Positions 1 through 64,000 of a stretch of DNA of 64,000 nucleotides are shown here, piece by piece. The DNA lies in contig JBAXXS010000001.1 of assembly GCA_037127835.1 (NCBI GenBank), positions 5,275-69,274 on the forward strand. Reading direction: 5' to 3'. The translations under genes and the position numbers were made by a program. The DNA is from Verrucomicrobiota bacterium. Its GTDB lineage: Bacteria > Verrucomicrobiota > Verrucomicrobiia > Chthoniobacterales > UBA6821. How positions within the stretch are numbered: the first letter of the stretch is position 1; each line of letters starts with the position of its first letter. The notes below the pieces were generated by a model. That model was not told the DNA's origin. It saw only the letters and a program-made list of their open reading frames with translations, and did no database searches.

Positions 1-646
<646 letters not shown>

Positions 647-648
647 TG

Positions 649-739
649 TGGAACTCATGAACTCATGAACAGAATCCAAGAAATCTGCAATTTTCCTCAG
701 ACAAGTATATTTCTCACCTTCCTGACTTCCTGAGTTCCA
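649..739. repeat. Long-loop inverted repeat, GGAACTCA-type (arms are tandem 8-mers)
   Basis: The left arm is TGGAACTCATGAACTCATGAA (649-669) and the right arm is TTCCTGACTTCCTGAGTTCCA (719-739). They are complementary at 18/21 positions with a 49-nt loop. The repeat starts 3 nt after the ligA stop. Confidence 0.8.
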
Positions 740-770
740 TATTAATTCTCTTTCCGCATTCTCTTTCGCC

Positions 771-1994
771 ATGATCACCCCTTCCACTTCCGAGCTTTAC
801 CGTGATTATGTGATGCCGACCTACGGCCGGTTTAATCTTGCCCTGGCACGGGGCGAAGGGACACGGGTTTGGGACGAAGCAGGCAAAGCCTATCTCGATT
901 TCGGCGCGGGTATCGCCGTCTGCTCGCTCGGTCATGCCCACCCCAAGTTGGCGAAGGTTCTGGCCGATCAGGCAGCCACGCTCATCCATACCTCGAATCT
1001 CTACCTGACGCGGCCTCAGGGGGAGTTGGCAAAGCTGATTGTGGAACTCGTGGGACTTGGAGGGAAGACCTTCTTCTGCAACAGCGGAGCCGAGGCAAAT
1101 GAGGGCCTCTATAAGCTGGCCCGGAAATTCGGTGCGCCAACAGATCGCTACGAGATCATCACCTTTATGAATTCCTTCCATGGTCGGACACTCGGCGGCA
1201 TCAGTGCCACAGGTCAGGAGAAGGTGAAAATGGACTTTGCGCCGCTCCTGGAAGGATTCGTTCATGTGCCCTTCAATGATCTGGCTGCAACCGAGGCCGC
1301 GATCAACTCGAAGACTGTCGCTATTCTGCTGGAGCCAGTCCAGGGCGAGGGAGGCATCAATCCTGCAACGGCGGAATTCCTTAAAGGCGTGCGTGGGCTT
1401 TGCGACAAGCATGACCTGCTTCTGATGTTCGACGAGGTGCAGTGCGGCTTCGGGAGGACCGGCGACTGGTGCGCCTGGAGGACAATCGTCCCCTCCGGCG
1501 CCGAACCCGATGCGGTCAGCTGGGCCAAAGGGATCGCCAACGGTGTGCCGCTAGGGGCCTTCTGGGCAGGAAGTCGTTCAACAAAATCCGTTCCACTATG
1601 CGACCTGCTTAGTTCCGGAACTCATGGTACGACCTACGGCGGAAACCCTCTGGTAGCGGCAGCCGGCCTTGCTGTGCTCTCGACGATCCAAGATGAGGGT
1701 TTATTGGAAAATGCCCGGAAGCTTGGGACTCACCTGATGAGGGAGCTGGAGGCGATGAATCTGTCCGCGATCCGACTTGTCAGAGGTGTAGGGCTCATGA
1801 TTGGCATCGAGCTGACTGATCTCGAGGGGGAAGGTATTCCCTCGATCATCGCAACCAAGGCGCTGATGGCATCAGGTTTACTGGTGATTCCCTCCGGTGA
1901 GCGGACGATCCGGCTTTTGCCTCCGCTGAATATTACGAAGGCGGAGGCTGATGAGGCCCTGGCGATCTTGAAGAAGGTCCTGGGGGTGCTTTAG
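771..1994 (+). CDS. argD: Acetylornithine/class-III PLP aminotransferase
   Basis: 407-aa ORF with an ATG start. It carries class-III aminotransferase motifs (FCNSGAEANE, DEVQCGFGRTG, THGTTYGGNPL). The ArgD assignment within the family is by overall resemblance only. Confidence 0.85.
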   Translation: MITPSTSELYRDYVMPTYGRFNLALARGEGTRVWDEAGKAYLDFGAGIAVCSLGHAHPKLAKVLADQAATLIHTSNLYLTRPQGELAKLIVELVGLGGKTFFCNSGAEANEGLYKLARKFGAPTDRYEIITFMNSFHGRTLGGISATGQEKVKMDFAPLLEGFVHVPFNDLAATEAAINSKTVAILLEPVQGEGGINPATAEFLKGVRGLCDKHDLLLMFDEVQCGFGRTGDWCAWRTIVPSGAEPDAVSWAKGIANGVPLGAFWAGSRSTKSVPLCDLLSSGTHGTTYGGNPLVAAAGLAVLSTIQDEGLLENARKLGTHLMRELEAMNLSAIRLVRGVGLMIGIELTDLEGEGIPSIIATKALMASGLLVIPSGERTIRLLPPLNITKAEADEALAILKKVLGVL

Positions 1995-2009
1995 ACCTCC
2001 CTGAGAAGA

Positions 2010-2159
2010 GGGAAAAATCTCGCGCAGAGGCGCAGAGGCGCTGAGAGAAGAATGCAATTACTGGTCTCAGCTAATTTGTACTGAAAGCCGTAAAGGCGGG
2101 GTTGTTTACACTCAGCTTCAATTTTTCTCCGCGCCTCTGCACCTCTGCGGGAAAAAATC
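2010..2159. repeat. Long-loop inverted repeat, CGCAGAGG-type, bracketed by a direct repeat
   Basis: CGCAGAGGCGCAGAGGCGC (2023-2041) pairs with GCGCCTCTGCACCTCTGCG (2131-2149) at 18/19 positions. It is bracketed by GGGAAAAATC (2010-2019) and GGGAAAAAATC (2149-2159). It lies between convergent argD and the deacetylase gene. Confidence 0.75.
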
Positions 2160-2161
2160 AC

Positions 2162-3127
2162 TTAGGCTGCTTTCTTCTTCGATCTGCTGGTTTTTTGGGC
2201 CGAGGGAGAAGCCGAGGGCGAGGCGATGGGGGTAGGATTTTTGCTCTCCAGCGCCAGCAATTCAGAGATAGTCACGAACTTGTAGCCCTTAGAAAGGAGT
2301 GCATCGAGCGTGGAGGGCATTGCCTCGATGGTTCCCTTGTGAATGTCGTGGGAGAGAATGATCGCCCCAGGCTTGGTGCCACCACTCGCCTTCCAGCCAT
2401 TGAGGATGCGGCTTGAAACGACCGAGGCCCCGGGATCTTTCCAATCATCCGGATCCACGGACCAGAGAATGACTTTCATGCCGTACTCCTTTTCGATGGC
2501 GCGGCTGAGCCGGGGATTCGTGGCACCGTAGGGTGGACGCATTAGGGTGACCGGCTTGCCAGTAGTTTGCTTCATAAGGTCCGAAGTGTCTGCCAGCTCA
2601 TGCTGCAGGCCTCCTTCTCCGAGCTTGTTGAGGGCCTTGTGATCCCAACTGTGATTGCCAACCTCGTGTCCCTCGGCGATCTCCCGCTGGAGAATTTCGG
2701 GATGATCCCTCACGCGTTCACCAAGCACGAAGAAGGTTGCATGAATATGACGCTCCTTGAGGATGTCGAGCAGTCTGGGTGTCAGCTTGGCATCGGGACC
2801 GTCATCGAAGGTCATAGCGATGTAGGGGCCGTCAACACGGATAGAGCTGAAGCTACTGCGCTCGGTTCCCGGGGTAGTTTGCACCGGTGCCTGCATGCCT
2901 GCTGGAACCACTGCAGAAGCTGCAGTGGGTATTGCTGTAGGATTAGTGGAAAGAGGCGCAGGCGTTGCCGGGGAGGCTGTCGATGTGGTTCGGATTGGGG
3001 AAGGTGAGAGCTGAGTAGGTGAGGTCGAAGGCGATGTGGAGAGACTTCCTTGCTGGGCAGAGGCGAATGCTGTGGAGAGAATCAATAAAACGGCTGGCAG
3101 GAAGCTGGAGAAGGATCGACGGAACAT
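2162..3127 (-). CDS. Secreted polysaccharide deacetylase (NodB/CE4 domain) with a Ser/Thr/Pro-rich linker
   Basis: It has a signal-like N-terminus (MFRRSFSSFLPAVLLILSTAFASAQQ) and a long S/T/P low-complexity stretch. NodB motifs are present (TFDDGP, HSWDH, LMRPPYG, ILSHD). An alternative upstream ATG at 3148 would add 7 aa. Confidence 0.85.
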   Translation of the reverse strand: MFRRSFSSFLPAVLLILSTAFASAQQGSLSTSPSTSPTQLSPSPIRTTSTASPATPAPLSTNPTAIPTAASAVVPAGMQAPVQTTPGTERSSFSSIRVDGPYIAMTFDDGPDAKLTPRLLDILKERHIHATFFVLGERVRDHPEILQREIAEGHEVGNHSWDHKALNKLGEGGLQHELADTSDLMKQTTGKPVTLMRPPYGATNPRLSRAIEKEYGMKVILWSVDPDDWKDPGASVVSSRILNGWKASGGTKPGAIILSHDIHKGTIEAMPSTLDALLSKGYKFVTISELLALESKNPTPIASPSASPSAQKTSRSKKKAA

Positions 3128-3201
3128 GATGTTCAGAAACTGACACAAATTCCCGAAGATGCACGCGCGGAAAGATAGGGGGAGCGGCTTTTTTCAATGA
3201 T

Positions 3202-4104
3202 CTATATTACAGTCATCAGGGCGCTTGCCCGTGGGGTGAGCAAGCTGAGGAACTCGAGGATAGCCGGTTTTTTCGGCATCGGCCGCCGGGTGACAGCGCC
3301 CATGGGACGCCACATCCGTTCCGCATCGAGCGGCCGTGTGGTCAGTGTGCCCTGCTTGATTTCTTGGCGCACGGAGGTCTCGGGAATGATCGAGATCGCC
3401 TGCTCGGCTTCCACGGCGCCCTTCACGGTCTCAATGTTCTCCAACTCGGCGACGTAGGAGACCCGCACTCCGGAGGCCCTCAGTGTTTTGTCAAGATACT
3501 GGCGGGTGGGTATGTCCGGTGTGAGTCCGACAAAGCGCTGGCCGTCGAGATGCTGGAGCCCCAGAGGTTTCTTGCCCGAGAGAGGATGTCCCGGCGGCAT
3601 CACGAGGACCAATCGCTCCTGCCAGCAGGTGATGGCGCGCATGCCGGGCCGGGCCTTGGGATAAGCGACTAGTCCCAGGTCAGCGCGTCCATCCTCGATG
3701 GTCTGATAGATCTCCTCGGCCTTGCGGTAGTCGACGGTGACCTCGACTCCGGGATGGGTCTTGCGGAACTGCTTAAGCAGGGGAGGGAGATTATGAAGGG
3801 CGATGCTGATGACGCTGGCGATGCGGAGCTTGCCTCCGAGTTCTCCCCGCGCAACACGGAAGCGTGTGCCTAGGCTCTCATAGCGGTTGAGGATGTCTCG
3901 GCAGACCTCCAGATAGACATGCCCTTCGGGAGTGATGCGAAAGGTTTTCCTGCTGCGGTCTATCAACGATACGCCGAAGTGTTTTTCCACGGCCCGTACC
4001 TGCTGGCTCACTGCGCTCTGGGTGATACAGCTTGCCTCGGCGGCGCGGGAGAAATTCCCGGTGTCGCAAAGATCGCAGAAGACCTTGAATCCCTCGATAT
4101 GCAT
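3202..4104 (-). CDS. LysR-family transcriptional regulator
   Basis: 300 aa. The N-terminal wHTH reads FSRAAEASCITQSAVSQQVRAVEKHFGVSLIDR and is followed by a LysR substrate-binding-type domain. It is divergent from yggS. Confidence 0.9.
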   Translation of the reverse strand: MHIEGFKVFCDLCDTGNFSRAAEASCITQSAVSQQVRAVEKHFGVSLIDRSRKTFRITPEGHVYLEVCRDILNRYESLGTRFRVARGELGGKLRIASVISIALHNLPPLLKQFRKTHPGVEVTVDYRKAEEIYQTIEDGRADLGLVAYPKARPGMRAITCWQERLVLVMPPGHPLSGKKPLGLQHLDGQRFVGLTPDIPTRQYLDKTLRASGVRVSYVAELENIETVKGAVEAEQAISIIPETSVRQEIKQGTLTTRPLDAERMWRPMGAVTRRPMPKKPAILEFLSLLTPRASALMTVI

Positions 4105-4105
4105 C

Positions 4106-4118
4106 GGCAGAGTCTGCC
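4106..4118. promoter_or_regulatory. Perfect 6-1-6 palindrome GGCAGAgTCTGCC in the 47-bp lysR/yggS divergent spacer (possible LysR operator)
   Basis: Read directly from the sequence. It lies 2 nt from the LysR start codon. Any operator role is inference only. Confidence 0.3.
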
Positions 4119-4151
4119 TTGATCAGGCGACAAATCCCAAGTCAAAACCCC

Positions 4152-4832
4152 ATGCCTTCCATTGCCGAAAATCTCGAATCCGTCCGCGCGAATATCGCCA
4201 TCGCAGCGCATCGCGCCGGGCGCGCGTCAACAAGTGTGGAGTTGATTGCGGTCTCCAAGACTTACTCCGCTGATGTCATCAGCGAGGCCGTGGAAGCTGG
4301 GCAGGAACTCTTCGGTGAGAATCGTGTCCAGGAGGCATTAATAAAGATCCCGACTCTCCCGGGGCGACTGCAATGGCATCTCATCGGGCATCTCCAGTCC
4401 AACAAGGTTAGAAAGGCGTTGCCATTATTTCAATTGATTCACGGGATCGACTCAACCGCCCTTGCTCGGGATATCGATCGGATCGCCGCCGAGACGGGGC
4501 ATCACCCGCGCGTTCTCCTCGAGGTGAATGTCTCGGGCGAAGAGAGCAAGCATGGTTTCTCACCCGAGATCTTGGAGAGAGATCTTGAGCTGCTTCTTGC
4601 CCTGCCGCGGGTGCAGGTTGAGGGGTTCATGACGATGGCCCCGCTTGCGCCGGAAGCAGAATCGTCGCGTTCTTACTTTGCCTCTCTCAGGGAATTGAGG
4701 GATCGGATGTCCGAAAAAGCGGGAATTCCATTCGGAACGCTCTCCATGGGGATGAGTGGAGATTACCAAGTGGCCGTGGAGGAAGGAGCCACTCTGGTCA
4801 GGGTGGGGTCTGCCATATTCGGCACGCGATAA
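4152..4832 (+). CDS. yggS: YggS-family pyridoxal-phosphate homeostasis protein
   Basis: Alanine-racemase-N fold motifs are present (LIAVSKT, FGENRVQE, WHLIGHLQSNK, LSMGMSGDY, VRVGSAIFG). ATG at 4152 is preferred over the TTG at 4119 given in the ORF track. Confidence 0.9.
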   Translation: MPSIAENLESVRANIAIAAHRAGRASTSVELIAVSKTYSADVISEAVEAGQELFGENRVQEALIKIPTLPGRLQWHLIGHLQSNKVRKALPLFQLIHGIDSTALARDIDRIAAETGHHPRVLLEVNVSGEESKHGFSPEILERDLELLLALPRVQVEGFMTMAPLAPEAESSRSYFASLRELRDRMSEKAGIPFGTLSMGMSGDYQVAVEEGATLVRVGSAIFGTR

Positions 4833-4895
4833 AAAATCCGCCTAATTGAAGATTTTTCGGGTAAAAAAGAGAGAGCTACGCTACCCATAGTGGTC

Positions 4896-5519
4896 ATGTC
4901 AGACTTTCACGAAGAAAACGACGAGCTGCTGGACCTCGAACAAAACCCCTCTGCTGAGGAACTCCAGAATCAGGTTAAGAGAGCGCAATCCGAACTTCTT
5001 CAATTGCGCCAGCGTCAGGATCAGATCGAGAAGGAGAAGGAGCGTCTCGAAGAACTGACTCGTCGCCAGGAGGAGCTGGAGCGGGGGCGCAACGAGATCG
5101 CCGACAAACTCGGTCGCTCCATCATTCTGGTCCAACGTGAAACCGAGGAAGCACAGCGCCGTCTTGAACAGCTCAACACCATTCAGGATTCCTTTGCGGA
5201 GCATCTTCACAACCTTGAAGAGATCGAGCCCAAGTCATGGAACGGCCGTGACCTGCCCCGTGAATTAACCCGTGCGCTCGGCACCGTCGACGAGGCCCGC
5301 GCAGCGTATGCACGCTCTCACGCCAAGATCGCTCCCATCGGGGATCCTGAGACTGGGTTGAACGGCGAGGCCGGAGCGCTCTACCACGAAGGTGGGGATG
5401 GTGAGCAGGGGTTCGCTTACTGGCTTCAGAACGGACTGGCCTTCACGCTGCCACTCTTGATTCTCGGCACGACGGCCCTTTTTGTCTGGATCTGGCATCT
5501 GCTGACAGCTCCCAAATAA
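4896..5519 (+). CDS. Hypothetical tail-anchored coiled-coil membrane protein
   Basis: About 207 aa. The N-terminal ~110 aa are heptad-like and E/Q/R/L-rich. There is a single C-terminal TM segment (LAFTLPLLILGTTALFVWIWHLL). I recognise no family motif. A GTG at 4890 is an alternative start. Confidence 0.6.
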   Translation: MSDFHEENDELLDLEQNPSAEELQNQVKRAQSELLQLRQRQDQIEKEKERLEELTRRQEELERGRNEIADKLGRSIILVQRETEEAQRRLEQLNTIQDSFAEHLHNLEEIEPKSWNGRDLPRELTRALGTVDEARAAYARSHAKIAPIGDPETGLNGEAGALYHEGGDGEQGFAYWLQNGLAFTLPLLILGTTALFVWIWHLLTAPK

Positions 5520-5534
5520 GTCGTTCTCATTTTC

Positions 5535-5963
5535 ATGCCGACTCCCTCTCCCGGCCGCCGCAATGCCCGTCCCCGCCCAGCGGGACAATCGCCATTGCGC
5601 CCGAAGGCGAAGGCTCCGATAAACGACGACCGCTTGCGTCTCGAGAAGGATCTTGAGGAAATTCGGCAACAGGAGCTTCGGCTTAGGAAGCTCGAGGAGG
5701 AGATGAAGAGAAAGGTTGAGGAACTTCCCAAGAAGCTCGAAGAGCGCGAACGCAAGCAGCGGGAGAGGATCCACAAGCTCGCTGTCCTCACCGCAACCGA
5801 TCATGTCGGCCGTCCCCAAGACAAGCGCCATGCCCCGCTTCGGCAGGCCAATGGTGTGCGCCGCATGACCCTTACCGAGCAGCGCAGGTCGAGGATGCAA
5901 TTCCTGATGCTTTGCGCAGTGCTGGCGATCTTCCTAATCCTTCTTTGGAAATCCCTTCCCTGA
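5535..5963 (+). CDS. Hypothetical tail-anchored coiled-coil membrane protein (basic N-terminus)
   Basis: 142 aa. It has an R/P-rich N-terminus, a charged coiled coil (LEKDLEEIRQQELRLRKLEEEMKRKVEELPKKLEERERKQRE) and a C-terminal TM (FLMLCAVLAIFLILLW). It starts 15 nt after the previous gene. Confidence 0.55.
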   Translation: MPTPSPGRRNARPRPAGQSPLRPKAKAPINDDRLRLEKDLEEIRQQELRLRKLEEEMKRKVEELPKKLEERERKQRERIHKLAVLTATDHVGRPQDKRHAPLRQANGVRRMTLTEQRRSRMQFLMLCAVLAIFLILLWKSLP

Positions 5964-6045
5964 GGAGGTTGTCGGACCTCCCCGGCGGCTGCGGAGTCAC
6001 GATAAAGTACTCCTAATTTCCCCGACCGCAGGATAGTTTGAATCG

Positions 6046-7113
6046 ATGACCAAGGCCAACTCAACGAAGACCAAAGGGTCCCAGACAAAGAGTTCCGAAG
6101 GATCCTCGGCCGTCACTGTGGCTCGCGATTTATCGCGCCGTGCCTACCTCACGATGCTGGAGGCCCGTCTCCTTGAGGAAAAGCTGGCCGCGCTCTACCG
6201 TTCCGGAAAAATCGTCGGTGGTGTCTTTCTCGGACGGGGGCAGGAGGCCCTGAGCGTAGCGCTGGGGGTTCATCTGCGCCGGGGGGACATCTATGCTCCG
6301 CTCATCCGCGATCAGGCGGGAAGGCTTGCCTTCGGCGATACCACTTTAGACACACTCCGCACCTATCTCGGCTCCTCCCTAGGCTCCATGCGGGGACGCG
6401 ACGGGAACATTCACCGGGGACGTCCCTCGGAGGGATATCACGCGATGATCAGCCATCTAGGGGCCATGGTCTCCACTGTCTGCGGCGGCCTTGTGGCTAA
6501 GCGCTTTCGCGGTGAGAAGGGTGCCGTGGGTGCCACCTGCATCGGGGAAGGAGGCACCTCGACGGGAAGCTTCCACGAAGGAATGAATATGGCGGCGGTT
6601 GAGAACCTCCCTCTAGTCGTCGTGGTGGCCAACAACCAGTATTCCTATTCAACGCCCAACGACCGTCAGTTTGCCTGTTCCGATCTTCTTTCCAAGGCTG
6701 TCGGATATGGCGTGGCTGGCCATCGCGCCGTTGGCAACGATCTCGTCGATTGTCTCGGTGTGATTGGCGAAGCCGTAGCCGCCGCCCGTCGGGGCGAAGG
6801 TCCTCAGTTAGTGGTTGCTGATCTTCTCAGGCTTGTCGGGCATGGTGAGCACGACGATGCCTCCTACATACCCGAGGCCATGAAGAAATCACCGCTTGGA
6901 CGGGATTGCCTGGAACTCGCAAGGCATTCCCTCATTGAGCGGGAATGGTTGTCCCACGAGGAGGCCGACTCATGGCACAAAGCCGTCGAGAAAGAAGTCG
7001 AGGAGACTGCATCCAAGGTCATGAGGGAACCTGCTCCGGATCCTTCGGAGGAGGATTGGAATGCCTTTGCCTCCCCTTCCCTTGGCAGGAACCTTAAGCT
7101 TGGAGGGATCTAG
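6046..7113 (+). CDS. 2-oxoacid dehydrogenase E1 component, alpha subunit (TPP-dependent)
   Basis: 355 aa with a TPP-binding region (GEGGTSTGSFHEGMNMAAVENLPLVVVVANNQYSYSTP). It is followed directly by the E1 beta and E2 genes. Substrate (pyruvate, acetoin or branched-chain) cannot be determined here. Confidence 0.85.
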   Translation: MTKANSTKTKGSQTKSSEGSSAVTVARDLSRRAYLTMLEARLLEEKLAALYRSGKIVGGVFLGRGQEALSVALGVHLRRGDIYAPLIRDQAGRLAFGDTTLDTLRTYLGSSLGSMRGRDGNIHRGRPSEGYHAMISHLGAMVSTVCGGLVAKRFRGEKGAVGATCIGEGGTSTGSFHEGMNMAAVENLPLVVVVANNQYSYSTPNDRQFACSDLLSKAVGYGVAGHRAVGNDLVDCLGVIGEAVAAARRGEGPQLVVADLLRLVGHGEHDDASYIPEAMKKSPLGRDCLELARHSLIEREWLSHEEADSWHKAVEKEVEETASKVMREPAPDPSEEDWNAFASPSLGRNLKLGGI

Positions 7114-7120
7114 AGAACCC

Positions 7121-8098
7121 ATGAGCAGCATCACCTATCTGGAAGCAATACGCCTAGCGCAGCAGAGGGCTTTGAAAGAGGACCCAAGGGTCTTCATTTA
7201 TGGGCAAGACATCGGTGTGTTCGGCGGTGCGTTCAAGGCCACAAAGAATCTGGCTAAGGAATTTCCGGGCCGTGTTCTGGATGCTCCGATCAGCGAGGAT
7301 GCCATGGTGGGACTCGCCATCGGGGCAGCGGTCGAGGGGATGAGACCCATCGTTGAGATGCAGTTTGCTGACTTCTCCACTTGCGGTTTCAACCAGATCG
7401 TCAACCAGGCCGCCACGCTCCACTACCGCACCGGCACACACTGCCCCATCGTCGTGCGGCTTCCGAGCGGAGGAACACCGGGAAGCGGTCCGTTCCACAG
7501 TCAGAGCATGGAGGCTATCTACGCCCACTACCCCGGCCTGGTGGTGATGACTCCTGCGACCGTTGAGGATGCCTACACGATGCTGCTGGAGGCCATTGAA
7601 TTGGAGGATCCGGTGATCTTCTGCGAGCACAAGTTCCTCTACTACCATCTGAAGGCGGAGAATCTTCCTGCAACAGTTGGTGAGGCGCTTCCCTTCGGAA
7701 AAGCGCGGATCGCACGCCCCGGTAGAGACGCGACAATCGTGGCCTACAGCGCCATGGTTCACGAGGCGCTAGCCGCCGCCGAGGAACTTATTCAGGACGG
7801 CTATGAAATCGAGGTGGTGGATCTCAGAACGGTCCGTCCGATTGACACGGATACGATCCTTGCCTCCGTTGCTAGAACAGGACGTCTGCTTGTGGTTGGG
7901 GAGGCATGGCCCTGGGGAGGAGTTGCTGCAGAGGTCATCGCGCGCGTCGCCACCGAGGGATTTGGTCTCCTGGATGCCCCTCCACAGCGTCTCAATGCGA
8001 AGGAGACGCCTGTTCCCTACCATCCTGCCCTCTGGGGAACTCATCGTCCTACGGCCTCCTCCGTGGCTAATTCCCTGAGGCAACTTCTGGAGCTCTAA
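7121..8098 (+). CDS. 2-oxoacid dehydrogenase E1 component, beta subunit
   Basis: It shows a transketolase-like pyrimidine-binding pattern (RVLDAPISEDAMVGLAIGAAVEGMRPIVEMQFADF). ATG at 7121 is 8 nt after the E1 alpha stop. The ORF-track start at 7061 would overlap E1 alpha. Confidence 0.9.
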   Translation: MSSITYLEAIRLAQQRALKEDPRVFIYGQDIGVFGGAFKATKNLAKEFPGRVLDAPISEDAMVGLAIGAAVEGMRPIVEMQFADFSTCGFNQIVNQAATLHYRTGTHCPIVVRLPSGGTPGSGPFHSQSMEAIYAHYPGLVVMTPATVEDAYTMLLEAIELEDPVIFCEHKFLYYHLKAENLPATVGEALPFGKARIARPGRDATIVAYSAMVHEALAAAEELIQDGYEIEVVDLRTVRPIDTDTILASVARTGRLLVVGEAWPWGGVAAEVIARVATEGFGLLDAPPQRLNAKETPVPYHPALWGTHRPTASSVANSLRQLLEL

Positions 8099-8136
8099 CT
8101 TTTATCGCCCACCGCCCACCCGAAACGCAGATTACC

Positions 8137-9378
8137 ATGTTCCCTTCACCCGACTCTCCCAAGCTCCTCCCGGTCATCATGCCCCAACTTGGCGAGTCGA
8201 TAGCCGAGGCAACCATTGTGAGTGTGACCTTCGCGGTTGGCGACCGTGTGGAGGCTGACAAGGACCTGCTCGAGGTCGAGACCAACAAGGCGGTCATGGG
8301 GGTCACCGCTCCTTGTGGCGGCATCCTTCGTGAACTGAGTGCGACTATCGGCGAGAGTTACGCCGTCGGGGCCACGCTCGGCTATCTCGAAATCAGCGAT
8401 GAGGATGCCGAAAGACTCGGACTGAACGACGCTCCTCCCCCCCCGGTGGAAAAGCCAAAGAAGAAAAAAGCTCTCGGCATCTCGGGAGCAGGCGAGGCGG
8501 AATCCATTAAGCCTTCCAGAAAAGCTGTGGAACCGACGGTCAGCGGTCTTCCTGTGCCCGCTCACGCCGGAGGGGCAAGCTTCCTTTCCCCGCGTATGAA
8601 GGCGCGTATGGCCGAACTGGGTCTTCACGCCGCCGATCTTGCCGGCGTGGCCGGCAGTGGTGCTGGGGGTCGTGTCACGATCGACGATCTGGAGAGGTTC
8701 CTGCAGGATCTCGAGAGGAACACCATTTCCCCCGCCTCTTCCATGCGGGTGGCTGTGGCCGATGCCATGCGCCGGAGTTGGACCAGGCCGCTTGCGACCG
8801 TTGTCCTTCCGATCCAGCTCGATATCCTTCTTGCCCACCGAAAGCTCCAAGCCGTGAAGGCGGGACCGGCTCTCTACGCTCTTCGAGCCCTGGCCATCAC
8901 TCTTTCAGAAATGCCTACCGTGGCGGGTCGTCTCATCGGCGACCGGGTGATTCACCCGCGTTCCATCGACATCGGATTTGCCGTGGAGGCAGAGGACGGG
9001 GTTCTTGTTCCGGTTATCAGACATGCAGACCAGTCGCCTCTCGTGGATCTTATCGGACGCTACAACCGTCTGGTCGAACTTGCCCGTGCCCGGCGTCTTC
9101 CCGGATCCGACACGGGAGGCTCCATCGCGACGATCACCAACTACGGGGTCTTCGGGCTTACCATGGCGACACCGATTCCCCTGCCAGAGCAGAGCATCTT
9201 GCTGGGTATGGGGGCGGGCCGGATTACCCCGTTCTGGGATCAGGAGAAGAAGGCGTTTGTTCCCGTGACGGAGGCCCAATTCACCCTCAGCTTCGATCAT
9301 AGGGTTCTTGATGGAGGCGCTGCGGGAAGACTTCTCCAGCGAGTATCCAATCTCCTTAGCGCGCCGGAAGAGTTATAG
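8137..9378 (+). CDS. 2-oxoacid dehydrogenase E2 (dihydrolipoamide acyltransferase)
   Basis: It has an N-terminal lipoyl domain (LEVETNKAVMGVTAP), a P/K-rich linker, a peripheral-subunit-binding region (SPRMKARMAELGL) and a catalytic domain ending SFDHRVLDGGAAGRLL. Confidence 0.9.
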   Translation: MFPSPDSPKLLPVIMPQLGESIAEATIVSVTFAVGDRVEADKDLLEVETNKAVMGVTAPCGGILRELSATIGESYAVGATLGYLEISDEDAERLGLNDAPPPPVEKPKKKKALGISGAGEAESIKPSRKAVEPTVSGLPVPAHAGGASFLSPRMKARMAELGLHAADLAGVAGSGAGGRVTIDDLERFLQDLERNTISPASSMRVAVADAMRRSWTRPLATVVLPIQLDILLAHRKLQAVKAGPALYALRALAITLSEMPTVAGRLIGDRVIHPRSIDIGFAVEAEDGVLVPVIRHADQSPLVDLIGRYNRLVELARARRLPGSDTGGSIATITNYGVFGLTMATPIPLPEQSILLGMGAGRITPFWDQEKKAFVPVTEAQFTLSFDHRVLDGGAAGRLLQRVSNLLSAPEEL

Positions 9379-9469
9379 GCCGCAGCCATGTGGGTCACTC
9401 CCTTTTCAAGCAAAAGTGGAGTTCTCAGCAAAAAACGGCAACTTTTTTGAAAATGCGGTGTTATTACCC

Positions 9470-10201
9470 ATGATGAAAAAACAACTCCTCCTCTTTCTTC
9501 TGCTCGGCTGTTTATCCCTTTCCCTGAAGGCCCAGAATGCCAATACCCAGCCTACCTCCCCGCCACCACCCGGTGAGTATGGTCCGATGGCCAAGTTGAG
9601 CGATGCGGAACGGGCTCAGGTGAAAGCTGCTCATGATAAAGCGATCCAGCAGAACCCCGCTTTAGATGAAAAAATGAAGGCTGCCCATCAAGCGAGGGGG
9701 GAAGCTAAAAAGTCCATGCATGACGCGATGATCGTAGTCGACCCGAGCGTTGAGCCTATTCTCGCTAAAATGATGCCTCCAAAATGGGCAGACAAACACG
9801 AGAGTGGCAAAAATGGCCCAAGCAGTCAGAGCGGCGGTCCCTCTCCTTCTACCATCTCCGCTGCAACCAATGCCAATGTTTGGCATCAAACTGGACGCCA
9901 TGAACCTCCGGGAATGGCCAATCTTACAGAGAGCGAGCGCCAGCAACTCAAGTCCCTCCATGAGCAGGTAAAGAACGATCCTTCCGTCATTGCTGCCAAG
10001 GAAGCAAAGCAGAGCGCCACGACTCCCGAGGCAAGACATGCGGCGGAGGAAACCATGCGCCAAGCAATGCATGATGCGATGATCAAGGCAGATAACTCTG
10101 TGGGGCCCATCCTTGAAAAACTTCGCCCAACTGGTGGAACTGGAGGTGGAGGAGCGGGGCAACCACCAGCCTCGCCTTCAGCTATGCCGATGGCTCAATA
10201 A
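9470..10201 (+). CDS. Secreted/periplasmic helical protein with two internal ~60-aa repeats
   Basis: The signal peptide is MMKKQLLLFLLLGCLSLSLKAQ. Two units run (L)S/T-E-x-E-R-x-Q-(V/L)K ... MHDAMI...P-I-L-x-K, and the C-terminus is G/P-rich. The ORF-track start at 9308 overlaps E2 and was rejected. Confidence 0.65.
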   Translation: MMKKQLLLFLLLGCLSLSLKAQNANTQPTSPPPPGEYGPMAKLSDAERAQVKAAHDKAIQQNPALDEKMKAAHQARGEAKKSMHDAMIVVDPSVEPILAKMMPPKWADKHESGKNGPSSQSGGPSPSTISAATNANVWHQTGRHEPPGMANLTESERQQLKSLHEQVKNDPSVIAAKEAKQSATTPEARHAAEETMRQAMHDAMIKADNSVGPILEKLRPTGGTGGGGAGQPPASPSAMPMAQ

Positions 10202-10276
10202 GCGATAAGTTCCGTTTTATAAGTGGTTTCTCAGGCCGAGTTCCTTGGAAATCCGACCGCTTTCCCCAACACTTGG

Positions 10277-10576
10277 TTATCCCTGAGGCTTAATTATCTC
10301 TTTTCCTGAAGATCCTTTGGTGTGGATGGTTCCGTGCTGTGGAGTTGGGGATGGGAGGCCATGATGTAGTATTCTCGTGTAAGGTCCTTCGACGACCTGA
10401 GGGAAGTAAAGATCGCGGCGGTTTTCCACTGTGGTGCAACCAATGAGGGAGAGCGCCATGAAGAAAGCAATACCGACAGGGATATTGTGAGGAAGTGTAA
10501 GTTGCACGATAGTGGAGCATAATCGTGCGAGCCGATTCCGTGTCAAAGAAATTGCCCCTTCCAAACTTCTTCGCAA
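10277..10576 (-). CDS. Possible small lipoprotein (hypothetical)
   Basis: The 99-aa ORF has only a TTG at its 5' end. It contains a hydrophobic stretch ending in a lipobox-like LIGC (IPVGIAFFMALSLIGC). The true start is uncertain and the gene may not be real. Confidence 0.3.
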   Translation of the reverse strand: MRRSLEGAISLTRNRLARLCSTIVQLTLPHNIPVGIAFFMALSLIGCTTVENRRDLYFPQVVEGPYTRILHHGLPSPTPQHGTIHTKGSSGKEIIKPQG

Positions 10577-10588
10577 GGATCCTATCGC

Positions 10589-11539
10589 ATGCTGCTAGCT
10601 TATTATATCCATGACCTGAGTCCCTTCCTGATCCACATCGGGGGATTTGGTTTGAGGTGGTACGGGTTGGCCTATCTGGCCGGGTTCATCGTCGGAATCC
10701 TGCTCTATAAGCATCTTGCAAAGCGTGGATATTCCGATCTGCGCCCTGATCAAGTGACGGATTTTATCACGATGGGTGCGCTCTTTGGGGTTCTCCTAGG
10801 AGGACGTCTCGGTTACATGCTCTTTTACGATGCCGACCGATTTTTGCATGATCCCCTGATTTTCTTCCGCGTGTGGGAAGGTGGGATGGCAAGTCATGGA
10901 GGCATTCTTGGCCTGACCTTTTACACGATCTGGTACGCGCAGAGACACGGACTTTCTTTCCGGAATCTTGCCGACAATCTTGTGGTGGTGGGCCCGGTCG
11001 GAGTCTTTTTCGGGCGATGTGCCAACTTCATCAACGGCGAACTCTATGGCCGTGTGACCGATACCTTCTGGGCAGTCCAGTTTCCGAAAGAGATCCTCAT
11101 CTACCCTCCGGAGCATCTCGACCGGTTGCTTTCCAAGACTGTTGCAGTCGACCCCTCATTGGGATCCCCCGAGGCGGTGATTGCCGGCGTGGCCGCTTCT
11201 CAACCGCTTCGTGAACTGCTGGCCGTCGAGATCGCTCCGCGCTATCCCTCCCAGCTTGTGGAAGCCGGACTTGAGGGACTCTTCCTCTTCGCTCTGCTCT
11301 GGATGCTCCGGACGCGGGTACGACTTGCCAACGGTGTCCTGACCGGAGTTTTCTTCATCGCCTACGCCGTTGTGAGATTCCTCGGTGAATGCTTCAGGGA
11401 ACCCGATGCACCGTTGACCGGAATCCTCACTAGGGGACAATTTCTCTCTCTGTTCATGATCCTTATCGGGATCTTTTTCTTACTTTGGGCGCGCTGGAAG
11501 CCAAGCTACCCGCATCGTTTCACGAAGGCCTCATCATAA
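10589..11539 (+). CDS. lgt: Prolipoprotein diacylglyceryl transferase
   Basis: 316-aa polytopic membrane protein with Lgt motifs (LRWYGLAYLAGF, WEGGMASHGG, GRCANFINGELYGR). Confidence 0.9.
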   Translation: MLLAYYIHDLSPFLIHIGGFGLRWYGLAYLAGFIVGILLYKHLAKRGYSDLRPDQVTDFITMGALFGVLLGGRLGYMLFYDADRFLHDPLIFFRVWEGGMASHGGILGLTFYTIWYAQRHGLSFRNLADNLVVVGPVGVFFGRCANFINGELYGRVTDTFWAVQFPKEILIYPPEHLDRLLSKTVAVDPSLGSPEAVIAGVAASQPLRELLAVEIAPRYPSQLVEAGLEGLFLFALLWMLRTRVRLANGVLTGVFFIAYAVVRFLGECFREPDAPLTGILTRGQFLSLFMILIGIFFLLWARWKPSYPHRFTKASS

Positions 11540-11546
11540 TGAAGTC

Positions 11547-12527
11547 ATGATCGCGGTGCATTATGATCGGGGGGTCTATCTTCCCGGCTGCGATCATCTC
11601 TGGTTGGATCCTCGGGGAACGCGCCCCTTCGCATTCATATCCCATGCCCATAGCGACCATATGGGCCACCACCAGAGGACGATTCTGACAGATGCCACGG
11701 CCCGCTTCATGAGGGCTCGCATGGGGTCGAGTGGTAAGGTGCAGCATGTCCTGAAGTACGGGGAAAAGCGTGAGTTCGGATCTTTCAAAGCCACGCTGCT
11801 TCCTGCTGGGCATGTTCTGGGATCGGCTCAGATCCTGATCGAGCAGGATGGAGAGAGCTTGCTCTACACCGGTGACTTCAAGCTGCGACCTGGGCTCTCC
11901 AGCGAGCCAGCGCAATGCGTTCAGGCCGACACACTGATTATGGAGACGACGTTTGGTCTTCCTCATTACAACTTTCCGCCGGCTGCAAAAACAATCGCCG
12001 GCATTCTGGAGTTCTGCCGTTCCACCCTGGCGGAGGGCTCGGTGCCCGTGCTTCTCGGATACTCTCTTGGCAAGGCTCAGGAAATCCTGTCTGCCCTTGC
12101 GGGTGCGGAACTTCCCGTGATGCTGCACGGCTCTATCTGGCAGATGACCCGTCTCTACGAAGAGCTCGGAGCGGTTTTCCCGCCTTATGAGCGTTTTGAG
12201 CCGGAGCACATAACTGGGCATGTCCTGATCTGTCCCCCCATGACGAAGAATTCCGCAATGCTGGAAAAAATCATCGAAAAAAGAGTCGCCATGATCACGG
12301 GCTGGGGTCTCGATGAGGGGGCTGTCTATCGCTACGGATGCGACGCTGTCTTTCCCCTCTCCGACCATGCCGATTATGGAGAGCTGATGGAGATGGTCGA
12401 GTTGGTGAAACCCTCCCGTATCTTCACACTACATGGCTATGCCGATCAATTCGCCTTGGACCTACGCCGTCGCGGCATCGACGCCTGGTCGCTCACCGGC
12501 GGGAATCAGCTTGAGTTCGGGCTCTGA
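11547..12527 (+). CDS. Metallo-beta-lactamase-fold beta-CASP-type nuclease (resembles the short ligase-associated DNA-damage-response exonuclease class)
   Basis: It has the HxHxDH motif (FISHAHSDHMGHH) and later Asp/His motifs (YTGDFK, LSDHADYGEL, TLHGY). The 326-aa length fits the short beta-CASP class. The subfamily call is inference. Confidence 0.75.
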   Translation: MIAVHYDRGVYLPGCDHLWLDPRGTRPFAFISHAHSDHMGHHQRTILTDATARFMRARMGSSGKVQHVLKYGEKREFGSFKATLLPAGHVLGSAQILIEQDGESLLYTGDFKLRPGLSSEPAQCVQADTLIMETTFGLPHYNFPPAAKTIAGILEFCRSTLAEGSVPVLLGYSLGKAQEILSALAGAELPVMLHGSIWQMTRLYEELGAVFPPYERFEPEHITGHVLICPPMTKNSAMLEKIIEKRVAMITGWGLDEGAVYRYGCDAVFPLSDHADYGELMEMVELVKPSRIFTLHGYADQFALDLRRRGIDAWSLTGGNQLEFGL

Positions 12528-12563
12528 GCGAGCGATTGGCGCCCCCTCACCTTGGAATCCTGA

Positions 12564-13322
12564 TCAGGATCGCAACAACTTCTCTACGCGCGCAACATCT
12601 CCGGGCGTGTCGACCCCTATTCCGCGATGAGAGGTCATAACCACGCGGATTGGGATGCCGTTCTCTAGGGCGCGGAGTTGTTCAAGTTTCTCGCACAGCT
12701 CCAAAGGGCTCGGAGCGAAGCGCACCAGCTTCCGCAGCACGTCTCTGCGGTATCCATAGATGCCGAGGTGGAGCAGCGGGGCTACAGCGCTTGACTTGTC
12801 CTTCGCGTCGCGTTGATACGGGATCCTACTCCGTGAAAAATAAAGCGCGTTGCCCTTCCGGTCCACCACGACCTTCACGCAGTTAGGATCATCGGCTTCT
12901 TGGGGATCGGTGAAGGGGGTCGCCGCAGTGATCATACCGATACTTGAGTCGCGCTTCAGAGTCTTGGCCAATAAAGATATCAGGAGTGGATCGATCATTG
13001 GCTCATCACCCTGGACATTAATGAAGTGCGTCGCTTCTTTGAATCGCACGGCCACTTCAGCAATCCGGTCGGTACCGCTTGGATGATCGGGCGATGTCAT
13101 CACAACGTCGGCCCCGAAATTGAGCGCCGCCTCCGCAATCCGGTCGTCATCGGTGGCGATCAGGACACAGGAGATCCCTTTTGCTTGGAGAGAACGTTCC
13201 CAGACATGCTGAACCAATGGCTTGCCCGCGATCGGATGGAGGCACTTCCCTGGGAATCGCGTTGATCCCCAGCGGGCCGGGATAACGAGGGCGATTGTAG
13301 TTTTGGAGGTGAGAGCGCTCAT
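12564..13322 (-). CDS. kdsB: 3-deoxy-manno-octulosonate cytidylyltransferase (CMP-Kdo synthetase)
   Basis: 252 aa, with VIPARWGSTRFPGKCL, VNVQGDEP and an overall KdsB layout. Confidence 0.9.
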   Translation of the reverse strand: MSALTSKTTIALVIPARWGSTRFPGKCLHPIAGKPLVQHVWERSLQAKGISCVLIATDDDRIAEAALNFGADVVMTSPDHPSGTDRIAEVAVRFKEATHFINVQGDEPMIDPLLISLLAKTLKRDSSIGMITAATPFTDPQEADDPNCVKVVVDRKGNALYFSRSRIPYQRDAKDKSSAVAPLLHLGIYGYRRDVLRKLVRFAPSPLELCEKLEQLRALENGIPIRVVMTSHRGIGVDTPGDVARVEKLLRS

Positions 13323-13351
13323 GGTCGAAAAGGATTCAACGACTCAACGAC

Positions 13352-13891
13352 TTAAAGGGCACCATCGAGCACGAGGCGAACAGCTTCGGTGACCGTCGGC
13401 GCGATGAAGTCGGCCCCGCAGCCAAGATAATCTTTTCCGTAGCCTGTCTCCACGAGAATGGTATGCACACCTGCGTTCCGGCCGCACTCGATGTCGATCC
13501 CCTTGTCCCCGATCATGAAGGAGCGCTTGAGATCAATTCCATGCTCAGATGCCGCCTCGAGGATCATGCCGGGTGCCGGCTTGCGACGCAGTGAGGGATT
13601 GTCAGGATGGTCGGGTGCCATGTAGGAGGCATCGACTTCCCTATTGAGTTGGCGGAAAAGCTCGGCCTGCACGGATTCGAACTGCTCAACGGTGAAGTAG
13701 CCTCTGCCAATGCCGCTCTGGTTCGTGATGATGATCACAGTCCAACCGAGTGCACGCGCCCGAGCAAGCTCCTCGGCGGCACCAGGATAGGCTCTGACAT
13801 CTGAGGGGTCGTGACAATGGTCGACCTCGACCATGAGCGTTCCGTCGCGGTCGACAAAGAGGGCGGGACGCAGACCTTGGGTGCCGCTCAT
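13352..13891 (-). CDS. gmhB: D-glycero-D-manno-heptose 1,7-bisphosphate phosphatase (HAD family)
   Basis: 179 aa with HAD motif I FVDRDGTL, plus ITNQSGIGRGY and GDKGIDIECGRNAG. Its start overlaps the upstream kinase stop in an ATGA at 13888-13891. Confidence 0.85.
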   Translation of the reverse strand: MSGTQGLRPALFVDRDGTLMVEVDHCHDPSDVRAYPGAAEELARARALGWTVIIITNQSGIGRGYFTVEQFESVQAELFRQLNREVDASYMAPDHPDNPSLRRKPAPGMILEAASEHGIDLKRSFMIGDKGIDIECGRNAGVHTILVETGYGKDYLGCGADFIAPTVTEAVRLVLDGAL

Positions 13892-14895
13892 GTTTGAGCG
13901 AGATTCCTGAAACTCGCTTCCAGTTCGGTGCGTGTGCAGGTGGCGGTGCCCAGTTTGCCCACGACGATGCCAGCGGCATGGTTGGCCAGTTCGGCCGCCT
14001 CCTCCGGATTCGCTCCCGCTGTGATGCCTAGTGTGTAGAGAGAGATGGAAGTGTCACCCGCACCGGAAACGTCGAAGATTTCCCGGGCGCGTGTCGGCGT
14101 GTGATAAGGCGGATGCCCCTTGCGGAAGAGCATCATGCCCTGCTCGCTCAGGGTGATCAGGAGAGCGCCGGCATTCCAGCGGTTGAGAAGGATTTCACCC
14201 ACCTTCATAAGGGCAGCATCGTTTTCAACGGGATGAACAGGAGAGGAAAGTGGAATGCCTGCGGCGGCAAAGGCCTCGGAACGGTTCGGCTTGATCGTGA
14301 CGATGCCGGGCCATTCCAGGGGGTTTTTGGGATTGGGGTCGCAGGTGACGATCACGCCCTTCTCCCTTGCCTTTTCTAGGACGGCATCCACCAATCCTTG
14401 GTCGAGGAATCCCTTGCCATAGTCCTCAATAAGCACTGCATCGGCCTCTCCAACCAGTTGGCGTGCTTTACTCAGGATATCTTGTCTTTCCGAACCAGGT
14501 GCCATGCGCTGTTCGCGGTCCACTCGGACGACCTGCTGGCGCTGGGCAATGATCCGGGTTTTCACGATCGTCGGGATGGAAGGATGTGTGAAGAGGCCCT
14601 CCGTCGAGATTCCCTCGCTCCTTAGCAGCCCTGTGAGCTTTTCACCGGAGGCATCGGCCCCCACTATTCCAAGCATGGTGACCGAAGAGGTAAACTCCCG
14701 AAGATTGCGTGCCACGTTTGCCGCTCCGCCGGGATAGCTGGACTCGCTCTGCACCTCCACGATGGGCACCGGTGCCTCGGGCGAGATCCTGCCCACATTT
14801 CCCCAGACAAACTCGTCCAACATCAGGTCGCCAATGACGAGGAGTCGCTTGGCCGATGCCTTATCAAGAATGTGTTGTAATCTTTCCCGGTCCAT
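13888..14895 (-). CDS. hldA: D-beta-D-heptose 7-phosphate kinase (RfaE domain I / HldA-type, ribokinase fold)
   Basis: 335 aa. The N-terminus is LVIGDLMLDEFVWG and the ribokinase signature is FDVSGAGDT. The adenylyltransferase domain is not fused. Confidence 0.85.
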   Translation of the reverse strand: MDRERLQHILDKASAKRLLVIGDLMLDEFVWGNVGRISPEAPVPIVEVQSESSYPGGAANVARNLREFTSSVTMLGIVGADASGEKLTGLLRSEGISTEGLFTHPSIPTIVKTRIIAQRQQVVRVDREQRMAPGSERQDILSKARQLVGEADAVLIEDYGKGFLDQGLVDAVLEKAREKGVIVTCDPNPKNPLEWPGIVTIKPNRSEAFAAAGIPLSSPVHPVENDAALMKVGEILLNRWNAGALLITLSEQGMMLFRKGHPPYHTPTRAREIFDVSGAGDTSISLYTLGITAGANPEEAAELANHAAGIVVGKLGTATCTRTELEASFRNLAQT

Positions 14896-14990
14896 TACAG
14901 ATTGAGGTTAACCAAAAGCGTGTGAACTACGATTCGCCCATGCTCCATAGCGAGACCCCTCTCGGCGAGGGTATTTTTTCCAGATTTCCG

Positions 14991-15809
14991 ATGAATCATC
15001 TTTTTTCAATCAGCACGGCTATCGCATGCCTGTTTCTCATCTCCTCTCCGATCATGAGGGCAGACACTCCTCCTAAGAAGATCTCACTTTCCGATTTTCC
15101 CGCTGCAGCCGTTGAGGAAGTGGTGGTGCCGGTACCCAGCGAAATCTTTGCCGTTCTGGACAAACTCGGTAACCCGAATTGGAAGGGTCAGCTCCGTGAC
15201 GGCAAGGTTCGCACTCCGGAGGACCGAGCACGCACTGCCCTTCTTCTCGGGAATGTAATCGCCGAAGGTTTTGTGGCTGTCGAAGCCGAGGATGCTGAGC
15301 GCGTGAAGGAACTCGGTCGCCAGGTTCTGACGCTCGCGGAAGCTATCAATGTCCGTAAGTCGGTTATTGCCCGGAGCAAGAGTATCACCGATAAGGCCGA
15401 TCAGCGCGATTGGAGGGGTGTGCGTGCGGAGTTTGATGGAGCCCTTCAGGATGTTCGCGGTGCCATGCAGGAACTCAATGATCAGGATCTTTCGCAGTTG
15501 GTGAGTCTGGGTGGATGGCTCCGGGGTACAGAGGTGCTGACCTCGATCGTGGGCGGCGGGTTTTCCAAGGATGGCACAGAACTTCTTCATCAGCCCGAGT
15601 TGGTGAATTATTTCGACCGCTGCATCGGCTCCATGGGAGGACGCCTTCGTAAGAACCCCTTGGTCGCCAGCATTCGGGATGTGCTGAGGAAAATCGGACC
15701 TATTGTGAACGAAGGGGGAGATAAAATCACCCCTGAACAGGTCAAATCAATCCATAATCTCACTCATGGCGTGAACCAGCAGATCGTCGAAGGAACCACG
15801 GGAAACTGA
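14991..15809 (+). CDS. Hypothetical secreted, mostly helical protein
   Basis: The signal-like N-terminus is MNHLFSISTAIACLFLISSPIMRADT. I recognise no family motif. The ORF-track start at 14856 overlaps the divergent kinase gene and was rejected. Confidence 0.6.
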   Translation: MNHLFSISTAIACLFLISSPIMRADTPPKKISLSDFPAAAVEEVVVPVPSEIFAVLDKLGNPNWKGQLRDGKVRTPEDRARTALLLGNVIAEGFVAVEAEDAERVKELGRQVLTLAEAINVRKSVIARSKSITDKADQRDWRGVRAEFDGALQDVRGAMQELNDQDLSQLVSLGGWLRGTEVLTSIVGGGFSKDGTELLHQPELVNYFDRCIGSMGGRLRKNPLVASIRDVLRKIGPIVNEGGDKITPEQVKSIHNLTHGVNQQIVEGTTGN

Positions 15810-15811
15810 TC

Positions 15812-16276
15812 ATGAACTTTCTTCCTTTCAGTCGATTTGGCACGCGGACCAAGCGATTTGTTGTCGTGGCGATGGTGCTCGTAGCCTGCTCGCCCTGCCT
15901 GGTCCGCGCCACGGTGGATGATGCCCTCTCTTTCGCCTATGAGGCAGCTCTCCCTTATTACAAGCAGGGATACTCCATTCGTAAGGATGCTTGGGGCGGC
16001 GACCTCGGTGTTCGGGAAAAAAAGGCAGTCAGTTCGCAACTCTTCAAAGGGAATAATTATTGGTTCCTAATGGCCTCCGATGTGAAGGGGGCGACTCTTT
16101 CCGTTCACATTTACGACGACAACGGCAATCTTGTTGATGCCGAAAGCTGGCAGAAAGGACGCTTTGCCGGTGCAAGGGTAAGCCCGAAGGCAACGGGAAC
16201 ATTTTTTGCCATCGTCCAGATCCTCAAGTCCCCCGAGGATCGCACTCCGTGGGCGTTGGTTTACGGCTATAAGTAG
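15812..16276 (+). CDS. Hypothetical secreted small beta-rich protein
   Basis: 154 aa with a hydrophobic N-terminal segment (FVVVAMVLVACSPCLVRA). It starts 2 nt after the previous stop. No family motif recognised. Confidence 0.6.
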   Translation: MNFLPFSRFGTRTKRFVVVAMVLVACSPCLVRATVDDALSFAYEAALPYYKQGYSIRKDAWGGDLGVREKKAVSSQLFKGNNYWFLMASDVKGATLSVHIYDDNGNLVDAESWQKGRFAGARVSPKATGTFFAIVQILKSPEDRTPWALVYGYK

Positions 16277-16285
16277 CCGTCGTCG

Positions 16286-17386
16286 TTGAAGAGACCATTA
16301 CAGAAAAGAAAGCAGGGTCCTGTTTGCGATCCAAAGAAGGTGTCCGTCTTTGCGGAAGAGGTCACCTTGGAATTCGACAATGCCCGTGCTTTGCAAGCTG
16401 TGTACGGTGGCGATGAGAAATTGCTTCGACTCATGGAGAGAGATTTTGGTGTTCACCTCACAAGCCGTGACGGGTGGCTGAAGATCCAAGGTGATAACAA
16501 AGCCGTGACCAAGGCCCGGCAAGTATTTGGTGAACTACGCCGGGTCGTTTCCTTGGGGGGGGTGATCGGACGGGATGAGTTTCTGTTTGCCCTAGAGCAT
16601 CCTAAGCACCCTGAGCATCCCGAGCCTTCAGTGGCCACGCCTGCCCACCCGGGTCCCGATGGTTGCGCATCGCTTTCCACTCCTTCTCCTCTTGAAAGCC
16701 TCTATCACGAACGGATCCAGTGCTCTCCGCGCAAGCCACCCGTTGTTCCAAAGAACCTTTCCCAACGAGATTACCTCCGTGCCATCGATACCCATGATAT
16801 CACTTTCGGTGTCGGTCCTGCTGGAACCGGAAAGACATACCTTGCCGTTGCCAAGGCGGTTGCAGCTCTCAAGACGGAAAAAGTAAGCAGGATCATTCTC
16901 ACGCGACCCGCCGTGGAGGCCGGTGAAGCCTTGGGATTCCTGCCCGGGGAACTGCAGGAAAAGATCCTGCCTTATCTTCGCCCTCTCTACGATGCTCTGC
17001 ACGACATGCTGGAACCTGAGGAGATCCAGCGTGCCATCGAGCGGAACATCATCGAGATCGCGCCCCTGGCCTACATGCGCGGCAGAACCCTGAACAAGGC
17101 GTTCATCATCCTGGATGAGGCTCAGAATACGACCACCGAGCAGATGTTCATGTTCCTCACTCGTATCGGGATCGGCTCAAGGTGCGTGATCACGGGCGAC
17201 AGGACGCAAATCGATCTCCCCAAGAACAAGCCGAGCGGCCTGATTGAGGCGATAGGGGCATTGGCAAGCACTCCGGGAATCAATTTCCATCATTTCGGCG
17301 AAAAGGATGTCGTTCGTCACCCCTTGGTTAGGGCCATCATTACGGCCTATAAGGAGCATCGCGGACTCCAGGAGACTCGTATTTGA
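16286..17386 (+). CDS. ybeZ: PhoH/YbeZ-family ATPase with N-terminal KH-like region
   Basis: Walker A is GPAGTGKTYLAVA and Walker B is ILDEAQN, with DLP downstream. A His/Pro-rich low-complexity insert (EHPKHPEHPEPSVATPAHPGP) sits between the N-domain and the ATPase. The start is TTG and is uncertain. Confidence 0.9.
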   Translation: MKRPLQKRKQGPVCDPKKVSVFAEEVTLEFDNARALQAVYGGDEKLLRLMERDFGVHLTSRDGWLKIQGDNKAVTKARQVFGELRRVVSLGGVIGRDEFLFALEHPKHPEHPEPSVATPAHPGPDGCASLSTPSPLESLYHERIQCSPRKPPVVPKNLSQRDYLRAIDTHDITFGVGPAGTGKTYLAVAKAVAALKTEKVSRIILTRPAVEAGEALGFLPGELQEKILPYLRPLYDALHDMLEPEEIQRAIERNIIEIAPLAYMRGRTLNKAFIILDEAQNTTTEQMFMFLTRIGIGSRCVITGDRTQIDLPKNKPSGLIEAIGALASTPGINFHHFGEKDVVRHPLVRAIITAYKEHRGLQETRI

Positions 17387-18975
17387 TCAATCATCCAATG
17401 TTTCGTTTCCTGAAAAAACAGAGGCTCGCCGCCCGGGGGATGAGTTGCGGGAAGTCACGTCTTGCCAGCAGGGAGACTATGTTCGGCATGCTTGAGGAAG
17501 GGCGTCTACTTCGTTTTGGGATAGTCTTTGCGGCAGCAGGAATCCTTGCCCTGTTCTGCCTGGCGGGAGATGCGCACGATCCGCTCAAGCATCTACTATA
17601 CGCTCTCCTTGTGCTTTCCCTTGCCGTTGTCCAACCGGTGGTCAGCGGTGATTCGGCACTAAAGAAAAACTCTTCACTTGCCCTTTTTCTGGGGGTTATC
17701 CTGTTGCAGGTCGGGATCGGTGAGTTTCTGCAAGGCCAGGCAATCGAGGGACGTCTGGATGATCGCCTTGTGGTGCTGATGCTTCCCTATGCGTTTGCAC
17801 CCTTAATTCTTTCCGTGCTGATGGGGCCCCAGATCGGACTTTCGGCATGTCTGGTCGGCGCGCTCTGGTGGTCGGTCCTTCATGTCACGAGAGACCCCGT
17901 GGTGCTTCTGCTGGCCATCACCGGTGGTCTTGTAGCCGTTCTTTCCACCCTTCGGGTACGCCGCCGCTCGAGGCTTCTGAGGGCAGGTTTTTACTCAGGC
18001 ATCGCCGTCTGGATCCTGGCAGTCCTTTCCGGCCTGATCGGTCCGGTCCTTTGGGATAGCCTCACCTCCACGGACTGGTGGAGTCTTGCCATCGAAAGCG
18101 CTCTTGCCGTGGGCACGGGGATTCTTACTGCAGTTTTTGTCAGCGGTTTCCTTCCGATGATCGAGAAACTTTTCGGGATCACGACAGAGATTTCCTGGCT
18201 TGAGATGGCGGACCTCAATCATCCCCTGCTTCGAAGACTTAGCCTCGAGGCACCCGGCACCTATCATCACTCGCTTGCGATGGCTAATCTTGCGGAGGCT
18301 TGCGCCGAGAAAGTTGGTGCCAGTGCCACACTCTGCAGGGTTTCCGCCTACTTCCATGACATTGGCAAGCTGGTGAAGCCTGAGTACTTCACAGAAAACA
18401 TGCCGTCCGGAGAGAATCTCCATGATGAATTAACACCCACCATGAGCGCTTTGGTCATCCTTTCCCATGTCAAGGAGGGCGTCGATCTGGCTGTTCGTAA
18501 CAAACTAAATCGCCGCGTGATCGATATGATCAAACAGCACCACGGCACGACCGTTGTGGAGTATTTCTACCAGCGTGCGTGTCAACAGGAGAAGGATGCC
18601 CGTGCTGGCGGCTCCCTTATGAATGTCCGTCCCGAGGACATTCCGAAAGTCAGCGAGGAGAGCTACCGTTATCCCGGCCCCAAGCCTCAGACCGTTGAAG
18701 CTGTTATCATGGGCCTAGCCGATGCCGCCGAGAGCGCCTCACGAAGTCTGGAGCGACCCACTCCTCAGCGACTGGACGACCTCGTCCATGACCTCCTTAA
18801 GGACCGGATCGATGATGGACAGTATGACGAGGCTCCTGTCACGGTTTGCCAGCTTCAGGAGATTGCCTCCTCCCTGGTCTCCAGTCTCAGTAGCATGTAC
18901 CACAGCAGGATCGCCTATGGACGGAGGAATGATGACAAGCCTCTTACAGGCAAGGACTTATCAAGATTGGCGTGA
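17383..18975 (+). CDS. 7TM-receptor-type HD-domain phosphohydrolase (YqfF/PgpH-like)
   Basis: A multi-TM N-terminal half precedes an HD domain (HHSLAMANLAEACAEK, AYFHDIGK, ILSHVKEG, QHHG). The TTG at 17383 overlaps the phoH stop, and ATG at 17398 is an alternative start. Confidence 0.85.
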   Translation: MINHPMFRFLKKQRLAARGMSCGKSRLASRETMFGMLEEGRLLRFGIVFAAAGILALFCLAGDAHDPLKHLLYALLVLSLAVVQPVVSGDSALKKNSSLALFLGVILLQVGIGEFLQGQAIEGRLDDRLVVLMLPYAFAPLILSVLMGPQIGLSACLVGALWWSVLHVTRDPVVLLLAITGGLVAVLSTLRVRRRSRLLRAGFYSGIAVWILAVLSGLIGPVLWDSLTSTDWWSLAIESALAVGTGILTAVFVSGFLPMIEKLFGITTEISWLEMADLNHPLLRRLSLEAPGTYHHSLAMANLAEACAEKVGASATLCRVSAYFHDIGKLVKPEYFTENMPSGENLHDELTPTMSALVILSHVKEGVDLAVRNKLNRRVIDMIKQHHGTTVVEYFYQRACQQEKDARAGGSLMNVRPEDIPKVSEESYRYPGPKPQTVEAVIMGLADAAESASRSLERPTPQRLDDLVHDLLKDRIDDGQYDEAPVTVCQLQEIASSLVSSLSSMYHSRIAYGRRNDDKPLTGKDLSRLA

Positions 18976-20187
18976 TTCTGAAGACTTAATTAAGAAGGTG
19001 AGCCCGGCGCCCAGGATCAGAAGCAATCCGGCTGTGATAAAGCTGGAATCAAAGCTTCCACTGCTTGCCTTGAGCATCTGCTGAAGCCTGCTGAGGGCGA
19101 ATCCTCCCACACCCCATGCGGTAAAGAGGCAGCCGTAGTTCATTCCGAAGTTCTTGAGTCCCCAGAGGTCCTTAGCGAGGGATGGAAAGATCGAGAGATT
19201 AGCGCCGTAGTTGAAGCCGATGAATGTGGCCACCAGCACGATAAGATACTTGGCCCCTCCCGTAGAGGAGGTGATAGGCATTGCAGCAAACATCAGGGCG
19301 GCTTGGATCAGTAGGACAAGCATGAGGGTCCAGCGTCTTCCGATCTTGTCGGAGAGGATTCCTGCCACGATGCGTCCGCTCGCATTGCCAATCGCCATGA
19401 CGGCCACCGCGATAAAGGCTGACTCTCCCATGGACTTCTTGGCCATGCCGCTGATGCTGCTGATGACCATGAGTCCCGCTCCGGCTCCGATGAAGTAGAG
19501 CACCCAGAGAAGCCAGAACGCAGGGGTTCTGATGATCTGTAAGGGTGAGAGATCATGAGAGGGCAAGGCCATCGATCTTCCCGTGCTGCGGCTTGCCGCA
19601 TGAGAGTAACCAGCAGGAGGGTTTACCAGCAACTGTGACAGGCCGCAGACGATGACAGCGAAGACGACACCAAAGAAAAGCATCGATTGAAGTAGCCCGA
19701 AGTGTCGCAGCAGGAAGTCGGAAGCCGGAGCAAGATAGAGCGGGGCGAGGCCGAAGCCAGCAACGACAATGCCCGCGATAAGTCCGGTTTTGGAGGGAGG
19801 GAACCATTTCAACGCAGGGGGTGTGGCTGAGGAATAACCGAAGCCGATGCCGATACCCGCGAGCACCCCGAAGCCTATCACCCAGATGCCGTAGTTGTTG
19901 GTAGTGGAGATCAGCGCGAAACCCGCGGCGACAAGTAGACCGCCGATGGTAGCCGTAACCCTGGGGCCGAACTTATCCTGGCATCTACCGGCCAGGATCA
20001 TCGAAAAGGCAAAGACCAGACAGCAGAGGGCGTAAGGGTCGTTGAGTTGGGAGCCCTTCCAACCGAAATCCTTTTCAATGGCTCCCTTGAACATACTCCA
20101 CGTGTAGAGCACTCCGAGGGCGAGGTTGATACCGAGTCCTGCAAGCGCAACGCGCCAGCCTTTGTTAAACTGAGTGGGGGATGTCAT
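18961..20187 (-). CDS. MFS transporter (oxalate/formate antiporter-like)
   Basis: 408 aa with about 12 TM segments and an MFS loop motif (GRCQDKFGPR / LSDKIGRR). It overlaps the 3' end of the HD-hydrolase gene convergently by 15 nt. Confidence 0.85.
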   Translation of the reverse strand: MTSPTQFNKGWRVALAGLGINLALGVLYTWSMFKGAIEKDFGWKGSQLNDPYALCCLVFAFSMILAGRCQDKFGPRVTATIGGLLVAAGFALISTTNNYGIWVIGFGVLAGIGIGFGYSSATPPALKWFPPSKTGLIAGIVVAGFGLAPLYLAPASDFLLRHFGLLQSMLFFGVVFAVIVCGLSQLLVNPPAGYSHAASRSTGRSMALPSHDLSPLQIIRTPAFWLLWVLYFIGAGAGLMVISSISGMAKKSMGESAFIAVAVMAIGNASGRIVAGILSDKIGRRWTLMLVLLIQAALMFAAMPITSSTGGAKYLIVLVATFIGFNYGANLSIFPSLAKDLWGLKNFGMNYGCLFTAWGVGGFALSRLQQMLKASSGSFDSSFITAGLLLILGAGLTFLIKSSESRQS

Positions 20188-20290
20188 TGGAAAAGGATGA
20201 AGTATGGATAATGAATGATGAAAGTGGGAAAATCACGGGCCTGAGATCCAAGGATTCTCCTCCGTTCAACATCTACCTTTCAAAGGTGTT

Positions 20291-21400
20291 TTATAGCGTG
20301 ACCCCGAATCGCTCCCCTTTGCTGCAATCAAGGGCAAAGGCGGCAAGGAGTTCGGCGGTTTGCTTGAGGTCCGAATATTGGATCATCTCCACCGGAGAAT
20401 GCATGTAGCGGTTTGGAACGCCTATAGAGACTGTTGGGATGCCTCCCTTCTGCTTGAAGATCGCGTCAGCATCGGTGCCACTCCACCGTGGGTTCACCTC
20501 TACTTGGAGTGGGATTTTTGAGTTTTCCCCCACCTTACGAAGACGTGCGTTCACGACGGGATGATTCACGCTTCCAAGACTGATCACGGGCCCTTTACCC
20601 ATCATGACCTCCCCGTGCTTTGTCTTGGAGCAATTGGGAATGTCGGTGGCATGAGTCACATCAACCACGAGAGCTACATCGGGATGGACGGTGTAGCCTG
20701 CCATGGAGGCTCCGTAGAGACCGTTCTCCTCTTGGATTGTAGAAACAGCCACAAGCTTCGCCTGGAGTTTTTTCTTGTTCAGGGAGGCAATACGTAAACC
20801 TTCGGCCGCAGCCCAAGCGCCGATCCTGTTGTCGCAACCACGTGCGGCGAAGCGTCCTCCCGCCAATTCCTGGAATTCCGCCGAGTAGGTGACAGCATCG
20901 CCGATGGAGACCAGTTTCTCAGCCTCTTTCCGTGAGGAGGCGCCGATGTCGATGTGCATGGCGTGTATTTCGGGAACCTTATTGCGGTCATCGGGCTCTT
21001 GAAGATGAATAGCGAGAAGTCCGGTGACTCCTGGCACAGAGCCTCTTGCGCCATGAACCGTGACGCGTTGGCCACGGATCAGTCCTTTATCCACCCCCCC
21101 GATGCCCTTGAAGTAGAGAAACCCTTCCTCCGAGATGTGCGAGACCATCAGCCCCAGTTCATCGACATGGCCACTGATTAGGATCGTAGGATCTCCCTTC
21201 CCGGCGGCTGGATTTAGCGTTGCGTAGGCATTGCCGTAGGAATCGATCTCCACCGAATCGGCAAACTGGCTCACATAATCTACCCAGGCCTTCTGCCCTT
21301 TGGTTTCGAAACCCGAGGGGGAGGGGGTATTAAGCAGTTTTTTGAGAAATACGTAGGGCGCGCCGAGGGATTCGGAAAAGGTTTTTGTAGAGGATTTCAT
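20291..21400 (-). CDS. M42-family glutamyl aminopeptidase / endoglucanase-like peptidase
   Basis: It carries TPSPSGFE, ISGHVDELG, FAARGCDNRIG and STIQEENGLYGA (metal ligands typical of M42). ATG at 21400 is preferred over the ORF-track start at 21493. Confidence 0.85.
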   Translation of the reverse strand: MKSSTKTFSESLGAPYVFLKKLLNTPSPSGFETKGQKAWVDYVSQFADSVEIDSYGNAYATLNPAAGKGDPTILISGHVDELGLMVSHISEEGFLYFKGIGGVDKGLIRGQRVTVHGARGSVPGVTGLLAIHLQEPDDRNKVPEIHAMHIDIGASSRKEAEKLVSIGDAVTYSAEFQELAGGRFAARGCDNRIGAWAAAEGLRIASLNKKKLQAKLVAVSTIQEENGLYGASMAGYTVHPDVALVVDVTHATDIPNCSKTKHGEVMMGKGPVISLGSVNHPVVNARLRKVGENSKIPLQVEVNPRWSGTDADAIFKQKGGIPTVSIGVPNRYMHSPVEMIQYSDLKQTAELLAAFALDCSKGERFGVTL

Positions 21401-21566
21401 AGAGTAAGTCTGAAGATTCTCGGACGATGGCTGAAGAAAAATCGACCCGAAATAGATGTCCGCCAAATAAAAGCCAGGAATCCTGCGGATCAAGTGAAGG
21501 GCAAAAAGAACCCAAGAGGTCTTTTTTCTCGTTCAAGATGTTTGTTGCAGGCAATGATTCTTTCTT

Positions 21567-22358
21567 ATGTCAATTCGCGCCCTTCTTTTTGATCTGGATG
21601 ATACGCTGGCAGTCGACGAGGCGGTCTCTCACGAAACCTTTGCCCATGTCGCGGCTGTGGCCTCCGCTCGTTTCGAAGCCGAACCCACACGTTTTGCCAC
21701 CGACTCCATGGAGATTGCGCGCTCTCTCTGGGCTAAGGGTGAGTGTCGTCCTTTCTGTCGCTCTATTGGGATTAGCGCCTTTGAGTGTCTCTGGGGAGGC
21801 TTCGCCGGCGATTCCCCAGAGCTGACGGCGTTGAGGGATTGGGCGACCGCTTACCGTGTCGAAGTCTTTGCTAAGTCACTCGTCGCCCAAGGAAGGAATG
21901 CCTCGGAGGATGCCGCCGTGATGCTTTCCCTGGAATTTGCTACCACCCGCCGAGCCCGTCAGCGGTTGCTGCCGGGTGCTAGGGAGCTGATGGCTGAGCT
22001 CGCTACTTCCTACAAGCTCGCCCTCCTGACCAATGGCGCGCCCGATTTGCAGCGTGAGAAGATCACGGCCTCGGGGCTGGAATCCTTTTTTCAGGCCATC
22101 GCAGTCTCCGGCGAGCATGGCATTGGAAAGCCCAAGCCCGAAATTTTCCATCGCCTGCTTGCTGAACTCGGGGTTTCAGCCGACGAGGCTGTAATGGTCG
22201 GCAATAGCCTGGAGCGCGACATTGCAGGATCCCGGAACGCGGGCATCCGCTCGATTTGGATCCGGGTTCCCGGTTCCGAGGAGCAGGCGGAGGTCACTCC
22301 GGACCACACCATCACGAACCTTGCGGAAATTCCGGGAATTTTAAAAGAACTCGTCTAA
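21567..22358 (+). CDS. HAD-superfamily hydrolase
   Basis: Motif I is LLFDLDDTL, with later LLTNG and a terminal MVGNSLERDIAGSRNAG. Confidence 0.8.
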   Translation: MSIRALLFDLDDTLAVDEAVSHETFAHVAAVASARFEAEPTRFATDSMEIARSLWAKGECRPFCRSIGISAFECLWGGFAGDSPELTALRDWATAYRVEVFAKSLVAQGRNASEDAAVMLSLEFATTRRARQRLLPGARELMAELATSYKLALLTNGAPDLQREKITASGLESFFQAIAVSGEHGIGKPKPEIFHRLLAELGVSADEAVMVGNSLERDIAGSRNAGIRSIWIRVPGSEEQAEVTPDHTITNLAEIPGILKELV

Positions 22359-22497
22359 CCATTCCTTAGACATTTGAGAAATAGCGACTTGACCATAGTA
22401 CCCCCCTCCCTCATCTAATGGCGGGCTCTTGTCATCACCTAGGTGTCTCTCTCTTTTGATTTTCCATAATTCATCCCCAATCGATCACTAACGATTC

Positions 22498-24909
22498 ATG
22501 AAGTCCCTTCGTTTTTTCTGGTTTGCACGACTTGCGGTTGCGGCTGTTTTGGTGTTTTGGCCGGGAGCGCGTTTGGATGCCCAAGTTCCCGGTCAAGCTC
22601 CGCTGATTCAGGAGATCAATGTCCAGTTCGTCGGCCCGACCACGCTCAGTAAGCAACGTGTCCTAGACAATCTGGCGACCAAGCCGGGGGCGCCTTATAA
22701 TGACCGTCTTGTCGAGGAGGATATCAAGTCTCTCTATGCCACGGGACAGGTCTCCAATGCCCGTATTTTCGCAGAACCAATCACCGGAGGACTAAAGGTG
22801 ACCGTCCTACTCCAGGGGCGGGCTACCGTGGGCGAGGTGATTATTGAGGGGGCGGATGCCATACCCAACTCCAAGATCCGCAAGGAAATCGCAACCAAGC
22901 CGGGCGAACCCCTCAGTGACGAGCGGCTCAACGATGACCGCCAGAAGATCCTCAAGCTTTACGAGGACAAGAATTACACCGACGTGAAGGTCGACACAAA
23001 GTCCACGGAGCTTCCCGACAAGAAGATGAAGGTCGCCTTCTTGATCAACGAAGGGCCGAAGCTCGTCATTCGCCGTATCTCCTTCACTGGAAATGATTCG
23101 GTACTTCCAAAGGATCTGATGAAGGTTATGAAGACTAAGACGGCCAACCTGCTTTCCTTTCTGACCAAGGCGGGTCGCCTTACTCCATTTCAGATGGACG
23201 AAGACAAGGAAGCGATTCGCACACTTTACCAGAGTAAGGGATTTGCAGACATGCGTGTTTCTGATGTCCAGACTACGCCGCTGCCGAACGGCAAGGGTGT
23301 CGATCTGGTGATTTCCATATCCGAGGGAACGCAGTACCGGGTAAACAAGCTCGATATCGACGGTGCCACTATCGTGGCTCCTGTTGATCTGGTGCGCTAC
23401 CTCAAGATGAGGACCGGATCCCTCTACACGCCGGATGGTATGGGTGCTGATCTGAAGAAAATCCGCGATTACTACGGTTCACGAGGCTATGTCGACATGG
23501 TCGCCCAACCGCAGATCACACCTGCTGGACAAGGACAGATCGATCTCACGTATCGCATAGATGAAGGAGTTCAGTCGTACGTAAATCTGATCAATGTTCA
23601 GGGCAATACGAAGACCAAGGACAAAGTCATCCGCCGCGAATTGGCCGTCCAACCCGGAGGGATCTTCGACACCACGCTGGTCGACGTCAGCAAGACTCGG
23701 TTGATGAATCTCAATTACTTTTCGAAAGTCGACACAGTCCCTGTCGACACCTTGGTTCCAGGTCGCAAGGATCTCGACGTCATCGTCGATGAGAAAAAGA
23801 CCGGATCCTTCAATTTCGGAGCCGGCTTCAGCTCCATCGATAGTTTGGTTGGATTTGCCGAAATGCAGCAGTCCAACTTCGACCTCTTCAACTGGCCCAA
23901 CTTCACCGGTGCCGGGCAGCGGTTCCGTATCCGCGGACAATACGGTCTGCAGCGTCAGGATTTCACCATGTCACTCACCGAGCCATGGTTCATGGGATAC
24001 AAGGTCTCCGTGGGCGGCGAGTTCTACTACCACGCCGCAACCTTCCTGAGTCCTGTCTACAGCCAGTCCAACCTCGGCGGAGCACTTCAAGCCCGCAAGG
24101 CACTGACTCCCTTCACTGCGCTGCGGGGAGAATACCGACTTGAGAATATTAACATAAACAATTTAACAGGCAATTACGGAAACGGTCAGGGGGTGACTCC
24201 GCAACAGCAGCAACAGGGAGCCATTCAGAATGCCGCCAACAACTCCCCCTACACCAAGAGTTGCATCTTACTCGGGATTGATTTTGATAACCGCGACAGT
24301 CTCTTCCTTACCCGCAAGGGGCAGTCGATTAACTTGACCGGATTCGTGGCTGGAGGGGGGCTTGGCGGAACGGTACAGGATTACGGTATCTCGCTCGATG
24401 CCAAGAAATATTTTTCCCTTCCGTGGGACATGATTCTCCTGACAAAGGGTTCCGTGGGTGTGGTGAATACTTGGGGAAGTGGAACTCAGGGGACAAATAC
24501 TCCACCGATCTTCGACGAACTCTACCTTGGTGGTGCCAATGACATGCGCGGCTTCGTCTTCAGGGGTGTTGGTCCCAAGGATTTTTACGGAAATCCTGTC
24601 GGTGGCAGCACCTCGGTCTATGGAACCGCAGAGTTGACCTTTCCGATCATCCCGCGTCTTCGAGGAGCGATCTTTACAGATTGGGGTTATGTAAACGCCA
24701 ATGCGTGGGATATCAACCCACAGTCCGTTACCACCGCTGCAAATGGGCAATCTTATACTTCCGGCGGGCTCAACGGCGACGTCGGTATCGGAGCCCGCAT
24801 CGAGTTGCCAATCGGCCCCATCCGTGTCGATTGGGGTTATCCTGTCATGACCGACTCCTGGAATAGGACAAGCGGCCAGTTCCAATTTAATGTTGGCTAC
24901 ACCTTCTAG
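22498..24909 (+). CDS. bamA: Outer-membrane protein assembly factor BamA
   Basis: 803 aa. A signal peptide and repeated POTRA-like units are followed by a C-terminal beta-barrel ending ...QFQFNVGYTF with a terminal aromatic residue. Confidence 0.9.
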   Translation: MKSLRFFWFARLAVAAVLVFWPGARLDAQVPGQAPLIQEINVQFVGPTTLSKQRVLDNLATKPGAPYNDRLVEEDIKSLYATGQVSNARIFAEPITGGLKVTVLLQGRATVGEVIIEGADAIPNSKIRKEIATKPGEPLSDERLNDDRQKILKLYEDKNYTDVKVDTKSTELPDKKMKVAFLINEGPKLVIRRISFTGNDSVLPKDLMKVMKTKTANLLSFLTKAGRLTPFQMDEDKEAIRTLYQSKGFADMRVSDVQTTPLPNGKGVDLVISISEGTQYRVNKLDIDGATIVAPVDLVRYLKMRTGSLYTPDGMGADLKKIRDYYGSRGYVDMVAQPQITPAGQGQIDLTYRIDEGVQSYVNLINVQGNTKTKDKVIRRELAVQPGGIFDTTLVDVSKTRLMNLNYFSKVDTVPVDTLVPGRKDLDVIVDEKKTGSFNFGAGFSSIDSLVGFAEMQQSNFDLFNWPNFTGAGQRFRIRGQYGLQRQDFTMSLTEPWFMGYKVSVGGEFYYHAATFLSPVYSQSNLGGALQARKALTPFTALRGEYRLENININNLTGNYGNGQGVTPQQQQQGAIQNAANNSPYTKSCILLGIDFDNRDSLFLTRKGQSINLTGFVAGGGLGGTVQDYGISLDAKKYFSLPWDMILLTKGSVGVVNTWGSGTQGTNTPPIFDELYLGGANDMRGFVFRGVGPKDFYGNPVGGSTSVYGTAELTFPIIPRLRGAIFTDWGYVNANAWDINPQSVTTAANGQSYTSGGLNGDVGIGARIELPIGPIRVDWGYPVMTDSWNRTSGQFQFNVGYTF

Positions 24910-24949
24910 TGTTGGCTATAACTGCAACTCAATTCCCAACTCAATCTAC

Positions 24950-25546
24950 ATGACATCCATCACCCGTATCTTTTTGCTCGCGGCACTTTTCGTTCTTGGT
25001 GGCGCGGGTTTCGCCAACGCACAGGTCAAGTTCGGTACAGTCGACATGAACCGTGTCTTCAGCGAGTATTACAAGACCAAGGATGCTCAGGCCAAGTATG
25101 CCGATGCCGAGAAGGCAGCTAATGACGACCTCAATGGACGCGTGGAAACCCTCAAGGCCAGCATGAAGGATATCAGTCAGCTGAATACCGACATCCAGAA
25201 ACCCGACCTGGCCAAAGATGACGCTGATGCCAAGAAAAAGGATCTGCAAACCAAGGTGGCTGCCGCACGCGCACTCGACAAGGAGATTGCCGACTATCGC
25301 AGCTCCAAGCAGAAGGCTCTTCAGGACCAGTTCCTCCGTATGCGCAAGGACATCGTCGACGACATCATGAAGACCGTGAACGATCTCGTGAAGGCCAAGG
25401 GCTATGACATCGTGTTTGACAAGTCCGGACTGAGCGCTGGTGCCGTGCCTGTTGTTCTCTATTCCCGGGATGATCTTGATTTCAGTCAGGATGTGATCAC
25501 GGCACTGAACAAGAACGCCCCGGCTAAGGCAGCCCCTGCCAAATAA
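24950..25546 (+). CDS. skp: OmpH/Skp-family periplasmic chaperone
   Basis: It has a signal peptide (MTSITRIFLLAALFVLGGAGFANAQ) and starts VKFGTVDMNRVFSEY, followed by a charged coiled coil. It sits between bamA and lpxD. Confidence 0.85.
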   Translation: MTSITRIFLLAALFVLGGAGFANAQVKFGTVDMNRVFSEYYKTKDAQAKYADAEKAANDDLNGRVETLKASMKDISQLNTDIQKPDLAKDDADAKKKDLQTKVAAARALDKEIADYRSSKQKALQDQFLRMRKDIVDDIMKTVNDLVKAKGYDIVFDKSGLSAGAVPVVLYSRDDLDFSQDVITALNKNAPAKAAPAK

Positions 25547-25579
25547 TCCGGCAACCCCGTTGCGTCGCCTCAGTCACCC

Positions 25580-26593
25580 ATGAGACTGCTGGAATTGGCA
25601 GCGCTCGCGGGATTCGAGGCCCCGATGGGTTCGGGCGAGTTGGAAATCACAGGTGTTGCTTCCTTGCAGGAGGCTCGCCCGAGTGACATCACATTCTTCG
25701 GAAATCCCCGTTACCTAGCCCAACTCCGCGTCTGCAAAGCTAGTGCAGTTTTTGTTTCCCAAGAGTTCGGGGAGGAGATCGGACCGGTACTCCTGAAAGT
25801 TGAGAATCCCTCCGCAGCCTTTGCCTCCGTGGTGGCAGCCTTTGCTCCACCCGAAGTGGTGCCTGAACCCGGCATCCATCCATCGGCCGTCGTCTCTTCT
25901 TCAGCAAAATTAGGGGAGCGGGTTTCTGTGGGACCTCAGGTCGTGATAGGAGAGTTGGCCGTGATTGGTTCTGGTTCTGTGATTGGAGCCGGATGCCTCA
26001 TCGGCAGTAAGGTGCATCTCGGTGAGGGATGTCATTTGCATCCCGGAGCGATCATCCGCGAGCGTTGCATTCTGGGCAACCGCGTCATTCTTCAACCGGG
26101 TGCAGTCATCGGATCGTGTGGATTCGGATACGAGTTCAAGGAGGGACGCCATATTAAGATTCCCCAGACCGGCATTGTTGAGATCGGTGATGACGTAGAG
26201 ATCGGGGCCAATACCACTGTCGACCGCGCCCGCTTCGGACGCACCGTCATCGGCGAGGGGAGCAAGATCGATAATCTGGTACAGATTGCCCACAATGTGC
26301 AGATCGGTTCTCACACCATCATCTGCTCCCAAGTCGGGATCTCGGGTAGCACGCGGATCGGGTCCTATGTCACTCTCGCCGGGCAGGTCGGCCTCGCCGG
26401 GCATATCGAAATCGGCGACAAGGCCGTGTTAGGAGCCAAGGCCGGCGTCTCCAAGAACGTCCCTGCGGGCTCGATGTTGATCGGCGCCCCTGCCAAGCCG
26501 ATGAAGGAGTTCAAGCAGACAAACTTCTATATTTCCCAGCTTCACAAACTCTACGACAGGGTTAAGGAGCTCGAAAAGTTGGTGCAAAAGTAA
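25580..26593 (+). CDS. lpxD: UDP-3-O-acylglucosamine N-acyltransferase
   Basis: 337 aa with left-handed beta-helix hexapeptide repeats, IAHNVQIG, and the conserved bamA-skp-lpxD context. Confidence 0.9.
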
Positions 26594-26666
26594 AAGGTGA
26601 AAAAGTGGGAAGGTTTCCCCGATACGCCCAGTGTTATCAGTTGGAACCTTTGACTTTTCCACTTTC
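26594..26666. repeat. Imperfect long-loop inverted repeat, GTGAAAAA/GTGGGAAG-type
   Basis: AAGGTGAAAAAGTGGGAAGGTTTCC (26594-26618) pairs with GGAACCTTTGACTTTTCCACTTTC (26643-26666). About three quarters of positions are complementary, with indels. It starts directly after the lpxD stop. Confidence 0.5.
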
Positions 26667-26698
26667 GTACTTTCCCCCCACTGCTTCGCTCCTATATA

Positions 26699-29314
26699 TT
26701 GTGCGAACTTAATCCCAAACCGCCCCTTAGGCCCAATACCTTGTATAACCAGAACGAAAAAGTCGAACCGATCGATGTCGCCGAAGAGATCTCCCGATCC
26801 TTCCTCGACTACTCCATGTCGGTCATCATTTCCCGGGCGCTTCCCGATGCTCGCGATGGTCTGAAGCCCTCCCAGCGCCGCATCCTGTTTGCCATGAGCG
26901 AGCTCGGGGTCATGCCGACCCGCAAGCATCTCAAGTGCGCCAAGATCGTCGGCGAGACCATGGGTAACTATCACCCCCATGGTGACCAAGCTATCTATCC
27001 TACGCTTGTTCACATGGCCCAGACCTGGGCGATGCGCGAAACCCTCATAGAAGGGCAGGGCAACTTCGGTTCCGTCGAGGGTGATCCTCCGGCCTCCATG
27101 CGTTATACCGAGGCACGCCTGCGTCCTCTGGGCGCCGTCCTCATGGAGGACATGGATCACGATACGGTCGATTTCGTCCCAAACTACGACGACACCCGCG
27201 AGGAGCCGACCGTTTTCCCAGCCTCGATCCCGAACCTTCTCGTCAATGGCGGCACCGGCATCGCTGTCGGCATGGCGACCAATATCCCTCCGCACAACCT
27301 CGGTGAGACCATCGACGCCGTTTGCGCCCAAGTCGACAATCCCGACATCACGCTCGACGAGTTGATGAAGCACATCAAGGGGCCCGACTTCCCGACGGGA
27401 TGCCAGCTTTGCGGAGTCGGAGGTATCAGGCAGTACTTTGAGACAGGGCGCGGCTCCGTGAAGGTCCGCGGTCGCGCAGGAGTCGAGGAGATCAAGGGAG
27501 GTCGCGAGCAGATCGTCATCACCGAGATTCCCTACAACGTCAACCGGGCCACACTTGTCGAGCGTATTGCCGGTCTCGTGAACGAGAAGATCATCACCGA
27601 CATCAGTGCTATCCGCGACGAGTCTGACGAGAACACCCGTGTTGTCATCGAGCTCAAACGGGATGCTATTCCAAAGGTCGTCATCAACAACCTCTACAAG
27701 CACACTGCGCTCGAGTCCTCCTTCTCGATCTCAATGCTGGCCATCGACCGAGGTCGTCCGAAGCTCCTTTCGCTCAAGGAGGCCATCGCCTGCTTCATCG
27801 AGCACCGCCGCGAGGTCATCCTGCGTCGCACCCGCTTCCTTCTCCGCGAGGCAGAGACCCGTGCCGAGAAGCTTGAGGGCTACCTCATCGCCCTCGCGAA
27901 TCTCGATAACTTCATCAAGATCATCCGCGATTCCCAGAACCGCGAGGAGGCCCGCACCCGCTTGCTGGCCATCGAGTTCTCCAAGAAAGAGATCGAGAAA
28001 TTCGGCATCCTTCTCCGTCAGGAGTCCCGGCTTAATGACAAGGGACAATACTGCTTCAGCGAGCCTCAAGCAGACGCCATCCTCGAGTTGCGCCTCTATC
28101 AACTCACCGGCCTAGAGCGCGACAAGCTCAATGCCGAGTACCAGCAGCTTCTCTCGACGATCGCCGATCTGGTCGACATCCTGGCCCGCGAGGAGCGAGT
28201 CTTTACAATCATCAAGACCGAGCTAAAAGCCATCCGTGACAAGCACGCCGGCCCGCGCCTTACTGAGCTTGTCCCCGAGGAGGGAGAGATCTCCATCGAG
28301 GACTTGATCGCCAACGAAGGCTGCATCATCACCGTCACCCATAAGGGCTTCATCAAGCGCACAGCCGTCAGCGCTTACCGCTCACAGAAGCGCGGTGGCA
28401 AGGGTGTCATCGGAATGACTACGCGGGAGGCTCAGACCGACGCCGAGGAAGGTGATTTCGTCGAGCATCTCTTCACCGCTAGCACGCATGACTACCTTGT
28501 CTTCTTCACGAAGACAGGTCGCTGCTATGTCGAGAGGGTGCACGAGATTCCCGAAATGAGTCGCACGGCCAAGGGACGCTCAATCGCCAACATCCTCAAC
28601 TTCCAGTCCGGAGAGCAGATCGCTGCCACACTCCGCATCGAGTCGACGACCAGTGGTGGTGCAGGAGGTGTCGAGACCACTTGGAACCCCGAGAAGCACA
28701 TCTTCTTCGCCACCCGTAGCGGCATCGTGAAGAAGTCGAACCTCGGAGACTTTTCCAACATCCGAAAAGGAGGCATCATTGCGATCGAGATCGAGGAGGG
28801 GGATGTCCTTATCTCCGCCGCCATCACCGAAGGCCATGACGAAGTCGTCCTAGTTACCAAGGAGGGCATGAGCATCCGTTTCAGCGAAGAGGAGCTACGC
28901 GATCAGGGTCGAAAGACCGTGGGTGTCTGGGGTATCCGTCCCAACAAGGGTGATGAGGTTGTTTCTCTCAGCCTCGTTCGCAACGACTGCACGCTTCTGG
29001 TTGCCGGTGAGAACGGTATCGGCAAACGCACCTCCTTCGAAGAATACCGAAAGCAGTCGCGCGGCGGTAAAGGCATCATCACCATGAAGACCGGTGATAA
29101 GACCGGATCCGTGGTCGGCGCCCTCTCTGTCACTGATGCGGATGAGATTATGCTGATCACCTCCGGCGGTCAGATGGTCCGCACTCCTGTCGATAAGATC
29201 CGAGAGGCTGGACGGAATACGATGGGTGTCATCCTGATCAATCTGCCCGCTGGGGAGAAGTTGCAGGGGATTGCGCCGGTCGTGTCACAAAAAGACGACG
29301 AAGTAGCTGAGTAG
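26699..29314 (+). CDS. gyrA: DNA gyrase subunit A
   Basis: It has YSMSVIISRALPDARDGLKPSQRRIL, GNYHPHGDQAIY, the catalytic Tyr region SMRYTEARL, and C-terminal beta-pinwheel repeats. The start (TTG) is uncertain. gyrB is not adjacent. Confidence 0.95.
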   Translation: MCELNPKPPLRPNTLYNQNEKVEPIDVAEEISRSFLDYSMSVIISRALPDARDGLKPSQRRILFAMSELGVMPTRKHLKCAKIVGETMGNYHPHGDQAIYPTLVHMAQTWAMRETLIEGQGNFGSVEGDPPASMRYTEARLRPLGAVLMEDMDHDTVDFVPNYDDTREEPTVFPASIPNLLVNGGTGIAVGMATNIPPHNLGETIDAVCAQVDNPDITLDELMKHIKGPDFPTGCQLCGVGGIRQYFETGRGSVKVRGRAGVEEIKGGREQIVITEIPYNVNRATLVERIAGLVNEKIITDISAIRDESDENTRVVIELKRDAIPKVVINNLYKHTALESSFSISMLAIDRGRPKLLSLKEAIACFIEHRREVILRRTRFLLREAETRAEKLEGYLIALANLDNFIKIIRDSQNREEARTRLLAIEFSKKEIEKFGILLRQESRLNDKGQYCFSEPQADAILELRLYQLTGLERDKLNAEYQQLLSTIADLVDILAREERVFTIIKTELKAIRDKHAGPRLTELVPEEGEISIEDLIANEGCIITVTHKGFIKRTAVSAYRSQKRGGKGVIGMTTREAQTDAEEGDFVEHLFTASTHDYLVFFTKTGRCYVERVHEIPEMSRTAKGRSIANILNFQSGEQIAATLRIESTTSGGAGGVETTWNPEKHIFFATRSGIVKKSNLGDFSNIRKGGIIAIEIEEGDVLISAAITEGHDEVVLVTKEGMSIRFSEEELRDQGRKTVGVWGIRPNKGDEVVSLSLVRNDCTLLVAGENGIGKRTSFEEYRKQSRGGKGIITMKTGDKTGSVVGALSVTDADEIMLITSGGQMVRTPVDKIREAGRNTMGVILINLPAGEKLQGIAPVVSQKDDEVAE

Positions 29315-29596
29315 GTTCGGGATATCAGCGAATAGCTGTGTTGGCCTTCGGTCGCCGTAGAATTACTACGGCTTCCCTTGGCCGCCTATCTCTTCATCCG
29401 ATCTCCCAATCCTCGGAAAGGTGGAGGCGCCTTGCTATCTCCTCAAAATCCTGGCGCCCCTTTTAGAAAAGGGCGGCTCCTAGCCCCGCAACTAAAATCC
29501 CGTCGCCCTAAAAATAAGAGAGGCGCTTCAAAGAGTGCCTTTTACCCCCTTAATTCCTGTTAATTCTTCCCTGTGCTACTGATTCCAATCAGGGCA

Positions 29597-29639
29597 CAAA
29601 AAAGCCGCTCCAACCATAGGTGGGAGCGGCTTTTCTTTT
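29597..29639. terminator. Bidirectional rho-independent terminator between convergent gyrA and rpsR
   Basis: The sequence is AAAAAA-GCCGCTCC-(11-nt loop)-GGAGCGGC-TTTTCTTTT. An 8-bp GC-rich stem is flanked by an A-run and a T-run. Confidence 0.6.
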
Positions 29640-29656
29640 GGAAGGAAATCTTTGCG

Positions 29657-29899
29657 TTATTTCATCAGCAGAGCAGCGCGTGAGCGCTTGATCTCGCGGG
29701 TGATTTTGCGGTGCAGGTGAGCGGCAAGGCCGGTCATACGACGGGGAAGGATCTTACCGGCCTCGGTCGTGAACTTGCGAAGGAGGTCGGGGTTCTTAAA
29801 GTCGATTGCGTCTGTGGAGACGTCGAGGCGACGGCGGGGCATGCATCGGTTGGCGCGGCGGAAGTTGCGACTGCGCTGTTCTGTCTTTGGTGTGCTCAT
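29657..29899 (-). CDS. rpsR: 30S ribosomal protein S18
   Basis: 80 aa, with IDFKNPDLLRKFTTEAGKILPRRMTGLAAHLHRKITREIKRSR. Confidence 0.9.
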   Translation of the reverse strand: MSTPKTEQRSRNFRRANRCMPRRRLDVSTDAIDFKNPDLLRKFTTEAGKILPRRMTGLAAHLHRKITREIKRSRAALLMK

Positions 29900-29926
29900 G
29901 TTGGAGAATGGGTTGAAAGAGGCCGT

Positions 29927-30100
29927 TTACTTGGTCTCGCGATGGAGTGTGTGGCGCTTGAGATTTGGATTGTACTTCTTTTTCTCAAGTCGGCCCGGAG
30001 TGTTGAGGCTCTTCTTGTTTCGGGTCGTGATGTAGCGGGAGACGGGCTTGCCTTCGGCAACCGCTTCGGTGCACTCAATGATGATGATGTCGCGTGGCAT
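29927..30100 (-). CDS. rpmG: 50S ribosomal protein L33 (cysteine-poor, C-minus form)
   Basis: I translated this by hand because it is below the 60-aa cutoff of the ORF track. The product is [57 protein letters not shown] (57 aa). It ends in the L33 signature HTLHRETK. Only one of the four zinc-ribbon Cys positions is retained. Confidence 0.85.
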
Positions 30101-30127
30101 AAAACAGGAATTGTGGATTTGGTCGGT

Positions 30128-30988
30128 TTAGCTGGTTTCGGTGGTGTCGTCCTCTTCGCTCTCGGACTCTTCTTCAGTCAGTCCGAACAATGAGGTGATC
30201 TGGGGACGAGCACTGTTATGGTGCTGGTTTTTCTCCAAACCTGCCTGGCAATCCACCGTGTAACGGGTGAAAGGCAGAGCCTCGAGTCGCTCGTGTTTGA
30301 TCGGCTTTTGGCAGAGATCGCAGACTCCGTAAGTTCCATCCTCGACTCTTTTGAGGGCCTCGTCAATCTCGTAAAGCGATCCCTGTTCCTTGGAGAGCAT
30401 GCTAAGGGCGAAGTCGCGGTCGTAGGCATCGCTACCGGCATCGGCCTGATGCATTCCGAAGGCGGAGGTCTCGGTGCCGGCGTGCAGGTTGTCGCGGGCA
30501 ACTCCTCTCATGGCATCAAGGAGAGTGTCCTTGAGTTCGAGGAGACGCTGACGCTGCTTGGTCAGGAAGGGGGTGAGTTTTAGGTTCTTGTTGACTTTGG
30601 GCTTGATAACAAATTGCTGGGCCAGAACGCGCTCATTGGAAGAGACGGGTGCCTTGGACTTGGAGGACTTCGCTTTACTCTTAACCGAGGGAGCCTTGGA
30701 AAGTGTGATCGCCGGTTTCGCAACTTTTTTGGGAGCTGCTTTTTGGCGGGCGGGTTTGGAAATCTTGGAAACCTTCTTCGCTGCGGCTTTCTTGGCAAGC
30801 GGCTTTTTGGCTGAGGGCTTTGTGGGCTTGATGACCTTCGGTGCCGGCTTCTTGGCGACCGCTTTGGCAGGAGCTTTCTTCAGCGCTTTCACGGCCTTAG
30901 CTGCTGGTTTTGCAGCCTTCATGGAAGCTTTCTTCGGGGCGGCGGCTTTCTTGGCCGGGGCCTTTTTAGCAGGTTTTTTGGATGCCAT
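30128..30988 (-). CDS. DksA/TraR-family zinc-finger protein with N-terminal histone-H1-like Lys/Ala/Pro-rich domain and acidic C-terminal tail
   Basis: About 125 aa of KKPAKKAPAKKAAAPKK-type repeats come first. The YteA/DksA-like core follows (HQADAGSDAYDRDFALSML...ALKRVEDGTYGVCDLCQKPIKHERLEALPFTRYTVDCQ). The tail is EEESESEEDDTTETS. Confidence 0.8.
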   Translation of the reverse strand: MASKKPAKKAPAKKAAAPKKASMKAAKPAAKAVKALKKAPAKAVAKKPAPKVIKPTKPSAKKPLAKKAAAKKVSKISKPARQKAAPKKVAKPAITLSKAPSVKSKAKSSKSKAPVSSNERVLAQQFVIKPKVNKNLKLTPFLTKQRQRLLELKDTLLDAMRGVARDNLHAGTETSAFGMHQADAGSDAYDRDFALSMLSKEQGSLYEIDEALKRVEDGTYGVCDLCQKPIKHERLEALPFTRYTVDCQAGLEKNQHHNSARPQITSLFGLTEEESESEEDDTTETS

Positions 30989-31105
30989 AACGGGATCGGA
31001 TGAGAGTGTCTGTTTGGTGTTAGGGGAAAATAGGGGAGGGGCTTGTTATAGCTCACCACGAGATCTCGCAAGAGAAATCTTTTAGGAAACTTAATCCTTC
31101 CACTT

Positions 31106-31588
31106 TCAGAAGATGATCCGCCCAGCAACCAGGAAGGCCAGAAGTCCCAGTCGGATGCTCCAGAGAATGGTGCGGATCCAGTTTGTCGAGACGAGAAGCT
31201 CCATGGCCTTAGAGTCGGGACGTTGCTCCAAGAGATGGTGCAGGGGTACCTGAATCAGGAAAGTGCTTGCCCAGATCAGTGCAAGGCAGCCGAACGACCA
31301 GAGATAGAGGGGAGTGATTCCTATCGCTATCGGCAATTTTTCACCCGAAGCGACGGAGAGAAGCAGGAGGGCAATCGCTGTTCCCAACTCTACCAGCATC
31401 AAGGGGGCCACCACGAAGCCGGTCCTGATGGTATGAGACTGCTCGTACGAGACGAATCCCTCAGCGGGGACCTTCAAAAATAGGGGGTAATGGACGATCT
31501 GAACAAACCAGATGATGCCTGTCATCATCGCTGTCGCAAGAAGCTGGGTTAGTAAAAGAGTGCGTGGGGTAAGAGGTTCAAACATCAT
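31106..31588 (-). CDS. Hypothetical integral membrane protein (4 TM; DUF1772-like by eye)
   Basis: 160 aa with four hydrophobic segments. The family call is weak. Confidence 0.55.
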   Translation of the reverse strand: MMFEPLTPRTLLLTQLLATAMMTGIIWFVQIVHYPLFLKVPAEGFVSYEQSHTIRTGFVVAPLMLVELGTAIALLLLSVASGEKLPIAIGITPLYLWSFGCLALIWASTFLIQVPLHHLLEQRPDSKAMELLVSTNWIRTILWSIRLGLLAFLVAGRIIF

Positions 31589-31694
31589 GCCCGAATCCTA
31601 AAGGAAGTGATCGAGGATTGTAGAGAGGAGATGTCTATCCTAGCATGTACGGCTTGCTTCGAGCTCGAGTACAACGAACTGCATTCCCATATCC

Positions 31695-32966
31695 ATGAAA
31701 CCTCTACCCGGCTTCCGCGATCTCTTTCCTGAGGATTTTGCGCGTCGGAACTATCTGGTAGGCAAATGGCGTGAGACAGCCCGCCGGTACGGATTCGTCG
31801 AGTTCGATGGTCCGACACTGGAATCGGCAGAGCTCTATCGGAAGAAAAACAGCGGTGGCGAGATCCTTGGGCAGCTCTATGAGTTCATTGATAAGGGGGA
31901 ACGCGCCGTGGCCCTTCGTCCCGAGGTAACACCGACGCTGGCCCGGATGATCGCGGCGCGTCACCGTGATTTTCCAAAGCCGATGCGCTGGTTCAATGTC
32001 GGCACCTGCTTCCGCTACGAGCGCCAGCAGCGGGGACGCCTGCGAGAGTTCCTTCAGTTCAACTGCGACCTGGTCGGAGACGCCACTTCCGCGGCCGACG
32101 CCGAAGTGATTTCCCTGCTTATCGACCTGCTCCGTTCCTTCGGCCTGGGACCTGAGGATTTCGCCATCCGTCTGAGCGACCGCGCTGCATGGCATGATTT
32201 CATGACCCTGCATGGAGTGGAGAAGGAAAGGGCCGGTGAGTTCCTAACTATCGTCGACCGGATGGAAAAGATGCCCCCCGAGAAGACCGAGGAACTGCTT
32301 GCTCCCTTCGGCGTCACGTCGGCCACTCTGCAGGAGTTTATTGCCCGCGCAGAGATCCCTGTGCTGGCTCCCCTATTGGCCGATCTGGAAGCCCGCGGGC
32401 TACGAGACTATGTGCGCCCTGACCTAGGGGTGGTGCGCGGACTCGCCTACTACACCGGAGTCGTCTTTGAGGCCTTCGCGCTACGGGCAGGGCTGCGTGC
32501 CATCGCCGGTGGGGGCCGCTACGACCGCCTGCTTGCGGATCTGAGCGACGGATCGGCCGATCTGCCGGCCGTGGGCTTCGGCGTAGGGGATGCCGTCCTG
32601 TTGGAGCTTCTCAACGAATGCCCTGCAGCCAAAGCGCAGGAGGAAGCGGCTCTCAAAGCCGATGCGCCTGTACAAATCTATTTAGTGATCGCCGATGAGG
32701 CCCATCGCTACAATGCTCTGGCTCTGGCCCAGCAGCTCCGCAGCGAGGGATGGCGTGTCGGTTTTCCTTTGGCTCAGGAAAAAGTTGGCAAGCAGTTTGG
32801 ATCGGCCGAGGCCCTTCGTGCCTCACATGCCGTCGTAATCGGTGCCGAATGGCCCGAGGTCAAGGTGAAGCGCCTCTCCGACCGCATGGAGCAGGAGCTC
32901 GATCATGCAACTCTTGGCATCTGGCTAAGCGAAGAGGAAGGTCGAAACCTGAAACTTGAAACCTGA
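31695..32966 (+). CDS. hisS: Histidine--tRNA ligase
   Basis: It shows class-II motifs (FRYERQQRGRLREFLQFNCD, GGGRYDRL) and a C-terminal anticodon-binding domain. The last ~8 codons and the stop lie inside an intergenic-type repeat arm. Confidence 0.95.
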   Translation: MKPLPGFRDLFPEDFARRNYLVGKWRETARRYGFVEFDGPTLESAELYRKKNSGGEILGQLYEFIDKGERAVALRPEVTPTLARMIAARHRDFPKPMRWFNVGTCFRYERQQRGRLREFLQFNCDLVGDATSAADAEVISLLIDLLRSFGLGPEDFAIRLSDRAAWHDFMTLHGVEKERAGEFLTIVDRMEKMPPEKTEELLAPFGVTSATLQEFIARAEIPVLAPLLADLEARGLRDYVRPDLGVVRGLAYYTGVVFEAFALRAGLRAIAGGGRYDRLLADLSDGSADLPAVGFGVGDAVLLELLNECPAAKAQEEAALKADAPVQIYLVIADEAHRYNALALAQQLRSEGWRVGFPLAQEKVGKQFGSAEALRASHAVVIGAEWPEVKVKRLSDRMEQELDHATLGIWLSEEEGRNLKLET

Positions 32967-33082
32967 AGGTCGCACAATCGAAGGGTTCTGCAGCCAGATA
33001 GAAGATCGTTCAAAAACACAAAATGATAAAAATTTGATTCCCGAGCATTGAATCCTTTTTCAGGTTTCAGATTTCAGCTTTC
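32944..33082. repeat. Long-loop inverted repeat, GAAACCT-type (arms are tandem 7-mers)
   Basis: GAAACCTGAAACTTGAAACCTGAA (32944-32967) pairs with TTCAGGTTTCAGATTTCAGCTTTC (33059-33082) at 21/24 positions, with a 91-nt loop. The left arm encodes the end of hisS. Confidence 0.8.
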
Positions 33083-33103
33083 ATCCCTCTCTTTACTTTT
33101 CCC

Positions 33104-34924
33104 ATGCACTACCGTGACTGCCTCTGTGGCGCCCTGCGCCCTTCCGATATTGGACGCGATCTTACCCTGAGTGGTTGGGTGGCTTCACGCCGCGACCATG
33201 GAGGCGTTATCTTCATCGACCTACGCGATCGCGACGGCATCACCCAGGTGGTCTTCCGGCCCGAGGTCCACGCGGAGGCTGCCGCAGCTGCACACAGTCT
33301 TCGTTCCGAGGATGTGATCACTGTCACGGGCCATGTTACTGCCCGTCTGGCCGGCACCGAGAATCCAAAGCTCCCGACCGGTGCTGTGGAGTTGGTGGCC
33401 GCCACTCTCACTGTGCTAAACCGCTCAGAGGTCCCTCCCTTCCCGATGGATGAGCGCATCGCCAACGAGGATCTGCGCCTGACCCATCGCTTCCTCGATC
33501 TACGCCGTCCTGCGATGGCTGCGAACCTCCGCCTCCGTCACCGTATCACCAAGTCGATACGCGATGTCCTCGATACGGAGGGCTTCTGGGAGATCGAGAC
33601 GCCGATTCTCTCCAAGAGCACCCCAGAAGGGGCCCGCGACTTCCTTGTTCCCTCGCGCCTAACTCCCGGTGCTTTCTACGCGTTACCGCAGGCTCCCCAG
33701 CAGTACAAGCAGCTCCTGATGGTGGGGGGCGTCGACAAGTACTTCCAGATCGCCCGTTGCTTCCGTGACGAGGATCTCCGTGCCGATCGTCAGCCCGAGT
33801 TCACACAGGTCGATATCGAGGCTTCTTTCATCAAGGCGCAGGATCTTCAGGATCTCATCGAGAAAATGTTCCAGCGGATCTTCCGTGAGTCGCGAGGCGT
33901 GGAGATTCCCGTGCCATTCCCCCGCATGACCTATGCCAACGCGATGAACCGCTACGGCAGTGACAAGCCCGACACCCGCTTCGGCATGGAGATCGTGGAT
34001 GCGGGAGACATATTCGCCCAGAGCCAGTTCAAGGTCTTCCGGGGCGCCCTTGATTCAGGCGGCGTCGTTAAGGCGATGAATGCCAAGGGATTTGCCTGCA
34101 TCACCACCGGCCAGATCGAGGAGCTCACCGAGCTTGCCAAGTCAGCCGGAGCTAAGGGTCTCGCCTTCATCAAGGTCGAGAATGGCGAATGGAAGTCCCC
34201 GATCGTAAAATTCTTCAGCGAGGAGGAGAAGGCGGCGCTCTCAGCCCGCCTCGACATGCAGGAAGGAGATCTTGTTCTCTTCGGAGCCGACGTCTGGGAA
34301 GGTGCCTGCACGGTGCTTGGGCGTGTCCGCCTGCGTGTTGCCGAAGTCCAGAAGCTTACAGTCGATCCCAATCAGCTCAACTTCCTCTGGGTTGTCGACT
34401 TCCCGATGCTCGCCTTCAATGCCGAGGAGAACAAGTGGAACGCCGTCCACCATCCCTTCACTCGCCCCAAGGCCGAGGATCGCGACCTGCTCAAGGATCC
34501 GTCGAAGCTCGGAGAGATCCGTGCCGAGGCTTATGATATCGTGCTCAATGGGGTTGAGATCGGCGGAGGTAGCATCCGTATCCATGAGGGGGATCTCCAG
34601 GCAGAGACCTTCTCCGTGCTTGGCATCAATGATGTGGAGCAGGAGGAACTTTTCGGCCATCTCCTGCGTGCCTTCCGCCATGGAGCGCCTCCGCATGGTG
34701 GCATCGCGCTCGGTTTGGACCGCCTTGTGGCACTCATCGCGGGTGAGGAATCGATCCGCGAAGTCATCGCCTTCCCTAAGAATAACCGCGGCGCCGAACT
34801 TCTCACCGGATCGCCGGCCCCGGCCGAGATGAAGCAACTCCGCGAACTCCATATCTCTTCGACAATGAAGCCAAAGCAAACCGTGGTACCTGGAGTTCCT
34901 GCAGAAGGAGTCGTCGCCCCCTAA
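33104..34924 (+). CDS. aspS: Aspartate--tRNA ligase (bacterial type with GAD insertion)
   Basis: 606 aa, with FRDEDLRADRQPEFTQVD, GGGSIRIH and PPHGGIALGLDRL. Confidence 0.95.
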   Translation: MHYRDCLCGALRPSDIGRDLTLSGWVASRRDHGGVIFIDLRDRDGITQVVFRPEVHAEAAAAAHSLRSEDVITVTGHVTARLAGTENPKLPTGAVELVAATLTVLNRSEVPPFPMDERIANEDLRLTHRFLDLRRPAMAANLRLRHRITKSIRDVLDTEGFWEIETPILSKSTPEGARDFLVPSRLTPGAFYALPQAPQQYKQLLMVGGVDKYFQIARCFRDEDLRADRQPEFTQVDIEASFIKAQDLQDLIEKMFQRIFRESRGVEIPVPFPRMTYANAMNRYGSDKPDTRFGMEIVDAGDIFAQSQFKVFRGALDSGGVVKAMNAKGFACITTGQIEELTELAKSAGAKGLAFIKVENGEWKSPIVKFFSEEEKAALSARLDMQEGDLVLFGADVWEGACTVLGRVRLRVAEVQKLTVDPNQLNFLWVVDFPMLAFNAEENKWNAVHHPFTRPKAEDRDLLKDPSKLGEIRAEAYDIVLNGVEIGGGSIRIHEGDLQAETFSVLGINDVEQEELFGHLLRAFRHGAPPHGGIALGLDRLVALIAGEESIREVIAFPKNNRGAELLTGSPAPAEMKQLRELHISSTMKPKQTVVPGVPAEGVVAP

Positions 34925-34938
34925 TCATCGATCTGCCG

Positions 34939-35316
34939 ATGCAGCCTCAACTCCTCCCAGGTTTCGAGGCGACGGTCGACCGGGTCATCCACGCCCCCGA
35001 GCTTCCTGCCCCTCCGGATCAACCGTATCCCTTTGTCTACTACATCACGATTCACAACCGGAGCGACCTGACCATTACGGTGAAGGGGCGCAAGTGGGTC
35101 GTCCGAAGCGAGGATGGTCATGTCACGGCCGTCGAAGGAGACGGTGTGGTCGGTTGCTTTCCACGACTCGAGCCGGGCGAGCATTTTTCTTATAATAGCT
35201 ACCATACCACGGCGGGTCGCGCCCTGGCCGAGGGATCCTATCTGGCAATGACCGAAGCTGGTGAGGCTGTGGTGGCAAGGATTCCTACCTTCCAGCTGAT
35301 TCCCCCAGAGAGTTAA
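34939..35316 (+). CDS. apaG: ApaG-family protein (DUF525)
   Basis: 125 aa, with FVYYITIHN...GRKWVVRSEDGHVTAVEGDGVVGCFPRLEPGEHFSYNSY. Confidence 0.85.
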   Translation: MQPQLLPGFEATVDRVIHAPELPAPPDQPYPFVYYITIHNRSDLTITVKGRKWVVRSEDGHVTAVEGDGVVGCFPRLEPGEHFSYNSYHTTAGRALAEGSYLAMTEAGEAVVARIPTFQLIPPES

Positions 35317-35317
35317 A

Positions 35318-35425
35318 ATGGAACTCAGGAACTCAGAAAAAAAGCAAAGGCAATTTTAGGTGGGAGTGCTGCAATAGTGGCATTCCATTCCGCTGTTTTT
35401 TCATTCCTGAGTTCCTGAGTTCCAT
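35318..35425. repeat. Long-loop inverted repeat, GGAACTCA-type (same family as 649-739)
   Basis: ATGGAACTCAGGAACTCAG (35318-35336) is perfectly complementary to CTGAGTTCCTGAGTTCCAT (35407-35425). The A-run and T-run extend the stem, and the loop is 70 nt. It starts 2 nt after the apaG stop. Confidence 0.85.
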
Positions 35426-35455
35426 ATTCATCCCACTGCATTATAAGTAGGACTG

Positions 35456-37597
35456 ATGCGCGCTGCCTTTCATCATACTCACGAGTACGGAGGATTCCGA
35501 CTGCGTTACGGACATGCCCTTCCTTACGGGGCGAGTCATGTGCCGGGCGGGGTGAATTTCTCGATCTACTCCTCCCACGCCACCTCCTGCACGCTTGTGC
35601 TCTTCCGCAAAGGGGAGTCAGCTCCCTATGCGGAGATCCCTTTCCCCCCGGAGTGTAAGATCGGCGATGTGTACACCATGATTGTCTACGATCTGGACTA
35701 CGAAGAGACAGAATACGGCTTCCGGATGGAAGGACCCTATGATCCGAAGGCCGGAAACCTTTTCGATCCGAAGCGAATTCTGCTCGATCCCTATGCTCGT
35801 GAAATCGGTGGACGCGACGTCTGGCTCTCCCAGCCTCCCGAGGATGAGGTCTATCCGCACCGGGCACGGATGCCCTATGAGGATTTCGACTGGGGGCATG
35901 ACCGCCCGATCAATCTGCCCGTTCAGGATCTGGTAATCTATGAGATGCATGTGCGCGGGTTCACCCGGCATCCTTCCTCAGGTGTCAGGCATCCGGGAAC
36001 CTACGAGGGGATCATCGAGAAGATCCCTTACCTCCAGTCGATCGGCGTGAATTGCGTCGAGTTGATGCCTGTTTTCGAGTTCGACGAGTACGAGAACAAG
36101 AGGATCAATCCCGAGACCGGCAACCGTCTCTGCAACTACTGGGGATACAGCACGGTCGGTTTCTATGCGCCGAAGAGCGGATATGCGGCGACCGGTCACC
36201 ACGGCAACCAGGTCTCCGAGTTTAAGGGCATGATCAAGGCTCTCCATGCCGCCGGCATCTCCGTGATCCTCGACGTTGTCTTTAATCACACAGCCGAGGG
36301 AGATCTGCGCGGGCCTACGATCTCCTTCCGGGGTATCGACAATCAGACCTATTACATGCTCAACCCGGACGGTAGCTACGCGAACTATACCGGCTGCGGC
36401 AACACGCTGAACTGCAATCACCCCGTGGTCCGGTCCTTCGTGCTCGATTGCCTGCACTACTGGGTCTCCGAGTTCCATATCGACGGGTTCCGCTTCGATC
36501 TTGCCTCTGTGCTGGGCCGCGATCGCAATGGCCATCCTCTTGCCAATCCTCCCCTGCTCGAGGCCCTAGCCCTTGACCCTATCCTGGCGGGCTGCGATCT
36601 CATTGCCGAGGCTTGGGATGCAGGCGGACTCTACCAGGTTGGGAACTTTCCCTCCTACGGACGATGGATGGAATGGAACGGCCATTTCCGTGATGCGGCG
36701 CGACGTTTCCTGAAAGGGGATTCCGGCGTTGCCGGCGATATGGTGCAGTGCATCCTGGGGTCCCCCGGTCTCTACGCACCATCCGGCAGGAAGCCGACTG
36801 CTTCCGTGAATTTCCTAACCTGCCATGACGGCTTCACCCTGCGTGATCTCTTCACGTACAATGACAAGCACAACCTGGCCAACGGAGAGGAAAACCGCGA
36901 CGGGGCGAATGATAACAACTGCTGGAACTGTGGCGTCGAAGGGGAAACTGACGATCCCGAGGTGAATGCCCTGCGAGCACGGCTCCAGCGCAACGCCATG
37001 GCTTTGCTCTTCCTGAGTCAGGGGGTGCCGATGCTCTCCATGGGCGATGAACTCGGCCGCACCCAAAACGGTAACAATAACGCCTACTGCCACGACGAGG
37101 AGTGGAACTGGCTCGACTGGACTCAGGAGCAAGAGGGAGGGGACGCTGTAGGACTAAAACGTTTTGTAGGCCTGATGGCCGATTTTCGACGACGGCACAG
37201 CCAGTTGCACAGGACTGAATTTTTTACCGGCATGGATGTTCAGGGATGTGGCTATCCCGACATCGGTTGGCATGGAGTGAAGCCGCGCCAGCCTGATTGG
37301 GGTTCTGATAGCCGATCGATAGCCTTCATGATCGCCGGCAAAATGGATGAATCCTACGGCCCGGAGACTGACTTCATCTATGCCGCCCTTAATATGTGGC
37401 ACGAACCCCTTTCTTACGGGCTGCCGAAGCTGCCCTCCGGAATGCGATGGAGTCTTGTGGTTGACACAGCCCGGCCCGCGCCGGACGATTTTTTTGAGCC
37501 GGGCTCCGAGCAACTCATCGCCGATCAGTCCTCTATTACTCTAACCGAGCGCTCTGTGATCGTCTTGATCGGCAACAGATCAGGACGGTTGGGGTAG
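35456..37597 (+). CDS. glgX: Glycogen debranching enzyme GlgX (GH13)
   Basis: 713 aa with the GH13 conserved regions (DVVFNHT, GFRFDLAS, AEAWD, FLTCHDGFTL) and an N-terminal CBM48-like region. Confidence 0.9.
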   Translation: MRAAFHHTHEYGGFRLRYGHALPYGASHVPGGVNFSIYSSHATSCTLVLFRKGESAPYAEIPFPPECKIGDVYTMIVYDLDYEETEYGFRMEGPYDPKAGNLFDPKRILLDPYAREIGGRDVWLSQPPEDEVYPHRARMPYEDFDWGHDRPINLPVQDLVIYEMHVRGFTRHPSSGVRHPGTYEGIIEKIPYLQSIGVNCVELMPVFEFDEYENKRINPETGNRLCNYWGYSTVGFYAPKSGYAATGHHGNQVSEFKGMIKALHAAGISVILDVVFNHTAEGDLRGPTISFRGIDNQTYYMLNPDGSYANYTGCGNTLNCNHPVVRSFVLDCLHYWVSEFHIDGFRFDLASVLGRDRNGHPLANPPLLEALALDPILAGCDLIAEAWDAGGLYQVGNFPSYGRWMEWNGHFRDAARRFLKGDSGVAGDMVQCILGSPGLYAPSGRKPTASVNFLTCHDGFTLRDLFTYNDKHNLANGEENRDGANDNNCWNCGVEGETDDPEVNALRARLQRNAMALLFLSQGVPMLSMGDELGRTQNGNNNAYCHDEEWNWLDWTQEQEGGDAVGLKRFVGLMADFRRRHSQLHRTEFFTGMDVQGCGYPDIGWHGVKPRQPDWGSDSRSIAFMIAGKMDESYGPETDFIYAALNMWHEPLSYGLPKLPSGMRWSLVVDTARPAPDDFFEPGSEQLIADQSSITLTERSVIVLIGNRSGRLG

Positions 37598-37622
37598 GCT
37601 CGCTTATAACTTTGCTTGAAAT

Positions 37623-37647
37623 AATGCCTGCTTAAGGCATTTTCTTC
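37623..37647 (+). terminator. Candidate rho-independent terminator after glgX
   Basis: AATGCCT-gctta-AGGCATT followed by TTCTTCC. The 7-bp stem is of moderate strength. Confidence 0.4.
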
Positions 37648-37660
37648 CCTCCCACTATGA

Positions 37661-37736
37661 CACCCTATCGTCCAGTGGCCTAGGACACTCCCCTTTCACG
37701 GGAGTAACACGGGTTCGAATCCCGTTAGGGTGGCCA
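37661..37736 (+). tRNA. tRNA-Glu (anticodon UUC), CCA encoded
   Basis: I folded the cloverleaf by hand. Acceptor is CACCCTA/TAGGGTG, D arm GTCC/GGAC, anticodon stem CTCCC/GGGAG with loop CTTTCAC, and T arm ACGGG-TTCGAAT-CCCGT. The discriminator is G followed by CCA. Confidence 0.9.
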
Positions 37737-38008
37737 ACTTTGTTGGCGATCGCCGTAAGGCGAATTCGAACTCGTAGGGTTTGACTGCCATGCTGCGATC
37801 AGCAGCATTTCTCTCTTCCCTAGGGAAACTGCAGAGCCTGCCATTGGCAGGATCATCCCGTTAGGGTGGCCAACTTTGTTGGCGATCGCCGTAAGGCGAA
37901 TTCGAACTCGTAGGGTTTGACTGCCATGCTGCGATCAGCAGCATTTCTCTTTTTCTGTAGGGAAACTGCAGAGCCTGCTTTAGCAGGATCATCCCGTTAG
38001 GGTGGCCA
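37719..38008 (+). repeat. 136-bp tandem repeat (2 full units plus the tRNA copy) in which each unit ends with the last 18 nt of tRNA-Glu
   Basis: ATCCCGTTAGGGTGGCCA occurs at 37719-37736 (in the tRNA), 37855-37872 and 37991-38008, giving an exact 136-bp period. The units are near-identical apart from a few substitutions and indels. Confidence 0.9.
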
Positions 38009-38069
38009 GTTTCTTGGTTAGATGGCGCGAGTGCCTTGACTCAGGGCTAACGTCGGGGAAGATACATGG

Positions 38070-39083
38070 ATGAGTAAGACCCGATTCGGACTTGATCTCC
38101 TACGCAGGATGCGGCGCAACCGCGCCACACCCGCCGTGCGTTCGCTGGTCCGAGAGACCGTTTTGCGTCCCGAGGATCTCATTCAACCTCTCTTTGTCCG
38201 TGCAGGTGAGGGAGTTCCTGAGCCCGTTGAGTCGATGCCCGGAGTGGTCCGGCATACAGTGGAGTCTCTGATCGAGAAGTGCCGTCACCTGGAGCAGGTC
38301 GGAATCAGGGCGATGGCAATTTTTCCTTGCATCGAGGGCTCGAAAAAGAACCCCGAAGGCTCCCATGCCCATGCCGCGGAGAATGTTCTTTTTTTAGCGA
38401 TTCGTGCGGTGAAAGAGGCCTGCCCGGGCTTAGCCATTGTCGCTGATGTGGCTCTCGATCCCTACACCGACCATGGTCATGACGGGTTGCTGGATGCCCG
38501 TGGTGGGGTCGAGAACGATTCCACGGTGGAGGCGCTGAAGAAGTTGGCCGTAGCGCAGGCGGAAGCCGGGGCTGATATCGTCGCCCCCTCTGACATGATG
38601 GATGGGCGAGTGAAGGCGATCCGCATGGCACTGGATGCCGCCGGTTTTCATGAGACTGGGATTCTGGCCTATGCTGCCAAATATGCTTCCGCTTACTACG
38701 GACCGTTCCGGGATGCGCTGAAGGGTGGCGATGGTCAGTCAACCGGCAAGTTGGACAAACGCGGCTACCAGATGGATCCGGGCAATGTGCGTGAGGCCCT
38801 GCATGAGGTGCAACTCGACGAGGAGGAGGGGGCCGACATAGTGATGGTGAAGCCCGCTGGTCCCTACCTCGATATTATCCGTGCTGTGCGTGGGCACACA
38901 CTACTTCCTGTCGCGGCCTATCAGGTCTCCGGCGAATATGCCCAGATCCATGCAGCCGCCCAGTTGGGATGGCTCGACTACGAAGCGACGCGAAATGAAT
39001 CGCTGCTTGCCATCAAGCGAGCCGGCGCCGACATGATCCTGACCTATTTTGCGGCGGAGGTCGCCGCATCGCTGAAACTATGA
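38070..39083 (+). CDS. hemB: Porphobilinogen synthase (delta-aminolevulinate dehydratase)
   Basis: 337 aa, with RRNRATPAVRSLVRET, DVALDPYTDHGHDG, SDMMDGR, VMVKPAGPYLDI and YQVSGEYA. Confidence 0.95.
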   Translation: MSKTRFGLDLLRRMRRNRATPAVRSLVRETVLRPEDLIQPLFVRAGEGVPEPVESMPGVVRHTVESLIEKCRHLEQVGIRAMAIFPCIEGSKKNPEGSHAHAAENVLFLAIRAVKEACPGLAIVADVALDPYTDHGHDGLLDARGGVENDSTVEALKKLAVAQAEAGADIVAPSDMMDGRVKAIRMALDAAGFHETGILAYAAKYASAYYGPFRDALKGGDGQSTGKLDKRGYQMDPGNVREALHEVQLDEEEGADIVMVKPAGPYLDIIRAVRGHTLLPVAAYQVSGEYAQIHAAAQLGWLDYEATRNESLLAIKRAGADMILTYFAAEVAASLKL

Positions 39084-39643
39084 TCAGAAGCCTGAGTCTT
39101 AATTTGGCATCGTTTTCGGCGTTGCTCTGCGGAGTGGTGCTTTTTCTCTCCGGTTGCGCGGACACCCATCATTGCCTGATCGTGAGCGTTCCCGATCAGA
39201 AGATGCTCGTGCTGACCGATGGGAAGCCCCTGGCTCTTTACAAGGTCTCGACTTCGAAATACGGGACGGGTGACTATGAGGGAAGCTATGCCACGCCAGT
39301 CGGTCATCTTTGCATTCGCAAGAAGATCGGTGAGGGCTCTCCGTTGGGGGCTGTCTTTCATTCGCGCAAACCGACGGGGGAGGTTCTTCCGCCGAATGCT
39401 CCCGGACGTGATCCCATTGTGACGCGGATTCTTTGGCTTGATGGTTTGGAAGCGCACAATCGCAATGCATTCGGCCGATGCATCTACATCCATGGCACAC
39501 CCCAGGAGTCACTCCTCGGTACCCCAGCCAGCTACGGGTGCATCCGGATGCGCTCCATCGATGTCAAAACACTCTACGAACTTGTTGGGACGGGCGCCCA
39601 AGTCGTGGTCACTGAAGGGCATCTCAAAGAGACGGGACTTTAA
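39080..39643 (+). CDS. L,D-transpeptidase (YkuD domain), probable lipoprotein
   Basis: It has a lipobox (LFLSGC) and the catalytic motif IHGTPQESLLGTPASYGCIRM. Its start overlaps the hemB stop (ATGA at 39080-39083). Confidence 0.85.
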   Translation: MIRSLSLNLASFSALLCGVVLFLSGCADTHHCLIVSVPDQKMLVLTDGKPLALYKVSTSKYGTGDYEGSYATPVGHLCIRKKIGEGSPLGAVFHSRKPTGEVLPPNAPGRDPIVTRILWLDGLEAHNRNAFGRCIYIHGTPQESLLGTPASYGCIRMRSIDVKTLYELVGTGAQVVVTEGHLKETGL

Positions 39644-39696
39644 AAAAACCACCGGACCGAGTTGACGCGCTGCTCTTATAAGGCCAGCTTATCGTC

Positions 39697-40356
39697 TTGA
39701 GGTATTTTCCCTATCTATTCGCTCTCTTTTCCTTAATCGGATCCCTTCATGTAGAAGGAGATCAGCCTGCGTTGCCCACCACTTCCGGTGATCCTCACCA
39801 CGAGATCATCGTCAGCGTTAAGGATCAGAGGTTGCTCCTGAAGACCGATGGCAAGCCACAGGCCATCTATCCTGTCTCAACATCCCGGTTCGGAATCGGC
39901 GACCGCATAGGGAGCTATGCAACCCCACTGGGGAAGTTTTTAGTCCGCATGAAGATCGGTATGGGCCAACCGCTCGGTGCCGTCTTCCGGTCGCGCATGA
40001 CCACCGGTGAGATACTCAAGCCCAATGCCCCGGGCCGTGATCCGATCGTGACACGCATTCTCTGGCTGGAGGGCACGGAACAGGGAAACAGGAATGCCTT
40101 CAGCCGCGGGATCTATATCCATGGAACCCCGCAGGAAAATCTGCTCGGACGTCCTGCCAGCTTCGGATGCATCCGGATGCGCTCGGTCGATGTGGCGGTT
40201 CTCTGCGACAGGATCTCCACCGGTGCCACCGTACGTATTACGCCGGACCACCTTCCAGCACACGAGTCCCTGCTTGAAAATCTCTTAAATCCCCACGGCC
40301 TCGTAGCGTCGCACTCCCGAGTGCCAGAGCACGCGGGCCAACAGATAACAGAGTAG
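39697..40356 (+). CDS. L,D-transpeptidase (YkuD domain), tandem paralog
   Basis: By eye it is about 60% identical to the preceding protein across the catalytic domain (IHGTPQENLLGRPASFGCIRM). It has a TTG start. The C-terminal 24 codons overlap the convergent permease gene. Confidence 0.8.
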   Translation: MRYFPYLFALFSLIGSLHVEGDQPALPTTSGDPHHEIIVSVKDQRLLLKTDGKPQAIYPVSTSRFGIGDRIGSYATPLGKFLVRMKIGMGQPLGAVFRSRMTTGEILKPNAPGRDPIVTRILWLEGTEQGNRNAFSRGIYIHGTPQENLLGRPASFGCIRMRSVDVAVLCDRISTGATVRITPDHLPAHESLLENLLNPHGLVASHSRVPEHAGQQITE

Positions 40357-41103
40357 CACCCAGGTCGCCTGGATGAGCATTCCCTGCCAGAGTTGCTGGC
40401 CCCTAATCTTTTCCATCAGTACCGCGACCGGGAAGTAGAGCTCGTAGGGGAAGGGGAGTAGTCGCAGGATCGTTCCGGCAACTCCGGGAACCGTGTCGAG
40501 AGGGAAGAGTTTCCCACTCAAGAAATACTCGAAGGAGTAGAGGATGAAGACCACTGTTGAGATCTCCAGAATCCAGAAAGCCAGCATTGCTAGGGCATAG
40601 GCGATCAGAAACTGAATCGCCCCCGCCATAACAAGGCTCACTGCGAAAATTCCCCAAGTGGATGCATGATCGGGCCAGTGCAGGTATTGACGGTACCACC
40701 AGAAGACCGCCACCACCGGCATTAGAGTCACAGCCGTGTAGAGAAGGCGTGATCCGACAAAGATGCAGGAGCGGTAGGCCAGAAAGTCGAACGGCTTGAG
40801 CAGGAAGGAACTGAGCTGGCCCTCCCGGATCTCGGCGGCGATCTGCCACTCGTCCTCCGTGGGCGTGATCAGATTGTCGACCAAGAGAATGATGAGGAAG
40901 TAAAAGACCATCTGTCCTAAATCATACCCTGCGATCGTACCCGAGGTGCCGCCGAAGATTGCCCGCCAGACAAAGACCGTTCCGAAGAGCGGGATCAAGG
41001 CGAAGAGGGAACGGAGAAGGAAATTCCACCGGTAGACAAAGGTGTTTTGAAGGCCGATCGAGAAAATGGCCCGGTATTTATCAAGGATCTGTCGAAACTT
41101 CAT
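40285..41103 (-). CDS. ABC-2-family transporter permease (DUF990-like)
   Basis: 272 aa with 6 TM segments. The N-terminus is FVYRWNFLLRSLFALIPL and the C-terminus is RRYEAVGI, as typical for this family. No ATPase or partner permease is adjacent. Confidence 0.7.
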   Translation of the reverse strand: MKFRQILDKYRAIFSIGLQNTFVYRWNFLLRSLFALIPLFGTVFVWRAIFGGTSGTIAGYDLGQMVFYFLIILLVDNLITPTEDEWQIAAEIREGQLSSFLLKPFDFLAYRSCIFVGSRLLYTAVTLMPVVAVFWWYRQYLHWPDHASTWGIFAVSLVMAGAIQFLIAYALAMLAFWILEISTVVFILYSFEYFLSGKLFPLDTVPGVAGTILRLLPFPYELYFPVAVLMEKIRGQQLWQGMLIQATWVLLCYLLARVLWHSGVRRYEAVGI

Positions 41104-41157
41104 AGTACGGTTTGAAACGCTTTTACAGAAACCCCATTCACGCTTAAACCTTACTCT

Positions 41158-43113
41158 ATGTCGACCCTCCTTGAATCCATCGCTGCGGCCGAAGCCGCCG
41201 GTTCCCTCCTGAAGTCCTCTGCGGAGAACATGCGGACGATGCTCGCGCGCGGATCGTCGCCCCTAGCCGAGGCCGTCATCACGGAGTTGGCGGAAAGCGG
41301 ACTTTGGGAAGAGCTAAACAACCGCTTCTTCCGCGCCATGGCTTTTGGAACAGGCGGTCTCCGCGGCAAGACGATCGGCGAGGTGATCACGAAGGCAGAA
41401 GCCGGCCCGGGTCGTCCGGATGGACGACCCGAGCATGCCTGCATAGGCACGAACGCGATGAATGACTATAATATCTCGCGAGCCACACGCGGGCTTGCCA
41501 CCTATGTGCGCGGGTGGCATGAGCGTGAGAATCGCCCCGGACGCCCCGCGATCGCGATCAGCTATGACACACGCTTCTTCTCCCGGGAATTCGCCGACCT
41601 GGCCGCCAAGGTGATGACTGACCTGGGTTGTGATGCGCTCCTCTTCGAGGGACCACGTTCCACCCCGGAGCTCTCCTTTGCCGTTCGTTACAAGAATGCC
41701 GCCGCCGGCATCAACATCACGGCAAGTCACAATCCCCCGGGCTACAACGGCTACAAGGTCTACTTCGATGACGGAGGGCAGGTGGTCTCGCCGCATGACC
41801 AAGGAATCATCGATCTGGTGAATGCCGGTGACGATTCCTACGAGGCCCTTCCCGAGGCGCAACGCGGTCGGGTGATCAAGATCGGCCGTGAAATCGATGA
41901 GGCTTACATGGAGCGGTTGGAGAAGCTGATCGTTAATCCGGAGCTTTTTCATCGCAAGCCAAAGCTCAAGACCGTCTTCACCCCGCTTCATGGCGTTGGT
42001 GGCGTCATCATCGTCCCGATGCTCCATCGCCTCGGTGTCGAGTGCTGGCCGGTTCCCTCCCAGATGGTGCCGGATGGACTTTTCCCCACGGTCAAGTCAC
42101 CCAACCCCGAGTATCCTGAGGCTCTCAAACTTGGGATGGAACTGGCTGACATCGAGAAAGCCGATCTCGTCCAGGCGACCGACCCCGATGATGACCGTAT
42201 GGGTGTCGCAGCCCGCGATGCCTCCGGCAAGCTGGTCCTGCTCACAGGCAATCAGATCGGTTCGCTCATGGTCTGGTACCGTCTTAAGAGTCTCTTTGAA
42301 AAGGGTATCCTGACCGGGTCCAACCGCGATCATGCCGTCGTGATCAAGAGTCTTGTGACCACGGATCTTCAGAAAGCGATCGCCTTAGGCTTCGGAGTGA
42401 AGTGCGTCGAGACGCTGACGGGATTCAAGTATATCGGTGCCAAGCAACGCGCCTACGAGGAGAAACTACCTGCAGAGATCCAGGCCAACTACCGCAACCT
42501 CTCCGAGGAGGAGACCCGGGAGGCGCGGCTCAAGGAATCCCTCTTTTTTGTCTTTGGTGGAGAGGAAAGTTACGGCTACAACACCGGCGACTTCGTCCGT
42601 GACAAGGATGGCAACGCAGCCGTCATTTGCTTTGCCGAGGTGGCCGCCTTTGCTGCCAGTCAGGGAATCACTGTAGTGACACTGCTCGATCGGATTTACT
42701 CGGAATACGGCTTCTACCTTGAGCGGGGAGAATCGCTCACCTTCGACGGAGCCGAAGGTGCTGCGAAGATCAAGAAGCTGGTCGATTCCTATGCCGGCAA
42801 TCCTCCGGCGGAAATCGCCGGAGCCAAGGTTCTCTCTGTTCTCAACTATGCCACTCAGGATCTCTATGACTCGGAGGGAGAGTTGATTCCGAAGGAGGCG
42901 ATGATCACTTTCGAAACCGAAAGCGGCTGGAAAGTCACAGTGCGTCCCTCCGGTACCGAGCCGAAGATCAAATACTACCTCTACGCCACCGAGAAGCCGG
43001 CTTCCGGCATATTCTCTCCGCAGGAGCTTGCTTCCACTAAACAACACGTCGCGGATGGGTTGGAAAAACTCTGGCAGTGGCTCAAGGCCGATGCCGCGCT
43101 GCGCGCAGCCTGA
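41158..43113 (+). CDS. Phosphoglucomutase/phosphomannomutase-family phosphohexomutase
   Basis: It has the active-site loop TASHNPPGYNGYKVY, metal-binding ATDPDDDRMGV, the sugar-binding GGEESYG and a C-terminal RPSGTEPKIK. Confidence 0.85.
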   Translation: MSTLLESIAAAEAAGSLLKSSAENMRTMLARGSSPLAEAVITELAESGLWEELNNRFFRAMAFGTGGLRGKTIGEVITKAEAGPGRPDGRPEHACIGTNAMNDYNISRATRGLATYVRGWHERENRPGRPAIAISYDTRFFSREFADLAAKVMTDLGCDALLFEGPRSTPELSFAVRYKNAAAGINITASHNPPGYNGYKVYFDDGGQVVSPHDQGIIDLVNAGDDSYEALPEAQRGRVIKIGREIDEAYMERLEKLIVNPELFHRKPKLKTVFTPLHGVGGVIIVPMLHRLGVECWPVPSQMVPDGLFPTVKSPNPEYPEALKLGMELADIEKADLVQATDPDDDRMGVAARDASGKLVLLTGNQIGSLMVWYRLKSLFEKGILTGSNRDHAVVIKSLVTTDLQKAIALGFGVKCVETLTGFKYIGAKQRAYEEKLPAEIQANYRNLSEEETREARLKESLFFVFGGEESYGYNTGDFVRDKDGNAAVICFAEVAAFAASQGITVVTLLDRIYSEYGFYLERGESLTFDGAEGAAKIKKLVDSYAGNPPAEIAGAKVLSVLNYATQDLYDSEGELIPKEAMITFETESGWKVTVRPSGTEPKIKYYLYATEKPASGIFSPQELASTKQHVADGLEKLWQWLKADAALRAA

Positions 43114-43227
43114 TTGGGCATCGGTGATAGGTCATGGGGCATAGGGAAGAAGACGCAAACCATCAACCGAACGGAGCCTCTTTTCTCGCCCAATCTCCCA
43201 GCTCCTAATACCTATTCCCTAAATCCC

Positions 43228-43560
43228 ATGCTGGCCTCCACCACCTTTGACATGCCAGGTTACCGGATCATCGCCCACAAGGGGATGGTTCGGGGTATTG
43301 TTGTGCGCTCTCCGACCATCGCCCAAGGGATCCTTGGAGGTCTCAAAAGCATCATCGGCGGCCGTATCGGGGCCTACACCGAGATGTGCGAGCAGGGTCG
43401 CCAGCATGCCTATGATGCCATGGTCGCTCATGCGGCTGAACTCGGCGCAAACGCCATTATTGGAGTGCGCTACGATGCCTCCGATCTAGGAGCGAATCTC
43501 TCTGCAACCGAGGTCCTCTGCTACGGCACCGCTGTAAGTGTGGAACCTCTAGGTGCGTAG
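43228..43560 (+). CDS. ybjQ: YbjQ-family protein (UPF0145)
   Basis: 110 aa, with [18 protein letters not shown]...[14 protein letters not shown] at 43228 is preferred over the ORF-track start at 43114. Confidence 0.85.
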
Positions 43561-43649
43561 CCAAGCTTCCCTAGTCCTTTTGCTTATTTAAGCAGCGGTA
43601 ACGGGACGCTTCTTGTGTGGTGGTCTGACGGGGTTAGGCTGAATCTGGT

Positions 43650-45977
43650 TTGAGAGATATTACTGACCCTTTGAGGATTGCTTTCCTTGGTGATTATTTG
43701 CCGAGGCTGTGCGGAATTGCAACGTTCACGCACGATCTGTGCGAGTCAATCGCGTCGATTGTCCCGGGTTGGGATTGCTTTGTCGCGGCAGTCAATGACC
43801 GCCCTGAAGGCTACGCCTACCCTCCGCGCGTGCGCTTTGAGATCTCGGAGAAGGATTTGAGCTCCTACCGGCGGATGGCAGATCTCCTGAACTTCAACAA
43901 TACCGACCTGCTCTGCGTACAGCATGAGTTCGGCATCTACGGGGGGGCTGCTGGCGGCCATCTGCTGGCCCTACTGAAGGAGGTTCGGATGCCGGTGGTC
44001 ACGACCCTTCATACGATCCTCAGCGATCCCGATGCGGCGCAGCGCAGGGTGATGGAGACATTGCTGTCGCGCAGCAGTCGTCTCGTCGTGATGTCCCGCA
44101 AGGGGCGTGAGATCCTGAAAGAAACCTACGGGGTCTCCGATGAGAAGGTGGATGTCATTCCACACGGCATACCTGATCTCGACTTTGTGGAATCCAGACT
44201 CTGCAAGGAACAGTTTGGTGTGGAAGGACGCCAGGTACTTCTTACCTTCGGTCTCATCGGACCCGGCAAGGGAATTGAGCACGCGATCGAGGCCCTGCCA
44301 GAGATCGTCCGAAGACATCCGAATGTCGTGTATCTGGTGCTTGGTGCAACGCATCCGCACCTGATGGCTAGTGAGGGGGAGCGTTATAGATTGAGTCTGG
44401 AAAGACTCGTCCAAGAACGCGGCGTCAAGGAGCATGTGATCTTTTACAACCGCTTTGTTTCATCGGATGACTTGAAGGAGTTTGTGGGTGCGACAGACAT
44501 CTATCTTACACCCTATCCGAACGAAGCGCAGGTTACCTCGGGCACCCTCTCCTATGTCATCGGTGCAGGAAAGGCCATTGTCTCCACTCCCTATTGGCAT
44601 GCACAGGAATTGCTTGCGGATGGACGAGGCATCCTGGTTCCGTTCCATAATCCCCAGGCCATCGCAGAGGGAGTTTGTGGCTTGCTTGATGACACTGTGC
44701 GTATGGAAAAGATCCGCAGGGATGCCTATGCCATGGGGCGAGAAATGATCTGGCCGACTGTTGCCAAACGCTACCTTCAAACCTTCGAGGAGGCCCGACG
44801 CGAACGACGGAATGATCCTCAAGTCGTAGTCGACTTCGATCGAAGGAGTGCTCCGCGTGCGGCTTTTGCGGGCTGGACGCTTGCCAGTCGTCCTCTGGAG
44901 CTCCCCCCCTTAAGGCTCGACCACATCATCCGCATGAGTGACGGCACGGGGATCTTCCAGCACGCGATTTTCAATGTGCCCAACTTTCACGAGGGCTATT
45001 GCACAGATGACAATGCGCGGGCCTACATACTCTGTAATCTGCTCGATGAGATCGGCGCCCAGCCTCCCATGGAGAATCTGGCCGCCCAGTCCACCTGCTA
45101 TCTTGCTTTTCTGGCCGCGGCTCTTGATCGGAACAGCGGACGCTTCCGTAACTTTATGAGTCACGGGCGCCAATGGCTTGAGGACGCCGGTAGCGAAGAC
45201 AGCCATGGGCGTGCCTTGTGGGGTCTCGGCTCAGGCGTGGGACGTTCGCGGAATGAGGGTCATCGGAAGCTGGCCGCGCAGATTTTTGAACTCGGGCTTG
45301 CCGCTGTTGAAGAATTCACTTCACCCAGAGCTTGGAATTTTGCCCTCCTGGGCATTCACGAGTATCAACGTCGTTTTCCGAACGAGGAAAAGACGAGTCT
45401 CCTGCGCGAAGTCCTCGTGGAAAGGCTCATCAAGCTCTGGAAAGAATATTCATCGGAGGACTGGCCCTGGTTTGAGGCGAGTCTCACCTATGATAATGCC
45501 CGCTTTTCGCAGGCGATGATCCTCAGCGGCGACTCGATGAACCATGAAGAAGCTCTCGCCATAGGACTCAAATCACTTCGCTGGCTGGCCTCGATCCAGA
45601 CGACTCAGCGTGGATGCTTTCGTCCCATCGGCAGCAATGGATTCTACCGGCGCGATGGTGAGCGAGCAGATTTCGACCAGCAGCCCCTGGAGGCCCTTGC
45701 TATGGTGTCGGCTTCCTGCGAGGCATTGCGGGTAACTGGGGATGCCATCTGGTCACCGGAGGCAAGGCGTTGCTTCGAGTGGTTCCTGGGACGTAATGAC
45801 CTGGATCTCCCTCTCTACGATTTCAGCACGGGCGGATGCAGTGACGGGCTCCATCACGACAGGGTGAGTGAAAACCAGGGTGCGGAATCCTCACTAGCCT
45901 TCCACCTCTCACTCGCGGAAATGAAATCAGCTGAACACATCACCCCCTTCATGCCTCTCCAACCTGTCTCCGCATGA
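43650..45977 (+). CDS. GT4-family (GT-B) glycosyltransferase fused to a ~370-aa C-terminal helical-repeat domain
   Basis: Residues ~1-400 read as a GT4 retaining glycosyltransferase (IAFLGDYLPRLCGIATF, LLCVQHEFGIYGG, VIPHGIP, LTFGLIGPGKGIE, YLTPYPNEAQVTSGTLSYVIGAGKAIVSTP). Residues ~400-775 have W/F-rich helical repeats (WPWFEASLTYDNARFSQA, NQGAESSLAF) that suggest an (alpha/alpha)6-toroid. The start is TTG and uncertain. Confidence 0.8.
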   Translation: MRDITDPLRIAFLGDYLPRLCGIATFTHDLCESIASIVPGWDCFVAAVNDRPEGYAYPPRVRFEISEKDLSSYRRMADLLNFNNTDLLCVQHEFGIYGGAAGGHLLALLKEVRMPVVTTLHTILSDPDAAQRRVMETLLSRSSRLVVMSRKGREILKETYGVSDEKVDVIPHGIPDLDFVESRLCKEQFGVEGRQVLLTFGLIGPGKGIEHAIEALPEIVRRHPNVVYLVLGATHPHLMASEGERYRLSLERLVQERGVKEHVIFYNRFVSSDDLKEFVGATDIYLTPYPNEAQVTSGTLSYVIGAGKAIVSTPYWHAQELLADGRGILVPFHNPQAIAEGVCGLLDDTVRMEKIRRDAYAMGREMIWPTVAKRYLQTFEEARRERRNDPQVVVDFDRRSAPRAAFAGWTLASRPLELPPLRLDHIIRMSDGTGIFQHAIFNVPNFHEGYCTDDNARAYILCNLLDEIGAQPPMENLAAQSTCYLAFLAAALDRNSGRFRNFMSHGRQWLEDAGSEDSHGRALWGLGSGVGRSRNEGHRKLAAQIFELGLAAVEEFTSPRAWNFALLGIHEYQRRFPNEEKTSLLREVLVERLIKLWKEYSSEDWPWFEASLTYDNARFSQAMILSGDSMNHEEALAIGLKSLRWLASIQTTQRGCFRPIGSNGFYRRDGERADFDQQPLEALAMVSASCEALRVTGDAIWSPEARRCFEWFLGRNDLDLPLYDFSTGGCSDGLHHDRVSENQGAESSLAFHLSLAEMKSAEHITPFMPLQPVSA

Positions 45978-47464
45978 TGAACTCCATTAATCTTCGACGC
46001 CATGAGGTGGTACTTCTACCCGATAGTGCACGCGTTATTATCCGCCCCTTTATTCCCGAGGATCCCCATCGGATCACCACCATTATAGGTCGCGCGCTTG
46101 CCCTGAGTGATGAGGAGGTCGGAAGCGAACTGGATTCCGTCCTGAGTGAGTTCGACTCGCGCCATTTCGATATTGAGTCATTGCTTGAGGGGCACTTTGG
46201 AAAAGTGAGTCACCATGTCTTTACTCAGCGGCCGCTTTCCCGTGAGCGTCAGTTACTTATCGGGGCGCTTTTCTCGGGAGAATATGCGCTCGAATCAGCG
46301 GCCATCTTCAACCCCTCCATCGTTCCTCATCCTGATCAAGGCGGAGTCCCGGAGGGTGGGCTTCGTTTCATTATGAGCCTGCGAGCCACGGGAGAGGGTC
46401 ATATCTCCTCCATTGAATTTCGATCAGGAATTATCGCCAACGATGGAGCGATTGCCCTAGATCCCGTCTCACGTTTCGTTACGGTTCCCGAAGTCCTGCC
46501 TAATCCCAGCTACTACAAGAAACGTTTCACTATCAAGCTGGCAGAGATGGGTTTCGATGAATGTCATGAGGGTGACGTGCTGCGGAAAACCCATGCCGCC
46601 GCGGTGATGGGTGAGCTCTCGGAAAACTTCACGCGTCATGATCTGAACGCGAGGGTGGATGCCGTACGAGTTCAAACCCAGCCCCCGACTCGCGACCTCG
46701 ACCGGACGCTGGACTGCATCCAATGGTTGGCCGATTCCAATTACGAACTCTGTTTTTCGGACAAGCTCGCAATGAGCGAACGGATCATCTTTCCGGTTTC
46801 GTCTAGCGAATCCTCCGGCATTGAGGACGCACGGTTCGTCCGGTTCATCGAGGATGATGGTTCGGTCATGTATTATGCGACGTACACGGCTTATAACGGA
46901 CGATCCATTCTGCCACAGCTCATCGAAACCAAGGATTTCCTGCACTTCCGCATCCTGACGCTTAACGGAAGTGCCGTGCAGAACAAGGGGATGGCACTTT
47001 TTCCCCGCCGCATCAATGGGCGTTACGCCATGCTCTCGCGCCAGGACGATGAGAACCTTTTCATCATGTTCTCGGATAGCCCTCATTACTGGAGCGATCC
47101 GCAAGTGATCCTGCGCCCTGCGGAAATGTGGGAGTCGGTGAAGATCGGCAATTGCGGCTCGCCCATCGAGACGGAGGCCGGTTGGCTTGTCATCACACAC
47201 GGGGTCGGGCCCATGAGGAAATACTGCATAGGTGCCGCCCTGCTCGAGTTGAACGATCCTACGAAGGTGATCGGGCGTCTTCGTGAGCCTCTTCTCTCAC
47301 CTATCGGAGCTGAACGTGAGGGATATGTCCCCAATGTCGTCTATAGTTGTGGTTCTCTACTTCATGGGCGTGAGCTGATTCTTCCATTTGCCGTGAGCGA
47401 CCGCGCCTCCGCCGTCGTCAGTGTTCCGTTGGATCCCTTGATTGCGTTGCTGAAGTCCGCTTAG
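45974..47464 (+). CDS. GH130-like (DUF377 / PH1107-related glycosidase-phosphorylase fold) protein with ~170-aa N-terminal extension
   Basis: It shows beta-propeller signatures (GIEDARFVRF...YYATYTAYNG, NKGMALFPRRINGRYAMLSR, KIGNCGSPIETEAGWLVITHGVG, YCIGAALLEL, VPNVVYSCG). Its ATG overlaps the upstream stop (ATGA at 45974-45977). Confidence 0.75.
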   Translation: MMNSINLRRHEVVLLPDSARVIIRPFIPEDPHRITTIIGRALALSDEEVGSELDSVLSEFDSRHFDIESLLEGHFGKVSHHVFTQRPLSRERQLLIGALFSGEYALESAAIFNPSIVPHPDQGGVPEGGLRFIMSLRATGEGHISSIEFRSGIIANDGAIALDPVSRFVTVPEVLPNPSYYKKRFTIKLAEMGFDECHEGDVLRKTHAAAVMGELSENFTRHDLNARVDAVRVQTQPPTRDLDRTLDCIQWLADSNYELCFSDKLAMSERIIFPVSSSESSGIEDARFVRFIEDDGSVMYYATYTAYNGRSILPQLIETKDFLHFRILTLNGSAVQNKGMALFPRRINGRYAMLSRQDDENLFIMFSDSPHYWSDPQVILRPAEMWESVKIGNCGSPIETEAGWLVITHGVGPMRKYCIGAALLELNDPTKVIGRLREPLLSPIGAEREGYVPNVVYSCGSLLHGRELILPFAVSDRASAVVSVPLDPLIALLKSA

Positions 47465-47537
47465 GTAACCATTTATCAGAGGCGCCCTAGACGCTTCTTG
47501 CACATTCCCGATCAATGAGGGTAGGGTCTTCCACCTC

Positions 47538-47611
47538 CGGGGCGTAGCTCAGCTTGGTAGAGCGCTTGGTTTGGGACCAAGAAGTCGCAGGTTCGAATCC
47601 TGTCGCCCCGA
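47538..47611 (+). tRNA. tRNA-Pro (anticodon UGG), CCA not encoded
   Basis: Hand-folded. Acceptor is CGGGGCG/CGCCCCG, D arm GCTC/GAGC, anticodon stem CTTGG/CCAAG with loop TTTGGGA, and T arm GCAGG-TTCGAAT-CCTGT. The discriminator is A. Confidence 0.9.
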
Positions 47612-47791
47612 TTTTTCTTTCGACAGGATGAGAACTTCAGTTCGATTGATTCGCTCGCGCCCGCTCGGCTCACCCTAAAGGGCTGTGCTGCCGCACAGTC
47701 TATCCATGCCGACCCCTCGGCGATGTATTGCCTGCGCTGTGCGCATTGCTCCTGAGCGAAGCCATTTTTGCAGAGCCCAGCCTGCTGGGAT

Positions 47792-47813
47792 AATCCTGTC
47801 GCCCGATTTTTTT
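47792..47813 (+). repeat. Direct repeat of the tRNA-Pro 3' end plus its T-run
   Basis: AATCCTGTCGCCCGATTTTTTT matches AATCCTGTCGCCCCGATTTTT at 47596-47616 with one C deleted. It lies 196 bp downstream of the original. Confidence 0.8.
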
Positions 47814-47901
47814 ACTGCCTCCTACTCTGTTTCTGCTCTGTGCGGATGCACGAAAGCATTTACACGTCCTCCGATTCCTGCGATTTTCCTACCAGAAAGC
47901 A

Positions 47902-49233
47902 ATGGCCAGAGACCTCTTCCAGAAGTGCCGAGAGTATAGCGATTCGGCAGATGCCCGAGCCCAGGGATTCTACCCGTATTTCCGCTGCATCGAGCAGAGC
48001 TACGGGAACCATGTTGTCTGCGGCGGCGAGGAGAAGATCATGATCGGGTCGAACAACTACCTCGGTCTGGCCCAGGATCCCCGTATCGTTGAGGCGGCCT
48101 GCGATGCGACCCGCCAGTTTGGTGCCGGATGCACCGGTTCCCGCCTGCTTAATGGCACAATCTCCCTCCATAATGAACTGGAAGAGGCGTTGGCAGCGTT
48201 CCTTGGCCGTGAAAGCGCCCTTCTTTTTTCCACCGGTTTTTTTGCCAATCAGGGTGCTCTTGCCGCTCTGACCGAGGCCGATGATTTCATTCTCTGCGAC
48301 CGTGAGAACCATGCCTCGATCATCGAAGGTTGCCAGGTAGCCCCGGCAAAGCTGGTTCCCTACCGTCACAACTCTGAGGATGCTCTTCGCAACAGACTCA
48401 AGCGCATCCCTGAGGAGTCAGGCCGTCTCATTATCATGGATGGCGTCTTCAGTATGTCCGGTGATATGGCTGACCTGCCGCCGATGGTGAAGGCAGCCAA
48501 GGAATATGACGCCATCATGTATGTCGACGAGGCCCATTCACTCGGTGTGGTCGGACCTCAAGGGCGCGGCGTGGTCCATCACTTCGGGGTCAATGACGAT
48601 GTCGAGATCGTCATGGGGACCTTTTCCAAGTCGTTCGGTTCCATGGGTGGTTTCATCTCCGGTTCGCATGAGATGATCGAGTTCGTAAAGCACAAGGCCC
48701 GCTGCTTCATCTTCACTGCCTCGCTCGCTCCAGCCGTGGTCGGTGGAGTCCTCAAGGCCCTCGAAATCATGCAGGCGGAACCGGAGCGCATTGAGATGCT
48801 CTGGCGCAACACCCGCAAGATGCATGAAGGGTTCAAGTCGATCGGATTCAAGATCGGCTCGACCCAGAGCCCGATCGTTCCGATCCTTATCGGCAGCGAG
48901 GCCAAAGCGTTCGCCTTCGCCCAGCGTCTCTTCGAGGAGGGTGTCTTCGCCATACCCGCTATTTACCCAGCCGTTCGTTATGGTGAGGCGATCGTCCGCA
49001 CCAGTTTCATGTCGACCCATACGGAGGAGGATCTGGACAAGGTACTCGACATCTTCGCCAAGATTGCGAGAGAACTAGGGACTTTCGATGACCCAGCATA
49101 CACAGAACCAGGCCGCCGCCGGAACGTTTTCGATTTTGCCCTGCCTCAGCGCGGCGGAGCTGAAGAAGTTCGAGTCGATTCCGGAAATTCTTCACGGAAC
49201 GGATCCGAGCTTCACGCCGCCGTTTCCCGGTAG
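47902..49233 (+). CDS. Alpha-oxoamine synthase, serine-palmitoyltransferase-like
   Basis: Motifs are IGSNNYLGL, FGAGCTGSRLLNGT, FSTGFFANQGA, VPYRHNS, DEAHSLG, the PLP-lysine GTFSKSFGSMGG, and IFTASL. The conserved fold ends near residue ~393 (IARELG). The last ~48 codons run on into the next gene. Confidence 0.85.
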   Translation: MARDLFQKCREYSDSADARAQGFYPYFRCIEQSYGNHVVCGGEEKIMIGSNNYLGLAQDPRIVEAACDATRQFGAGCTGSRLLNGTISLHNELEEALAAFLGRESALLFSTGFFANQGALAALTEADDFILCDRENHASIIEGCQVAPAKLVPYRHNSEDALRNRLKRIPEESGRLIIMDGVFSMSGDMADLPPMVKAAKEYDAIMYVDEAHSLGVVGPQGRGVVHHFGVNDDVEIVMGTFSKSFGSMGGFISGSHEMIEFVKHKARCFIFTASLAPAVVGGVLKALEIMQAEPERIEMLWRNTRKMHEGFKSIGFKIGSTQSPIVPILIGSEAKAFAFAQRLFEEGVFAIPAIYPAVRYGEAIVRTSFMSTHTEEDLDKVLDIFAKIARELGTFDDPAYTEPGRRRNVFDFALPQRGGAEEVRVDSGNSSRNGSELHAAVSR

Positions 49234-50239
49234 TGTCGTCGGCCTTATTGGCCCGAAGTCCGTTTTCTTAAAGAAGCACGGGGAGATTATTCCCCTCATC
49301 GCGTACCGCGATGGGAAGCCAGTCGGGCGCATTGCTGCCATTGTCAACCGCTCCCACAACAACTATAGCAAGGACTCAGTCGGCTTTTTCGGATTCTTCG
49401 ATTTCATCAACGACTCCTCGGTGGCAAAAGCGCTTATCGATGCGGCGGCTAAGATCCTGAAGGAGAAAGGTATGACCATCATGCGTGGTCCTTATAACCC
49501 GTCCATCAATGACGATTGTGGGGTGCTGACTGAGGGGAATGACAGGCCGACCTCTGTTTCGATGCCTTGGAATCCCCCTTATTATGCGGAGGTCTACAAG
49601 GCAGCGGGCCTGGAGGTCGTCCGCACTCTTGCCGCCTATGATGTTCCGCTGCACAACGATCCTCCTGAGCGAGTGAGCAAGATCGTGAATCGCATTAGAA
49701 ATCGTAACAGCGTTACAGTGCGGTCCCTCGATATGAAAAATCTGCCGAAGGAAATGGAGATTATTCATCGGCTCTACAACATCACACTGGATCGGAACTG
49801 GGGATTCTATCCGATCGCGTTGGATGATTTGCTTCACTCTGCTGATGACCTTAAGGCGATCGCAGATCCCAAGATGATTTTTTTTGTCTGCATGGATGGA
49901 AAGGAGGTCGGATTCTCACTCACCCTCCCGAATGTGAACGAGGTGTTCCATGCCTCCCGAGGCCGCAAGGGGATCCTCCGCTTTATGGAGATGGCGCTAC
50001 GACTACAGATCTGCAAGCCAAAGACCAGTCGACTTTGCGTGTTGGGTGTCGAGCCCGATTATCGCGACAAGGGACTAAGCGCTCTCCTCTTTTATGAGAG
50101 CTTCATGGTTTCAAAAGTGAAGCACAGCGTTGTGGAAGTCTCTTGGGTGGAAGCCAACAATGTGGAGATTCTTGAGGCCGCGAAACTCATGGGAGGCCAT
50201 TGTTCCCGGACCTACGAGATTTTCGAGAAGGCTCTCTAG
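49088..50239 (+). CDS. N-acyltransferase-like protein (GNAT-type motif A in C-terminal half), function unknown
   Basis: 383 aa, with GRIAAIVNRSHN, FGFFDF, MRGPYNPSINDDCGVL and a C-terminal LGVEPDYRDKGLSALL (an R-x-x-G-x-S/A acetyl-CoA-binding-type motif). Its first 146 nt overlap the upstream ORF in another frame. Confidence 0.6.
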   Translation: MTQHTQNQAAAGTFSILPCLSAAELKKFESIPEILHGTDPSFTPPFPGSVVGLIGPKSVFLKKHGEIIPLIAYRDGKPVGRIAAIVNRSHNNYSKDSVGFFGFFDFINDSSVAKALIDAAAKILKEKGMTIMRGPYNPSINDDCGVLTEGNDRPTSVSMPWNPPYYAEVYKAAGLEVVRTLAAYDVPLHNDPPERVSKIVNRIRNRNSVTVRSLDMKNLPKEMEIIHRLYNITLDRNWGFYPIALDDLLHSADDLKAIADPKMIFFVCMDGKEVGFSLTLPNVNEVFHASRGRKGILRFMEMALRLQICKPKTSRLCVLGVEPDYRDKGLSALLFYESFMVSKVKHSVVEVSWVEANNVEILEAAKLMGGHCSRTYEIFEKAL

Positions 50240-50283
50240 CCTCTGCAAAGATTCTCCTGATCGAGATCGGGAATCACTTTTTT

Positions 50284-51285
50284 ATGGAACTTCTGCTGAC
50301 TGGCTCCACGGGATTTGTAGGACGGAATCTGTTGCTTAAGCTTCATCGTGACTCCCGCTGGAGCCGGATCATTCTTCCGGTTCGCGATCTGGAAAAGCTC
50401 CGCTCCCAACTTGAGGGTGAGGGGATCTCCGACGAGCGATTCGCCCCCTGCCGTGTCACCGGGGACTTCTGGACGCTCCCTCCGGGTACGTCTCCTGATC
50501 TAGTAATCCATGCGGCAGGGCTGCTCTTTGCACGGAGCCGCGAGGAGTATTTTGCAACGAATGTTGAGGGAACCCTGCGCCTGATGGCCCAGTTGCCGAG
50601 GACGGCCCGGATCATCGTTCTCTCCTCCCAGGCCGCTGGAGGGCCCACGGCGCGGGGGAAGAATGCGCGCTCGATGGATGACGAGGATCAACCCGTCTCC
50701 CTTTATGGTGCATCGAAGCTCACCATGGAGAGGGAACTTCGCAATCGCCTCGGTCGTCGCCTCCTGATCCTGCGCCCACCGATGGTGCTCGGGCCGCGCG
50801 ATGCTGCCACGCTTCCACTCTTCAAGATGGCTGCCGGTGCCGTGCGGGTTAAGCCGGGCTTCGCTCCGAAGCATTACAGCTGGATCGATGTCGAGGATCT
50901 GTGCAACGCGATTCTGGCGGCTGCGCTTATTGCGCCCGCCGACTGGGAAAAGCATGGTCCCTTCTATCTCGGCTCCCTTACCACGATCACTGACCATGAA
51001 TTAATTGCGACGGCTGCCAAGGCCATCAATGCGCATGGAATTACGCTAGCGCTGCCTCATGCTGCGATCCAACTCGCTTCTCTGGCCATCGACATCGTCT
51101 CGGCATGGCGAGCCGCCGCACCCAGCCTGGGGCGTGACCGCGTGCGGGAAATTCTGCCCGACCGCTGGGTCTGCGATTCGGATCCCTTTTCCGAACATTT
51201 CGGATGGAGTCCCCGTTTAGAAGGCAACCTTGAGAACACCCTACGCTCCACGGCGGAGTGGTTGAAGAAACAGGGAAAGATCTGA
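50284..51285 (+). CDS. NAD(P)-dependent epimerase/dehydratase-family extended SDR
   Basis: The Rossmann motif is LLLTGSTGFVGRNL and the catalytic motif is SLYGASK. ATG at 50284 is preferred over the ORF-track start at 50200. Confidence 0.85.
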   Translation: MELLLTGSTGFVGRNLLLKLHRDSRWSRIILPVRDLEKLRSQLEGEGISDERFAPCRVTGDFWTLPPGTSPDLVIHAAGLLFARSREEYFATNVEGTLRLMAQLPRTARIIVLSSQAAGGPTARGKNARSMDDEDQPVSLYGASKLTMERELRNRLGRRLLILRPPMVLGPRDAATLPLFKMAAGAVRVKPGFAPKHYSWIDVEDLCNAILAAALIAPADWEKHGPFYLGSLTTITDHELIATAAKAINAHGITLALPHAAIQLASLAIDIVSAWRAAAPSLGRDRVREILPDRWVCDSDPFSEHFGWSPRLEGNLENTLRSTAEWLKKQGKI

Positions 51286-51364
51286 ACTGGAAAAACCTGA
51301 GTGGGCACTAGAGATCTCGGTTCTTCATTTCACCTTTCAGGTCTCAAGTTTCATCCCTCAACGA

Positions 51365-52102
51365 TCAATTCATACCGGGATCATCCGGTGCCTGGGCGAG
51401 CAAATGATGCATCGATCCAAGTTTTTTCATGATCGCCTTCCAGCGCGTGATGCCATCTTCAGTAGTGCTCACAGGGTGCAGCATGTCGGCTGTGGGTTTA
51501 AGAAGGTGCCAGGATTGTTCAGCGATCTCTTGCTCGAGTTGTCCTGCCGTCCATCCTGCATAGCCGGTAAAAGCCCTGAGATTCTGATGTTTGTTATGAA
51601 CGGAGCCGGGAGCGCCATCCTGATCTTCTTCAGCATTCAGTTGGAAAAGATCCTCCTCTCCGAGCGATTGGAAACGCACCCCCGTTTCCTTCCAGAGCAG
51701 GCGGGTCAGGATCAGATGCTGCTGTTCCACAGGGCCTCCCTCGAAAACAGGCACGGCGTCTAAATCCATCGGTGACTCAGTTAGTTCCCCCAGGCTCTCA
51801 TTCCTAGGGCGGTTCAGGATGAAACCCATGGCGCCCTCCTGATCGTGGTGGGTAAGGAAGAGTATGGAACGCCGGAAACTCGGGTCCCGTAGGGACGGAA
51901 GAGCTACTAGAAGTAAGCCTGCGTAGTGAGATTCAGCTGGAAGAGGTTGCTTAAGACGCACGGAAGTATTTTCAACCCTCTTGAGGGACAGATCAATCCT
52001 GGATGGCGAAGTTGGATGCTGGATACTTGAGGGAGCACTATCGGAGAGTGCTGAAAAAATGTGAAAAGGGTGGCAGATTGTGGGCTGCAATAAAAAAATC
52101 AA
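51365..52102 (-). CDS. YqgE/AlgH-family protein (UPF0301)
   Basis: The conserved core is GLLLVALPSLRDPSFRRSILFLTHHDQEGAMGFILNRP...FEGGPV...AFTGYAGWTAGQLEQEI. The 5' end is uncertain: the ORF begins with TTG, and the first ~60 aa are not family-like. Confidence 0.75.
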   Translation of the reverse strand: MIFLLQPTICHPFHIFSALSDSAPSSIQHPTSPSRIDLSLKRVENTSVRLKQPLPAESHYAGLLLVALPSLRDPSFRRSILFLTHHDQEGAMGFILNRPRNESLGELTESPMDLDAVPVFEGGPVEQQHLILTRLLWKETGVRFQSLGEEDLFQLNAEEDQDGAPGSVHNKHQNLRAFTGYAGWTAGQLEQEIAEQSWHLLKPTADMLHPVSTTEDGITRWKAIMKKLGSMHHLLAQAPDDPGMN

Positions 52103-52226
52103 AAAATCTCTTGCCCCTAAGGACCGGATCAGCTTTTATTCCCACCCTTTTTCGCCGTAAACGGCACTAGGCAGACTCGCGCATTCTTTTTCAACTTTCC
52201 TTTTTCACCCTCTCCAAACTCGAACC

Positions 52227-52652
52227 ATGGCCAAAGAAATCACAGGACAGATCAAACTTCAGATCCCAGCCGGACAGGCCAATCCAGCCCCTCCGGTAGG
52301 GCCCGCACTTGGTCAGCAGGGTGTCAACATCATGGCCTTCTGTAAGGAGTTCAATGCCGCAACGCAGAAACAGGCCGGCGATATCCTGCCCGTCGTCATC
52401 ACTGTCTATAAGGACAAATCCTTCACTTTCATCACCAAGCAGCCTCCCTCCGGAGTGCTCCTCAAGAAGGCAGCGGGTATCGCTTCCGGTTCCAAAGAGC
52501 CGAACAAGGTCAAGGTGGCCAAGCTCACCAAGAAACAGGTCATGGATCTCGTGAAGATCAAGATGAAGGACATGAATGCCAACAGTGAGGAGGCCGCCTT
52601 CCGTACCCTCTGTGGTACCGCCCGCCAGATGGGTATTGAGATAGAAGCATAA
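52227..52652 (+). CDS. rplK: 50S ribosomal protein L11
   Basis: 141 aa, with [36 protein letters not shown]. Confidence 0.97.
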
Positions 52653-52709
52653 TTTTTAACAAAAAACCAACCGCAGGAGGTCTTCGGACCGCTTGAACTG
52701 CAACACAAC

Positions 52710-53411
52710 ATGCAAAACACCCGTAGCAAACGTTATCGCGCCGCCAATGAGCTCGTTGAGCAAGGGCGCAAATATCCTTTGAGCGACGCCCTGAGCGTCC
52801 TCAAGAAGATGCCTCCCACCAAGTTCGACCAGACGGTCACCGTCTCGATGCGCCTTGGTGTTGACCCCAAGCAGAGCGACCAGATGGTCCGTGGCACATG
52901 CCCTCTGCCCCATGGTAGCGGCAAGAATGTCCGCGTCCTTGTCTTTGCAACGGGTGCAGCCGCTACAGCAGCTCAGGAAGCAGGAGCCGAGTTTGTTGGT
53001 TTTGATGATCTTCTCAAGAAAGTCCAAGGCGGATTTTCCGACTTCGATGTCGCCATCGCGACCCCAGCAGCGATGACCGAGGTTCGTAAGCTCGGTAAGG
53101 TTCTTGGACCCCGTGGTCTGATGCCTAATCCCAAGACCGGAACGGTCAGCGATGACACCGCCAAGGCTGTTCTAGAAGTGAAGGCTGGTCGCGTCGAGTT
53201 TAAGCTCGATAAGAACGGCAACATCGCCGTTCCTGTCGGCAAGTTCTCCTTCAGTGAGTCACAACTTCTCGACAACGGTCGCGCCGTGATCGAGGCGGTT
53301 ATCAAGTCTCGCCCGGCAACTGCCAAGGGTGCCTATGTCGAGTCTCTGACAATCGCTGCCACGATGTTGCCTGGCATTCTTGTGGATGCAACCCCCTTCC
53401 TGAAGAACTAA
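52710..53411 (+). CDS. rplA: 50S ribosomal protein L1
   Basis: 233 aa, with [31 protein letters not shown] and [15 protein letters not shown]. Confidence 0.97.
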
Positions 53412-53447
53412 ACCCATCAACGGAACCAGGAACCTAGGACTACTACC

Positions 53448-54140
53448 ATGCGCCCCGAGAAACCAACGATCGTAGAGGACGTCAAGTTACGCCTCAACAA
53501 CTCTCCCTTCCTCATCGTCGTCGAATACGGCGGGATGAACGTGAATCACTTTGCAGAACTCCGCAACCGCCTCGGTGGCGCCGGAGCCTCGCTGACCGTC
53601 ATTAAGAACACCTTCCTCCGCCGTTCCATTAAGGACGCCGGTCTGCCTGATTTGGATGCCCACCTAGTAGGTCAGACGGCTTTTGTGGTTGGAGAGAAGG
53701 ACATCTGCGCCTCCGCAAAGATCCTCAAGACTTTTGCCGCAGAGTTTGAGAAGCCAACGATCCGTGTTGCTATCCTCGATAACTCCATCCTTGAGACCGC
53801 TCAGGTGATCGCTCTGGCTGACCTTCCTCCGAAGGAAGTCCTTCAGGCCCAACTCCTCGGTCTTCTACTCAGCCCAGCTACCAAGCTGGTGCGCACGCTC
53901 AACGAACCGGGCGCCAGTCTGGCCCGCGTTCTTGCAGCCATGGCCGAGAAGGCTCCAGCTGCCCCTGTCAAAGTGGTGGAAGCCGCCCCTGCTTCAGAAG
54001 CTCCAGAAACCCCAGTGGTCGCTGCTGTAGAGGCTCCCGCTGCTCCAGTTGCCGAAGCTGCAGCAGAAGTCCCCGCCGTGGAAGCAGCCCCTACTCCAGA
54101 AGCTGCGGAAGCTGCTCCAACGGAGGCCCCGGCCGCCTAG
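53448..54140 (+). CDS. rplJ: 50S ribosomal protein L10 with ~60-aa Ala/Pro/Glu-rich C-terminal extension
   Basis: The L10 core runs to ~residue 165 (...LVRTLNEPGASLARVLAAMAEK). A low-complexity tail follows (APAAPVKVVEAAPASEAPETPVVAAVEAPAAPVAEAAAEVPAVEAAPTPEAAEAAPTEAPAA). Confidence 0.9.
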   Translation: MRPEKPTIVEDVKLRLNNSPFLIVVEYGGMNVNHFAELRNRLGGAGASLTVIKNTFLRRSIKDAGLPDLDAHLVGQTAFVVGEKDICASAKILKTFAAEFEKPTIRVAILDNSILETAQVIALADLPPKEVLQAQLLGLLLSPATKLVRTLNEPGASLARVLAAMAEKAPAAPVKVVEAAPASEAPETPVVAAVEAPAAPVAEAAAEVPAVEAAPTPEAAEAAPTEAPAA

Positions 54141-54314
54141 GAAGCAGTCCTTACAGCCCTAATCCCAAACCTTTCAAACAAAATAATTTCTCCCGGCGTA
54201 CGAAGCCACGACGGGTGAAGGAAACACAACACGATGAACTGTCGGGCCGGCGGCTGCCGGACTCAAATGTCCTGAGGCTTCGGGACGCGACAGCATCAAA
54301 ATCCAAACAACACC

Positions 54315-54701
54315 ATGTCTGATAACACCGCAATCGTAGAACAGCTCAGTAACCTCACCGTCCTCCAGATCGCCGACCTCGTGAAGGCTCTCGAAGAGAA
54401 GTGGGGAGTGAGCGCCGCCGCTCCCGTAGCCGTCGCCGCCGCTGGTGGTGGTGCCGCAGGCGCGCCTGCCGCAGCAGCCGAAGAGAAGACCGCCTTCGAC
54501 GTGATCCTTAAGGATGTCGGATCCAACAAGATCGGCGTCATCAAGGAGGTCCGCGCCGCAGTCCCAGGACTCGGCCTCGCAGAGGCCAAGGCCCTTGTCG
54601 AGAGCGCTCCCAAGGCCATCAAGGAAGGCGCCACCAAGGAAGAGGCCGAGGAGATCAAGAAGAAGATCGAGGCCGCTGGAGCCAAGGTCGAGATCAAGTA
54701 G
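54315..54701 (+). CDS. rplL: 50S ribosomal protein L7/L12
   Basis: 128 aa with an N-terminal dimerisation helix, an Ala-rich hinge, and a C-terminal domain ([29 protein letters not shown]). Confidence 0.97.
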
Positions 54702-54733
54702 TCTCCGACTACACACGCCATTTATTTCCGTTC

Positions 54734-54768
54734 ATCGTTGTCAACTGGGTTTTCCCGGTTGACACGAT
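54734..54768 (+). promoter_or_regulatory. Hairpin in the 339-bp rplL-rpoB spacer (possible attenuator)
   Basis: ATCGtTGTCAAC-(12-nt loop)-GTTGACACGAT, an 11-bp stem with one bulge and no downstream T-run. This is the position where an attenuator is known in E. coli. Function here is inference. Confidence 0.3.
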
Positions 54769-55040
54769 GGCCGGAAGGGCGTACAACGAAAAGTTCCACC
54801 TGTCCCGAGCCCTGCAACACGGTCACACGACGATTAGTCAATCACATCCCTTCGCCGCCCGCGCTGATTTCCCTGTTTCTTTTGGGGATCCCAAAGCTGG
54901 CGGCTCTTTTGCCTACCGTTTTTCCAGTTCCTCCCCGGAGTCCACAACATTCCTACCACTCTCCCTTTTCCGCCGGCGCTAGCCGGCAAAGAAAGGACCG
55001 CCATTAAGGCAACCCGTATCGCCACCCAAGATCCTGCACC

Positions 55041-58000
55041 ATGTCTGAAAGAATCAACTTCGGAAAACTCTACGAGGCCATCCAACCGCCCAACCTCATC
55101 GAACTGCAGATCAAGTCCTACGAGGAGTTTTTCCAGACAGGCGTCGAGCCCTCCAAGCGAAAGAACGTGGGCCTTCAGGCCGTCTTCCGTGAATTCTTCC
55201 CGATCTATGGCTTCGAGGAGAAATCCTCACTTGATTTTGTGAGCTATCACATGGATGAGCCGAAGACCGGTCCTTTTGAGTGCCAGATCGAGGGTGAGAC
55301 CTACAGCGCTCCCCTCTACGTCACCTTCCGGTACAAAGACGAAAAGTCCACCAAGGAAGAGAAGGTTTACATGGGAGAGATCCCTCTCATGACCAAGTCC
55401 GGAACTTTCATGGTCAATGGTGCTGAGCGCGTCGTGGTCAGCCAGCTTCACCGTTCTCCCGGTATCTGCTTTGAGTCCGACATTCACCTCAACGGAAAGT
55501 TGCTCTTTGGCTTCCGGATCATTCCCGACCGGGGTTCTTGGACCGAGGTGCAGTTCGACACGAACGACCTTCTCTATGTCTATCTGGACCGTCGCAAGCG
55601 CCGTCGTAAGTTCCTTGCGACAACCTTCCTGCGCGCACTTGGCTTCCCTACGGACGAGGAGATTGCCGCTCTCTTCTATAAGATCGAAAGCCTCAAACTA
55701 TCGGACAAACTCGACGAAGAGGAAATCAGCACCAAGGTTCTGCTCGCCGACGTCCGCGAGGGCGACGCGATTATTGCTCGCGCCTACGAGCCCCTGACTC
55801 CCGCCGTCATTCGTGATCTGATCCGCGCCGGGCACAGCTCGGTCAAGGTCATCGACACTAAGGATGACGACACCATCGTCAAGTCTCTGAAGCGCGACCC
55901 TGCCCACAGCGAGGAAGAGGCACTTAAGGACATCTACCGCAAGCTCCGTCCCGGCGATCCTCCAACAGTCCAGAATGCCCGCGGCATGCTCAAGCGTCTC
56001 TTCTTTGACTCCAAGCGCTACGACCTCGGTCGCGTTGGCCGTCACAAGATCCAGCAGAAGCTCGGCCTTGATCCCAAGATTGATGACCGCGTTCTTCGCA
56101 AGGAAGACATCGTTGAGTCGATGCGCTATCTTCTCAAGCTCCGCAAGGGCGACGGGATGCTCGACGATATCGATCACCTCGGCAGTCGCCGTGTCCGTAC
56201 GGTCGGAGAACTGCTCGCCAACCAGTGCCGCGTAGGACTCTCCCGCACGGAGCGTCTCGTCCGCGAGCGCATGGCTCTCTACGATCCTTCCGTCGATCAC
56301 ATCACGCCTCAGAAGCTTATCAATCCGAAGTCCCTGAGCGCCGTTGTGCGTGATTTCTTCGGCCGTTCCCAGCTGAGCCAGTTCATGGATCAGACGAATC
56401 CGCTCTCCGAGCTCACCCACAAGCGCCGTCTCTCGGCTCTTGGGCCTGGAGGTCTCTCCCGTGAGCGCGCTGGATTCGAGGTTCGTGACGTCCATCCGTC
56501 CCACTACGGCCGCATCTGCCCGATCGAGACCCCTGAAGGTCCGAACATCGGTTTGATCAGCTCCTTGAGCACGTACGCACGTGTGAACGACTTCGGGTTC
56601 ATTGAGACCCCGTACCGCAAGATCATCAATGGCAAGGTAACCGACGAGATCGAGTACCTCACCGGTGACCGTGACGAGAACTTCTACATTGCTCAGGCGA
56701 ATTCACCCCTCGACAGCAAGGGCAAATTCCTCGGCGAGACTGTCTCCTCGCGTTATCGCGGAGACTTCGTCGAGATCGAGCCCGAGAAGATCCAGTACAT
56801 GGATGTCTCTCCGAAGCAGCTCGTTTCCGTGGCTGCGGGTCTCATTCCCTTCCTCGAGCACGATGACGCAAACCGTGCACTCATGGGCTCGAACATGCAG
56901 CGCCAGGGTGTGCCTCTGCTTATCTCCGATGCCCCGATCATCGGGACCGGAATGGAGGGCCGCGTCGCCCGTGATTCCCGTGCGGTGATCGTTTCCGAGT
57001 CGAACGGCAAGATCGCTTCCGTGGACTCACTGCGCATCATTGTTACCAAGGATGGCGAGCTTCCCGAGGGAAAGAAAAAGATCAAGGATGATCCCGAGAA
57101 CGGTGTGCATGTCTATGACCTGCGCAAGTTCATGCGTTCCAACAGCAGTACCTGCATCAACCAGAAGCCCATCGTCAAGAAAGGCCAGGTAATCAAGAAG
57201 GGTGACGTGCTTGCAGACGGTCCGAACACGGAGAACGGAGAGCTCGCGCTCGGCCGTAATGTGCTCGTCGCCTTCATGCCCTGGAACGGTTACAACTTCG
57301 AGGACGCCATCATGATTTCCGAGCGAGTGGTCAAGGAGGATGTCTACACATCGATCCACATCGACGAGTTCGAGATTGGGGCCCGTGATACAAAGCTTGG
57401 ACCTGAGGAAATCACTCGTGACATCCCAAATGTCAGCGAGGAAGCCCTTCTGAACCTTGGACCCGACGGCGTTATACGCATCGGTGCCGAAGTGAAGCCC
57501 GGTGATATCCTTGTCGGCAAGATCACTCCGAAGAGTGAGACCGAGTTGGCTCCCGAGGAGCGCCTCCTGCGCGCCATCTTCGGTGAGAAGGCTGCCGACG
57601 TGAAGGATACCTCCCTCACCGTTCCGTCCGGAACCTACGGCATCGTCATGGATGTGCGCGTCTCCTCCAAGGAGAAGGCCGCCAAGATCAAGATGACCCC
57701 GTCCGAGTCGAAGCGTCAGCAGAAGATGATCCAAGACGACAACAAGAAGCGTAAGGAAGAACTCTTCGAGCAGCTCACGGAAGGCCTGGCCAATGTGCTC
57801 CTCGGCGAGAAGATCCCGCTCGACGTCGTCAACGGCGAGTCGGGAGAGATCATCATCCCTGCCAACCGCAAGATCACCAAGATGCTCCTGCGCAAGCTTG
57901 CCGGCGTCTACAATGTGGTCGAGATCGATCCGAGCCCGATCCGCAACAAGATCCGCGAGATCATCGGACAGTTCGAGCACCGCTTTGCCGACCTTGACAA

Positions 58001-58841
58001 CGAGAAGGAAGAGAATCTCGGCCGCGTCGAGAGCGGTGATGACGTCGATCCCGGCATCATTAAGCAGGTCAAGGTCTTCATCGCCAGCAAGCGCAAGCTC
58101 TCTGTCGGTGACAAGATGGCTGGACGCCACGGTAACAAGGGCGTCGTAGCCAAGATCGTTCCTGAAGAGGATATGCCCTTCCTTTCCGACGGTACCCCCG
58201 TCGATATCGTGCTCAACCCCCTCGGCGTGCCTAGCCGTATGAACGTCGGTCAGGTTCTCGAAACCCATCTGGGTGTCGCGGCCAAAGCCCTCGGATTCAA
58301 GGTTGCCACCCCCGTCTTCGACGGAATTCCTGAGAGCCGCATCCGCGAGTACCTCAAGGAAGCCGGTCAGAAAGAGGGATTCTCCTGGATCCAGGAGAAC
58401 GGCAAGTCGCAACTCTTCGACGGTCGTACCGGCGAAGCGTTCGATCAGGAGGTCGTTGTTGGCATCATCTACATGCTCAAGCTCGGACACCTCGTGGCCG
58501 ACAAGATCCACGCCCGTGCCGTCGGTCCCTACTCCCTCGTCACCCAGCAACCGCTCGGTGGAAAGGCTCAGTACGGAGGCCAGCGCTTCGGAGAGATGGA
58601 AGTCTGGGCGCTCGAGGCCTATGGCGCCGCTTATACGCTCCAGGAACTGCTCACCGTCAAATCCGACGACGTGCAGGGCCGCACGCGTATCTACGAGAGC
58701 ATCGTCAAGGGTGACAACTCGCTGGAGGCCGGCATCCCCGAGTCCTTCAACGTGCTCATCAAGGAAATGCAGGGACTCGGACTCGATGTCCGCGTCGGAA
58801 AAAAGGACGAAGCCCGTTCCTTCATCGATACCGCCGCTTAA
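55041..58841 (+). CDS. rpoB: DNA-directed RNA polymerase subunit beta
   Basis: 1266 aa, with [38 protein letters not shown], and the rifampicin-region sequence [30 protein letters not shown]. Confidence 0.98.
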
Positions 58842-58907
58842 ACCAAGCGACCAGGCACACGCGAAGCAGATCATACCACTCACCAAGCCAGCAGCATTCC
58901 ACTTACC

Positions 58908-63041
<4,134 letters not shown>

Positions 63042-63082
63042 TCAATTAATCAGCAACAAAGCCCTAAAAACCACGCATTCCC

Positions 63083-63823
63083 ATGTCCGTAGAAGCAATG
63101 ACCGAACTCCTCGAAGCCGGTGTCCATTATGGTCACCAGACAAAGCGCTGGAATCCCCGCATGCGGGATTTCATCCTTGAGGAGAAAAATTCCATCCACA
63201 TCATCGACCTTTCCAAGACGGTAGAGCAGCTCACCAAGGCTGGAGAATTCCTCGCCGACATCTCGGGACGCGGCGGTAAGATCCTCTTTGTAGGCTGCAA
63301 AAAGCAGGCCCAAGAGGCAGTGAAAGAGGCTGCGCAGGCCTGTGGGCAGTATTATGTCAACCAGCGTTGGCTTGGCGGCACCCTTACCAACCTAGTCACC
63401 ATTCGCAAGAGCGTCTCCAAGCTCCGTGACTTTGAGGCCCTCGAAAAGAGTGCCGGATTCAATAAGATCAACAAGGCAGAGGCCTCTGCTCTGCGTCGCG
63501 AAGCCACCCGCATCCGCCACAATCTCGAGGGAGTCCTCGACATGGATAAGCAGCCTGATGTCATCGTCATCATCGACACCGTCAAAGAGACGATTGCGGT
63601 CGCCGAGGCACGACGTCTGGGCATCCCCATCGTGGCCATTGTCGACTCCAACAGCAACCCTGAGGAGATCAACTATCCCATCGCTGGTAACGACGACGCG
63701 ATCCGCGCAATCCGCATCATTCTTCAAAAGCTGGTCGACGTGATCGCCAAGTCCCGTGTTGGTGCCCGAGCCCCTATCGTTGCTCCCACTGAGACCGAAG
63801 AGCTTGTTGCCGTGGCTGAATAA
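63083..63823 (+). CDS. rpsB: 30S ribosomal protein S2
   Basis: 246 aa, with LLEAGVHYGHQTKRWNPRM, FVGCKKQAQ, RWLGGTLTN and VAIVDSNSNPEEINYPIAGNDDAIR. Confidence 0.97.
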   Translation: MSVEAMTELLEAGVHYGHQTKRWNPRMRDFILEEKNSIHIIDLSKTVEQLTKAGEFLADISGRGGKILFVGCKKQAQEAVKEAAQACGQYYVNQRWLGGTLTNLVTIRKSVSKLRDFEALEKSAGFNKINKAEASALRREATRIRHNLEGVLDMDKQPDVIVIIDTVKETIAVAEARRLGIPIVAIVDSNSNPEEINYPIAGNDDAIRAIRIILQKLVDVIAKSRVGARAPIVAPTETEELVAVAE

Positions 63824-63884
63824 GTCAGGACCGAAGCAACTCGTTTACCTTTACCAACCGTTCCTAGATTAACCGCTTATAACA

Positions 63885-64000
63885 ATGGCTGATATCACAC
63901 CAGCAATCGTCAAGGCTCTCCGCGAGAAGACCAACGCCGGCATGATGGACTGCAAACGCGCGCTCACCGAGGCGGGCGGCGACATCGAGAAGGCCGAGTC
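63885..64000 (+). CDS. tsf: Elongation factor Ts, N-terminal fragment (runs off the 3' window edge)
   Basis: I translated this by hand: [38 protein letters not shown], which is the UBA-like N-terminal domain signature of EF-Ts. Confidence 0.9.

Follow-up and report, generated by a model that had tools for sequence, protein, structure and literature searches.

What is a DNA segment that repeats the tail of a tRNA gene at a fixed distance behind it, and how did it arise? Mobile DNA classically docks at tRNA genes, and a repeated tail of such a gene is usually taken for a plain footprint. The case considered here lies between tRNA-Glu and hemB in the window, the whole stretch of 64,000 nt that was analysed, from a freshwater Chthoniobacterales ("Spartobacteria") verrucomicrobium (Table 1). 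Exact copies of the tRNA gene's end, ATCCCGTTAGGGTGGCCA, start at 37719, 37855 and 37991, a result that confirms the 136-bp recurrence described in a sequence-only reading of the same DNA. No further site exists in the 64 kb with 3 mismatches allowed; the chance expectation is 0.01, and three matches were reached in none of 100 shuffles. TRF reports a period of 136, 2.1 copies, 95% matches and a score of 529. The units differ at 7 positions in total (94-95% identity), only one of which falls in the first 99 nt, and the 118-nt segments between the cores, called near-identical before, are 94% identical. The array consists of two tandem non-coding type-B units (B-B), each closing with a copy of the tRNA-Glu tail. 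Its repeats lie 3' of the gene, identical to its 3' part and in the same orientation, as att repeats do, and the tandem units carry the tRNA tail including the CCA, as in tyrT/RtT-type architectures. A small ORF in the unit (ATG at 37790) was rejected on inspection of the sequence, its frame being shifted by an indel in the related locus L095.

The array had been said to fill the whole spacer upstream of hemB, but 61 nt (38009-38069) outside the array separate core copy 3 from the gene. They hold the promoter-like motif, which is conserved in 8 relatives and at which a sigma-70 scan made no call. For the HemB protein of the window, an exact look-up returned no record. The reported lack of an integrase and of cargo was borne out: no cargo lies in the window array, and a tblastn search of the window with the integrase of a related locus (L001) found no match.

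Table 1. Features of the tRNA-Glu array, its flank and the tRNA-Pro locus (positions in the window).
Feature	Position	Strand	Details
tRNA-Glu(UUC) gene	37661..37736	+	Encoded CCA, unusual C1:G72 acceptor pair; ARAGORN, Rfam tRNA model 62.1 bits
Core copy 1 (last 18 nt of tRNA-Glu)	37719..37736	+	T-loop end, T-stem 3' strand, acceptor 3' strand, G73, CCA
Unit 1, type B, 136 nt	37737..37872	+	118-nt hairpin-rich body, then core copy 2 (37855-37872); TRF, repeat finder, homologues in L086-L101
Unit 2, type B, 136 nt	37873..38008	+	Body, then core copy 3 (37991-38008); body 94% identical to that of unit 1
H0, GCCAAC-TTT-GTTGGC	37733..37747; second copy 37869-37883	+	Stem between the unit left end and the preceding core's discriminator and CCA
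H1, TCGCC-GTAA-GGCGA	37750..37763; second copy 37886-37899	+	98.9% of cells paired, 4 pairs changed on both sides
H2, TCGAACTC-GTA-GGGTTTGA	37766..37784; second copy 37902-37920	+	Degenerate second tRNA 3' block
Terminator-like hairpin, ATGCTGC-GATCA-GCAGCAT, with T/C-rich tail	37790..37818; second copy 37926-37954	+	Terminator scan, -10.9 kcal/mol
Right-end module, TGCAGAGCC + H5 (CCTGCC-ATT-GGCAGG) + ATC	37830..37854; second copy 37967-37990	+	Abuts the core
Promoter-like motif, TTGACT-N17-AAGATA	38036..38064	+	5 nt before the hemB ATG; native flank, outside the units
hemB (delta-aminolevulinic acid dehydratase)	38070..39083	+	Pfam ALAD, 2.4e-131; downstream neighbour
tRNA-Pro(UGG) gene	47538..47611	+	No encoded CCA; ARAGORN, Rfam
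tRNA-Pro-linked unit, 195 nt	47612..47806	+	

The sub-features that had been listed for the unit are all present, namely a hairpin on the CCA, a palindrome, a degenerate tRNA-like stretch (37762-37790), a 7-bp hairpin and a paired change in a 6-bp hairpin. The units fold as several short hairpins, with modest single-unit folding z-scores (-1.2 to -3.6). H0 is paired in 100% of cells, with four pair types at its inner position (20 units), and also appears in the MFE fold. The left end of a unit is complementary to the 3' end of its own tRNA, over 6-8 bp for Glu and 10 bp for Pro. The H1 stem is swapped for GTCC/GGAC or TGTC/GACA in other units, and H0, H1, H3 and H5 hold their pairing through two-sided changes, even between the Glu and the Pro versions. 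For H5 these versions are three compensatory pair changes apart, and the difference between the two window units (CCTGCC/GGCAGG versus CCTGCT/AGCAGG) is itself a paired change, CG to UA at columns 129:133. The right-end module recurs in all type-B units and in tRNA-Pro units. On the + strand, G-U wobbles outnumber A-C mismatches by 24 to 5, yet 16 of the 24 stem from one inherited pair.

The second tRNA-like stretch is real and conserved. It reads TTCGAA-CCCGT-AGGGT...GCCA, running on to 37790, and matches L001 at the same offset from the CCA in 15 of 16 nt, which none of 500 shuffles equalled. H2 is nearly invariant among units, and unit types A and B part immediately after it. The terminator-like hairpin has a 7-bp stem with 4 G-C pairs, a 5-nt loop and a tail in which T and C are mixed (TTTCTCTCTT or TTTCTCTTTTT); the scan returned 8 sites against 1.0 expected, and the stem is preserved in relatives by compensatory CG-to-UA changes. 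This predicted structure probably ends tRNA-Glu transcription before the hemB promoter. The suggestion that the repeat is a terminator cassette survives as a partial function of the unit, but not as a full account of it. The palindrome GCGATCGC does occur, at 37746 and 37882, but L101 and L095 have GCAATCGC instead; for lack of conservation in relatives, no signal is ascribed to the palindrome as such. Its reading as cyanobacterial HIP1 was discarded, given a verrucomicrobial host, no more than a mild enrichment of the octamer (7 occurrences against 2.9 expected), and GCAATCGC in the closest relatives.

The search of related genomes and the comparison of copy number that had been proposed as checks both yielded positive results. 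A metagenome scan with the core followed by CGTAGGGTTTGA as query matched 16 relatives' contigs, which carry homologous units, 5 of them with tandem matches; a unit-internal 25-mer had no match in the JGI metagenomes. Behind tRNA-Glu, relatives have arrays of one, two or three units, of type A or B, in the orders A, A-B, B-B and A-short-A, with core spacings of 136/136 in L101, 137/137 in L095 and 135/135 in L100. Across loci the units measure 101-145 nt and have two unrelated bodies (A and B), and at every locus their orientation is that of the tRNA. Dispersed repeats of the REP/MITE type are scattered in many copies over unrelated intergenic regions; within the 64 kb of the window and in about 1 Mb from related loci, the units are found only behind tRNA-Glu and tRNA-Pro. 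The array belongs to a lineage-wide family of non-coding units of about 115-145 bp, arranged head-to-tail directly behind tRNA genes in freshwater Chthoniobacterales. A private scar does not fit a conserved two-type family with compensatory hairpin changes at two tRNAs.

The second locus lies in the same window. The left end of the tRNA-Pro unit, CGACAGGAT (47621-47629), is complementary to the 3' strand of tRNA-Pro, and it is followed by an H2-like hairpin (47630-47645), an 80-nt internal insertion, a hairpin TGCGC-TGT-GCGCA (47733-47745), TGCAGAGCC with its hairpin (47769-47789) and, closing the unit, a repeat of the tRNA-Pro 3' end, ATCCTGTCGCCC-GA (47793-47806). The unit is homologous to the type-B unit of L099 (score 46, 0/500 shuffles), and L117 holds two tandem tRNA-Pro units homologous to it. 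The site is empty in seven relatives' loci from six lineages, including L091, L109, L114/L115, L116 and L119; in L110-L112 a 370-nt spacer without any repeat follows tRNA-Pro, and no tRNA-Pro repeats were found in eight other tRNA-Pro loci. The tRNA-Pro copies lack the CCA and include the T-run that follows the gene. Because this T-run is genomic and the CCA is missing, the duplication took place in the DNA, and an RNA-mediated or tRNA-primed origin, one of the possibilities raised by the sequence-only reading, was rejected.

The units of one genome resemble each other more than their counterparts elsewhere: identity is 93-98% within a genome; a unit is 88-94% identical to the one at its own position in the closest relative, and between genomes overall the range is 69-92%. 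Genome-specific substitutions are common to both units of a genome, and in L090 the first 46 nt do not differ between an A unit and a B unit. Every core carries the position-72 base of its own tRNA, C or G; relatives' genes have G1:C72 where the window tRNA-Glu has C1:G72, and L099 combines a unit like those of the window clade and G72 with a different HemB background. The identities, the shared substitutions and the matching position-72 bases show concerted evolution of the units.

Duplicated tRNA ends had also been read as scars of integrases, and the relatives bear this out. L001 retains only a fragment of tRNA-Glu, 50 nt from a gene for a 448-aa Phage_integrase protein (PF00589) that is accompanied by a TrbI-like gene, 127 nt upstream of hemB. 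In L087 and L092 a 3.9-kb islet with AbiEii/AbiEi, a metallophosphoesterase and HTH_17 lies between two 23-nt repeats, and L091 and L094 represent the matching empty site. A HipA/HipB islet follows the third core of L095, a Fic islet is present in L089, and elements lie directly behind the tRNA in L002, L014 and L116. Five viral contigs hold the 23-nt end of tRNA-Glu as a fragment without the full tRNA, and three of them (L082, L083 and L085) encode integrases 28-33% identical to that of L001. It therefore appears that the repeated 3' ends of the tRNA act as att cores for integrases, and the proposal of a recombination hotspot is supported, as the same cores bound inserted DNA in relatives. 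The small units differ in the extent of their cores. In the islets, the L001 element and the viral fragments, the shared block has its full 23 nt and begins with the first base of the T-loop. The cores of the small units have only 18-19 nt; they begin with the last 2-3 bases of the T-loop and have GGATC or ATCA in front of them.

The reading that we favour, with a probability of roughly 55%, takes the units to be what is left of tRNA-integrating elements: miniature, flanked by att sites and devoid of an integrase. Recombination would have amplified and homogenised these remnants, which would now serve as hairpin-rich tRNA trailers with a terminator-like hairpin. The units would resemble CIME-like 'mini-islands' left by elements with tRNA-targeting tyrosine integrases, in which the 18-nt cores would be att cores and H2 a still older, degenerate one. 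The core and the shared 5' part of the unit would provide direct repeats for unequal crossing-over and gene conversion, through which units may be gained, lost, shuffled and homogenised, with a reach that would include the 3' end of the tRNA gene itself. The multiple cores, together with that of the tRNA, would offer landing sites, which is where integrative elements and small islets with toxin-antitoxin or defence genes are found in relatives. The unit would double as a tRNA trailer, its T-rich-tailed stem ending tRNA-Glu transcription ahead of the hemB promoter. We infer an integrase origin for the small units, recombination as their amplifier, and their transcription and termination; the earlier idea that the scar itself was tandemly amplified finds support. 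A footprint would here have turned into a heritable, structured and tandemly amplifying module across a clade, behind two tRNAs with matched tails and complements, and supplying several docking sites. Through homogenisation with the tRNA gene, a neutral change in the repeats could even reach the acceptor stem, as in the C1:G72 flip.

Integrase-less segments between several direct tRNA or tmRNA 3'-end repeats are also seen downstream of the target gene in CIMEs and accretion systems (Streptococcus thermophilus ICESt1/3; Dehalococcoides ssrA islands), where new elements enter at one repeat and the repeat number varies among strains. The tandem ssrA islands of Dehalococcoides, with 20-bp repeats and explained by CIME formation and accretion, have their insertion point in the T-loop (PMC3146451). 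A further precedent is the Ms6 integrase, which exchanges strands within the T-loop (PMC1762012). Such islands are kilobases long and carry genes; the units of the window family are 101-145 bp, non-coding, near-identical and strictly tandem, have conserved hairpins with compensatory changes, and are only putatively mobile. The tycheposon islands of Prochlorococcus likewise show full and partial tRNA copies by tRNA genes, with arrays of partial tRNAs, older elements pushed inward, and degenerate remnants or cargo between the partial tRNAs (10.1101/2020.12.28.424599). Their partial tRNAs separate gene-carrying elements or debris, however, and no homogeneous tandem array built from a single short, structured unit is reported there. 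Integron attC arrays share an ordered series of recombination sites of ~60-140 bp, a definition more by hairpin structure than by sequence, and a typical cargo of small toxin-antitoxin genes. The window array is nevertheless not a member of the attC family: there is no intI or attI beside it, what is repeated is a conserved tRNA tail and not a structure-only attC, and the unit forms several short hairpins instead of one long imperfect one.

Several observations speak against the remnant reading. A full-length element with an integrase beside its type-A or type-B arms was not found, and neither the viral nor the islet att sites have arms significantly similar to the unit; when the five viral att fragments were compared with it, over both their P and their P' arms, the sole match was a 10-mer in L081 (22/1000 shuffles), which is unconvincing. 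Within the viral contigs the exact 18-mer (G72 variant) has no match, and searches with the H2 17-mer and a degenerate 18-mer gave chance matches as well as phage tRNA-gene clusters with full tRNAs. As the identity of the small units begins after the first 5 T-loop nt (GGATC|ATCC or ATCA|ATCC), their cores may not be substrates for a T-loop-exchanging integrase. A circle of 116-136 bp is unlikely as a recombination intermediate, and the complementarity of the left end to the cognate tRNA needs a specific explanation. Changes on both sides that preserve pairing are also unexpected of neutral scars and point to selection on RNA (or single-stranded DNA) structure.

This last point leads to an RtT-like functional RNA, which is possible, if on balance unlikely. 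According to it, the units would be co-transcribed with the tRNA and give rise to structured small RNAs, or would work in cis as modules for processing, stability or termination. By analogy, the copied tRNA tail and the sequence paired with it in H0 would be functional parts, and att use would be secondary. The chain of short hairpins with compensatory changes, the excess of G-U over A-C (with its single dominant inherited pair), the left end fitted to each cognate tRNA, the constant orientation and the terminator-like hairpin within type B all agree with it, as does the annotation of the E. coli analogue as an sRNA. On the other hand, Rfam matched no family on the units at the gathering threshold or at E <= 10, including RtT and tRNA, and the z-scores are modest. 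The units are also dispensable, with the tRNA-Pro site empty in most relatives and one to three units in the tRNA-Glu array, and their palindromes could be protein-binding sites that co-evolve with the element.

The closest known analogue of the window array is the 178-bp tyrT/RtT repeat of E. coli (rtT/RttR RNA, Rfam RF00391; tpr). For the rtT RNA of the tyrT operon a function as RNA has been proposed. The repeat was reportedly first described by Egan and Landy in 1978, Rossi and co-workers in 1981 and Bosl and Kersten in 1991. On NC_000913, TRF gives the tyrT/tyrV repeats a period of 178, 3.1 copies (178 bp x 3.14) and 95% matches, with rttR and tpr annotated, and repeats of this type occur at 1-14 places per E. 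coli genome. As in the window, the array stands directly behind a tRNA; the E. coli units end in the last 19 nt of the tRNA including the CCA, identity begins at the last 3 T-loop nt (AATCC...), which is the same sub-location, the unit contains a second degenerate T-arm-like stretch, and copy number varies among strains. By contrast, there is no similarity in sequence or to the covariance model, phylum and tRNA are different, and the window family has two unit types, two tRNAs, cognate-specific ends and no conserved small ORF. Its cores also bound inserted islets in relatives; to our knowledge, islets bounded by tyrT repeats have not been described so far. The window family is an independent comparable case, in which origin (as integration scars) and function (as trailer RNA) become testable for the E. 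coli repeats as well.

A bolder reading, of low probability, is that the units are no inert scars. They would then be self-propagating tRNA-trailer modules of about 115-145 bp, with a tail copy at one end and its complement at the other, that multiply in tandem and switch tRNAs by swapping both ends; they could be integrase-mobilised miniature elements or selected trailer RNAs, and would serve as landing pads for toxin-antitoxin and defence cassettes. If true, this logic would also solve a puzzle that dates from 1978, namely how the E. coli tyrT/RtT repeats arose and what they do, and gene conversion driven by the array could flip a tRNA identity pair from G1:C72 to C1:G72.

That the unit is an active miniature mobile element seems doubtful. 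Such a non-autonomous element, consisting of att arms and core, would need an integrase, resident or visiting, to move it in trans, would retarget to another tRNA by exchanging the core and the complementary left end, and would grow in tandem by repeated integration. The presence/absence polymorphism with exact target repeats at tRNA-Pro, the homologous arms and tandem copies at two tRNAs, the retention of both arms in independent loci and the window-clade-like unit and G72 of L099 in its different HemB background would suit this behaviour. Against this, no partner integrase was found, at the junction the T-loop part mismatches the T-loop of the target, a circle of 116-136 bp is disfavoured sterically, and the sample amounts to two tRNA loci with one insertion polymorphism.

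Decay of tandem tRNA-Glu genes, in which bodies degenerated and 3' ends were kept, is very improbable. The period does equal one tRNA of 76 nt plus a plausible spacer of 60 nt (136), the pre-core hairpin resembles a T- or anticodon-arm remnant (GCAGG-ATCAT-CCCGT) and H2 a tRNA 3' half. This origin is largely refuted, however: a tRNA covariance search at E <= 10 scored the true tRNAs and nothing within the units, lengths of 101-145 nt with two unrelated bodies do not fit, the same body stands behind tRNA-Pro, and the 5' half of the tRNA has no similar counterpart in the units.

An assembly artefact, which the sequence-only reading had named as what could undo its account, or a chance repeat has a negligible probability: although short-read assemblies do break in these arrays (one array of a single metagenome is split into L089 and L099, and L113 has an N-gap at tRNA-Pro), the 7 differences make the two window units resolvable, three cores arose in none of the 100 shuffles, and the same architecture recurs in many independent assemblies, among them L101, L095 and L100.

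The last 18 nt of tRNA-Glu (ATCCCGTTAGGGTGGCCA, here called the core) occur in three exact copies in the window, against a chance expectation of 0.01 and a count reached in none of 100 shuffles, and no fourth copy is found there with 3 mismatches allowed. Exact matching, shuffles and Tandem Repeats Finder (period 136, 2.1 copies, 95% matches) confirm the 136-bp array described by the sequence-only reading, and all of the internal features listed there were found. Each unit consists of a 118-nt body and a core, and the two window units differ at one base across their first 99 nt. Both contain a terminator-like hairpin, ATGCTGC-GATCA-GCAGCAT, with a T/C tail (the scan gave 8 sites against 1.0 expected from shuffles). 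The array was thought to fill the entire spacer up to hemB, but 61 nt remain after the third core. The surrounding genes are aspS, GlgX/isoamylase, tRNA-Glu, hemB, two YkuD genes, an ABC-2 permease and phosphoglucomutase.

Positions of the features in the window and in the retrieved loci (L-numbers)
Feature	Locus	Position	Remark
tRNA-Glu(UUC)	window	37661-37736	ARAGORN; Rfam tRNA 62.1 bits
Core copies	window	37719, 37855, 37991
tRNA-Glu positions 1 and 72	window	37661 and 37732
tRNA-Glu/hemB adjacency	window	37661-39083	also L014, L086, L090, L099, L116
CCTTGACT-N16/17-GAAGATA	window	38036-38069	ends 5 nt ahead of hemB ATG
tRNA-Pro(UGG)	window	47538-47611	second tRNA of the window
Segment behind tRNA-Pro	window	47612-47806	195 bp
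Extra in tRNA-Pro unit	window	about 47650-47730	80 nt, relative to L117
GCGATCGC, example sites	window	33225, 36519, 41548
Tandem tRNA-Pro units	L117	87-317	116 and 115 nt, 92% identical
tRNA-Pro tail copies	L117	72-86, 188-202, 303-317
Spacer after tRNA-Pro	L110	9631-10000	called 36-aa ORF, minus strand; also L111, L112
Phage_integrase gene at tRNA-Val	L109	2436-3714
AbiEii/AbiEi islet	L087	1119-5022
HipA/HipB islet	L095	5166-7401
Fic islet	L089	98-1781
Break or N-gap	L113	about 9840-9850

A sequence common to the window unit and the spacer of the relative L001, CGTAGGGTTTGA, lies at the same offset in both (15 of 16 nt; 0 of 500 shuffles). Metagenomes scanned for a core with this sequence 25-50 nt downstream yielded 16 contigs, of which five have a tandem pair of matches. 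Once oriented, the contigs carry one to three units behind tRNA-Glu. Two unit types have the first ~48 nt (hairpins H0, H1 and H2) and the end core in common, and their 3' bodies are unrelated: type A ends in ...GGGTTTGA/GCCGAG...ATCA/core and type B, the window type, in ...GGGTTTGA/CTGCCATGC...TGCAGAGCC-hairpin-GGATC/core. The architectures are tRNA-A-(decayed core)-hemB (L091, L094), tRNA-A-B (L086/L096, L090/L098, L097), tRNA-A-short-A (L088/L093) and tRNA-B-B-hemB (window, L101, L100). The array stands behind tRNA-Glu whether hemB is downstream or divergent, so it is linked to the tRNA rather than to hemB.

Directly behind the tRNA-Pro of the window lies a segment whose end (ATCCTGTCGCCC-GA and a T-run) repeats the tRNA-Pro 3' end. 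The site is empty in most relatives: in L091, L109, L114/L115, L116 and L119 the tRNA joins directly to the sequence found after this repeat in the window. L117, whose neighbouring aminotransferase is 91% identical, has two tandem units at this place. No repeat of the tRNA-Pro end was found in L110-L112, where the tRNA is followed by a spacer of 370 nt; other relatives have 81-104 nt there. The tRNA-Pro units are homologous to the type-B units of tRNA-Glu (match score 46; 0 of 500 shuffles as good), sharing GAGAAC-TTCA-GTTCGACTGCC, a short hairpin with TT, GCGAAGCCATTCTTGCAGAGCC, a further hairpin and GATA/ATCC; three compensatory pairs distinguish the two versions of the hairpin just ahead of the junction (CCTGCC/GGCAGG in Glu, CCCAG/CTGGG in Pro). 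Their left end, GCGACAGGAT, is complementary to ATCCTGTCGC of the tRNA-Pro strand and is the counterpart of H0. The tRNA-Pro gene encodes no CCA, and its copies likewise lack CCA and share the genomic T-run, so that duplication occurred at the DNA level and an origin through mature tRNA is rejected. One family thus occupies both tRNA genes of the 64-kb window, and a search of related genomes for the unit, as had been proposed, found homologues on the 16 contigs and behind tRNA-Pro. Judged by these sequences, the array belongs to a family that is conserved yet variable, and is not a scar peculiar to this genome.

Comparative evidence supports the main idea of the sequence-only reading, that att remnants have been amplified at a hotspot of recombination. 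This idea is incomplete, however, as the units belong to a conserved and structured family found at two tRNAs. The reading favored here, with a probability of roughly 55%, is that the units are miniature att-flanked remnants without an integrase, which homologous recombination would amplify and homogenise, and which would now serve as tRNA trailer and terminator while their cores remain available as docking sites. Against it count the failure to find a parent element with matching arms, a unit junction that does not match the T-loop, the compensatory conservation of the hairpins, and unit left ends that are specific to the cognate tRNA.

Both unit types are predicted by RNAalifold to form a chain of short hairpins. 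In 20 distinct aligned unit 5' parts, 96.7% of cells are paired, compared with 24-50% when the partners are slid. H0 joins the tRNA or core end (positions 71-76, in C72 genomes) to the left end of the unit that follows and is paired in 100% of cells; AU, UA, GC and CG all occur at one of its positions. H1 is paired at 98.9%, with four pairs changed on both sides (CGCC/GGCG, GTCC/GGAC, TGTC/GACA), and the type-B terminator stem keeps its pairing despite CG-to-UA changes at two positions. The second, degenerate tRNA-like stretch noticed earlier is H2, which aligns with a 23-nt tRNA-Glu block (TTCGAA-CCCGT-AGGGT...GCCA); types A and B part immediately downstream of it. On the plus strand, 24 G-T wobbles stand against 5 A-C mismatches. 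Selection at the RNA level is only suggested by these predictions, because folding z-scores of single units are modest (-1.2 to -3.6) and 16 of the 24 wobbles are one inherited pair. The closest known case, with the same anatomy, is the tyrT locus of E. coli K-12 (L102, NC_000913 1286300-1287900). Behind tyrV, a 178-bp unit (3.1 copies, 95% matches) ends each time in AATCCTTCCCCCACCACCA, a copy of the final 19 nt of tRNA-Tyr, and contains a degenerate T-arm-like stretch (AAGGTTCGACTCGAG); rttR (RtT sRNA) and tpr are both annotated within the array. E. coli genomes carry the element at 1 to 14 places each. In both arrays identity starts at the T-loop end. There is, however, no sequence or covariance-model similarity, and the window array is therefore an RtT analogue and not a member of that family. 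That the units act primarily at the RNA level, with an RtT-like function, is a less likely alternative, at about one chance in four.

Within this clade the tail of tRNA-Glu behaves as an attachment site. L001 (HemB 81%) has no tRNA upstream of hemB, only the fragment TTCGAATCCCGTTAGGGTCGCCA; 50 nt away begins a divergently oriented gene for a 448-aa protein with a Phage_integrase domain, and TrbI-like and HTH_17-like genes lie farther out. In L002, L014 and L116 the full tRNA is followed by element-type sequence with HTH/excisionase-like genes. On five IMG/VR contigs the 23-nt block stands alone, with no tRNA, and integrases on three of them are 28-33% identical to the L001 protein. The first T-loop base is where the block begins; strand exchange by the Ms6 integrase has been mapped to this sub-location (PMC1762012). 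The L109 gene next to tRNA-Val probably marks a further tRNA-linked element of the clade. The window holds no homologue of the L001 integrase, in line with the earlier remark that an integrase is missing. Active mobilisation of the units in trans, as a miniature element, is improbable. That they are decayed tRNA genes or an artefact is very unlikely.

Cargo is found between cores. L087/L092 carry a 3.9-kb insert with a 23-nt repeat on either side, encoding AbiEii/AbiEi, a metallophosphoesterase and an HTH_17 protein, and L091/L094 provide the empty counterpart. In L095, tRNA-B-B is followed by a 2.2-kb HipA/HipB islet; the sequence at its right junction (...GGGAGTAACACGGGTT/TGACTGCC...) can be read as a deletion, through GGGTT microhomology, that reached into a third B unit. 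Between cores of L089 lies a Fic islet, with DUF4172. All three cargoes are of toxin-antitoxin or defence type. In the L087 and L095 islets the right arm includes a mimic of an anticodon arm and T-arm like those of tRNA-Glu (GCTCCCGATTGGGAGCAATCGGCTTCGAATCC...). None of these islets contains an integrase gene, which fits the definition of cis-mobilizable elements (CIMEs) and accretion given for Dehalococcoides ssrA islands (PMC3146451); there is also a resemblance to tycheposon islands, with their partial-tRNA arrays and remnants. In one metagenome a single array was split into L089 and L099, so short-read assemblies break within these arrays. Breaks or N-gaps fall exactly at tRNA-linked repeats in L113 and at the contig ends of L089 and L099, and short-read copy numbers are therefore minimum estimates.

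Units evolve in concert, with genome-specific substitutions common to all units of a genome: GGCGATCGCC and AACTCG in both window units, GGCAATCGCC and AACCCG in L101 and L095, and in both L095 units a terminator-stem version of their own. Units are 93-98% identical within a genome; the figure is 88-94% when a unit is compared with its positional counterpart in the closest relative, and 69-92% over all comparisons between genomes. The A and B units of L090 are identical over the first 46 nt. Compared with their own tRNA, 12 of 16 non-redundant non-tRNA cores are identical, three have 1 difference and one has 2. At position 72 each core has the base of its own tRNA. In most genomes this base is C, but the window, L101, L095 and L099/L089 (one organism; the L089 piece has cores without a tRNA) have G. 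The G72 genes start with C, giving C1:G72 in place of the usual G1:C72, which is an identity pair for E. coli GluRS. The flip is found in two HemB clades; L099 clusters with L090 (87% HemB identity), which has G1:C72, so either two separate origins or a transfer must lie behind the flip. The simplest account would be unequal crossing-over together with gene conversion, seeded in the shared 5' segment, running leftward through the core and stopping in the T-loop, where tRNA-body homology ends. The G72 flip may have spread by conversion from a repeat copy into the tRNA gene.

The closest relatives of HemB are Spartobacteria/Chthoniobacterales (Verrucomicrobiota) MAGs, with at most 81% identity among genome representatives. 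This host rules out the octamer GCGATCGC as a cyanobacterial HIP1 signal; the octamer is not conserved among relatives, and its excess in the window (7 sites against 2.9 expected; 7 reached in 0 of 100 shuffles) may reflect Dam/PvuI-type palindrome bias or chance. The motif CCTTGACT-N16/17-GAAGATA upstream of hemB recurs in L001, L087, L091, L095, L097, L100 and L101. A sigma-70 scan made no call on it; if it is a promoter, the hemB mRNA would be leaderless or almost so. Throughout Chthoniobacterales tRNA-Glu and hemB are neighbors, in tandem or divergent, with a gap of about 100-140 nt. In the C5 route tRNA-Glu is the substrate for 5-aminolevulinate, which HemB consumes, and their being linked may not be accidental.

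Follow-up and report, generated by a model that had tools for sequence, protein, structure and literature searches.

A probable ceramide-backbone operon of the Spt/bCerS/CerR type in Chthoniobacterales (Verrucomicrobiota)

Results

Three overlapping or adjacent genes form a candidate ceramide operon

The host of the 64,000-nucleotide stretch of DNA that we analysed (hereafter the window), a member of the Chthoniobacterales (Verrucomicrobiota), very probably carries a ceramide-backbone operon of the Spt/bCerS/CerR type. This reading draws on how the genes are built, on the families, catalytic residues and folds of their products, and on conserved linkage and gene fusion, and concerns three genes on the plus strand: an Spt-like alpha-oxoamine synthase (AOS) of 443 amino acids (47902-49233), a putative bCerS-type tandem-GNAT N-acyltransferase of 383 amino acids (49088-50239) and a CerR-type extended SDR of 333 amino acids (50284-51285). 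The original prediction had described three same-strand genes just 3' of a tRNA-Pro gene, and we recovered all three ORFs at those positions, with tRNA-Pro(TGG) at 47538-47611. The motifs that it had quoted were likewise all present in their ORFs, with GSNNYLGL, GAGCTGSRLLNGT, VPYRHNSEDALRNRLKRIPEE, DEAHSLG, GTFSKSFGSMGG and IFTASL in the AOS, YRDKGLSALL in the GNAT protein, and GSTGFVG and YGASK in the SDR. The 290-nt gap between tRNA-Pro and the synthase gene contains a candidate sigma-70 promoter-like match on the plus strand (TTTGCA-16-GATAAT, 47767-47794; 9 of 12 positions matching, with TG), which is weak and at chance level, as 2 such sites were found against 1.8 expected in shuffled sequence.

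We consider it probable that the three genes form one operon that builds the ceramide (dihydroceramide) backbone. Every check of the pathway originally proposed that could be run points to Spt, a bCerS-type N-acyltransferase and a CerR-type reductase.

The synthase resembles bacterial serine palmitoyltransferase

The AOS matched Aminotran_1_2 in Pfam with 199 bits. Its best NCBIfam match was NF047600, 'serine palmitoyltransferase' of the CFB type, with 491 bits, a score below the equivalog cut-off of 640, followed by TIGR01825 (407 bits), BioF (385), Kbl (383), HemA (267) and CqsA (228), and for the BioF and Kbl models the score fell below each model's own cut-off as well as below that obtained with Spt. 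Among solved structures, the serine palmitoyltransferase (SPT) of Sphingobacterium multivorum was the top match (407 bits), ahead of Kbl (265 bits), a cysteate acyltransferase (235 bits) and BioF (191 bits). The AOS had been read by eye as more like Spt than like BioF or Kbl, and both sets of scores bear this out, with Spt clearly highest in the comparison with BioF, Kbl, HemA, CqsA and cysteate acyltransferase. The alignment with the S. multivorum enzyme runs ungapped over 385 residues at 46% identity, and the conserved active-site residues of the S. multivorum and S. wittichii SPTs, namely a His, an Asp, a second His, the PLP-binding Lys and a C-terminal Arg, are matched in the AOS by His137, Asp209, His212, Lys243 (in GTFSKS) and Arg366. 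In a neighbour-joining tree the AOS grouped with GNAT-linked synthases and both characterised SPTs, leaving Kbl and BioF of E. coli outside, with low bootstrap values at the deep nodes; the Verrucomicrobia/Bdellovibrionales Spt clade formed a distinct branch with 100% support. These data support the assignment of the AOS as a bacterial Spt, whose putative reaction would be the condensation of L-serine with a long-chain acyl thioester.

It is hardly conceivable that the AOS is instead an ordinary BioF or Kbl standing beside an unrelated GNAT protein and SDR. Relatives are publicly annotated as '8-amino-7-oxononanoate synthase' or as generic aminotransferases, as that reading would have it, but the BioF and Kbl profiles and structures lie 100-200 bits under Spt, and the synthase gene adjoins a GNAT gene across phyla and is fused to it in several lineages. 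Nor, in agreement with the original prediction of no biotin or threonine-degradation neighbours, was any bio or tdh gene found among the scanned ORFs. Together, the profile scores and the fusions effectively refute a BioF/Kbl identity.

The same enzymology could also act on another amino acid, with alanine or glycine giving 1-deoxy-ceramide-like products and cysteate giving sulfonolipids of the capnine/sulfobacin type. The amino-acid substrate of an AOS cannot be assigned by sequence alone, 1-deoxyceramides arise from the same enzymes when alanine replaces serine (as stated in the supplement to PMC11334938), the Spt score is below the curated cut-off, and the Verrucomicrobia/Bdellovibrionales branch is a separate one. 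Against these points stand the 46% identity to a biochemically characterised SPT with its catalytic residues kept, the score with the solved cysteate-C-fatty acyltransferase, which is 235 bits versus 407 for true SPT, and the scanned ORFs, none of which resembles a cysteate synthase. We regard a substrate other than serine as unlikely. The sulfonolipid variant is a weak alternative on these sequence comparisons, and the two last-named results speak against the capnine/sulfonolipid pathway (CapB/SulA, CapC). The original prediction had described capnine-type sulfonolipid synthesis as the same chemistries minus acylation, which is incorrect, since sulfonolipids need N-acylation too.

The synthase gene overlaps the acyltransferase gene and encodes a conserved tail

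The Spt-like AOS has a feature absent from the original prediction: its ORF overlaps that of the GNAT protein, which lies in the +1 frame, by 146 nt (49088-49233). Beyond the canonical AOS fold, which reaches to about residue 394, the protein has a 49-residue tail. The first 20 residues of this tail are conserved in the verrucomicrobial/bdellovibrional clade, and their coding sequence overlaps the following gene. This segment (49084-49147, plus strand), with the motif FDDPAYxxPGRR(K/R)NVFDFxL, is partly dual-coded with the first 20 GNAT codons and is kept in Chthoniobacterales, Terrimicrobiaceae and Bdellovibrionota-like loci. In 20 related loci, codon-phase entropy showed the variation to be concentrated at the third positions of Spt codons as far as about 49147 and at those of GNAT codons from about 49178. 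The overlap with the GNAT start leads some gene callers to drop the Spt gene, which is uncalled in at least 2 public assemblies.

We raise as a speculative and rather doubtful idea that the 20-residue tail (FDDPAYxxPGRRKNVFDF) of this clade is a docking peptide, by which Spt would be held at the membrane or at the bCerS-type acyltransferase. If so, 3-ketosphinganine would be channelled directly into N-acylation, and the tail would achieve non-covalently what the Spt-bCerS fusions of other lineages do by a covalent link.

The second gene encodes a tandem-GNAT protein with a homologue at the cerS position of a Caulobacter-type region

Neither Pfam nor NCBIfam has a dedicated model for the large family to which the GNAT protein belongs: the Pfam search gave a weak Acetyltransf_1 match (22 bits) confined to the C-terminal half, and the NCBIfam search gave no match. 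Its AF2 model (pLDDT 82) has as top folds the tandem GNATs 5kf1 (a glucosamine N-acetyltransferase), 2wpw and 1ozp (MshD), with probability 1.0, and G329, the glycine of its CoA-binding motif, is invariant. Like mycothiol synthase MshD (1ozp) and the Clostridium enzyme 5kf1, it combines two GNAT domains in a single chain, and the C-terminal one holds the CoA-binding motif. The structural matches to tandem GNATs (Foldseek E 5e-14 to 1e-11, TM 0.5-0.7) come with just 12-15% identity, and whereas 1ozp and 5kf1 transfer acetyl groups to sugar amines, the window protein would transfer a long-chain acyl group to the amine of a lipid.

Residues 16-383 align with WP_019463172 of Roseomonas mucosa at 30% identity (pairwise E 1e-49; E = 8e-28 in a search of 7.3 Gb). 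The gene for this homologue sits between two LptF/LptG paralogues and a nucleotidyltransferase (NTP transferase) gene, in a region where ACP, Spt, DAG-kinase-family and CDP-alcohol phosphatidyltransferase genes are also found. Because this neighbourhood fits the Caulobacter CC_1152-CC_1168 layout, in which CC_1154 is cerS (PMC11324152), we take WP_019463172 to be the cerS-position protein. The family is broader than bCerS, as E. coli YghO is a 28% homologue without sphingolipid context. The acyltransferase reading first given to this protein holds on motif, fold and homology, and the positional orthologue together with the conserved context supports its assignment as a putative bCerS-type N-acyltransferase.

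The third gene encodes an extended SDR of probable CerR type

The SDR matched Epimerase in Pfam (67 bits), its AF2 model (pLDDT 87) has the extended-SDR fold, and G7xxG10xxG13, S114/S115 and Y141xxxK145 are invariant in its alignment. The original prediction of an extended SDR is upheld by motifs and fold, but the start of the ORF listed for it, TTG 50200 (361 aa), is not the real one: the best 120 homologues are mostly 328-339 aa long and align from the Met encoded at ATG 50284 (333 aa), which is almost certainly the start. Foldseek matches include the complex I chain 9f5x_P, which we take to be an NDUFA9-type subunit, and the fold fails to separate NDUFA9 from sugar epimerases. The N-terminus of the SDR has no signal peptide, and its first Rossmann strand starts at residue 2; for Caulobacter CerR a periplasmic location has been reported (PMC11087976).

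No SDR homologue was found in the fetched Roseomonas region. A search of plasmid records (E<=1e-8) matched only 6, of which 3 (Rubrobacter, Streptomyces and Aureispira) carry the SDR in AOS-GNAT-SDR clusters and the other 3 are from Bacteroidales. The assignment of the SDR as a putative CerR-type reductase is supported.

The genes are linked across phyla and fused in several lineages

The original prediction had named co-occurrence of the three genes in related genomes as a check, and they do occur together, across phyla. An Spt-like gene adjoins a GNAT gene in 54 of 73 informative loci from many phyla, and the complete trio is found together in 26 of 41; such linkage was seen in Verrucomicrobiota, Bdellovibrionota, Gemmatimonadota, Ignavibacteria, Zixibacteria and Binatia. 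Ten loci from close relatives are without an adjacent SDR gene. The AOS-GNAT-SDR order is common to Streptomyces and Rubrobacter, and in Aureispira the trio is present with the SDR gene divergent upstream. Four loci encode Spt and GNAT as a single ORF, and in another the GNAT is fused to an AMP-binding (acyl-activating) domain. The existence of Spt-GNAT and GNAT-acyl-AMP-ligase fusions lends independent genomic support to the proposed bCerS function.

The plasmid loci are also what speaks for a product of a different kind, namely a small N-acyl amino-ketone or amino-alcohol signal or secondary metabolite, comparable to CqsA-type autoinducers, rather than a bulk membrane lipid: the Streptomyces plasmid trio is followed by a condensation-domain protein, and the family occurs on Rubrobacter and Aureispira plasmids too. 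In the window and in close relatives, however, the trio has a conserved syntenic position amid housekeeping genes, those for ribosomal proteins included, its composition is that of the established ceramide pathway, and CqsA has the lowest AOS-family profile score (228 bits), so that such a metabolite would be a very improbable product here.

Discussion

A ceramide-type lipid is the product that we favour. Homology and the Caulobacter model (PMC11087976) are the basis on which we infer the substrates, the order of the second and third steps, the cofactor, where in the cell the enzymes act and which lipid results in the end. The PLP enzyme would condense L-serine with a long-chain acyl-CoA to 3-ketodihydrosphingosine, the tandem-GNAT protein would N-acylate the free amine with a second acyl-CoA to give 3-oxo-ceramide, and the extended SDR would use NAD(P)H to reduce the 3-keto group, yielding dihydroceramide. 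We assume acyl-CoA and not a dedicated acyl-ACP as the donor because the cluster has no ACP or acyl-ACP synthetase gene. The original prediction had remarked on this, and by tblastn neither was found in the 64-kb window, where the Roseomonas ACP, the AasR-like protein and seven other cluster proteins used as queries gave no match; an ACP-dependent Spt system (AcpR/AasR) was rejected on this result. According to PMC9386255, the ACP and acyl-ACP synthetase pair accompanies spt in alpha-, beta- and gamma-proteobacteria, and its absence is expected here for that reason.

[quoted passage not shown] 2022; Olea-Ozuna et al. 2021). Validated proteins of B. fragilis are reportedly BF9343_4218 for bCerS and BF9343_4240 for CerR. 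The window shares with that pathway a PLP-dependent AOS, a GNAT-type N-acyltransferase and an NDUFA9/epimerase-like extended SDR, clustered and with the same three chemistries, as well as the full-length homology of its GNAT protein to the cerS-position protein of a Caulobacter-type region. Unlike it, the window has neither AcpR nor AasR and none of the genes that serve anionic head groups and transport (ceramide kinase, CpgD, LptF2/G2), its genes are compact and overlapping whereas those of Caulobacter are dispersed over about 17 genes, and its Spt is of the Bacteroidota (CFB) and not the alphaproteobacterial sequence type. With S. multivorum SPT (PDB 3a2b, 8guh) the AOS shares, besides sequence identity and catalytic residues, a soluble homodimer-type AOS architecture and, as we assume, acyl-CoA use; it differs in its additional C-terminal tail.

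The available passages of Ding et al. 2024 (ISME J, PMC11334938) describe Spt, bCerS and CerR as 'often found clustered' and report them from about 40 phyla, with 22 MAGs of Verrucomicrobiota among the carriers, which makes the window trio a further member of a known system and not a new kind. The MAGs of that survey are marine, from the Black Sea, and have the same co-localised trio, with genes not always adjacent; the window is from a Chthoniobacterales lineage whose relatives are MAGs from various public assemblies, and the overlap, the tail and the fusions described here go unmentioned in those passages. The original prediction that this lipid class is undemonstrated in the lineage stands insofar as our literature search found no paper demonstrating ceramide-pathway lipids in Verrucomicrobia, but Spt-like genes were already listed for Verrucomicrobiota in the consulted part of PMC11334938. 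The locus is a well-resolved example of a probable ceramide operon for Chthoniobacterales, which are widespread in soil and freshwater and for which we found no lipid evidence. Proteome-based sphingolipid surveys may undercount this clade because its Spt is labelled BioF or 'aminotransferase', or is uncalled.

The window also encodes KdsB, a GmhB-like protein, an HldE-like kinase, BamA, Skp and LpxD, and these genes make a lipid A-containing outer membrane a reasonable assumption, though the 'full' LPS toolkit of the original prediction was an overstatement. The combination suggests that LPS-bearing Chthoniobacterales diderms may make sphingolipids as well.

Organization of the cluster and identity of the synthase

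The cluster had been predicted to consist of three co-directional genes, and the list of open reading frames bore this out: the Spt-like alpha-oxoamine synthase (47902-49233, 443 aa), the GNAT-type N-acyltransferase (49088-50239, 383 aa) and the extended SDR (50200-51285 as open from the first TTG, 361 aa) all lie on the plus strand, downstream of a tRNA-Pro(TGG) at 47538-47611, and every motif quoted in the original prediction was found in them. The SDR gene almost certainly starts at ATG 50284 and encodes 333 aa, since its 120 best homologues, most of them 328-339 aa long, align from this internal Met. This start leaves a gap of 44 nt after the GNAT stop, within which we observed a terminator-like hairpin with a T-run (50255-50272), a kind of site that was no commoner than in shuffled sequences. 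Promoter and terminator scanning of the cluster region likewise gave site counts no better than shuffles, and an Rfam scan of 47400-52300 returned the tRNA alone, with no riboswitch or leader.

The synthase matched Aminotran_1_2 in Pfam, and its best NCBIfam model was the serine palmitoyltransferase equivalog of the Bacteroidota type, which scored 491 bits against a curated cut-off of 640. Lower scores were obtained with TIGR01825 (BioF/Kbl subfamily, 407), betaproteobacterial Spt (400), BioF (385), Kbl (383), alphaproteobacterial Spt (350), HemA (267) and CqsA (228), so that the profile comparison favoured Spt over BioF or Kbl, as had been proposed by eye, and the BioF/Kbl and CqsA assignments were rejected. 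Among solved structures in the PDB, the highest score corresponded to Sphingobacterium multivorum SPT (407 bits; 46% identity over 385 residues without gaps), followed by Thermus BioF/Kbl (312), the Sphingomonas SPTs (~297-303), Kbl (265), cysteate-C-fatty acyltransferase (235) and BioF (~191). Residues H137, D209, H212, K243 and R366 are kept in the alignment to the S. multivorum enzyme. A sulfonolipid pathway was rejected on the difference between the cysteate-C-fatty acyltransferase and SPT scores in the PDB comparison, together with the gene context. In a neighbor-joining tree, the synthase fell in a clade with 100% support together with Verrucomicrobia and one Bdellovibrionales MAG, nested in an assemblage that holds both characterised SPTs and all GNAT-linked synthases and leaves E. 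coli Kbl, Thermus BioF/Kbl and E. coli BioF outside, with weak support at the deep nodes.

The synthase and GNAT ORFs share 146 nt, with GNAT in the +1 frame. Spt extends 49 aa past its canonical fold (49084-49233); the first 20 residues of this tail, FDDPAYxxPGRR(K/R)NVFDFxL, are kept in the Spt frame across verrucomicrobial and Bdellovibrionota-like loci, and the remainder, which overlaps the GNAT gene, is unconstrained. Codon-phase analysis of 20 related loci showed that Spt-frame selection persists for ~20 codons past the canonical fold, to ~49147 (FDDPAYxxPGRRKNVFDF), that the GNAT frame predominates from ~49178 on, and that ~30 nt, roughly 49118-49147, look constrained in both frames. 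The same-strand overlap of 146 nt is the likely cause of missed or trimmed gene calls. In two contigs identical to the window (L087 and L088), the public calls omit Spt and place instead two antisense ORFs of 150-169 aa on the minus strand (L087 1773-2933; L088 86-1246, equivalent to window 47860-49020); public records lack the exact Spt product, the DNA itself being present. Other annotation pipelines kept both genes or shortened one of them (GNAT to 350 aa or Spt to 415 aa), and the Spt proteins of relatives carry the public names BioF or generic aminotransferase.

The candidate N-acyltransferase belongs to a large GNAT family

The only Pfam match of the GNAT protein was Acetyltransf_1, at 22 bits and in its C-terminal half, and no NCBIfam model matched; the family has no model of its own in either collection. 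It is nevertheless large, with 2079 relatives in a word-indexed search and, in an exhaustive search, 8575 representatives (50% identity level) at E<=1e-3, 1769 of them at E<=1e-30. The AlphaFold2 model (pLDDT 82) is a tandem GNAT whose nearest folds are glucosamine N-acetyltransferase, the clavulanate tandem GNAT and mycothiol synthase MshD; neither a sequence search of the PDB nor the list of the model's 50 best fold matches contained a bCerS structure.

As a proxy for Caulobacter bCerS, we used a plasmid region of Roseomonas mucosa, linked to Caulobacter by gene layout. A tblastn search against plasmids located there a full-length GNAT homologue (WP_019463172; 30% identity, pairwise E 1e-49). 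Its neighbourhood has genes for an ACP, an Spt-like aminotransferase, proteins of the DAG-kinase and sterol-desaturase families, a CDP-alcohol phosphatidyltransferase and two LptF/LptG paralogues, and a nucleotidyltransferase gene comes directly after the homologue. This layout matches that described for Caulobacter CC_1152-CC_1168, where CC_1154 is the ceramide N-acyltransferase and CC_1155/56 are lptG2/lptF2 (PMC11324152); a further report assigns ccna_01210, the cytidylyltransferase CpgD, to the same ceramide diphosphoglycerate operon (PMC13228409). The same search recovered E. coli YghO, which is shorter and 28% identical to GNAT. Plasmid matches from E. coli, Pseudomonas, Klebsiella and Rahnella (H22-H27) comprised YghO and similar 'N-acetyltransferase' genes, 28-30% identical, shorter and without sphingolipid context. 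Because such YghO-type relatives belong to it, the family, as judged by sequence, is broader than bCerS and ceramide synthesis.

The reductase

The SDR matched Epimerase in Pfam, and its GxxGxxG, Ser and YxxxK elements are invariant in the alignment. Foldseek comparison of its AlphaFold2 model (pLDDT 87) with the PDB gave NDUFA9-type and sugar-epimerase matches at equal E-values and was not decisive for CerR membership. More telling is the distribution of sequence matches, as in 7.3 Gb of plasmid records the SDR matched only six places at E<=1e-8: directly after AOS and GNAT genes in Rubrobacter and Streptomyces, divergent from an AOS-GNAT pair in Aureispira, and in three Bacteroidales. The Parabacteroides match has no GNAT homologue within 20 kb on either side and therefore could not be used as a link to Bacteroides CerS/CerR. 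No signal peptide is visible in the SDR, even though a periplasmic location has been reported for Caulobacter CerR (PMC11087976).

Co-occurrence and distribution of the three genes

When one genome per species was scanned with the GNAT alignment, 548 of the first 600 candidates proved to be relatives; the nearest was 81% identical in GNAT and 97% in Spt, which places the window in Chthoniobacterales. The 80 best relatives were distributed among Chthoniobacterales, Terrimicrobiaceae, Bdellovibrionota, Planctomycetota, Zixibacteria, Gemmatimonadales, Ignavibacteria, Kapabacteria, Cloacimonadota, Binatia, Elusimicrobia, Rhodothermus, Poribacteria and Alphaproteobacteria. Co-occurrence held for the Spt-GNAT pair, which is adjacent in 54 of the 73 loci with enough flank, and for the trio in 26 of 41 loci; adjacency of the SDR did not extend to several close relatives. 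In one Verrucomicrobiia MAG (L008, 7091-11155), the pair directly follows an ORF that by eye resembles D-3-phosphoglycerate dehydrogenase (serine biosynthesis) and is followed by a small 151-aa ORF, with no adjacent SDR.

Spt and GNAT form single ORFs in two alphaproteobacterial MAGs (L051 8597-11062; L071 8369-11140) and in the database proteins P0419 and P0468, and in P0433 the GNAT unit is fused to an AMP-binding acyl-activating domain. The top match of the representative search, P0361, was rejected as a fusion because it carries the GNAT unit duplicated in tandem.

The Chthoniobacterales Spt and GNAT are nearest to those of Bdellovibrionota-like MAGs (L024, L027, L032 and L033; 63-69% and 45-48% identity, respectively) and not to those of other phyla, a pattern suggestive of lateral operon transfer. 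Two close relatives labelled as Proteobacteria/Pseudomonadota MAGs (L002 and L013) may be mis-binned.

Proposed pathway and genomic context

In a scheme modelled on the homologous Caulobacter pathway (PMC11087976), from which we infer substrates, step order and localisation, Spt would join serine and acyl-CoA into 3-ketosphinganine, GNAT would N-acylate this product, and the SDR would then reduce the 3-keto group to give dihydroceramide. Ding et al. 2024 describe the three genes as frequently clustered in genomes; starting from 9 phyla with homologues of Spt, bCerS and CerR, they arrive at 40 phyla with Spt-like proteins, and they count 22 Verrucomicrobiota MAGs among the Spt-like encoders (PMC11334938). 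Since such clusters have already been reported, Verrucomicrobiota included, the one in the window, correctly recognised from the sequence, is very probably another member and not a new kind of system. Our literature search found no paper showing sphingolipids in Verrucomicrobia, in line with the earlier statement that no demonstration of it in the lineage was known.

ACP, acyl-ACP synthetase, ceramide kinase and LptF/G paralogue genes were all absent from the 64-kb window by tblastn, the first two as previously noted for the cluster. Their absence fits PMC9386255, which describes the ACP/synthetase pair as a companion of spt in alpha-, beta- and gamma-proteobacteria.

The window also carries the housekeeping genes gyrA, hisS, aspS, hemB and ribosomal-protein genes with rpoB, followed by a large ORF. 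Genes for KdsB, a GmhB-like phosphatase and a PfkB/HldE-like kinase (minus strand) and for BamA, Skp (OmpH) and LpxD (plus strand) lie within 12564-14895 and 22498-26593. Because of these envelope genes, the host would be a lipid A-bearing diderm, and any ceramide would coexist with LPS and not replace it, as originally argued. Directly upstream of tRNA-Pro and the candidate ceramide operon (43650-47464), a 775-aa GT4 glycosyltransferase gene with a long C-terminal extension overlaps by 4 nt a 496-aa GH130-like gene (beta-mannoside phosphorylase family), and a GH130 gene is also found nearby in relatives (L017, L087 and the P0007 contig).
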